DNA from: Vezdaea acicularis
Lineage: Eukaryota
Assembly: GCA_026025075.1 (NCBI GenBank)
Contig: JAPEUI010000028.1
Span: 124,001 to 170,970, forward strand
DNA: 46,970 nt
Direction of reading: 5' to 3'
Shown one piece after another: positions 1-46,970 of the stretch. Position numbers and translations under genes: made by a program. Each line of letters starts with the position of its first letter. The first letter of the stretch is position 1. The notes under the pieces were generated by a model. It was not told where the DNA came from and searched no databases. It was given only the letters and a program-made list of their open reading frames with translations.

Positions 1-840
1 TATCAGCGTGTAAGTGTACTATGAAATGAGACCAAATACCGTACCGAATACTGACTTTATGATGTCACATTTTGTGGCCAATATTCCAACGGTGTCCAGC
101 GAGTTGGCATAAGCAACAATTCCGCATCTTGATACCATACCATAGGAGGGCTTGAAGCCCACAACCCCTGTGTATGCAGCAGGTAGTCTGACAGATCCAC
201 CCGTGTCCGTGCCAATGGCACTGTAGTGCGTCAGCCCTACAGTCCTGTATACCATGACAGTATGAGCCCTTACGCAATACACTGCTCAGTCGCAACCGCA
301 ACCGCGCTTCCTCCCGAACTTCCGCCGGCGGATGCCTGTCCATTTCCTCGCGGATTCTTTACATCATCGAAGAAAGAATTCATGGAATGAGAGCTTTTTG
401 AACCTCTCATATTAGTTTCTGGGAGCGAAATATCAAAGGGGTTATAGCTCACCCCATACCAAACTCATCCATTCCAGTCTTTCCTACTATCAAAGCTCCG
501 GCCGCTTCGAGTTTCTTGATCACTGTCGCGTCATACGGGCTTGTGTAGTCTTTGAGCATACGCGAGGCACATGTTGTAGGCAATGCCGTTGTGCAAATGT
601 TATCCTTAATGGCTATGATCTTCCCATCGAGAGGAGACCAAGATTGGCCTATTCAAAAATCAATCAAAGAGCACGAGATGTTGCGTCTGCGTTCTACAAA
701 CCAGCCTCCGCGCGATTGTGCGCTTCCCTAACCCTTGACAGGAGGCCAACATCGTCCTTCGTCTTAGATATGAACGCATTGAGCGCCTTGTAAGTTTTCT
801 GATTGCCAATAAATTTCTCCGCTTCTCGTAGCAGCGACAT
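1..840 (-). CDS. HER2: Glutamyl-tRNA(Gln) amidotransferase subunit A, mitochondrial (amidase signature family); 3' part runs off the window
   Basis: ATG at 840 ([10 protein letters not shown]). Spliced exons read [50 protein letters not shown] and [27 protein letters not shown], which are the amidase-signature motifs of GatA. Confidence 0.93.
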
Positions 841-971
841 ACGAGGTGATAGTTCGTGTTGAGACACTGTTAAGATATCGAGATGCGCGTTCTGCTAGCC
901 GAACGCGAACGTGATCGCAAACCCCCGTCCTTTATCCTCGACGTGCGGAGGTTTCGACGACCTAATCTATC

Positions 972-2215
972 ATGGCTTCAATGCTAGTAAAAAGATCCAA
1001 CCCTCGCTCGCAGAAGTGGTACAGCTTGTCCGGAGTCTCGCTCTCTCCTGGTCGACGGCGCAACATATCTGCCTATGGCTATACACAGGCCAAAGCGCTC
1101 GTATATTCGGAACACGGGGAACCTCAAGCCGTCCTTAGGCAAGCTGTTTTGCGCCACAGGCTGGAGATGTTCCTGTTCTGACACTCTTCAATAGTCTCCA
1201 CTCCCACTCACTACCCCCGGCACACTCGAAAAACTTGACCATTCGATTTCTAGCTATGCCTATCAACCCTGCAGACATTAATCAAATTCAAGGCACCTAT
1301 GCGACCCTTCCTCCATTCACATCCTCAATAGGAACTATAAAGCCTAGTGCCGTGGCTGGAAACGAGGGTGTTGCAGAGGTTCTCTCTGTTGGGTCTGGGG
1401 TCAAATCCGTAGCGAAAGGAGACTGGGTGATAATGGCTAAGACAGGCTTTGGAACATGGCGGACGCACGCGCAGTGTAGTGAAGAGCACATCATACGCAT
1501 TGAGAAGGAGGGCCTAAGCCCCAGTCAGGCATGCACTGTAGGTGTTAATCCATGTACGGCTTATCGGATGCTAAAAGACTTCGTAAACCTAAAAGAAGGG
1601 GACTGGTGGATACAGAATGGGGCAAATAGCGGGGTTGGAAGGACTGTGATACAACTGGGGAAGCTATGGGGTCTAAGAAGCATTAATGTGATACGAGGCA
1701 GGCCAAACATACAGCAAGTTCGAGAAGAGCTGAAAGGGCTCGGAGCGGACATCGTAGTCACAGAGGAGGAGATCATGGATAGAGGCTTCTCTGAGAAGAT
1801 CAAAAGTTGGACAGACGGTGGCCGTGAGCCTGTTCGTCTCGGTCTCAATTGCGTCGGAGGCAAGCCTGCCACTGCGCTCGCAAGGTCGTTGTCGCCAGAA
1901 GCGCATCTTGTAACATATGGAGCAATGAGCAAACAGCCTCTTATGTTACCAACTGGACTTTTAATATTTAAAGACTTGCACTTCGACGGATTTTGGGTCA
2001 GTAAATGGAATGATAATCATCCAGAAGAAAGGGAAAGAATGGTCCTAGAGATTCTCGGACTGATAAGAGAAGGGAAGCTTAAAGGTAGTCCAGTTCGGGA
2101 GGTTAACTGGGGATGGGACACCAAAAGAGATGACTTGGTAAGTGAAATACAGTCAACATTAGAGGGCTTCCGAGACGGGAAAGGTGTATTTAAAATAAAC
2201 GATGAAATTGATTAA
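972..2215 (+). CDS. ETR1: Mitochondrial trans-2-enoyl-ACP/CoA reductase (MDR family, mtFAS)
   Basis: Arg/Ser-rich presequence-like exon 1 (972-1138), GC-AG intron 1139-1194, then PINPADINQIQG, VNPCTAYRML, IQNGANSGVG and LVTYGAMSKQP motifs. Confidence 0.93.
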
Positions 2216-2400
2216 AAATCTCATAGCGGTGCTTGAGGGCAGACTAGTGTCCGAGATCATGTCATCAAGCACCCACTATCATAGAAAATTTCTTTGAGTT
2301 AACGTTAATATAGCCACGTCCAACATATTGAGTATGATGCACACGGCTCTTTGAATAAGGCAATGCCGAACCTTTGAGGTCCCTAAGACTATACCCTAGA

Positions 2401-3381
2401 TTATTTCCAGAAACTGTGCCTTTTTAGGTCACTGATTCGGCACGCAGTCATATTCAGCATATATTTACCGCCAGCCAGCGAGTTACAAGGTTTAATAACG
2501 TAAATTTCCGGGATTTCGCTCTCCACGAGGAATGAGAGAAGACCTTGATAATTGAGGCCAACTTGTTCGACACTATGGCTGTCGTCAGATAGCACAAATT
2601 TACCGCCCATCCCCAGAAACTCTTTGCAAATCTCAGCATTTGGATAGGGTTCAGTCATCCCTTTTCGGAGGCTTGACGTATTGATCTCTAGGAGGCCTCC
2701 ATAGCTTGCGATAAAACAGAGGTTGCGCCGAATTTTGGACCAAACATCATCCATCTGTCGAAATCCATAGTTCGGGTGGTCACTCTTTAGTCTTATAAGG
2801 TCGAAGTGGCCCACTATACATGGCAGTATTGCCTGGAGCATGTCATGTTGTGCGTCAAAGTAAGCATTAAACAAAGTCTCATCTGTTCCACCCTCTGATT
2901 CCCGGGCCTTCTGATACATTGCTGCGTCAAAATCAATCGGGATAGAGTTCACGTGATGAACAGAGCCAATGAGAATGTCAAACTGATAGTCTCTTGACAG
3001 CTCCTCAATAATTTTGCGAGATGAAGGTCGAATCCACTCTGTCTCAAACCCAACGAGTATTGTGATTTGGTCAGAGTATCTGTTTTGTAATTCACGGGCT
3101 TCGTGGTGAAACCTTTTGAACAGTTCGAAAAGTTCTTTTGGGGTTCTTCCCGCGGCTATCTATCACCAGTACAGCATTAGTTCTTGGGCATGTTCTGAGA
3201 GAATGGCGGTTTAACTTCGTACCTCCTCCGGATACAGGTCGGCCTCTTGATCTCGGGGCATGTGCTCAGTCAAAGCGAAAACCTCCATTTTCCGTGCAAT
3301 GGCAGCTTCCACCATCCCCTGCAGGGTGCCGTTCGCATGTAGACAGAATTGCCCGGAATGGCTATGATAGGAGAAAGGCAT
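2401..3381 (-). CDS. HIS2: Histidinol-phosphatase (PHP family)
   Basis: Starts MPFSYHSHSGQFC..LTEHMPR; after one intron, GSVHHV, VGHFDLIRL, LEINTSSLRKG and LSDDSH metal-binding motifs. Confidence 0.92.
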
Positions 3382-3915
3382 CTCAGCCTCGTTCTTCTTT
3401 TGATCCTTATGAAGCAAGGGAATAAGGTTGAGGGTTGACTGAGTTCTAGGTTATCAATCTTAAGACAAGAAATTGGAAGCTCAAGCTGACGGAACAGCTT
3501 AATAAAATTATGCTAATTCACCGACTAAAGAACATGGGCCTGTCTCCATTACAAAACATTACGCGGGCATTGAGCATTTTTAGGCTCTATATAGCTTGTG
3601 TACCACTATGGATTGACTGATAAAGAAATTGTGTCTAGGAAGATCAATAATCGAACCCTGAGTTCAGCCAACACGATTCGCAACAATGATGCTTGCTTAT
3701 CCCGGCTAAAGGCACTGAGGCACTATGAGCGCCACAAACACGTTGTTGCAGGGGTCGGCAAAATAGTCGAGGTGGGGCTTGGAAATGTTGAATTTGGACT
3801 GTGAGTGTTATTCGCTGTAAATTCAACTCTTCATCCCGCCCAAAGTGACGATCGGACATTCTCACTTCCCTCCTCATCCCGCTCATAATTTATTCATGAG
3901 ATCTTGCTCAGTTGT

Positions 3916-6900
3916 ATGGCAGTGACCCTAATCGCAAGGCCGTCGAGGCTCTTGCGAAATCTATTATGGCCTGGCAAACGAAGAGCCTTGGAATGCAGCA
4001 ACCTAAAAGTAAACTCCATACACCTGGAAACCCGAAGAAGATACTCATATAGCTCTGCTGCGGAATCATCTGAACGTCTTCGTGAAAATCGACCATGGGA
4101 AGCGGACGTGATTCCTCCGTTGGACACTTTTCCACGGAGGCACATTGGCCCAGACCATTCCTCGGTCAGAAAGATGCTGAAGGCCCTAGATCCTCCTGCA
4201 GACTCCCTAGACGGCTTCATCAGACAGGTCTTGCCTGCAGGTATATTAAGCTCAAAGAAGATGTATATAAGAGGCCCGCGTTCTGGGGAACATGGAAATC
4301 GAGACGGGGGCTATTCAGAATCCGAACTTCTCGATAAGATTAGTGAATTGAGCTCAAAGAATGAGAAAAGGCTCAAGACTTACATTGGATGTGGCTATGC
4401 AGACACTAGAGTCGTAGGCGTAATCAAGAGAAATGTCTTGGAGTCCCCAGCGTGGTACACGAGCTACACACCGTATCAACCAGAGATCAGCCAAGGAAGA
4501 TTGGAGTCGCTCCTGAATTTTCAGACACTCGTTTCGGACCTGACTGCTCTTTCTATATCAAACGCATCAGTTCTCGACGAGTCAACTGCTGCAGCTGAAG
4601 CTATGACGTTATCGATCAACAATCTTCCTTCGCAACGACAGAAGCGGGAAAACAAAGTTTTCGTTGTATCTCACTTGGTTCATCCCCAGACTATTGCGGT
4701 ACTCCAGTCGCGTGCTGAAGGCTTCGGAATTGTAATCAAAGTCGCAGATATTCTCGCCAATGGTAGCGCCCAGGTCAAGGAGCTAAAGGATGATCTTGTA
4801 GGAGTACTCGTTCAGTATCCTGACACAGAAGGTGGCGTTGAGGAGTTTAAGAATCTTGCCAATCTCGTCCATGAAAATGGAGCTTTGCTGAGCGTCGCAA
4901 CGGATCTTCTGGCTCTGACTGTACTGCAGCCCCCTGGAGAGTTTGGTGCAGACATTGCGTTTGGGAATGCACAGCGATTTGGAGTGCCACTGGGATATGG
5001 AGGACCCCATGCTGCCTTTTTTGCTTGCAGTGAGAAATACAAGCGCAAAATACCGGGACGCCTAGTAGGAGTTTCGAGAGATCGGCTTGGGGAAAGAGCT
5101 TTGAGGTTAGCACTACAGACCAGAGAGCAGCACATCCGACGAGAAAAAGCGACCAGCAACATTTGTACTGCTCAGGCTCTACTTGCCAATATGAGCGCTT
5201 TTTATGCTATTTATCATGGGCCTGAAGGCCTTCGGTCTATTGCAGAACGCATCATCAAAGCTACAAGAATACTCGAAGAAGGCCTCCGTCGTTTAGGTTA
5301 TGATACTGGGATAAGAGGAAAGGGGAAAGATGGAAGAGCACTATTTGACACTATTGTCACACCTGTAGGCACAGGGAAGGCTGACAGCTTCCTTCTAAGG
5401 GCACGAACTAAATTCCACACACATCTCCGCCGCGTTGATGACGACAGAGTTGGAGTCACGCTTGGCGAAAACGTGTCTCTTGGTGCAATCAGCGCACTTC
5501 TCAACATCTTTAGCCATTGGAAGGATATTGAAACCCCTGCAGCTATGGAAACTATTATCAAGGAATTATCGATGACTTTAGAGAACTCTGCTTTCTCAAC
5601 GCCAACCCCATTAAAACGTTCTTCACCCTATCTCACTCATCCCGTATTCAACACTCACCATTCAGAAACACAGCTCCTACGGTATATCTACCACCTTCAA
5701 TCCAAAGATCTCTCCCTTGTACACTCAATGATTCCATTAGGATCATGTACTATGAAGCTGAATGGGACAACAGAGATGGTCCCAATAACCTGGTCAGGAT
5801 TTTCTGATCTGCACCCGTTTCTTCCTGTATCTTCTGCAAACGGGTACAAGGCACTGATAAGTGACCTCGAGAGGTTGCTGGCTGAGATTACCGGCTTTGA
5901 TGCCGTTTCTTTGCAGCCCAATTCTGGCGCTCAAGGTGAATTTACGGGGCTCCGAATCATTAGAAAGTACCAGGAGATGCAACCAGGAAAGAAGCGTGAT
6001 ATCTGCTTGATTCCCGTCTCTGCGCATGGAACAAATCCAGCTAGCGCTGCTATGGCGGGTATGAGGGTTGTGACAGTGAAATGTGAAACAAAGACTGGGA
6101 ATCTGGACATGGAAGATCTGAAAGGAAAATGCGAGAAGTACAGCGAAGAACTTGGAGCAATCATGATCACCTATCCAAGCACCTTTGGTGTGTTCGAGCC
6201 AGAAATCAAAACTGCTTGCGAAATGGTTCACGAACATGGCGGCCAGGTTTATATGGATGGGGCAAACATGAACGCGCAAATTGGCCTCTGTTCTCCGGGC
6301 GAAATCGGTGCAGACGTCTGCCATCTAAACCTTCATAAAACATTTTGCATCCCGCATGGAGGAGGTGGGCCAGGTGTTGGTCCTATAGGAGTTAAACAAC
6401 ATCTTGCACCTTTTCTTCCGGGCCATCCGATCATCCAGACTGGAGGTTCAAAGGCCATAGCCCCTGTCAGTGGGGCGCCATGGGGTAGCGCGAGCATTTT
6501 ACCGATTAGCTGGGCATATATCAAGATGATGGGTTAGTTCGGAGCTTGACTCCTTCATCATAGTTGTATGCTAACTCCTAAACAGGCGGGCCTGGTCTCA
6601 CATATGCTACGAAGATTACTTTGCTGAATGCTAATTACATTCTTTCGCGTCTTGCACCTTACTACCCTATTCTATACACTAACGAGCATAAGCGATGCGC
6701 ACATGAATTCATACTTGACGCGCGTGGCTTCAAAGATAAAGCCGGAATTGAAGCAATCGACATTGCCAAGCGCTTACAAGATTATGGCTTCCACGCTCCA
6801 ACAATGTCCTGGCCTGTTGCCAACACACTGATGATTGAGCCAACCGAGAGTGAGAGCCAAGAAGAGATGGATAGATTCTGCGACGCCTTAATTGAGATAC

Positions 6901-7231
6901 GTAAGGAAATCCAAGAAATTGAGGACGGAAAGGCACCAAGAGAGGGAAACGTTTTGAAGATGGCCCCACATCCACAGAAGGATCTCGTGAAGGATGATTG
7001 GGATAGATGCTATACAAGAGAAAGGGCGGCGTATCCTCTGCCATGGCTCAAAGAGAAGAAATTCTGGCCTACAGTCGCTAGGCTTGACGATAGTAAGCGC
7101 GACGATTCCAATTTAAAGTGGAATTGAGCTAACGAATAGAAGCATACGGAGATACGAACCTTTTCTGTACATGCGGTCCTGTGGAAACGATTGATGGCAT
7201 GACTGGAGCGGCTGCGCCGATCCCCACATAA
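3916..7231 (+). CDS. GCV2: Glycine dehydrogenase (decarboxylating), glycine cleavage P-protein
   Basis: [44 protein letters not shown]-lysine motif [16 protein letters not shown] and C-terminal [10 protein letters not shown]; introns at about 6533-6585 and 7093-7142. Confidence 0.97.
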
Positions 7232-7746
7232 ATGTATCGTTGCTGGTTTGAGATTCAGTAAGTAGAAGCTTAGAAAAGTGGGGTAGTTGGGGCGGCGTTC
7301 AGAGTATTCAACATTTGCTCATGATTCTTCAACAAGCGGCTTTGATGGGCATTTAGAGGGCGTGCAAAGGCCATCTGCGTTCAACGATTATAGAATGTGA
7401 TAATTTTTAGCCCCACGGCAAGCCAATCTTCAAAAACTGTATATATGCTACTGTCTGGGTCTTCCGTCCATAAATATCTACTCGTCAAAACAGAAAGACG
7501 GTCCATTGTGAAATGTAATGACTCCACTATATGCAAATCTGTTGAAAACAGGCAAACCGAGAAATCTTTTCAAAACTCAACTGCTGGTATTTGAAGCAAT
7601 GTGTATTTACTTCCTGCAACGCTTGAATACTTCAAGCTAGAAACAAAGGACCCAGTGGTCGCCCACCAAAATTCACAAGGCAGTCTCTGACGGATTGACT
7701 TTAATTCCGCGAGGATTCGGAGGCAAGCGCTGGATCTGATGAAGCT

Positions 7747-8547
7747 TCAACTTGAATGCCCGGTCGCGAAATTGGTATCATTACTAAGGGGGGCGGGATA
7801 TCCTGGGCAGAACGGAATGGCATCCGGCTTTCGATAAGAATTTACACTTCCTGAAACCAAACATATGGAGTATTCAACTTGAGCCTGAGCATTCTTCTGC
7901 GAATTTGGGACCAGCACGGGGAAGTGCACTTCGTAATATTCGTAGCGATTGTTGCATTTGCAATCTGTTGACCCTTTACAACTAGTCTCTTTCCAGCCAG
8001 TGACGTTGTACACTGTAGCGATGGCTTCGATTCCACATGTATATCCAGGAGGACATTGTACGGACGTGGTTATAGCTTCTGCGTTGGTTGTGGAAATGGA
8101 TATATCAGCATGAAGGCCGAGTCCGAAGATATGACCGCTATTATCTGTATTAATATACGATAGAGCAATTTCACATAGAGCGAGGCCTATCTTACAGACT
8201 GAGGTCAGCGCCTAGCGTTGTAGTGACGGTTACAGCATATCCCTGCGTGTTTCCGATTGTGCAGCCTATTACAGTTAGTCCTTGTTGTTGTACACTATAA
8301 AGAAGCAGACGATTCTACCGGAATATGTTGCGTTACACATGGCCCCCGCAACCAGTTGCGGAGGTAATTGTATACCATATTCGCCAGTGACATTGTATCT
8401 TTCCGTGGACTGACAAGTGTATCCGCCGCTAAATCCAGAATCTCGCCCAAAGAGCCCTTTAGTCACCCATGAAAGTGACAGAGGGATGGCAAAAATGGGT
8501 GATAATAGTAGGAAGAAAGCCAACAAGTAGACTATTGGTAGGAACAT
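7747..8547 (-). CDS. Small secreted cysteine-rich protein (~229 aa, 10 Cys), effector-like
   Basis: Hydrophobic signal peptide MFLPIVYLLAFFLLLSPIFA. Introns 8266-8318 and 8138-8195 join three exons (229+70+391 = 690 nt) into one open frame. Confidence 0.75.
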
Positions 8548-9149
8548 AATGAAGAGAAAGAGCGTGGAACAGAGAAACGATAGGTATACATATGGTCGAA
8601 AGCTGCTCCAGGCCTCAGGTTAAAGGAGCGCAAGCGCAATAAAATGGAGGGCAATTGTAGTGGCCTATATACGACGCTTGGAGACATGTGGGCGGGCCAC
8701 ATAATGGCTTCATTAGAGATTACAAGACGAAAAGGTCTTAGGATTCAACAGCTAAGACAACAGGCTTTATGTCACCAGGTCAGGGCTTGTAATTTTCAAT
8801 CGCACCCTTCTGCTATAAAGTGTGAATCAGGAGGCTAGCTTGAGCCTTCCATCGATACCCTAGATGTTCGTCACTGGTTTCAGGCAAAGAGCGAGCCATC
8901 GCATATCGCGGATGAGGAAACTAGTAGAAGATGGTTTGCGCAGTTCTGTGATTGGCCCCAGACTTATTCGCAATTCGCTCAACTAGGAGCTCGCTTACCA
9001 AGCACGTGACAAAATTCCTTTTCGTACTCACGTGCTTGTTTACACTCTTTCCTGGCACCCAGCAACGACGCAAAAGGATTGTGTCCTCTCTTGATAATAC
9101 ATTTCACCTGAAGCCACCATTTACTTGTTCGCATCGAGACTCTCAAGTA

Positions 9150-10588
9150 ATGGATCGCCGCACAAATGAGGGTCACATGGAATTTGAATGGCAGAACGGA
9201 GGCCCAATAGATCCAGGGTCGCCCTTAGGTCAACTTTCAATTAACCATCGACGCATACAGCAAGAGATGGCCAATGGTAACGCGTCTCAAAAAAGTCGGC
9301 TTACCATTGTCCCTTCCTGGACATCTTGAGATCTTGCTAACGTGCTCCTAGGACCATTCAGTGTCTTTGACTCTCCATCTAAACTAGCCACACCTGCTCT
9401 ACGAGAGCCAGCATCACAAACGTTCCTTTTCAACAGTCCATCACCGACGAAGAGTGCATCAGCTCTCCCCCCCGCGTTTCGTACTTCTGCCTTCACAACA
9501 CCACGAAAAGTTGACTATGATATGTCATCAGGTCCCGAAGCAGCGTCCTCACCTGACAATGCCGATGCCGAAGACACTCCGGAGATGCCTGAAAGGAGTA
9601 CGATGGTACAATTCAACTCACGGAAGGAAGATGCTAGCTTGAGGAACTCTGAGGCGGGAGCTGGAGAGAAGCAACAGGCTTTTCTACGATCTTTGACAAA
9701 TGCTGTGACTCCTGGACGAGGAGAAATTTCTCGTAAAGGCAAGTATTCCAATGCGCTGGTCCACAAAGTGAATAGACGGAGGCGTAATGATCGAGAAAGG
9801 GACTTGCGCCTAGCTCGAGGGCAAAATGGTAACGTTTACGATTCTGACTCTGAACGTCCTGGAAGCAGCGACTCGACGGGATGTCCCCCATATAAGCCTG
9901 GCATCATTGGAGGTTTATTCAGCTATCTGGAATCTCATCCTCACTTACCGCATGTCCTTTCCTTCTACGCCCAACTGCTTCTGAACTTGTTTCTGGTATT
10001 CTTCGTCATCTACATCATGTATAGTTTCTGGTCAACCATACGCTCAGACGTAGAGGAAGCCAGCAAGGAGGTTGCTGCAGAGACCATGGCCGAGATGGCG
10101 GCTTGCGCCCAACAGTTCGTGGACAACAAGTGTGACCGAAGGAACAGAGTACCGGCGATGGAAAGCGTATGCAATAACTGGGAGCGTTGTATGAACAAGG
10201 ATCCAAGTGCTGTTGGACGAGCCAGGGTTTCTGCGCACACTTTCGCTCAAATATTCAACTCTTTCATTGAGCCGATATCGTACAAAGCGATGGTAAGGAC
10301 TTTGTAGGAAACTTATCTATGGGGAGCTTTTGCTAATGCATCATGCAGATCTTCTCTCTTGCACTGATTTTCGGCTGCGTCGCCATTTCCAACTTTGCCT
10401 TTGGCTTATTTCGCAATAAGGCTATATCACCAACGTTCATGCATCCCATTCCAACATCATCTCATCATAATCTCGACCCGTATCAGCAACAACAACATTA
10501 CTACAACACACCGTACGAGGGCTTTGAGCCGGCTCCATCAGTGGGTTTGTCAATGCAAACGCCAAGGCGTAGAGTAGAGTATCGATGA
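9150..10588 (+). CDS. BRR6: Brr6/Brl1 nuclear envelope protein
   Basis: MDRRTNEGHMEFEW start; TM helix, then the four-Cys luminal motif (CAQQFVDNKC..VPAMESVCNNWERCM..VGRARVSAHTFAQIFNSFIEPISYK) and a second TM helix; two introns. Confidence 0.9.
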
Positions 10589-11678
10589 TGGTGTAGGCAC
10601 AATCACAAAATCCGTTGGACAATGTCAATGAAGACCGAAGAGCTATGAAACCCACGTCCTGAAATTGCTAGAATTCAGTCACGGTCTGGCCAAAAACGAT
10701 AACTAAGTCCAGCCGGTCTTATGTGCATTGAAGTTCAAGGGGAATCGCAAAATAGGTGACAGGGCATAATTGCTGACATCTAAAGCGTTGTGAATAGTTG
10801 AGCGTGAATGCTTGCCAGCACGTGGTGTCGGATACCAACTGAATGCCGCAGACGTCAAGCTTTGGCTCTCTCACGGCCCGAGCGAAAAAGCTCTTAAACC
10901 CATAGCGCTGGTTTGCGTTTCGATACAAGGCTTCGCTCCTCGCATACTTCTCCAGATCCCCAGATCCTCCGCTTTATAACGCACCACAGGCGTCTGTGCG
11001 CTTGTGCCCTGGCCACCACCGCTATTTCCTCGCTCTCCACGCGCGGTTTCTCAGGCTGTTTCGCCAACACCTTAGTTCTGTAAGCCGTAATACATTCGGC
11101 CCACGCGCACTCAGTCGGTGCTGATACAGCAGGCAGCACAGACCAAATAGGATCGTGGCGAAACCCGTTCCTGGCTGAGGAGCCCAGGAAGTAGCCGCGG
11201 CCAGATCAGTTGGATGTTTGTAGATGGACAGACGCGCAGCACAGCACGTGTCTAGAAGCCTGTATATATATAATATGCACATCATGTCTCATTTCAGTAA
11301 CGTCCTCGCAGTGCAGCAGTAACCAAACACAGAAAATAAACTTCAGCGTAGCTCCCCCACAGATACAAGCCGCGACAGCCCCAAGATAAACAGGGAGAAG
11401 GAATGTATATATGAATCATTCTTCATGCGCCTGTAGATAGCTGATGGGGTCATGAAGGCGTCGTAGTTGCTGATAGCTTCGTAGCAGTCCGGCGTCCCAC
11501 ATAGCACCCAGAAGATCATGACTTCACCCACGTGATATAGGTCTTAGCTGGCTTCGAGAAGATTGGGTGCTTATACCTCCCAAACATTATACATTTCGCC
11601 CAGGTGAAGAAGTTGTTGCAGTAGCCATCCATCCATCCATCCATCCTACCTTACCCCCTGATAAAAATGGAAACCCGA

Positions 11679-13743
<2,065 letters not shown>

Positions 13744-14609
13744 GATGATGAATTATAGAGAACGTGAACCTGTGCAACAATCCGTTGAATTGCTTTCGCG
13801 ACCGCAGAACGGCCGGTTGCAAGCGGGACCTTTCCTTGTGAAAGATCACCAGCGGGGCGGCGTGTGGTGCTGACCGGGCCAAGCTGGTGCACTGGAAATT
13901 ATTCAGTTCGAAATTTTGTTTAGATAGCGCTCGATATTCGCACAGGCGATGGCCAGGGTGTCAGCGCGGGCAAGCCGATCAGATTTGACGTCAAATTATG
14001 GTGATGGGGTTTCTTGGGACCGCCCACTCTCCAAGCGCCGAACTCTTCTCGTTAAGACTGGGTGACTTTGCGACGCTCGTGTTCCTGTGATTGGCGTTTG
14101 ATTAGTAGCGACTTTGCAATGGAAGCTTTATTAGGTGCTAAGTCGATAGATGCCAACTAGATCTCTATTATGGTGCTGCTCTCTTAACAGAGCTTAGGAT
14201 GTATACTTCTAGTTGCTCAAATTTATTCTGTGGCGTTTTAGAGCCGAAAGATATTGTGGGGACTGATCGATTACGCCTCAGATATATAGAAGAGACTGCG
14301 AGTGAATGCAACTACAAACTATAATCAACCGAGCCATGTAGAGACAACATTTGTAGGCATAAATGAATGTCTATAGGTGAAAAGGGTACGGGGTTGGACA
14401 GCCGTATGACATAAACAAGTCTCCGGGAGCTGTTCCGTTGCATCGGGCGAGATGCAGGAGAACTGATGACGGCGGAATGCGGGCGGAGAGTTCCCTTCCC
14501 CTGGACGTTCGCTTTCACCCCACACAGCAAGCTGCCGGCAACCCACTAATATCGCGAGCCAAAAGCTTGGTTCGCAAATGGTATTTAGACCCACTCCGAC
14601 ACCACCAGG

Positions 14610-16332
14610 ATGCCGTCGCCGGGCTCTATGCCCTCCGCCTTGACGTTTGACCTTTTGGCTAAGTGCTCAGTGCGCTCTAGAACCCTGCAAGTCTTACAGC
14701 TTGACTGATTCGTAAACAGGTCACGAAAGCGCGAGCCTCACTTCTTCGGCTGCCCCATGGACCTGTTGAACTACCCATCTTCATGCCAGTCGCAACTCAG
14801 GGCACTCTTAAAGGTCTCACGCCCGAACAGTTAGAAGGAACTGGCTGCCGGTTATGTTTGAACAACACATATCACCTGTAGGTGCCCAGGGACCCCACCG
14901 GCAAAGCTGAAGCTCGCTTCATTGATAGACTCACCTCTACCCTAGCGGTCTCAAACCGGGGCAAGCGATCCTTGATGCTGTGGGTGGCGCTCACAAATTC
15001 CAGTCATGGAGCCACAACATCCTTACAGGTTTGTGAGAGGATCTAGAGGCGGCTGGTGTCACTTGCAGTTAGCTGATCTGAAGATAAGATAGTGGTGGGT
15101 CGGTTGAGCCTAACGATCTTTCTATATACAAAATGCTCATAGAAGCCTCAGCTTTCAAATGGTATCACTGCTCAAGCTAGCACGCGTAACAGAGGAGGGT
15201 GTCAAGTTCCTCAGTCCCCATGATGGTACGCCCATGTAAGTCCTGATACGGCCTCGCCGTAAGGCCCTCCTTACTAACTCTTCTGCGTCATAAAGGCTGC
15301 TCTCCCCAGAGCACTCCATATCCCTCCAAAATTCCATAGGTTCCGACATCATTATGCAGCTGGACGACGTGATCGCAACAACCTCACCTGACCTGGCTCG
15401 GATTAAGGAAGCTACGCATCGTTCAATACGCTGGCTTGATCGATGCATCGACGCACACAAGTATCCAGAGAGACAAAATTTATTTTGTATCATTCAAGGC
15501 GGTCTCGATCTTGACCTAAGAAGAGAATGCTGTAAGGAGATGGTCCGAAGAGATACGCCCGGGATTGCAATAGGAGGGTTGTCTGGGGGTGAGGCGAAGG
15601 AAGCATATTGCAAAGTGTACTATATTCCTTTTGCTGAACCCTTGATCGATCCCTGACCTACTCCAGAGTGGATACCTGTACTGGGCTATTACCAGACGGA
15701 AAGCCTCGCTATGTTATGGGCGTGGTGTGTAACCGAAGATATTCAAGGCGCAAAACTTTTGCTGACTGATCCAAAGGGCTACCCTGAAGACCTGATGGTA
15801 TCTGTCGCCCTTGGCGCGGATATGTTCGATTGCGTGTGGCCCACTCGGACCGCCGTATGTATATCCATTTGACGACGCTAGAACGCCGAATAGCTGACGC
15901 GCCCTAGCGTTTTGGGAATGCGGTGACATCAACCGGTGTATTGAATCTACGGCATGCGTCATATGCTGAAGACTTCTCTCCAGTAGAGGATGACTGTGGC
16001 TGTCAGTGTTGCCGTCCAGCCAGCGAAGGCGGGCTCGGCGTAACCCGTGCTTTCATATACCACTTGGCTGCAAAGGAAACTGTTGGGGCGCACTTGTAAG
16101 TGACTGTCACATGCTGTCACAATTTCCTAAGGTTAACGACCATGACAGACTTACGATGCACAATGTATACTACCAGCTGCAGCTGATGAAGTCCGCCCGA
16201 ACAGCCATTATCGAAGATCGCTTTCCAGCCTTCTTGAGAGACTTCTTTGCCCAGCTGTATGACAACCCGAGAAAATACCCATGCTGGGCTGTCGATGCGT
16301 TGCGGAGGGTAGGTGTGGACTTGCTCTCTTGA
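14610..16332 (+). CDS. QTRT1: Queuine tRNA-ribosyltransferase catalytic subunit
   Basis: [68 protein letters not shown] zinc site and LTMHN; nine introns can be assigned. Confidence 0.93.
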
Positions 16333-16364
16333 TATCCTATTGCATTCAAATAGCAACTAGACAT

Positions 16365-17068
16365 TCATCCCCTCATGGCCTGCTGCAACTCATTCCAGGC
16401 CTTCTCTTCCTCATCTCTCGCTTGACTTTCTAGACTCTCGCTCTTGACATCAACCTCCGCCCTCATCCCGAACCTCTCCTCGTCCTCTTCCTCCATCGTC
16501 GCGATGACCGTCGCCGTTGCGTAATCCCCATCGTGACTAATGGAGCAACTCTGCTTCAGGAACTCCGGCGGTGGCGGCCTTCCTAGAAGTCCAAGAACCT
16601 CTGGATCTCCTTCAGGAGGCATCTCTACCCCCCTGCTCTTCGTACTCTCCACCATCTGATTATCGCCGTTATTCTTGACCAGCAAGAATATCGAGCCACC
16701 CTTCCTTGTATGCACGTCTACATGATGCCAATATACGCTCCTCCACCAATTGGCCTTCTTCGCCGCCTCCTTGACTGCGAATCTGCGCGCCACAAAGTAC
16801 AATTAGCCCGATCATCCCAAAGACTTTCCAGAGGCTAACCAGGCCAGCTCTCTTACCTTCCAGCAATGAATTGCGCCCTCCTTCTAACTGTCATATCAAT
16901 AAGCTTGTTCTCCACTCCCAGCTTGCCTAGCTCTTGAGAGCTGAAGAGCTTGCGCACGAAGGGCATGAAATCCTTGCCCTCTCTTTGTGTAATGATCTTG
17001 TAGATGCGCGGAATATGGCATATATCGGTTCCGATACTAAGACTTGCGCCTAGCTTCCTCGATGCCAT
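16365..17068 (-). CDS. PPT2: AcpS-type 4'-phosphopantetheinyl transferase (mitochondrial holo-ACP synthase)
   Basis: IGTDICHIPRI, FIAGR|FAVKEAAKKA across one intron and SISHDGDYATA, the three AcpS motifs. Confidence 0.85.
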
Positions 17069-17654
17069 TGAAGGACGAGGAAGGGGAGATGCGGAAGTAG
17101 AGCTGCTCGGCAGAGCTTCGAACGCGAGGAAATTTTGAGAGCTAGAATGCAACTAGAAAGTCTTGGCGCGGAATTGCCTCCGCTGGCTAAGAGATCTGGT
17201 ATAACACTCATGATTTAAGTTTGGGACCCCCAAGTGTTCCCATCAATCAATGTGCGGGCTCAGTATTCATAACTTGATGATATAGCCTATTACTGGAGAG
17301 AGATTATATATTTAGGGATGCTGCACCCTTAAGCTTCACAAAGTCCCACCCAACCCTTAGAATGCCATTCGCTAAACAACGTCAAGCAAAAGTAGGCTAA
17401 GGAAGTGAAACAGAGTTTGGAGGGCGAATAGAAAGCAATGCCAATCAGGTCTGGAGCAATGACCTGAAAGTAGCGTCCAACTAGGAATCGGTATTAATGA
17501 AAAAGGGTCACTCAGTGTCCTACGATGTTCTGCATCCACCCGTTCAAACAGCTTCGCATGCTGGCTATCAGAGTATTGTAACATCAACCGACTTCACCAT
17601 GTCGGATCGAGACATCTCATCCACCACATCTTATGCTAGAACCTTCTCAAAACT

Positions 17655-18774
17655 TCAATGATCATCGAGAAGTGGCTGTCTCTCACGGTCTTCACTCACT
17701 CCGGCCCCACCCCGTCTGAAGGTAAACTTGCCATCTGTAAGACCTGGAACCGAGACGAGAATGGAGAAGACGAAAAGAGTGGCCATGATAGTAAAAGCAA
17801 AGATCCACTGGAAGGCAATGACTTTGGTGAGGAATTGGCCGACGCCAAGGGCTGATGGCTACATTAGCAAGAATCCTCTTTGTTAGGTAAATTTTGGACT
17901 CACAGGCAGAAAGCACACTAAGCTCGAAGCCAATGGTGTAATCCTTAAAGACAACGAGGAAAAACAACCCAAACACAAGGATCCCCCAGATGGCAATGTT
18001 TGCAAAAATCCTCGCGACAAGAGTATGGGCATTGACCATGACTGCACCATTCCAGAAGATAGCCACGAAAGTCCATGCCAGTGGAGCGGAAACAACTGGA
18101 ATATGAATGAATCTTGCGTAGTTGGAATGACGGAAGTATAGGGAGGCGAGATTAAAGAAATTAACAATCAAGAGCAACTCTGCCCACCAAAAGTGGGATC
18201 GGGACCAAAGCATGACCCATCCGAATTGTAGGAGGTTATTCGCAACAAAGTGGGATCCCACGTTGGCCGCCGAGGTAACATACTCGGTATTTGTGGAGAA
18301 GAGATGCCACACATATCCAAGCTGCAAAGCCCAGACGATGACCCTAGACAAGGCTGTAAGCATATAATAAGCTATCAGATCGAAATATAAGCTTACCAGT
18401 ATATGGATGTAATGGGCTCGTTCAACGCAAATGGAGTGGGATATGCCTTGTTTTGACCCCAGATTGTTCGACGGTGATATTTGCCCTCGGTGGGTTTGTG
18501 AACAGAGTAGAATACCGTCGTAAGAACAACCAGAAGCCAGGACAAAATAGTCACAACCTTGTATGCAATTACGTTGCTTCGGCTAACATCCTCCCGTTTG
18601 GAAAACGGATTGACTGTTCAATGAAGAGCAAAGATCAGTGATCAACCCATATTGAAAGGGCCATACTCGTTATGTATCGTGCACGAAAAGGGTATGAGAG
18701 GATGAGGCATGCTTTGCCCAGGCATGCGAGGACTAGGCAAGGAGATAAGACTGACTTCTGTGTAGAGTGTCCAT
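17655..18774 (-). CDS. Multi-pass fungal membrane protein (DUF1774-like)
   Basis: Spliced model MDTLHRI-NPFSKRE..; VGSHFVANNLLQFGWVMLW, IHIPVVSAPLAW and C-terminal ERQPLLDDH; about 7 hydrophobic segments. Family call from memory of similar proteins. Confidence 0.75.
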
Positions 18775-19734
18775 TGTGGAAGCTGACAGGACAGCAGAAG
18801 CAAGACGCTTGACAGTGAAGACTTCTCGTCAGATGGACAAGCGCGAAAGGTAGCTTTAACCTTGAGCAAACTAGCCTGTAAAGAAGGACATATGGTTAGC
18901 CATCATCAGTCCTTCAGCTCAAGTATTTGATGACCGTCGAGGGAGGTATTCTGAAAGCTTACTTGACGCAGGATTCTCTTGAGCAGAGTGGTTGTTGTGA
19001 TGAAAGAGGAGAAAGAATGTTGGAAGTGGGACGGGGAGTCTCATAGGCGGTGGTCACAAGCTATCAAGGCAGGAAGCCCCCCGCACTTTCCTCGGACCCC
19101 TTTGGTCCTTCGGGGAAGTGCAGGAGGGCACCGGAAACAGCAAGATCGACAATCGACGGCATCGAAGTCAGCTTTCCTATTCGGATAGAGGCCTCCGTTG
19201 GAAAAAGTCTGCCAGGCCTCATGTTCTGGTTGGGTGTGTCAAATGACCATCACCAACATCCTGGCCACACTCGGCTCAGGTTCTCAGACGTGGGGTAGAA
19301 CTGATCGCGATCCAATGCTATTGCCTCCATGTGCGAAAAGCATGGGCTTGGCGCCATATATCACGTATCTCCTACCTTATTCGATCTTACATTCATGACG
19401 TTTGTCTCCTGCTGTACTCGTTGCCTCAGCTCCAACAGAGCTGTTGTCCGACGGGATACAAACTGTAAATTACGTATGGGCCCCAGCGTTGCCTTCCGCT
19501 CGCTTGAGGAGAAGGCGCCACGAACGCGCAAGATCCGGGCACGCTTACCTGATTGGGTTGCCTGCAGCTGGGAACAGGCGGGAAATGCCGTTATCGGGAG
19601 CCTGCCATGTCGTGATCCGCCATAGCAACGAGCTTTGACCGGTAAAATCGATTCGACAATTTATAGCTTCCGGTAGTTGTCGCTGTATCCATAGGACTAG
19701 GACCTCTGATACTTTCTATATCTTTTTTTCTGCT

Positions 19735-21033
19735 ATGAGGTTTAATTCTTTTATCCTGCTCTTAGCAGCAGCAACATGTTCTTGTGGACTTGTCAACCCA
19801 AAGCCAGACGTTGTGCAGCGGAATGGAGAACAAGTGGTCTTTGCCAGCGGAGATGAAGACATGCGTTTGATCGAACTTGCTCCTGGTGAGACACGGTGGG
19901 TAACAGAGGAGAATAAACTGGATATAAAGCGGGTAAGACGTCGAGCACAAAGCTCCTGGACCTTATAATAGTGGCTAACCAAGTCCCATAGGCTGGGGTC
20001 AATTTTATGGACATAACAGATCACCAGGAATTGGGATTCAACTCAGCCGCGCAGATGGCCAAGAAAGTCACCTTCCCTAAGGGCACGTCACATCAAAAAG
20101 AGCTCGAGCCGCTGATAGCAAATCTCTCCAAACCGAACATGGAAGAGAACCTCGAGAAGTTCTCTTCCTTCTATACACGCTACTACAAGTCAAGCTATGG
20201 AGTGCAGTCCGCAGACTGGCTCTTTGGGCGCATCAACAGCACGATCTATGCCTCCGGCGCGGATAAGTATGGAGCCCATGTTGAAAAGTTCCCGCACCCA
20301 TGGGGCCAGCCCAGTTTGATAGCAACCATTCCAGGAAAAAGCAATGCCACCGTCATAATTGGCGCACATCAGGACAGCATCAACCTATTTCTTCCAATGG
20401 TCCTGTCTGCGCCAGGTGCGGATGATGATGGCAGTGGAACGGTCACTATACTTGAAGCGCTTCGAGCGCTTCTTCAGTCAAGCGATGTTGTTAAAGGAAA
20501 AGCCGAGAACACTGTAGAGTTTCAGTGGTATTCTGCTGAGGAAGGCGGCCTCCTAGGAAGCCAGGCTATATTCTCAGCATACCAGAAGGAGAGGCGCAAT
20601 GTCAAGGCCATGCTGCAGCAAGATATGACTGGTTACGTTCAGCGAACTCTCGACGCAGGCAAGGAAGTCAGTGTTGGCGTCATCACAGACTACGTGGATG
20701 AAGGCTTGACGGATTTCATCAAGAAAGTTGTCACAGAGGTATGTCTGCCTCCGAATGTCTCTAGACTAGAGTCATATATGCTAACGAAGTGTCCAGTACT
20801 GTGATATTCCATACATCGAGACGAAATGTGGGTACGCGTGCTCAGATCACGCTTCTGCCTCGAAAGCGGGATACCCTTCTGCGTTCGTCATCGAGTCAGA
20901 GTTCAAGTACAGCGACAACCACATCCACACATCCGACGATAAGATTGAGTATCTAGACTTCAACCATATGTTACAACATGCGAAGTTGACTCTCGGCTTG
21001 GTGTACGAACTGGCATTTGCTAAATTCCAGTGA
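19735..21033 (+). CDS. LAP1: Secreted leucine aminopeptidase 1 (peptidase M28)
   Basis: Signal peptide and propeptide; [51 protein letters not shown]; two introns. Confidence 0.93.
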
Positions 21034-21525
21034 AATATGGTGTTGGGGATAGCTGATGTTGGATGCAGCGATATACAGGCATTTGGGCATTTGCATATAG
21101 GCATGGCGAAGGGAGAGGCACTCTACGGTCACCGTCGCCCACACCGTATCACTATATTTTGTGTACAAGGCAGAAAAATCATCACACTTACCTATCCCAG
21201 GTCTTTGATATGTATGTTGTGTCAGTACAGCCTTTGAATGCGCCTTGCTCCCCATCGCATTCCGAGTCATCCCTGAGCAGCCTGAGCATGACGGCGTGAC
21301 TCTTCTGCGCCGCATGATTGGCGAATCAGCTTCCCGACATTCGCTGCGACACCTGTTGACCCACCTCCCAATCCACTCCCCATCGCATCACCGATAAAGA
21401 CAGGCTTGCCTTTCTTCATTCCTCCACCGCCCTCTTCTCAAAAGGCACAGCTTATACCAACATCCTCTCCTCCCAAACGGCCCCCAAGAGCACCGCGACC
21501 AGCTTTTCTCACTCCGCAAGCAAGC

Positions 21526-22838
21526 ATGGCGATCGGACCCAACCATCCACCGCCGGCCGCTCCGCACGCGCACCCCATCCAACCCATCGACATCTCCAGC
21601 TGGGCCTCCGGCGCCCTCTCAAGCCTCTCTCTGCACTCTCCCTCACCAGCCGGGTTTCCATCCAGCGCCCTCAGCATCCCCCTCGATGCCTCCATCCACT
21701 CCACAGCTGCTGCGGCGACTGCCGGCGCCGCCCCAGCCGGGCCCGCGAAGCGCAGGGTTTCCGCGGCGCAGAAAGGAGAGCTTCGCCGCAGAGATAGTCT
21801 TAAGCGGCGCGAGGCCCTGCTGAAGGGGAAGGAGGGGAGTCGCAGGCGTCAGCGTTGGGAGAATGGTGTGTTGCTTTGCCCCCCTTTGTCCGCTTTGCGC
21901 TTGATACCATCCCCTACTTCTGAACGCGAGACAGAGAGAGAGAGAGAGAGAGAGATGAACACCCAGCTAGCGGACTAGGCTAACAAAACTCCCACCCACC
22001 AGACCGTCTCCTAAACAACCCCTACGCCCAGCAGCCCGCCAAAGAAGACTGGGAAGTCCACCCCACCTATCCAGTACACACCGTGCCCTACTACCTCGCC
22101 CCACTCTGGGAAGCCGGCCTGAAAGCGCGCGCCTTAGAACGCGGAGAACTGCGTAACGCACGGCGGCGGAATACCACCAACTCCAACAACAACAACAAGA
22201 GCGAAGCAGAACACATCCCGCACGCCCTCCGCGCCGTCTTCAAGAAAGCGCGAAGTGCCAAGGGCTTGCTGACGTGCTTGGAAGAAGATGTTCGGTCGTG
22301 GTTGTCCTCGCGCTGGAATGCGGCTCAGGAGCTCTCTCCCGCGGCGGAGTCTGCGTCTGGGCTTGGGAATGGAATTGGAAATGAGGATCTGCTCATGGAG
22401 AGCGAAGACGAGGAAATCGTGTTCGTGGGACGTCGCTCGCGCGGGACCACTCCTCTACAAGAGTCATTCCAGAAAGTGGACTTGTCCACAGACGCACCGA
22501 CGCAGTCACAACCCCGAACGCAGCTGGAAATGCTAGTCCTCCGCGCCCCGCTCGAAGACCAAGGGGCTAAATTCGCGTATGTCTCTATCTCTCTCCCCTC
22601 CCCCCTTTCTTCCTCCTTCTCCCCCCCCTTGATGCGGATGATCCGACTAATTACACGCAGCCGCTTCCTCCTCCACAACATAGCAGCTTACTACGGTCTT
22701 CGCGCGTGGTCCATCACCGTCGGCGATCCCGCTACACGAGAGGCGTATATCGGGCTTCCGGAGACGGTGAAAGTCGAGAGACGGATGAGTCTGGGGGAGG
22801 AGGGGGAGTTGCCTCGGCCGTTGTGGGGCTTGGTATGA
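21526..22838 (+). CDS. Fungal protein with R3H-associated N-terminal domain and degenerate R3H-like C-terminus
   Basis: RRDSLKRREALLKGKEGSRRRQRWEN|DRLLNNPYAQQPAKEDWEVHPTYP and C-terminal RFLLHNIAAYYGLRAWSITVGDPATREAYIG; two introns. Confidence 0.8.
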
Positions 22839-23458
22839 TGAGCTCGGCGGGGAAGGGGTAGGGTGGTGGGTGGGGGAGGTGGTTATGATGCGGGAGAGGC
22901 GCTGGGGAGGGTTAGGGCCGGGTATGGTAGAGGTAGGGGTTGGGGTAGGGTAAGGGATACGGGATGCTGTGCAAGAAGTTTCCACTTGCTTTGATCATAA
23001 GAGAGATAGACGACTAGCCGATACTCCGCCGCATACACCCCCTTCTTACCGCTTCTGCCATTCCACAACTCTCCCATATCTCCCTCCTTTCCCCCTCCCT
23101 CCCTCCCGGGGACCCCGGGCGTTGTAGCATCGTCGTAACATCACAGAAACCGGCAACATCCACCCCTTGGGTTTCTTTCGTTCGGTTGTTTTTCGACCCC
23201 AACGTCTCTACCCCCGCAGCATCTCCAATAGACCAGGTCCACCCCTACACTTCCTTCCCGCAAATATTCCTTCCCAACCCATTCATATCCTCAACCTACA
23301 TATCACACCCACCCCCCTGCCAAATATCCCCCCCCCCCCTAAAACTTCTCCACCAGGTCCCATACACCCTCCACGACATGCCCCGCTGCGTCGAAGTATG
23401 TGTCGCTAACCTCATATTGTCCCGTCTACATGACAATCTCCTTTGTCTTCGGACGGTA

Positions 23459-23490
23459 GGAGGAGGGGAGGGAGGGGGGGGGGGGGGGGG

Positions 23491-23541
<51 letters not shown>
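23459..23541 (+). repeat. Poly-G tract (~80 nt, few A interruptions)
   Basis: Directly visible near-homopolymer G run. Confidence 0.95.
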
Positions 23542-23542
<1 letters not shown>

Positions 23543-24070
23543 AAGAGGGCGTGGAGGGTTTGGTTTGAGGTTTTCTTCGTGGGATAATCCCGCGGGGGAG
23601 AAAGGGAGGGGAGAGGGAGGCTGTGTTATGGAACAAGCTTCATCACTACAATCTACAGGCCATATTGAACCCAGAGTAGCTTGCACAATCCATTGTTCCC
23701 TATAGGTATCATATATACAACCCCACCAACGCCCATGACCCGCCATCCAAGCCGAAGGAGTGATATGATTCCATGAGTGGGACGAGCTCAAGAAGGGAGA
23801 AAGATGATACCACCAATAGCCAACCATAATCCCAAGCCAACCGTCCGCAGGACTGGGAGCCTGCATCCCATGCAACGCGCCACTTTGCGCCCTGGCCCTC
23901 CGCGAAGAGGATCGCTCGGTATAACCAACCATATAGTAGTGGTAGTAGTAGCCGGCCACGCGCCCTAGTAAGACAGTGATAGTAACCCCAAAGACATTAC
24001 TGTATCGTAGTGGTAAAGGGAGCAAAGAGCCGAATGGATGCACGCTGTTTATGCAACCATGCAGTAAACG

Positions 24071-25496
24071 CTAAGCCTTCGCCGAGATCTGTCGTAGAGG
24101 AGAGTGCCGGGTTTGAGTACTGCTATTATGGTTGGAGTTGCGGCGACTGAAAACCTCGTCGATGAGCCGCTTGGGGCCGACGTACTCCATATCCATCTTC
24201 AATGACTTCTTCATTGGGACTGGGACCATGATATGCACGGATCGCTTCGTGTGGAAGCGTCGTGCGATGCTGTCATCCACCAACGCCGTGAGACCAGTAG
24301 AAACAATTACACTGGGGCAACTTATCAGTTCCTGGACTTATCGTTTTCATCGACAATGAGGTGACTTACTCTGCAACGTCTGTCAATCCGCTTAGCACCG
24401 TCGGATCATTAATCCACATCGAACACTGTGGCACCCAACCACCCTTTGCTTCCTCTTCCGCGGCTTGTTGAGGCGTCAAGCTGTCAGGTACAAGATAGGC
24501 GATAGAGTTGCCTCCATGCGTGTTGACGAGTTGAAAGGATACCTCGCGTTGAGCAGCATTCTTCTTTACAATGCGCTTCCACGCGTAAGTGGAACCCCAG
24601 TATTCAAACTCATAACGTTTTGACTGCTTCGAACCTTGACGCTTGATATTCACATGAGCGTAGTTGGAGAACTCAAGCCTGGTGGCCTTCGTGGGAGTAC
24701 TCTCTGCAGGAGTCTTCCCAAATGACACCGGCCTGGCATCGGCAGTCGACTCTTCGTCAAAGGAGTCGTATCCGCTGTCATGTCGCTTCAATGAGTTTCC
24801 GGGATGTGGTGCTTTCGACTCTTCCTTGTGGCCACGGATACTGGACAGGACATTGCTGACGGATCGTTGAAGACCTGGTCGCTTGTTGTTGGTGGCCTTG
24901 ACAATCCGACGTGTGTTGCAAACTTCCCGACCAGAATCGCGATGATACCGACGCAGAGAGAATTCTCGATTCCTAAGATCATGCATGCGAAGGTGGAACA
25001 GTGTGACGTCCCGCATCATGCCATGAGAATCGTTTACAGGAGTGTCGACTCGAAGGTTCATGTTTCCATCTAGGGTGGTATCATCATGTCGAATGACGAG
25101 TCGTCGCTGAGATGGGAAGAGCTCTGCAAACTCAGAAGGAGACGACGGTGTGACCGTGGATCGAGCAAGCTGGTCTCTATAATCCCTCTCGTCATATTCT
25201 ATAACTTCGTACTCGGGGTCGTAATCCTCAAAGTCTTCTTCGGACGGGATCGAAGAGGCAAGCGTCGATGATGAATCTCTTAGGTCGACGCTGCAGCTCG
25301 GCGAGAGGCTTGGATCAAACGTGTCGTATCTCGATCCGGTACTGTCGTACTTCCTGAGCGACGGTCGTGAAGGAAAGCCGTACGAGGTCGGTGCTGTGCT
25401 ATGAGAATGATCTGATCTATTGTCGGTGAATCGTGAGCTTGTCGAACCTTCACTCATATCGCTATAGTATCGCTGAACTCCAGCTCTTGAGGCCAT
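24071..25496 (-). CDS. Conserved hypothetical Pezizomycotina protein
   Basis: 379-codon open exon (LVIRHDDTTLDGNMNLRVD, LFHLRMHDLRNREFSLRRY, KRYEFEYWG, GGWVPQCSMWI) plus a terminal exon after a GTAAGT intron (VIVSTGLTALVDDSI). Confidence 0.8.
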
Positions 25497-26568
25497 GTCG
25501 AACAATTAAATATTCGTATGAATGAAACAAACACCGCTAGCCGTCCGAAAAAGAGGTTGTGGGGAGAGAGATGGAAGATGATTTACAGAAGGCTGAATGG
25601 TGGTCGGTTAAGATTCTGGAAGGATGCGACCGTGTGTAATCTAAGAGGAAAGATGGCCCATGCGGGCTCGGTCTACTGTCGTGTCGTCATGTTGAAGATA
25701 GTGTTTTGATTGATCTGGGCTGGTGGGAATGCCATTGAAAGAGGATAGGTATTCGGTATTTATGAAGATGAGAGGGGGAGGGCGAGGTTTAGGTGTATGA
25801 AGAGGAAACGCCTCGAACCGGACCTGGGGGGAGGCGAGTGTTTAACGAAGAGACAAATCTGGGCCACACCTCCCAGGTCGGCTGGCGGTGCCCCACGCCC
25901 AGCGCCGAAAGGCGAGCGGTCCCCCCGGACAACACCATCAAATCACGGTCTAGTCGGCTGCGTCGCACGTAAATTCGTGCCGGAGGGGTGCCTAGACGAT
26001 TCTGCATTTACCCAGTCGCTCCGACAGCCTTCCGTCATCGCCAGCGCTTGATACTCGAGGATCGCGACAATGGCTCCGAGACGACGCAGCGTCCACGTAC
26101 GGAGAAGCGACGAGAAGCAGATCATGGTCCATGACTCCTCACCATTCACCACTGCCCTCCACGCCGCGGGCTGATGTGTTTCCTGACGAGCTCACCGCAG
26201 CCAAAGCGCTGGCTGAGCGCACGAGTACGAGGCGGAGTGCGCGGCGGCGGCTACGGGGGCCTATTGGTCCCATCGCTCCTCACACGACTCGCCGTGGGCC
26301 ACGTCCGAGGGCTGCCAAGAGCTGCCACAGGCCTGGCCCCCCTGCGCGACCCGGCCAATCAGCGGCCGCACGCCCGCCCAGCGCCTCTTTGGGCGTAGCA
26401 TGGGGCTGCCTGGGATCGTGGATTGCCCCGCTGGCCTCCGCTTCCAATTACCCTCGCCGCGCCCCGCCACGACCTCATCCCCCGACCCATCGCCGACGGC
26501 CGCGGACGACGGGCGGACTGGTCGTGGGGCAGCGGAATAATCGGCCGTTTCAGTCGCGGTGATCCAAT

Positions 26569-26592
26569 CCGACCGACCGACCGACCGACCGA
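26569..26592 (+). repeat. (CCGA)6 microsatellite
   Basis: ccgaccgaccgaccgaccgaccga visible directly. Confidence 0.9.
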
Positions 26593-27119
26593 ATCGGCGC
26601 GGGACGGTCGTACCTCGACTCGTCTAGCTCTCGCTCGTCTCGCGACTCCATATCGTCATCGCAACGGAGACGCGAAGTTGGCCAGAGCTGTCGAGGTCCA
26701 GGATTGGGTCGGAATGACATGACGACCCATTCCGCCCGTACGAGGGACGGTTCATGTCCTCTGCGTGCGACCGGCGCGGACATGCTTTGCCCAATCGCGA
26801 GAGCTATCTGCATCTCATCTTACCATCCGGATGGCAGTCCGACCACAAGAAACATGAAAACAGCTCGAGAAGGCGCCCACCCGCAACCAGAATGATGTAC
26901 CACTTGAGATAGAGCCGGTTTGGTGGACACGTGCCGCCTGCGACCGTGCAGACGCTGTTTTGCCTTGGCCCTTGCGTCTGGCAACAGTTGAGGGATCGGC
27001 GTTCCCAAACGTTTGCCCAAGGCGCACTTCCGACACATGTTTCACCAATCATCACTCCTGATCCGATGCATCAACAGAACGCCAATGGACGGGCCACCAT
27101 GCTCGCCGCCAAGTATAGC

Positions 27120-29041
27120 TCCAGGGTGTTCATCTAGATTCGGTGGAGAGCAGTTGCAAGAGCTCGACAGCCTTGGCCTCAAAGCTGGCTCGGGCGTGTC
27201 CGTCTCTGATATGTGGCGCTCCCTCCTGTTGCCTGATCCGAGCACGGCGCAACGTGTGAACGACAGGTACCGCACGGCCCAAGGCAACAGCCCTAACTCG
27301 ATATCTGAGAGAGTCATCAAATGGCCGCGCCTTGCCAAAGGATTCGTAACCCTTGCATCTCAACCATAAAACCAACAACCCTAACCCTCCGCCTCGAGCG
27401 GCCGCTGCGATCGGAATCGGAATCGGATGATGCCCAACGGGTACATGATACAAGCTCTGCGAGCGTATCGCTCCAGACCCCGAATCAAAGAGAACGCCCT
27501 CTTTCACCCCCAAATGCTTTGATCCGCACGGACCGTCGGCATACCTGGGACTGGCCACCTTCCAAATGCCAAAAGCAGTTTCGAAGAGTATCCACATTTC
27601 ATCATTCGGCAGTCGCCTACTCTCCTGGCGGAAGAGAATCTTCAAGATCATCGGTGAATATTTCACAGCGTGTGATCCGAGGTTTTTCTCTTATTAATCA
27701 TGAACAACGACCGTGATTGGTCGATGAATATTTCTTTTTCCGATCCCTTTTCTCATCCGACTCTTTCCGAGTCGGCGCGGAGAGCGAGCTCGGGACCCAC
27801 GGCCGAATGTTTTCCAGTACTTTCCTTTTCTGCTGCTATGTCACGAATCGCGGATGAACGGCCCTCATCTGCAATCAAACATTCGGTGGTCACAGAATGC
27901 ATTTGGAATTTCTATTTTTCCCAATGGGGAAGTCATCGCGTATCCTTCTCTACAGCTCCCTACCAGCTCGAAGGGTCGCAATATCCTCGGATTGACTACA
28001 TCAATGACCTCACTGACCTCAATAGATGCGAGAGTGAACCCAAGGTATCTATGCGTTAAGCAAGTCTTCTCTAGCTGCTCACCGCCGCCGCTCAAAGCTG
28101 CAAAGGACCCTGCATCAACACGCAGACTCATCTCTCCTCATCGCTCACAGCATCAACAAGCATCATGCCCGTAGCACTACTTCCGAATCCTCGTAAAGCT
28201 TACCCCTCCATAATCCCCTCGAGTCCAGCAACGAACATCCCTCCCTCTCTCCCCCTCACAGCTCGCAAAGTTCTACCTAAAGACGCATCCCCCCAGTGAA
28301 AGTGACATCAGCAGACTCCATCCAAGGCCCTTCCGTGACTCTGAACTGTGATCCAGAGACTCGCTCGGCTGGATCCAGTTATCGCGAATGCCTTCATCCT
28401 CCTCCATTTGCTGATCCTCCCCCCCCCGGTCCTTATCATCGCCATTAGGCGCCAAGAGGATTTCTTTTTCTCGTCGCACTAACGCTTTGATCATCGTCGC
28501 TTCGAATCTTGCAGTGGGAAGGATCGCGATGAAGTCATCTCGTTCGCTGCGGAGGGAAGTAAGTGTTGGTTACTTGACTTTTGTTTACCCCTTGGGTTCG
28601 GCGTTTGCTCCTTAGCTAGAGAGCGGTTTTCTGAGCGGTTCTTCGCTGCTTGCAGCCGGTTACTGGCGTGGTGGCCGAGTTGAGTTGTACTTGGCATCAT
28701 ATGCGCGGGATCTGCTGCTGCTGCTGTACGTGAAGGGGGATGGGTCTCGTTGCTTTACTTGTCTGCTCATATCCTTCGTCTGTAATGAGCTCGGGATTGC
28801 CTAGGCCAAATATTACGCTTTGGCCCCCGAGTCAAGTTCACCCAGTTTTCCAAATTGCAGATATCAGAACCCGTGAGGACCTCAGTAAGTATCTGGGCTG
28901 TCACCACTCGTTTCTTCCACTGCCCGGCCGCGCGAACGCCAGTCTGGTTAGAAGTTCTCTCGTGCTCATGAGATCTCTCCTTGTTACCTAGGTCCGATGG
29001 CAGGATTATTATGGTATATCGCGCCAGTGCCCTAGTATCAT
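27120..29041 (+). ncRNA. Candidate telomerase RNA (TER); ends approximate
   Basis: Template-like AACCCTAACCCT at 27377-27388; many nested 7-10 bp helices including a 5'/3' closing pair (27205-27212/28861-28868); ATAAGT at 29042-29047; no convincing protein ORF. Confidence 0.5.
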
Positions 29042-29652
29042 ATAAGTCTAGTTGCAGAATTTATAACAATTACGAGTATTGAGACGATATCGTGACCCCT
29101 ACAAACCATATCTCATATTTCACACCAGTTATTTACAGGTAGAACCGAATTTATCTTTTCTCGCATATCACACTTCTACGCTGTCCCCCCCCCCCTGCTG
29201 CCACTATGGCCAATTGAGGAGGATGTTAGGTTTCAGCTGCATTGTTGAGATTCGCTGATTGATTCACCTTGCTCTCCACAGGTGGGCGAATTCGGTGATG
29301 AGATGCTATATGCGTAGTAAGACAAAACAAATAGTGATGCTTCTTGCCGAGGTCTGAAGTGAAGTTTTGTCGGCTGTTGCCGTTTCGCTTTTCCACGACG
29401 TGAGGTTTGCGAGAACTTCTATCCATTTGACAGGAGATCTTTTCATTAATCAGCAGCTTAACGTGACTAGAGCAATTAAGCTATTGAGTGTAAAGATTGT
29501 CGGGTATCATGTGGAAAGTCTCGCCATGTCATAACATTGTTGAAGCAATTAACGTCCGAAGCTCCGAGCTCGACTCATCTACATCTACACCTCCAACTCC
29601 CTTCCACTCCTCCCCAACCACTCCCCAATATATTCACTAAACCAACCCCACA

Positions 29653-30274
29653 ATGGCCACCCGCCCCCTCCTCAGACCCTCTCGCCCCTTTCTCCACCGT
29701 CTCTACTCCACCCCTCCCAGCACCCCGCCTATGCTCCTCAAAATCCGGTAACCCTCCTCCCTCCCCTTCCCAGCTCCCCCCCCCCTTCCCAAACCACCCC
29801 AACTAACCCCTCCCTCCTCCTAGCAACGACCTAAAAACCGCCCTCAAAACATCCAACAAATCCCGCCTGCTCGTTCTCCGCTCCCTCCTCGCCTCCATAA
29901 TCCATAAATCCAAAACCGCCTCTCCAATAACAACAGACATACAACTCCTTTCCCACCTGCGCTCCCTAACTGCCGCTTCACGTAGCGCCGCGCAAGAATT
30001 TCGCGCTGCTAATAGAGAGGATTTAGGAGCAAAGGAAGACGCGCAGAGGAAGGTTTTGGAGGAGTATGTAGGCAGTGTGGAGCTGGTGGATGAGGAGGAT
30101 GTGAGGAGGGGGGTAAAGCAGGTGCTGGACGGGATTAGGGAGAAAGGTGAGGAGGTCAGGTTTGGGGCGGTGGTGAAGGCGTGTTTGGGGCCGGGAGGGG
30201 TGTTTGAGGGGAGGAATGTGGAGAGGGGGGAGGTTGTTAGGGTGGTCAAGGAGGTGGTGGATGGGTTGGGGTAG
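29653..30274 (+). CDS. AIM41: Mitochondrial YqeY-domain protein (altered inheritance of mitochondria 41)
   Basis: Presequence MATRPLLRPSRPFLHRLYST..PPMLLKIR, one intron, then NDLKTALKTSNKSRLLVLRSLLA..AAQEFRAANREDLGAKEDAQRKVLEEY. Confidence 0.82.
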
Positions 30275-30661
30275 GGTAGGGAGGCAGTGGGGCGGCAGGT
30301 GGATCGGATGTATATAGGGGGGTGTCCGGAGACTAAACTCTGCTCTTTGGGAAATGATGTACTGCATTAGAAGCGCACCGCCATGGCTCACGGAGGGGCT
30401 GATAGATTCTTCTGTGCACGAGAGCGCAATGCGTCGATGATGCCATATATCACTGTAGTCAAGGGCTGGCGTTCGCAAACGGTTGGTCATAGAGAAAACC
30501 CATGCACGCGCCTACCGCAGGGAGGCTACTTCAATTGCACGACATGGAAGAAGAAATACAGAATCGCCACCCAAGGCAAGCGCAAAGAGAGAGCAGTAGA
30601 CCCATCATCTACAACAACCTCGATGGAAGCGGAACTGTAAAACCAAAAACCTCGCGAATGC

Positions 30662-32025
30662 CTACGCGCCGCTACGATTCTTTTGATAGCCAGCCTAGGT
30701 GAGCGACGTCAGCATGTCTTGATCTGGTACATCCACTGCATTGAAGAAATCAACTGTTTCTCGCTCGTGGCGAAGAAAATCGACGTACCTCTTGCTCTAC
30801 CTGGAGGCTTTCAACGACGGGGGCCAGTTCGCTCAGAATTTCATAAGCTTGCTTGTGGAACTCTACTTGGGCAGCGATAAGCTCTGTAAGGTTACGCAGC
30901 GGTTCGGGGGTATCGAGGACCTAGGGGCAATCTTAGCACTGCTCCCAAGTCAAATGGTGCTAGGGGAACGGACATTCTTCATCACCCCCATTGCTTCCTC
31001 AGTCTGAGCAAAGAACTGATCTTCCGCTTGCTCGATTTCAGCTCTAGCATGCTCATCAATGGTTGCGTCGTCGTGGGGCCCCTTCGCTTGGCCAGCTATA
31101 TTCCATCCTGGTCCCGCCTTAGCCCTCGCCTTCGCCGCATCCAGGAGGAGTCGAGAATTCTCAACGCCTTTCCTGGCTTTAGCAGCGAACATGAGGTTTG
31201 TATTGAGCGTGGTGTTCCACCCAGCTAGGAAACGGCTCTGGATCTGAGCATCTTGTGCGAGGCGTGCTTCGCCGACTTTTTCACTCGCGAGGGCGTACTT
31301 TTCGAGAGCACTTGCTAGAGGATCTTCATCGGTCCCTTCGTGCTTCTGTTGTAGAAGCTGACTGCTGGCAAGTGAGGCGCGGGCGATTGCGTGGTTGAAG
31401 GTTTTGGGCTGTGGCTTTGCGGTTGGGGGGGCGGTAAAGGCAGCCTGGGCTTCGCCGGCAGATGAGGCAGTTGAGAGCAAATGAACCTTCTCGCTGATTG
31501 TGCGCCCCAAGTCGTTGAAGGACTCGCGGATATTGGGAGGGTAGTCGTAGGCTTCGTTTGAGTATTGAGATCTACGACAGCTTAGTGTAGTCCATTTGTA
31601 GTCAATAGATGCAGCATATACAAAGCTTAGACTTACGTGACTTGCAACATCTTCTGATGGACGGCTTTCAGAGTATCGACCTTCTTCTCTAGCTCTACAT
31701 ACTCATCGGGCATCTCCGTCTATGGGAAAATAGCTGTCAGCCTTTTCGTCCAAAGCTCACCCAGCGGTTGCCTGTGGTGATATCCTAAGGGCTTCCACTA
31801 CGGCGCTATTACCTTGTCTTCAGCTTGACCCAGTTGCTCCTTGACATATTGCTGTGTCCTTGTTGCGAACGGACTGAACGACGCTCTACACTCACGTTGT
31901 CAGCATACGTAGGTCCTACCCGCCATGCGCATAAGGTTCAAGACTATATAGCGTTCGGTCGTTTGAATTGCCTTTTGATAACGGACGTACGTAATGTTCT
32001 TTCCAAATGCCGAAACTTTGTCCAT
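30662..32025 (-). CDS. GVP36: BAR-domain protein
   Basis: MDKVSAFGKNI..QYVKEQLGQAEDKTEMPDEYVELEKKVD..YSNEAYDYPPNIRESF..PKTFNHAIARA..VMKNVLDTPEPLRNL; five introns. Confidence 0.88.
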
Positions 32026-32450
32026 GATGGCTATAGATCAATAAGTGGCTGACCCTTGCAATTTCCAATCTGTGTGCCTGTCAGACTGGAGTTGAAAGTG
32101 AACACCGTTTATGTCCAGGTGGAACGCGCAGGTCCTTAGGTAGAAGCTATCGGCTCGTGAGTCCACGCTAGTAAGCTGACAAGCTCCTATATTCAATGGC
32201 GATCTAAAGATGTAGATCGTGGGCCACAGGTATTCAACGGATGGCACGAAGGACTTGGTGCAAGAACATACGGTGTACAACACTAATTACTAGGTTTCTA
32301 CGAAGTAAAAGATGGATGAAATGCTTAGCCTCAACCTCTTCGCCAACTTGATGCCAAAACCAGGAAACAAACGGAAATGAACCCTTTGCATGTGACTGGG
32401 AACATAAAAATAGAATCGAGGAAAAGACCAAAAATGTTATTTTTCCGGTC

Positions 32451-32556
32451 TGATCAGACTGGGGATCGAACCCAGGACCTTGGCGTTATTAATGTACGGC
32501 GACGTGATCGCTTTAAACTATTAGCACCACGCTCTAACCAGCTGAGCTACCCGACC
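32451..32556 (-). tRNA. tRNA-Ile (AAT) with 32-nt intron
   Basis: GGTCGGG TA GCTC-AGCTGGTTA-GAGC G TGGTG-CT AAT A[intron]A-CGCCA AGGTC CTGGG-TTCGATC-CCCAG TCTGATC A; full cloverleaf with A and B boxes. Confidence 0.93.
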
Positions 32557-33377
32557 GAGTAATTGGGAATGGCCTCGTTGTATATGTATATATACCCAAA
32601 CTTGATGGCGTTCGGCTTGGCTGATGCAACACCAACCTATTCAGATACATTAAGGCAGGTTGTGGTAATCATTAGATTGCCATGAGAACGAGTCCACGAC
32701 CGTCAGCGGCAGCTCAGGTACATATAATGCGATGTAATTTCTTTGAAAGCATCTTATGCTCATGCCAGCATTTTGTCTTTCCTAAAAAACCGTTGTACTC
32801 TAACATTTCCGATTTGTCAAATCGAAACCTTGTTATCATTCTCCTCTTGGAAAGTTTCAGCGAGTTGCTCCTCCTCAATTTCTTTTGCAATTGACACTCG
32901 CCTTTTCGCAACCTTTGAGAAATCGATCAAAGGATATACCTTGATAGAGCATATTGGTTGCAAGACGTCATACCAACCGCATTTACCACCCTCTTGTATG
33001 GTGTACTCATAAGTCTCTCGAGAGTTTCCAACTATTCAATACTCCCATCATGCAATCCAAGCCTTTGCTGATTTGGAAAAGAATCGCCGTTCTTCCATAT
33101 GCTCTGGCTAGCATGTTGTAGAGCAAGTCGCGCTGGCCGACCTCATGCAACAGCAAGTGGAGCTCCGTCTATCGTACTTCACACAAAGAGTGTGTCGGGC
33201 CACGAGATGTATAAGGCGATTCACTTCAATGTGACTCCCTCAAATCGAGAGTACAATATACGACCTGGGCATTGGTGTTTGGCATAGCTTCATTTACTTG
33301 GTGTATTGGCACAAGTTCGGCGGGATTTATAGAACATTATTGTACTCTATGCTAGCAATATCCCTAGCCACATTACT

Positions 33378-33798
33378 CTATGCCTTTCCAACAGCTTCAG
33401 GAACCTTGCTTGGGTCATAGCCATGGATTTCCTTGAGCTTCTCCACAAGCTCGACATATTCCGCCTGGGCGTCCTCCGCAGTGGTACCCTTATCAAAAAC
33501 AGCCTTCCAGGCGGTATATTTGGCTTTGCCCTATTTCAAATCAGTCAAAGCTCCAGTGCTGACTGTGGGAGAATATTGACCTTCAGATCGAACATGCCTG
33601 GTTTCTCTGTTTGATCGAATGGAGGATCTTGCGTTCCTTGCTTGTAGAGCCCATAGAGCTGCGAAATTGTCAGATGACGTATAAGGGAAAGGAAAACCTT
33701 GCACCTACCTGAAGAAGCTCATCATTATCAGGCTTTGCGGTCAGCTTCTTGCTGTCTTCGACTGCTTTCTTGAACTCTGGGCTCTGGTCTGCTGGCAT
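33378..33798 (-). CDS. ACB1: Acyl-CoA-binding protein
   Basis: FKKAVEDSKKLTAKPDNDELLQ|LYGLYKQG..KPGMFDLK|GKAKYTAW..AQAEYVELVEKLK; two introns. Confidence 0.93.
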
Positions 33799-34025
33799 GG
33801 TGATGGTGATGGTGAAGGTGGTGGGGTTGTTAGATTTTGGTGGGGCAGACTCGGTTCAAAGAAGAGTCGAGGGGCAGGCATTTGGCTTCAGCGTGCGCTC
33901 TAGCCGCAAAGTCTATATTAGTATCACGAGCAGCCACCGGACCTGATGATAATATACAAATTAAAGTCTATCTAGGTTGAGTAAATCAAGTACAAGAGAT
34001 CATTAGAGGATCAAATGGCATAGCT

Positions 34026-34668
34026 TTACGACACATTATCCCGATCTTTCTCCATCAGCTTCCTCCGCGCCCTCAATATCATCTCCTCTCTTTTCTTCTG
34101 CATAAGAGCCTGTCTCTCGCTCTTGTTTGCACTCCATGTGGCCTTCTTGTCTAAGTCTTCTTCACTCTCTTTCTCCTCTTCTAGCTTAGATGTCAGGTTA
34201 TAGCGTGTGATGAGGTCAGGATGCTGCGGTTTCTTTGGTTGTCGTTGTGCTGGAGTAGGCGTAGAACCTGGGGCTGGAGGTGGTTGAAACGATGGCGGAG
34301 GCTGTTGGAAAAGACGATTAGCTCAATGATAAGATCAGCATCTTGTGATAGCGCGGCCTATTCCGAGCATCACACTGTAGTCAATGCACACATACGGTAT
34401 CTAGCCCACGTCCGCTTAGTATCCGCTCACTTGTTGCCGCAAGACTCCCGCCGGTTCTCATCAGGTCCCAGACAACCTCCCTCCTCCCGAGCTGTGGGAA
34501 CATCTGTAGAATCTGGTCGACAGATCTCTCATCTACCCTCCGGCCGCCATTGCGATTGGCGCTTTGCGCAGATGCACTCGCAGACCGAGAAGTTGCCCAT
34601 CGCACAACTAGAAATGCGATAAGACAAAGGACAATAATCTGAGGGATGTTAACAGTAGTGTCGGCCAT
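34026..34668 (-). CDS. Membrane-anchored CUE-domain protein (Cue1/Cue4-like)
   Basis: N-terminal TM helix, CUE motif QILQMFPQL..VVWDLMRTGGSLAATSERIL; second exon DLITRYNL..WSANKSERQALMQKRREEMILRARRKL (U7BR/G2BR-like). Confidence 0.85.
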
Positions 34669-34920
34669 GATCGTAGTCGTATCAGCAATTTACAGGTTGT
34701 GCATCGTGTGAGCATTGGAGCCTTAAACGATGAGATATTGCGCGAGAAGCTGCAGGTCTCATTTTGACACGTGACAGCAATGCTTCCCGTATAATATCCT
34801 AACTATGATATAAATAAAGCGCCAAACACCTCCTTCAATATGCGGATACCTCTGCCAAACATGTGTACGTCATGATCACAATGGCAAAGCCTAACCCAAT
34901 AAACGCCAATAGAAGACAAT

Positions 34921-37900
34921 TCACCGCAAGTCCGCTGGTGTCAACGCCTGGACAACGCTTGTGCCTTCACTAAATCGTGTTCGGAATATCCTGTTAGCAT
35001 TTTGAAACATTCCGTCCTTGAGACTGACTACGATGAATTGGCTTCCCTTGAACCTTGTCTTGATAAGTCGGCCGATGTTCTGGGTGTGAGACAAATCTAA
35101 TGCCGCGTCGACCTCATCGAGGATATACATAGGTGCTGGCTTGAATTGTAGTAGCGCCATGATGAGAGACAACGCAATGAGAGACCTTATTTTGTCAGCG
35201 CTTTCAACGCGAGATTCACCGATTGACCTACCTCTGGCCTCCACTTAGCTCTGTCAGGCTTTGCTTCCAAACCTTGCCTAGGCAGACCTTCACCTCCAGA
35301 CCGTCGGTAATGCTCTTGTTCTCGGGAGGATCAAGCTTTGCAAAGCTACCAGGCAAGAGTTCAGCAAATATTTGACCAAAGTCCCCATTGACTTTTGTCC
35401 ATGTCTTCTGTAACGCTTCTTTCTTGTATTCATCGAGGCTGGCGATTGTTTCTTCGATCTTCTTTTTATCTCGAATAACAGTCTTCATCATATTCTTGAG
35501 CGAGGCTTCCTTTTTCTCAACGCTATCAATCATATTCATGACCTTTGGGTTGATCTTCTTCTTCATGCCCTGAAATCGCTCCGTCAAGTTGCGTAATGAT
35601 GACTTGCATTCCGCAATGTTCTGTCCTTGGAAGTCGTAAGCAGTACCTGGCCGCCCAAACAGGTCTTTCTCATCAGCGATCCATTCGTGCTCGCTTTCCA
35701 TATGTACGACGGCTTGCTGAGCGGTCTGTTGCTCTTTATGGAACTTCTCGATCTGGTGGCCAAGTTTCTGCGACTCGAGGCCTTCTTCTGTGATCCTCGA
35801 GCTCTTTGAGCCGATAGCTTCGTCCAATGCTCGCAGTTCATCGTCAAAGCCAGTGAGCTTGGCCCGCTCATCATCAAGTTCAGCTTGGGCTACGTCATGC
35901 GCATCCTAATTTCATAAGCTTCATCAACTATACAAATATGACTTACTTACCTTCACTTGTTGTTGTTCCTCAACTAAGGCAGCAATCTCTTCTTCTTGAG
36001 CCCTTAATGTCGAGTCGACATCGACTAGCTGTTCTTGCGCTGCAGTAAGATCGCTGCTGGCCTGCTCGGACTCTAAACGAGCGCCTTGGAGCTCCTTTTG
36101 CATTGATTTAACAGATGCTGAATTTTTGTTCACGCTCTTACGAAGTGCTTCAAGTGAAGATTGAAGTTCTGCCAATTTGCTGTCCTTATTGTTGTCAAAG
36201 TCCTTCATATCACGCTCTATGCGTTTAATGTCTTTGACAGCCTCGCTCTGTCGTTCTTTCCTATCCACGATATCTTTCTTTAGCTGAGTTATAGTTTCTT
36301 TCATCTCTTCAATTTTCTGGATTATTGAAGATGATGAATTGCTACCAATCTGTTCTTCCCTAAGACTGACTTCATGAAGCTTGAGATCGAGCTCTTGCCG
36401 TAGTTTCTTAGCTTGATCAAGCTTTTGCCTGTCTCTTACCATGGTCGCTTGTAGGTCCTTCAATGCCATCTCTAGAGTGCCTAGCTCTTTCATAACGCCA
36501 TTCAGCTTTTGGAGAGTTACTAGAACGCCGCTCGAATTCGGGGAACTTCCACCCGAAAGGGTTCCTGATGGATCATACACGTCACCTTCTAACGTCACGC
36601 TCTTCATTCGAACTGAGGGATCAAAGGTGACACGTTTTGCCGTGTCGGCATCTTCACATACTAGGGTTGACCCAAATACGTAGTCCATCGCAGCCGATAC
36701 TTCATCGTCGTATCCAATGAGGGACAACGCGAGGTCGACCTTGCCAGGAGCTATCTTCTGAGCAGCCCCGACCTTCTCTGCTGATACTCGGAAAGCTGAT
36801 ATCTTATTGAGAGGGATGATGGTGACTCGCTTTCGCAATTTTCCACCCTGAAGCAATTGTGTTCCCGTGATCTCAGAATCAACGACGACATTGTAAAGAC
36901 GCCCACCGGCACATATTTCCAAGGCCGTTCCCGCCCTCGCCTGATCTTTGTCTAGCGTAAACAGCTGGGCAACCAAACCTTTAACCTTAGACCGGTTGAA
37001 GCTAGGCGTGGGATCTGTATAGCTGAAATCGATATTGGCGACCTTTCGCTTCATAACCTCTGACTGCTCTCGAAGTGCTCGTATCTGCTGCTGGAGATCT
37101 GCCTCTTGCTTCTGCATTCCAGCTTCTTTTCCCGCATCAAACCCAAGTTTACTGAGTCCCGCTTCAAGCTTTTTTGCTTGCGCCCGCAGCTCCTCCAAAT
37201 CTTTGAGCAAGCCGGAATTTTGTTCCTTAGCCTTTTTTGCTCTTGGCTCGTCTTCTTTAATTCTTTTCTCAAGATGAGCAATCTTTAACTTGGCTTGTTC
37301 CTGCTCGGTGGCAGCAGCACTGGCTCTATTTCGTGCGTCTATTAGGTGTCAGATAGAGTCACTTTGCATCGCGCTCCTGAGAGGAAATCAAACCTTGAAG
37401 TTGACCCTGATAGCCACTCTCCTGGCCCTCTTTTGAGGCTACACCAGTCTGTAACGTAGAAATCAATTCTTCTTTCTTATCAGCGTCTTCCGTTTGCTTA
37501 GTCAAGTCGGTTTTCATGTTGTCAAACTGTGACTGGAGCTTTTCATAGATTTTGGTTTTCTCTTTCAGCTGCGCTTCCAAGGTCAAAACTGTGTTGCGGA
37601 CTTTTTGTTGCGTCTCTTTCTCATCGTTCATGCTAGTCTTTTTCAGATCGATAACCGTCGTAAGTCGTACAACCTCATGAGAGTGCGTCTTTAACTCGTC
37701 TTCAAGTGCCTGGAACTTCCCACCCTTACGGACTTCTTTCTCGCGCTGCGCTTTGACTCTTCGGATATCTTCTTCCAAATGGACTATCTCACCCTTCAAT
37801 CGCTTTGCAGAATCTTCAAGATCCTTTGCCTTCTGTTTTTTCTGGTCTAGGTCGACTGCCGACTGCTTGAGCTTGTCTTTATTCTTCAGATAGTCATGCG

Positions 37901-38706
37901 CCACAACCAGCCTGGTAAGTCGCTCGAGGTCGCTTTGAGTCTGTTGAAAGTCAAGGAATGCCCGTTTCTCAGTCCTCAGCTTATCTAGCTTAGGCTCGAT
38001 CTCGTCTTTAAGTAGTTCCGTGATTTCCTGAACTTTCATCTCCTTCTTCGCCATAGTCTTGAAAGCTTTGTCGCGCCTGTCTTCGAACATGCGTGTCCCA
38101 GCGGCTTCCTCGATCATGGATAGAATTTCTACAGGCTTCATATTCAGAACCTTTGTAATGCGCCCTTGCATGATCAGGAAATTTGGATTGTTGATGTTGA
38201 GTTGCACGGACTGAAAGAGGTTCTGTACGGTCTGCTGCTGCGCTCGGTGTCCATTGATAAGGTATTTGCTAGTTCCTCCAAGAACGATCTGGCGGGTTAC
38301 ACTGATCTGCGCATATTCCTCGAAGCCTATGGGGCTTTTCTTCTTGTCGTGATTGTCGAACACTATCGTGACACTTGCTTTGGTCACGCCCGCCTGCCCG
38401 CGCTTATATATAAGATCCTGATGGGCCGTATTAGTCATAGTACTAGGGTACGAGCTTTAGGCGCGTACTTGGAGATTCTGTGCCCGAACTGTACTCATGT
38501 TTGTGATACCAAGCACGAAACATATCGAGTCGAGAATGTTGGATTTGCCGCTGCCATTGAGGCCAGTGATAGAATTGAAGCTTTCGTCCCATCCTGAGAT
38601 CACTGTACGCACAGCATACGATTTAAACCCCTAAAATGTAAGTAAGCATAGTTGTTGCTTAGATTCATCATATTCTTACATCAATTACAACTTCTACGAC
38701 CCTCAT
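34921..38706 (-). CDS. SMC2: Condensin SMC ATPase subunit
   Basis: [14 protein letters not shown], Walker [21 protein letters not shown], hinge ([28 protein letters not shown]), LSGGQRS and [11 protein letters not shown]. Confidence 0.97.
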
Positions 38707-38754
38707 CTTGACAATGAATCGAGAATATCAAGTTGTCGCATCGATTGGAATCTT

Positions 38755-38787
38755 CTTCGCGAAGCTAAGAATCGCGAAGTAAACAAA
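38755..38787. promoter_or_regulatory. Possible cell-cycle elements upstream of SMC2 (two CGCGAA, one forkhead-type GTAAACAAA)
   Basis: Palindrome CTTCGCGAAG 38755-38764, CGCGAA 38773-38778 and GTAAACAAA 38779-38787, 50-80 nt from the SMC2 ATG. Confidence 0.4.
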
Positions 38788-41062
38788 CCCCAAACATCTC
38801 GGCAAATCCCGACAGCCTCGGTATGACACCCGATACGGAGCTGCTAATCTCCAATTGGGACCTTTTCCCACCAACGCCGTTCACGCACTTTGGTATGCTG
38901 CAGTCGTTTATTTGTTACATCGACTTCCGAGTCTGGGAGGGGAGGCAGGTGACGCAGTATCTGCCCAATCTTCGTCAGGAACAGTTTTAAAGAGAGACGC
39001 ACACACTTACAAAGCTCCTATCACCTACATGTCCCACGGAGCCCTCCGAATCGTGTGGATGATCTATATTGCATGAACGGATGCATTAACGAAGACATCC
39101 CGCTCTTTAAAAGTTGATGTGTTAGTATAGTCTGTGTGTCAACGCGGCTGCTGGCACAAATGAGGCAGTGGAATCTTCCTAACGACTGGGCTGGCCTCGC
39201 TCCCTATACGCAAGCCTAGCTAGGATAGCTCTCAAATTTAAATCTCCGCAGTGCTTGACAACCCATAACTAATGCGTATGTCTACCGTTTGGAATGCTCT
39301 CCGCCATTTCTGACGTGCGTTCGATTCAATCATAATTGCCTTAAGTTAATGTGGAGTATTTACCAGAGAATTATAAGAGATAGATTGACCCAAAGGCATC
39401 TGGCAAGATGGCTAAGTCCAGAGGGACAAAGACACTGGATGTCGTTTGGCTGGGGTTCTCCCTCGTCAATATTTTTGTAATGATATGTAGGCTGCCACAG
39501 CTTTCTCTGACTTCTTCAACACCTCTACATAGAGTATCCTCTGTCCCTCTCATCCTGACACCTTGACGGTTCAATCGTTTCTCTCCTAACGCGCTCTAGT
39601 CAACGACCTCCCTCCTCTTTTCCCAGCTCTCTCCCGATACCCCATCTTCGCCACCTCTCCCGAATATTATGTCAAGCTCACTGGTGATCGGTTCTTTCTT
39701 CCTGGCGCTCCCGCCTGGTTCGTCGCGTATCATTGGCTGGAATTGTTCATAAACCTGCCTCTAGGGATCTACCTTGCATGGGCTATATGGCGTAGTACGT
39801 TGGGTCCATGTGACTCCGTCTCTTCTTGATCTGGCCTATTCCTTCTTTGTACGGTTGGCTTAGATGATCTCTTGAGTATGGGGTTATAGCTTCTCACAAA
39901 GTGTACTAATGAGACTGTGATAATTGTAGGTTCGCCGAATTTACCGGCTGCTTTACTTGCCCATGGGGCGTTTGTGTCGACGACCACGTTCACATGCACG
40001 GTAGATATGCTTAATTGGGAAGACTTTCCAGCTGATAAGAGAAATTTGCTGATTTGGATGTATGGCCCGTATCTATTACTCTGTACGTTTTCCTTTCTCC
40101 CCTTTTGACAGTTCTCTGGATGAACATCCTTGGCCTTGAGGACCCTTCATTGACTAATGGCTAATTTCTCTCCGCTTTTTGCGTAGCGTTGGTCATGACG
40201 GCCGATGGGTGGATAAGATCAAGTACTGCAGCGAAGGACGCGTCCATCTGGAAGCGGACAGCGCTACAATCGAGGAAGGCGAAGTAAGGACTGGCGCTGA
40301 CGTATTGTCTGACGCGCGGAATCATTGCCTCGGCCACATTGCCATTGGTGTCAATCCCTTCAATGGAGATGGCGAACGCGGACGAGAGTCTTCTTCAGAT
40401 ATAACTGTATCATTGTTTTTTGTTTGTCACCTCGCGGAGACATCTCGAAGTTTTCGATTGTGAACAAAGTTTAGAAGTTGTCTAATCCATACTTCATCCC
40501 TCGATCTCCTGATTTCTATAAGTAGAGGGCACGCATATTTAATATCTAATATTAAGAAATGCTGCATTGTCCTTTAGCACCTATTAAGAGTCTACCTTTT
40601 CAATGTTGGGCTTTGTGAGAATTGAATGGGTATACGATTGTTTCATTGGGCATGATGTCCGATGCATGTAGCAAATGGTCAGTGCTGTTGGACAGCTGTG
40701 CCCTTGACTTACAAATGTGTGTTGAAAAAGGGCATCACATACTTGCGTCGAGGGCCTTCTACATTTAGCATCTCCCTTTCACATTCAGACTACTACGGCG
40801 TGGAGGGTCGCTGTAACACGCGATCGCGATTGCTTTGAGGAAATTCTATAGATGCCACCTTATGTTTCGAGGTAGGGATTACCACAAGTTTCTGGGGACT
40901 GTTTTTCAATATTTTTGGAGATTGCACTTAAAGTGTGAAATCAACATTGCTCGGCTGTAGATGTTCTTTGGGGAGCGTTTCTGTGCCTCGGTTCCAGGGA
41001 CGGAGAACTTCCACGCGTAGCCATACCTAGTCATATTGTTCACCTCAAGACATACGTCAATT

Positions 41063-42395
41063 ATGGCAGAACCCCCCTTGTCTCGTCCCCGCGTTTTTCT
41101 TGATCTCACCCAGGGGCTTGTACCTCTAGGGCGCCTCACAATCGAGCTCTTCACCGATAAGACGCCCAAAACATGCGAAAAGTTGGCTTCCTCCCCTCGT
41201 GCTGCTCTGATACCCACTGATATATATCATTAGCTTCCGTGCCCTCTGCACAGGCCAGAGTGCATCAGGACTGACTTACAAGCTATCACCAATTCACCGC
41301 GTAATCGACGAGTTCATGGTTCAAGGCGGGGACATTACGAAAGGCGACGGAACTGGCGGGATCAGCATTTATAACGAGGGTGGGGAGTTTGGTGATGAGA
41401 ATCTGGAGTGGAGGAAAATAGATAAGGAGGGTTTAGTGTGCATGGCGAATCGTGGGCCCGGCACCAACACGAGCCAATTCTTCATCACGCTGGCGCCTTG
41501 TGACCATCTCAATGGAAAGCATACCGTGTTTGGGATGCTGGTAGGTGGTGGGAATGTTTTGGAGAGCCTAGCCAAGGTAGAAGTCGATCAAAAGGATAGG
41601 CCGAAGGTCGAGGTGTTGATTGAGCGGTGTGGGGAACTGGAGAGAAAAAAAAGGGCAACTGCTACGGTTTCGGCAGTGAAGGAGAAGGGCAGAGATGACA
41701 GAGAAACAGGCAGGAGGCAGCGGAGTGAAATACGGCGGGGTCGACATCGCAGCAGGAGCTTAAGTGCGAGCAATACCGGTAATGATCTATCACGTCCTAG
41801 AAAACGTTCTGCTCGAGGGGAGCGGACATCTTCACGTTCACGTTCACCAAGGCAAGAGCACCACCGCAAACATCATCAAAATCACCATCATCACCATGAC
41901 GCTCGAGACCGCCGTAGGCAATCCCTAGACGGTACCTACCGCGGACGTACCCCGCGCAGGTCTACATCTCCTCTAGAAACTAATATGGGAGAAGTTGAAG
42001 GCCGCAAAAACCAACCAAGGTCTCGGTCGCCGTCAAAGGAATCGAAGCGCAAGGTAGAAGGAAGAGACAGGGAAAATGGGCCGAGGCGATATAGGTCTAG
42101 GTCTAGGGAGTGGGGGCGTTATGGAGGCCGTGAAGAAAGAATGGATAGGAGAGCAGGAAACGATCATAGAAATGGCTGGAAGGGGAGGGAAAGAAGATAC
42201 GGCTGGCGAGCCGATGAAGAGGCATTGAGGATGCAGGAGCAGGAGCGGGAGGGGGGAGAAGAGAGGTGGAGAGGGGTGCTCGGGGAGGAGGAAGAAAATG
42301 CCCGGCTAGGAGGTTGGGGTCCGGCAACCAACAGTGGGGCTAGCGATACAAAGATGGTGTTCAAGGGGCGAGGAGTGATGAAGTTCCGCGGCTGA
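41063..42395 (+). CDS. Cyclophilin-type PPIase with Arg/Ser-rich C-terminal tail (SR-cyclophilin)
   Basis: RPRVFLD..GRLTIELF..TPKTCEN|FRALCTG, HRVIDEFMVQGGD, MANRGPGTNTSQFFIT, HLNGKHTVFG; RS/RD-rich tail ending FKGRGVMKF. Confidence 0.9.
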
Positions 42396-42450
42396 CATGG
42401 CACCTATCTTACCTCTTGTTCTCTATACCTCGTGGAAGGTGGACATTCTA

Positions 42451-43173
42451 TCACTTCCAACCCATCATCTCCGCCCAATACAACTCCTCTGCGCACCTAA
42501 AGTCCAGTATCGGCAATCTGTACTCCTCCGCGCTCCTCTCAATCGCCTGCTGCAACTTCATCCACCCTGCTCCATGCCCATCTGGGCCATCCACTTCCTT
42601 GAACTCTTCGTTGCACTCTGCGCATTGACAAGCGTATACAGCAATGACAGCATGCGCCATCTCGTGCACGAGGACCCCTGAAACGAACTGTTGGTATTCG
42701 TGTACATTCGGCCGCGGCTTCCCCTCCTTTACATGTCGCTCCCTCAAGACGGCCTTACTAACCTCGACGCTGAAGCGGATCGTCACCCTTTGCCGCCAAG
42801 GGAGCCACCGGCTATACGAGGTGGTCTCTGCTAAGACGGAGTCACGGCCTACTCGTGCAGACACCCTAGCTTGCATTCTATCCACAAGCATTCCCCTGAA
42901 CCAGAAGTCGTCGAAAACGCGCACCAGATGGTCGATTGCGCCGACTCGGCCCCCTCTTTGGAGACTATCGTGCAACCTGCGCATCTCTCTTGCCATTTTG
43001 CGTTGCGCTTGGAGCCATCTAGGATCATTAGCGGCCTCCTTCGTGAAGCCTGGGTAGCTACGGTCAAAGGAGGATCGGAGAAGGTGGATCAATTCCCATG
43101 GTTTGAATGACTGGGGAGAGGGAGAGAGGCTGTCACGAGGGTCATACACAGAGTGAACTCTGCTGTGTCTCAT
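42451..43173 (-). CDS. SprT-like zinc metalloprotease, copy A
   Basis: Intronless ORF with FDDFWFRG, LVHEMAHA, CQCAEC and GHGAGW; first in-frame ATG at 43173. Confidence 0.7.
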   Translation of the reverse strand: MRHSRVHSVYDPRDSLSPSPQSFKPWELIHLLRSSFDRSYPGFTKEAANDPRWLQAQRKMAREMRRLHDSLQRGGRVGAIDHLVRVFDDFWFRGMLVDRMQARVSARVGRDSVLAETTSYSRWLPWRQRVTIRFSVEVSKAVLRERHVKEGKPRPNVHEYQQFVSGVLVHEMAHAVIAVYACQCAECNEEFKEVDGPDGHGAGWMKLQQAIERSAEEYRLPILDFRCAEELYWAEMMGWK

Positions 43174-43351
43174 TCTTTGATGAAGAGGCTGGTATTCCAC
43201 GTTATTCAAAGATTTACAGAAGCAAATCGGGAGCCCATTCCCTGTCGATGATACTCTTATAGGCCCTCTAGAGAGTGAATAGGGGGAGTCTACCACGCCC
43301 ACAAGAGCCAGCGGATAACAGATAGGGGAAACATCGATTCACTAGCTGTCC

Positions 43352-44221
43352 TTAATATCCCCAGACTCCACTCTCTATGGCCTCTGCTAAGTACTGCTGC
43401 TTAGCAGTTATGTAGTCGTATACTGGCAACTTCTCACGCTTTGCGCTCCTCTCAATGGCCTTCATAACCTTCGCCCAAGCGAGCCCATGCCCTTTCTTGC
43501 CAACGACAAGCCCACACTCCTTTTGGCAATCAGGACATTGACAGCAATAAACATAAAAAAGGGCATGAGTCATTTCATGGACCAGGATGCCATTCAAGTG
43601 AGCTTGCGCATCCTTTTTAGTTGGTGGGGGCATCTTCTCCTCGGTATGATGGCGCCGCAAGGCTTTCATCGCCAGATCGAGGTCGAACTCTATTATCACT
43701 TGGCCATCTCCATTCATTGGCCGCGTACGGGCAAGGAGATGGCCATTTCGAAGCTCCTTGTGTGACAGTACCACCTTCCCGGCGAGCATACCTCGAAACC
43801 ACATTCCATCGAAGACTTCGAGCAGCTTCTTTGATGGGCGGGCGCCGGATCCAGCGGCAATTCTGGCGTTTTCTTCAAGCATTAAGTGGTGTAGATCGCG
43901 ATGCGCCTTCTCCCACCTAGGGTCTTGAGAGGCAGCCTCCGTGTACCCCGAGAAGATTCGATCGAACGAGGAGCGTACGAGGAGCACAAGGTCCGCTGGC
44001 CTGAAGCTCTGCGGACGGGGGTGGAGCGAGTCGCTCGGGTCGAACTTGGGGTGTACCCTACCGTGAGGCATCCGTAGAAGATTTTGATTGCCAAAGTCAA
44101 TCGGAAGGCCGGTGGGTGTTGATGGATAAGTAAGGAAGGATTGCTTTTTGTGTTTCAAAGGTCGATCGGTGTTGTGGAAGGAGTGTAGGCATAGGAAAGA
44201 GTGGTGAGGTGAGTATCCCAT
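43352..44221 (-). CDS. SprT-like zinc metalloprotease, copy B (start may be 44071)
   Basis: Intronless ORF colinear with copy A: DPSDSL.P.PQSF, RSSFDR, DPRW, FDGMWFRG, LVHEMTHA, CQCPDC, GHGLAW. Confidence 0.72.
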   Translation of the reverse strand: MGYSPHHSFLCLHSFHNTDRPLKHKKQSFLTYPSTPTGLPIDFGNQNLLRMPHGRVHPKFDPSDSLHPRPQSFRPADLVLLVRSSFDRIFSGYTEAASQDPRWEKAHRDLHHLMLEENARIAAGSGARPSKKLLEVFDGMWFRGMLAGKVVLSHKELRNGHLLARTRPMNGDGQVIIEFDLDLAMKALRRHHTEEKMPPPTKKDAQAHLNGILVHEMTHALFYVYCCQCPDCQKECGLVVGKKGHGLAWAKVMKAIERSAKREKLPVYDYITAKQQYLAEAIESGVWGY

Positions 44222-44350
44222 ATTTTTATACAGAGACTTAGCTGAGTGAATGGGCCAATAGCAGGGTTGGATACTGTGCTAACCTACTGAAGATGGGAGC
44301 AGGCACCATGAATGTTATAACCAGAGCATCTCTATACTTCTCCCCCCATC

Positions 44351-44700
44351 TTATTCTTCCTTCAGCTCGCGCCAATACAACTCTTATGCACGCTCAGATC
44401 TAGATCGGCGCCCACTCCAACTCTCCACTGCACTCCACTGCCCACATCCTTCTCCACTCACCAGCGCCCATGCCCCCAGTCCGTTCTCTCCACCTCCTCC
44501 AACTACCTCCTACACTACTTGTGCACACGATTATAGGTCTACAGGCCGGTATGACCCATCTCACGAACAAGGGTCCCACTCACAAACTCTCGGTTGCCCT
44601 CCGACTTTGGCTAAGAGCGTATTGGGTGTGGGAGAAGGGTGGGATAATACTATTACCTGGAGGAGGACAGCATTGGAAAAGGTGATTCTATCGGAGGAGA
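44351..44700 (-). pseudogene. Decayed third SprT-like paralogue
   Basis: Minus strand reads NREFVSGTLVREMGHTGL*TYNRVHK*CRR*LEEVERTDWGHG, then after frameshifts WAVECS..API and ELYWRELKEE*; copy A reads QQFVSGVLVHEMAH..AECNEEFKEVDGPDGHG..AIERS..LPI..ELYWAE. The 5' limit is approximate. Confidence 0.75.
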
Positions 44701-45439
44701 AGCCCCGTTTGATCTGTAGACAGGAGGAGTTACCTCGCTCTATGCCACCAGTGCCAGGGGTCGAGCACATATAAACAAACCTCGTGAAACTGTATCTCCA
44801 CCAATTGCGCTCCTTGGCAATTACGTCCTCGTATGTATACAAGTACGGCCATTTAGAAAAGTCTACATTTCTACATTTTTGGTTTTTGATGCACTCCCCA
44901 GTCCCCCCAACCTGGCTCGTCGTAGAATCGCCGCCTGCCCACCCACTCTCTCCGTAGATGCTACCGACCACTCACCACAAGAGAAGTGCCCCTCATCCCG
45001 TTTACCTCGCCCAACCAGCGGAAGCAAGTCCATACCACCACCACCACATCCAGCCCCACCCGCCAATCCCCACAGAACTCCCCGGATCCCACATCCCAGG
45101 CCATGCGCGTTTCTTGTGCGCCCACACCCTCGAGAACCCAGAGAGGAATGATTACTCACGCCCTCCGAGTCTGCCTACAGTAGTTCGCGATGTCTGCGGG
45201 TATATATGAACCGCTACGCGGTTGCTGCAGCGGTGGATCTGCGGCTTTGCCTTGTTTCTGCTTCTGGGGACTGCGGGACGGAGGAAGGTCCGCGATTGCG
45301 GGGCTTTGATGGGGGGGGGGGTTGCTGATCTCCCTTGATTTTTTATGCTTCCTACTAACTTATACGGTTTAGGAAAGCGCAAGGGCACAGATGGGAGGTG
45401 CGTGATGGTCTAGACTGGCCAGGCCGCTCATGCGCTCAT

Positions 45440-45721
45440 GCGCTCTTGCTCTCTCTAGCTCTTTCTCTTTCTGTCTCTTCTCCCTTCTCTCCCCCTCTCT
45501 CTCCGCCTCGTTCTCTCACTCACTCTCTCTCTCACTCTCTCTCTCTCTCACTCACTCTCTCTCACTCACTCTCTCTCACTCACTCTCTCACTCACTCTCT
45601 CACTCACTCTCTCACTCACTCTCTCCCTCTTCCTTCTCACTCTCTCTCCTCCTTCACACTCTTCCCCATCTCTCACTCGCTTACGCACACACTCTCTTTC
45701 TCTCCCCAACTTTCTCACTCT
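45440..45721 (+). repeat. CT/CTCA-rich simple repeat (core unit CTCACTCACTCT)
   Basis: Directly visible polypyrimidine tandem repeat, most regular at about 45510-45625. Confidence 0.9.
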
Positions 45722-45977
45722 TAAATCCACACCATCCCCCCAAAAACCGATGCGCGGCCCCCCCGCCACAGGGTTCCTGGATCGCTGGCGCGCTCCGACA
45801 ATTTTAAGCTGCGGCACTAAATCCTTCCTCGGTGCGGGTGACGGGAAAGAAACCACCCAGGCTACCACCCTCCACGTTTTTTTGTCCTCGTTCTGCCCGC
45901 ATGCGGTCTTAGGGCGGCTTGGCGGATGTGGTATTTTCTACTTTCCTGGAGAGGGTTAGGGCGGGAGGAGAGGGTGG

Positions 45978-46230
45978 CATGCGAGTAGCAAAAAAGTTGT
46001 CACACCAAAATTGAATATGCCGGCGCCAGCGCTCAAACTTCGTGAGATTGAGTGTAAAATCGCACAACTGATACGGTAAACGTACAACCCCTATGTTCAC
46101 AAGATACTCGATAATTGTCACAGGTATGCAGGCTTTTTGACCAGCTGTATTAGCATCTACATTTTCATGGATTGGGCACAAATCACACCAGGGAAATTTT
46201 TGGTGTGACAACTTTTTTGCTACTCGCGTG
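45978..46230. mobile_element. MITE / non-autonomous DNA transposon, 253 bp
   Basis: 33-bp TIRs CA(T/C)GCGAGTAGCAAAAAAGTTGTCACACCAAAA at 45978-46010 and 46198-46230 (1 mismatch); flanks GGTGG / AGTGG; AT-richer non-coding interior. Confidence 0.85.
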
Positions 46231-46970
46231 AGTGGTTACTTTTGGGAGGTCAGTGATGATATTTTGTCGGGGCTTTGTTGGGTGATTATTTTCAGTTCTT
46301 TTGCGTATTTTCTTGAGATTTTTCTCCCGATTTATTTCTACTTCCTACTTCATGCCACCTGCCCTAAATGCTTCTTAAGTTCTCGTGATCAAACGCATCA
46401 TCGGTCATAAGGAAAGCAGGCGGGGGGGAAATATAGAATCTCCAGCACCTTACCTTTCCGTTTCGTCCCCTTCGATCTTGCTCTTTTCAATTCGGTCTCC
46501 TTGTTCCTCCTCTTTTCTGTCGTTTCTCTTCTTTCCCTCTTCTCGCCTCTTCTCCCGCTCGCTTCGCTCGGTGATGGTCGAATCCCTGCTCGGCTCCACA
46601 TATCGCGCCCGCGCCCCGCGACCTGTGACCGAGACCGAGAAAGAAAAGGGACCCTTTCCCTGCCCGCTGCCTCCTTCTTCTCCACAACTCCGCAATCACC
46701 TCCGCGCTTTCTCCGAGGATGGACGGGTACTTGCCTGATTCATCGTACGGGGATTGACGTTGATTTGAATTATTTTTCAAGACAAGGAGGAAGACACGAC
46801 GATCCGCTGCGGTTGTTTCTTAGGGGAAGTTGACTCTCATCTGCTCGGAGATCAGTCTGGAGGCAACGGACGAAACAGAGAGGGCTGACGCGGAACAAGC
46901 TTTCTCGCTTCCGGACCCGCGCGAGCGACCGTCCATCATCCAGCGTCCAGCCTCCGCATCACTCTCTCTC

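Follow-up and report, generated by a model that had tools for sequence, protein, structure and literature searches.

Use of AUAAGU in the processing of telomerase RNA (TER) is, as far as is known, general in the Pezizomycotina beyond the Aspergilli. TER transcripts of the Aspergilli use AUA(A/C)GU as 5′ splice site (Kuprys et al., 2013, PMC3603654; Kannan et al., 2015, PMC4299874) and have a stable helix ∼2 nt 5′ of the template (PMC3603654). The TERs of Neurospora crassa and M. graminicola are 2049 and 2425 nt in length, respectively, and the N. crassa template is located within nt 225–255 (Qi et al., 2013, PMC3592445). TTAGGG telomeres are described in other filamentous fungi (PMC4993307), and by analogy the telomere repeat of the lichen fungus Vezdaea acicularis is here assumed to be TTAGGG.

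The window, i.e., the whole 46,970-nt stretch of V. acicularis DNA that was analysed, contains an interval (25506–29653) delimited by two flanking genes (Table 1), for which an earlier note had proposed an unannotated TER gene of ∼1.9 kb. Its description as the largest ORF-poor gap of the window holds when ORFs of at least 200 aa are counted (25506–30952) but not at 150 aa, where 13465–17694 is larger. The interval is non-coding and intergenic and carries on its + strand, exactly where the motif had been claimed (27377–27388), the sequence AACCCTAACCCT, which represents two C-strand telomeric repeats. At the scale of the window AACCCTAACCCT exceeds chance expectation, a telomeric 12-mer on either strand having arisen in 5 of 500 first-order Markov simulations, although several such 12-mers would by extrapolation still be expected by chance in a genome of tens of Mb. 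The window contains no terminal telomeric repeat array, and no degenerate repeats adjoin the two-repeat motif.

We assign a probability of about 0.42 to the reading that the conserved non-coding block around 27377 (Table 1) is the V. acicularis TER gene, encoded on the + strand. TERT would then use the 12-mer as the alignment and templating region when synthesizing TTAGGG; the RNA would begin between ∼26850 and 27200, and, as in the other Pezizomycotina, a first-step cut by the spliceosome would generate its 3′ end. The core of the original proposal fits the non-coding nature of the block, its conservation in relatives, the template predicted to be unpaired and the size range, and the 12-mer is rare; the specific anatomy proposed is weak, and the boundaries would differ from, or be less certain than, those claimed for the ∼1.9-kb RNA. 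The locus is a reasonable candidate for a gene of an already known kind; transcription, strand, both ends and all structural domains are what we infer from the DNA. If confirmed, it would be the first TER from lichen fungi of the Vezdaea lineage (no paper combining ‘telomerase RNA’ and ‘Lecanoromycetes’ was found in a full-text literature search) and would provide a data point on variation of the template, the CR4/5-like junction and spliceosomal 3′-end processing across the Pezizomycotina. Even so, the understanding of telomerase would be unchanged; family, architecture and processing are already described, and the candidate, if real, is an additional TER of that family.

Table 1. Positions of the features discussed, numbered from the first nucleotide of the window.
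Feature	Position	Strand	Remarks
Left gene	24369–25496	−	
YqeY/AIM41-like gene	start 29654	+	
Conserved non-coding block	∼26560–28540	+ (from template alone)	candidate RNA body and promoter
X6 aligned piece	26674–26979		27/306 differ, 5 gaps
X6 aligned piece	27250–27809		39/560 differ, 3 gaps
X6 aligned piece	27873–28200		35/328 differ, 12 gaps
X6 aligned piece	28314–28534		23/221 differ, 6 gaps
U-rich tracts	27683–27921	+	starts 27683, 27731, 27744, 27820, 27915; 300–540 nt 3′ of template
Long-range helix, 7 + 7 bp with 2-nt bulge	27829–27844 / 28302–28315	+	colinear 7-mer matches 27829/28309 and 27838/28302
Pyrimidine tract; ACTAAC; TGCAG	28461–28472; 28478–28483; 28510–28514	+	inside conserved block
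CGTTCGC inverted repeat	28541–28547	+	complement GCGAACG at 28932–28938, in island 28922–28948
GTAAGT (canonical)	28559–28564	+	19 nt past last X5-aligned base; alternative 3′-end processing site
P6.1-type hairpin AGTG-TTGGT-TACT	28562–28574	+	4-bp stem, 5-nt NUNGN loop; overlaps GTAAGT
Island	28628–28661	+	34 nt; X5 alignment; joints 28540>28628 and 28661>28922
Island	28922–28948	+	27 nt; X5 alignment
GGATTATTATGG	29003–29014	+	A/U tract, Sm-like in a loose sense; 28 nt ahead of ATAAGT
TTTACAG	ends 29138	+	possible 3′ splice site for ATAAGT, 97 nt after ATAAGT start

As in Pezizomycotina TERs generally, where a CCCUAA-type template of ∼1.5–2 repeats is found a few hundred nt into an RNA of 1.5–2.4 kb, AACCCTAACCCT would offer, given the assumed + strand transcription, a template of the CCCUAA type that exceeds one repeat and reaches two at most, and its 12-nt match exceeds the 9-nt template of N. 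crassa. The candidate further resembles the N. crassa TER in being a long intergenic non-coding locus with U-rich tracts downstream of a template predicted to be single-stranded. In single-sequence folding the 12-mer gave a mean unpaired probability of 0.63–0.89, compared with 0.40–0.43 for the whole fold, so that it is predicted to be mostly single-stranded; the nearest predicted helix ends 13–17 nt 5′ of it, as opposed to ∼2 nt in the Aspergilli. Sequence from related genomes suggests that the 12-mer is likely to be unchanged there. Among the differences listed, only a C>T change at 27376, found in a variant contig of run X1 (runs X1 and X2 include a strain of roughly 5% divergence) and in the relatives X5 and X6, adjoins it, and with this change the telomeric match would be 13 nt long. 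A metagenome scan with the template and its flanks returned no matches.

Alignment of the interval in relatives, one of the checks proposed for the locus, identified the block at ∼26560–28540, with 89–93% identity to two related genomes, X5 and X6, over 26674–28534 (the neighbouring coding gene aligns at 92–96%), but provided no alignment at 80% for the 3′ third. To the left of 26560 an X6 contig no longer matches. A single X5 contig aligns over 24013–28218 (291 differences, 53 gaps) and again over 28314–28540, while over 28540–29635 it retains only four islands of 23–34 nt each; the region of the YqeY gene, differing from X5 at 104 of 609 positions, is less well matched than the block. The small gaps in the X6 pieces, together with a 1-nt deletion at 27111 common to X5 and X6, are as expected of non-coding DNA. 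The drop in similarity at 28540, which is based on the contig of one relative, could mark the boundary of a divergence segment instead of the edge of a constrained gene.

Of the terminal pairings that had been suggested to bring the ends together, both TCTGATAT (27205–27212) with ATATCAGA (28861–28868) and GGAGAG (27145–27150) with CTCTCC (28975–28980) are present, but such pairing is at chance level: 27120–27320 and 28800–29047 share two complementary matches of 8 bp, at least one was seen in 184 of 500 shuffles (mean 0.60), and 22 matches of 6 bp compare with a shuffled mean of 11.4. The placement of the 5′ end at 27120 found no independent support. The proposed 3′-end signal ATAAGT is likewise present, at 29042–29047, on the same strand as the 12-mer and 1665 nt 3′ of it, and is the single + strand occurrence in 25501–29700, approximately the chance frequency of a 6-mer in 4 kb. 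As a 3′-end site it is weakened by its location in non-conserved DNA, since both it and ATATCAGA lie in the third that X5 fails to match, and an X1 contig joins 29027 to 29158, bridging the motif. The warning in the earlier note that the branch point after ATAAGT is non-canonical was borne out, there being no RCTRAC downstream. The similarity to Aspergillus TERs consists of one correctly oriented AUAAGU at a plausible distance, preceded by a loosely Sm-like tract (by visual comparison with the AU5-6GR consensus quoted in PMC3603654) and followed by a possible 3′ splice site; a GCUAACU/GCUGACU-type branch site, the Sm-like motif CGGC3-5U7-12 and the promoter motif CRCGDCGCG are absent from the locus, and a canonical GUAAGU in place of AUAAGU is found at the edge of conservation.

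Two 3′ ends are candidates under the TER reading: cleavage at the family-typical AUAAGU (29042) would give an RNA of ∼1.9–2.2 kb, and cleavage at the canonical GUAAGU (28559) one of ∼1.4–1.7 kb. Downstream of the latter, the island at 28628–28661 contains TTCTGAG, a pyrimidine stretch and TTGCAG, which may be likened to a branch site with its 3′ splice site and would define an intron at 28559–28655. That a TER is cut at this GUAAGU, with the island as branch and 3′ splice site and a P6.1-like hairpin overlapping the splice site, is improbable, but if true it would imply a further means of restricting the spliceosome to its first step, or else competition between the TER and its own splicing. 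Pairing of CGTTCGC with GCGAACG (Table 1) may tie the end of the block to the second island, in which case the RNA would extend beyond 28540.

The hallmark folds of the family were also sought, and the earlier statement that neither the triple-helix pseudoknot nor P6.1 could be assigned applies here as well: no convincing P6.1 or three-way junction and no convincing pseudoknot was found. Three hairpins with NUNGN loops occur in 27389–29100 (at 27389, 28562 and 28736), compared with a shuffled mean of 1.98, and none has an adjacent P6 with a closing P5. The one within the aligned block, at 27389, abuts the template, whereas the best-looking, at 28562, lies outside the X5-aligned block and extends into an 11-bp stem; over the window, the frequency per kb and strand is 1.3 for NUNGN hairpins and 0.117 for those with a TTGGN loop. 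The U-rich cluster, which includes pyrimidine tracts and T5 runs and is followed by the further tract at 28461–28472, could form the U-rich side of a pseudoknot, for which no convincing complementary partner was found; the + strand has no A-runs of at least 4 nt in 27572–29300, so that a partner for a U-A.U triple helix is missing. By our own estimate, made independently of shuffling, the long-range helix of Table 1 would be above chance. The candidate differs from the N. crassa TER in that neither a base-triple pseudoknot nor, in the conserved part, a P5/P6/P6.1 junction can be assigned. Among the Rfam covariance models, no telomerase family matched at gathering score or at E ≤ 10, a negative that counts for little given that Rfam 15 may hold no model for filamentous ascomycetes. 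The energy of the fold is unremarkable (z = −1.09, 4 of 20 shuffles being as stable) and is ordinary on both strands and over 28300–28560.

The missing or chance-level state of all family-specific structures argues for a quite possible, if doubtful, alternative, in which the block is some other non-coding element (a possibly spliced long non-coding RNA, an extended shared promoter, or just DNA of low divergence between these genomes) and the 12-mer is a coincidence. Canonical splice signals on the + strand (two GTAAGT, at 28559 and 28885, one GTACGT, at 28726, and the ACTAAC of 28478 together with a CAG ending at 28514) are consistent with the first of these, and the stretch 28461–28514 may be seen as resembling the 3′ part of an intron that has no assignable 5′ splice site. 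Telomere-like 10-mers at 726, 22908 and 45952 indicate that such motifs are not very rare in the window. Divergence from X5 of 5–10%, unbroken from 24013 to 28218 across coding and non-coding DNA, is explained by a low-divergence segment no less well than by constraint. Against coincidence, a perfect 12-mer would be expected by chance in a given 2-kb block in only about 1 of 700–1400 cases (4^12, six phases), and its strand, location and predicted unpaired state are those expected of a template. Fungi have few other known conserved non-coding RNAs of ∼2 kb, which also counts against an element of this kind.

A second alternative, and an unlikely one, treats the 12-mer as a double site for a TTAGGG-binding protein of the Tbf1/Teb1/Tay1 type, with a regulatory or insulating role between the divergent genes. 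Tbf1 is reported to decouple divergent gene pairs in yeast (PMC4551913), and a double TTAGGG/CCCTAA motif between such genes is shared with the candidate; in contrast to the yeast sites, the candidate is situated 1.9 kb and 2.3 kb from the genes and lies within 2 kb of conserved DNA. Orthologues of the left gene were examined with their surroundings at 80 loci, 49 of which extend 2.5 kb or more upstream. A blastn comparison of the interval with these loci returned either nothing or a microsatellite match plus noise, so that the block shares no sequence with these more distant relatives; when seven neighbour proteins were sought, M28 and R3H were the only ones found, both at the single locus L060, and the YqeY gene was at none of the 80. 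A telomeric motif of at least 9 nt on the predicted strand was found upstream at seven loci (L003 and L006–L011), which represent one species at ∼98% identity and whose SNP density was uninformative. There the 11-mer TAGGGTTAGGG lies 1780–1838 nt upstream of the orthologue on the corresponding strand, the 12-mer of the window being 1881 nt upstream of the left gene. This similarity of position and strand would be in keeping with a protein-binding site, as would the space available at L009, where no ATAAGT follows the motif and ∼690 nt separate it from the stop codon of a convergent 1305-aa histone-deacetylase ORF, leaving little room for a TER, so that a role at the DNA level fits better in that species. 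The positional agreement is nonetheless probably a coincidence, a rough estimate of its chance probability ranging from 0.02 to 0.25 according to strictness on position. Occurrence in just one species among the 49 loci speaks against a binding site, as do upstream telomeric 7-mers at expectation (68 and 66, with 68 expected, in 186,138 nt), a distance of 1.9 kb from the start codon that is far for a fungal promoter element, and the 2 kb of conserved flanks, which it leaves unexplained.

Eukaryotic genomes commonly contain short telomeric repeats at interstitial positions, and the 12-mer might be a functionless relic of old break repair or of the capture of a chromosome end. Interstitial telomeric sites are the topic of PMC9272169; for the present motif such an origin is very unlikely, as it comprises two repeats only, without degenerate neighbours, inside a block conserved between species.

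ORFs of 125–188 aa are present on both strands of the interval, and those on the − strand score slightly positive (0.02–0.06 per codon) on a crude codon-usage measure that separates real genes poorly, the Pfam-supported ORFs of the window ranging from −0.03 to 0.20. Pfam matched none of the nine interval ORFs tested (97–188 aa), and for the longest ORF across the motif, of 186 aa on the − strand, no convincing protein relatives were found: among 501 candidates it matched itself only and, among 1.84 billion representatives, itself and one weak, repeat-like match in 10 stretches of a 2321-aa protein. Together with the small gaps in the aligned pieces from relatives, these results make a lineage-specific, unannotated protein gene containing the motif the least probable reading, although a 173-aa ORF of the interval has already been called as a gene on a public contig and is present in the protein collection.

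The interval between the two divergently oriented flanking genes holds a + strand 12-mer made up of two C-strand telomeric repeats, and the locus is a candidate, at a probability of about 0.4, for a telomerase RNA (TER) gene, which an earlier note had proposed for 27120..29047. All the motifs it named are in place, including TCTGATAT/ATATCAGA, GGAGAG/CTCTCC and ATAAGT, while its description of the interval as the largest ORF-poor gap holds only at a 200-aa ORF threshold. Any telomeric 12-mer appeared in 5 of 500 simulated windows, and the motif exceeds chance at window scale; by extrapolation, several chance telomeric 12-mers should be expected in a whole genome, and such a motif would fall by chance in a given 2-kb block roughly once in 1000 cases. 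Among the differences listed, the sole motif-adjacent change is a C>T at 27376 in a variant contig of DNA run X1 and in the related genomes X5 and X6, which makes the motif a 13-nt telomeric match. The candidate template is predicted to be mostly unpaired (0.63-0.89 vs 0.40-0.43 overall). The window contains three further telomere-like 10-mers, two of which (22908-22917 and 45952-45961) lie inside G-rich, GGGTAGGG-like low-complexity DNA and the third (726-735) ~400 nt upstream of an alcohol-dehydrogenase-like ORF.

Features of the locus and its surroundings
Feature	Position	Strand	Remark
Left gene	24369-25496	-	conserved fungal gene, function unknown
Interval between flanking genes	25506-29653		contains candidate TER motifs
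Conserved block	~26560-28540		
(CGAC)n microsatellite	26568-26592		left edge of conserved block
12-mer AACCCTAACCCT	27377-27388	+	candidate template
Possible long-range helix	27829-27844 with 28302-28315		
Possible long-range helix	28541-28547 with 28932-28938		
Hairpin AGTG-TTGGT-TACT	28562	+	TTGGN loop, rarer type (0.117 per kb per strand)
ATAAGT	29042-29047		candidate 3' end
Right gene, YqeY/AIM41-like	starts 29654	+	
tRNA gene	32451-32556	-	Rfam tRNA, 44.8 bits

Six DNA runs and no RNA run were listed as containing the stretch, and four of the DNA runs were aligned to 24000-31000. One X5 contig (6082 nt) aligns continuously over 24013-28218, with 291 differences and 53 gaps, and resumes at 28314-28540; beyond this only four islands match (28628-28661, 28922-28948, 29368-29390 and 29519-29549), to 29635, over a DNA length about equal in the two sequences. 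X6 aligns at 89-93% identity in four pieces (26674-26979, 27250-27809, 27873-28200 and 28314-28534), one X6 contig losing its match left of 26560, and since the X6 contig ends at 28534 the right-hand boundary of the block is drawn from X5. Coding pieces of the left gene are 92-96% identical in X6, and X5 shows 104 differences over 609 positions of the YqeY gene region. A non-coding block of ~2 kb is thus conserved to the same degree as a neighbouring gene, with small gaps such as non-coding DNA would show. Within it, X5 has 101 other letters in place of the 95 nt at 28218-28314, where X6 is also unaligned; this is a variable insert of the sort known from the expansion arms of structured RNAs. 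In favour of a TER gene, a rare, correctly oriented, predicted-unpaired 12/13-mer lies in a discrete conserved non-coding block of the right size. Fungi have few other known conserved non-coding RNAs of such length.

The structural hallmarks of Pezizomycotina TERs argue against this reading, as all those looked for were either not found or are at chance level. According to PMC3592445, the N. crassa TER is 2049 nt long, with the template 5'-UAACCCUAA-3' within nt 225-255, a template-pseudoknot core reaching nt 1515 and P6/P6.1 at nt 1826-1864, P6.1 having a stem of 4 bp and a 5-nt loop of the form NUNGN. Aspergilli TERs, according to PMC3603654, have a boundary helix ~2 nt 5' of the template, whereas the nearest helix predicted here ends 13-17 nt upstream; U stretches followed by an A stretch that form three to four base triples; and a compact three-way junction. 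In the candidate, U-rich tracts are concentrated at 27683-27921 and 28461-28472, and no run of at least four A that might serve as pseudoknot partner was found after them. P6.1-form hairpins, at 1.3 per kb per strand window-wide, number three (27389, 28562 and 28736) against 1.98 expected; that at 28562, just beyond the aligned block, overlaps a GTAAGT, is not adjacent to a P6 and continues folding into an 11-bp stem. Rfam telomerase families were unmatched at gathering score and at E up to 10, and fold energies are ordinary (z = -1.09 on the + strand, -0.03 on the - strand). The paired ends of the earlier note do not exceed chance: when the two end regions were shuffled, one or more 8-bp complementary matches arose in 184 of 500 trials, and 6-bp matches are commonplace. 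Another kind of conserved non-coding element, its telomeric motif coincidental, is only somewhat less probable than a TER gene.

A prediction set beforehand was that loci with an orthologue of the left gene would carry a G-strand motif ~1.9 kb upstream of it, on the other strand. Of 80 metagenome-contig loci, 49 extended 2.5 kb or more upstream, and TAGGGTTAGGG occurs at -1780 to -1838 in seven of these (L003, L006-L011), the window motif standing at -1881. All seven come from one species (~98% identity), a lichen-type fungus whose motif lies in a 2.5-kb gap beside a convergent histone-deacetylase gene, ~690 nt from the stop of its 1305-aa ORF; no ATAAGT was found downstream. As CCCTAACCCTA (for example L009 7993-8003, - strand) it lies ~1.8 kb upstream of the left-gene orthologue, on the strand facing away, and is followed by nine consecutive A and by a U-rich tract. 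The motif of this species may mark a short TER or a binding site, or be a product of chance, and its positional agreement is treated as a curiosity, not as support. No same-position motif was seen in other lineages among the 49 loci, telomeric 7-mers upstream of the gene numbered 68 and 66 against 68 expected, and the interval showed no detectable sequence similarity to the 80 loci; blastn matches to another locus (L056) came solely from the microsatellite. That the window motif is a binding site for a TTAGGG factor is unlikely.

A hidden protein gene is very improbable, and the interval is taken as non-coding. The nine interval ORFs tested (97-188 aa) all lack a Pfam match; the 186-aa - strand ORF spanning the motif found only itself in a word-indexed search (501 candidates) and, by HMMER against 1.84 billion representatives, itself and one weak match, a 2321-aa protein aligned in ten stretches. 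A crude codon-usage score did not distinguish the interval ORFs well from known genes. A relic interstitial repeat is equally improbable, the 12-mer being included in the conserved block.

For a TER gene, the 3' end could lie at either of two sites, between which we cannot choose. ATAAGT is family-typical, and its single copy in the interval is roughly what chance would give for a 6-mer; GGATTATTATGG, loosely Sm-like, lies 28 nt ahead of it and a TTTACAG ending at 29138 lies 3' of it. The Aspergilli order, according to PMC3603654, is Sm-like CGGC3-5U7-12, AUAAGU and branch site GCUAACU; here no RCTRAC branch site was found after ATAAGT, nor were the Aspergillus Sm-like and promoter motifs. The 3' third proposed earlier (the 28861 pairing, 28975 and ATAAGT) falls in the poorly aligned part, and one X1 contig bridges ATAAGT with a joint between 29027 and 29158. 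This 3' motif is unconserved, and the limit of conservation is drawn from a single contig. The other site, GTAAGT at 28559, is 19 nt past the last X5-aligned base, and the first conserved island contains TTCTGAG, which resembles a branch site, together with a stretch of pyrimidines and TTGCAG. The canonical G at position 1 of GTAAGT should permit splicing to run to completion, and processing at this GUAAGU, overlapping the P6.1-like hairpin, is improbable. Three canonical splice-like signals on the + strand in 28559-28950 (GTAAGT 28559, GTACGT 28726 and GTAAGT 28885), each with a plausible YAG within 60-100 nt, suggest a spliced + strand transcript through the non-conserved part, and the second possible long-range helix, joining the block end to a conserved island, hints that the RNA continues past 28540.

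If true, the locus would add a further member to the well-described TER family, from an unsampled lichen lineage; a literature search pairing 'telomerase RNA' with 'Lecanoromycetes' found no paper. The left gene product is identical at 375 of 376 residues to a public protein annotated as a Vezdaea acicularis MAG protein, so the window derives from this lichen-forming fungus or from a strain almost identical to it. The next-closest relatives share just 58% identity, the mark of a sparsely sampled lineage. The gene's family (1848 relatives at E <= 0.001) is widespread in Pezizomycotina and has invariant blocks including DGNMNLR and SGRE but no Pfam domain; the almost identical public protein is modelled at 455 aa, being longer apparently through a 3' intron. 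The tRNA gene spans 106 nt against a 71-position model, and therefore probably contains an intron.
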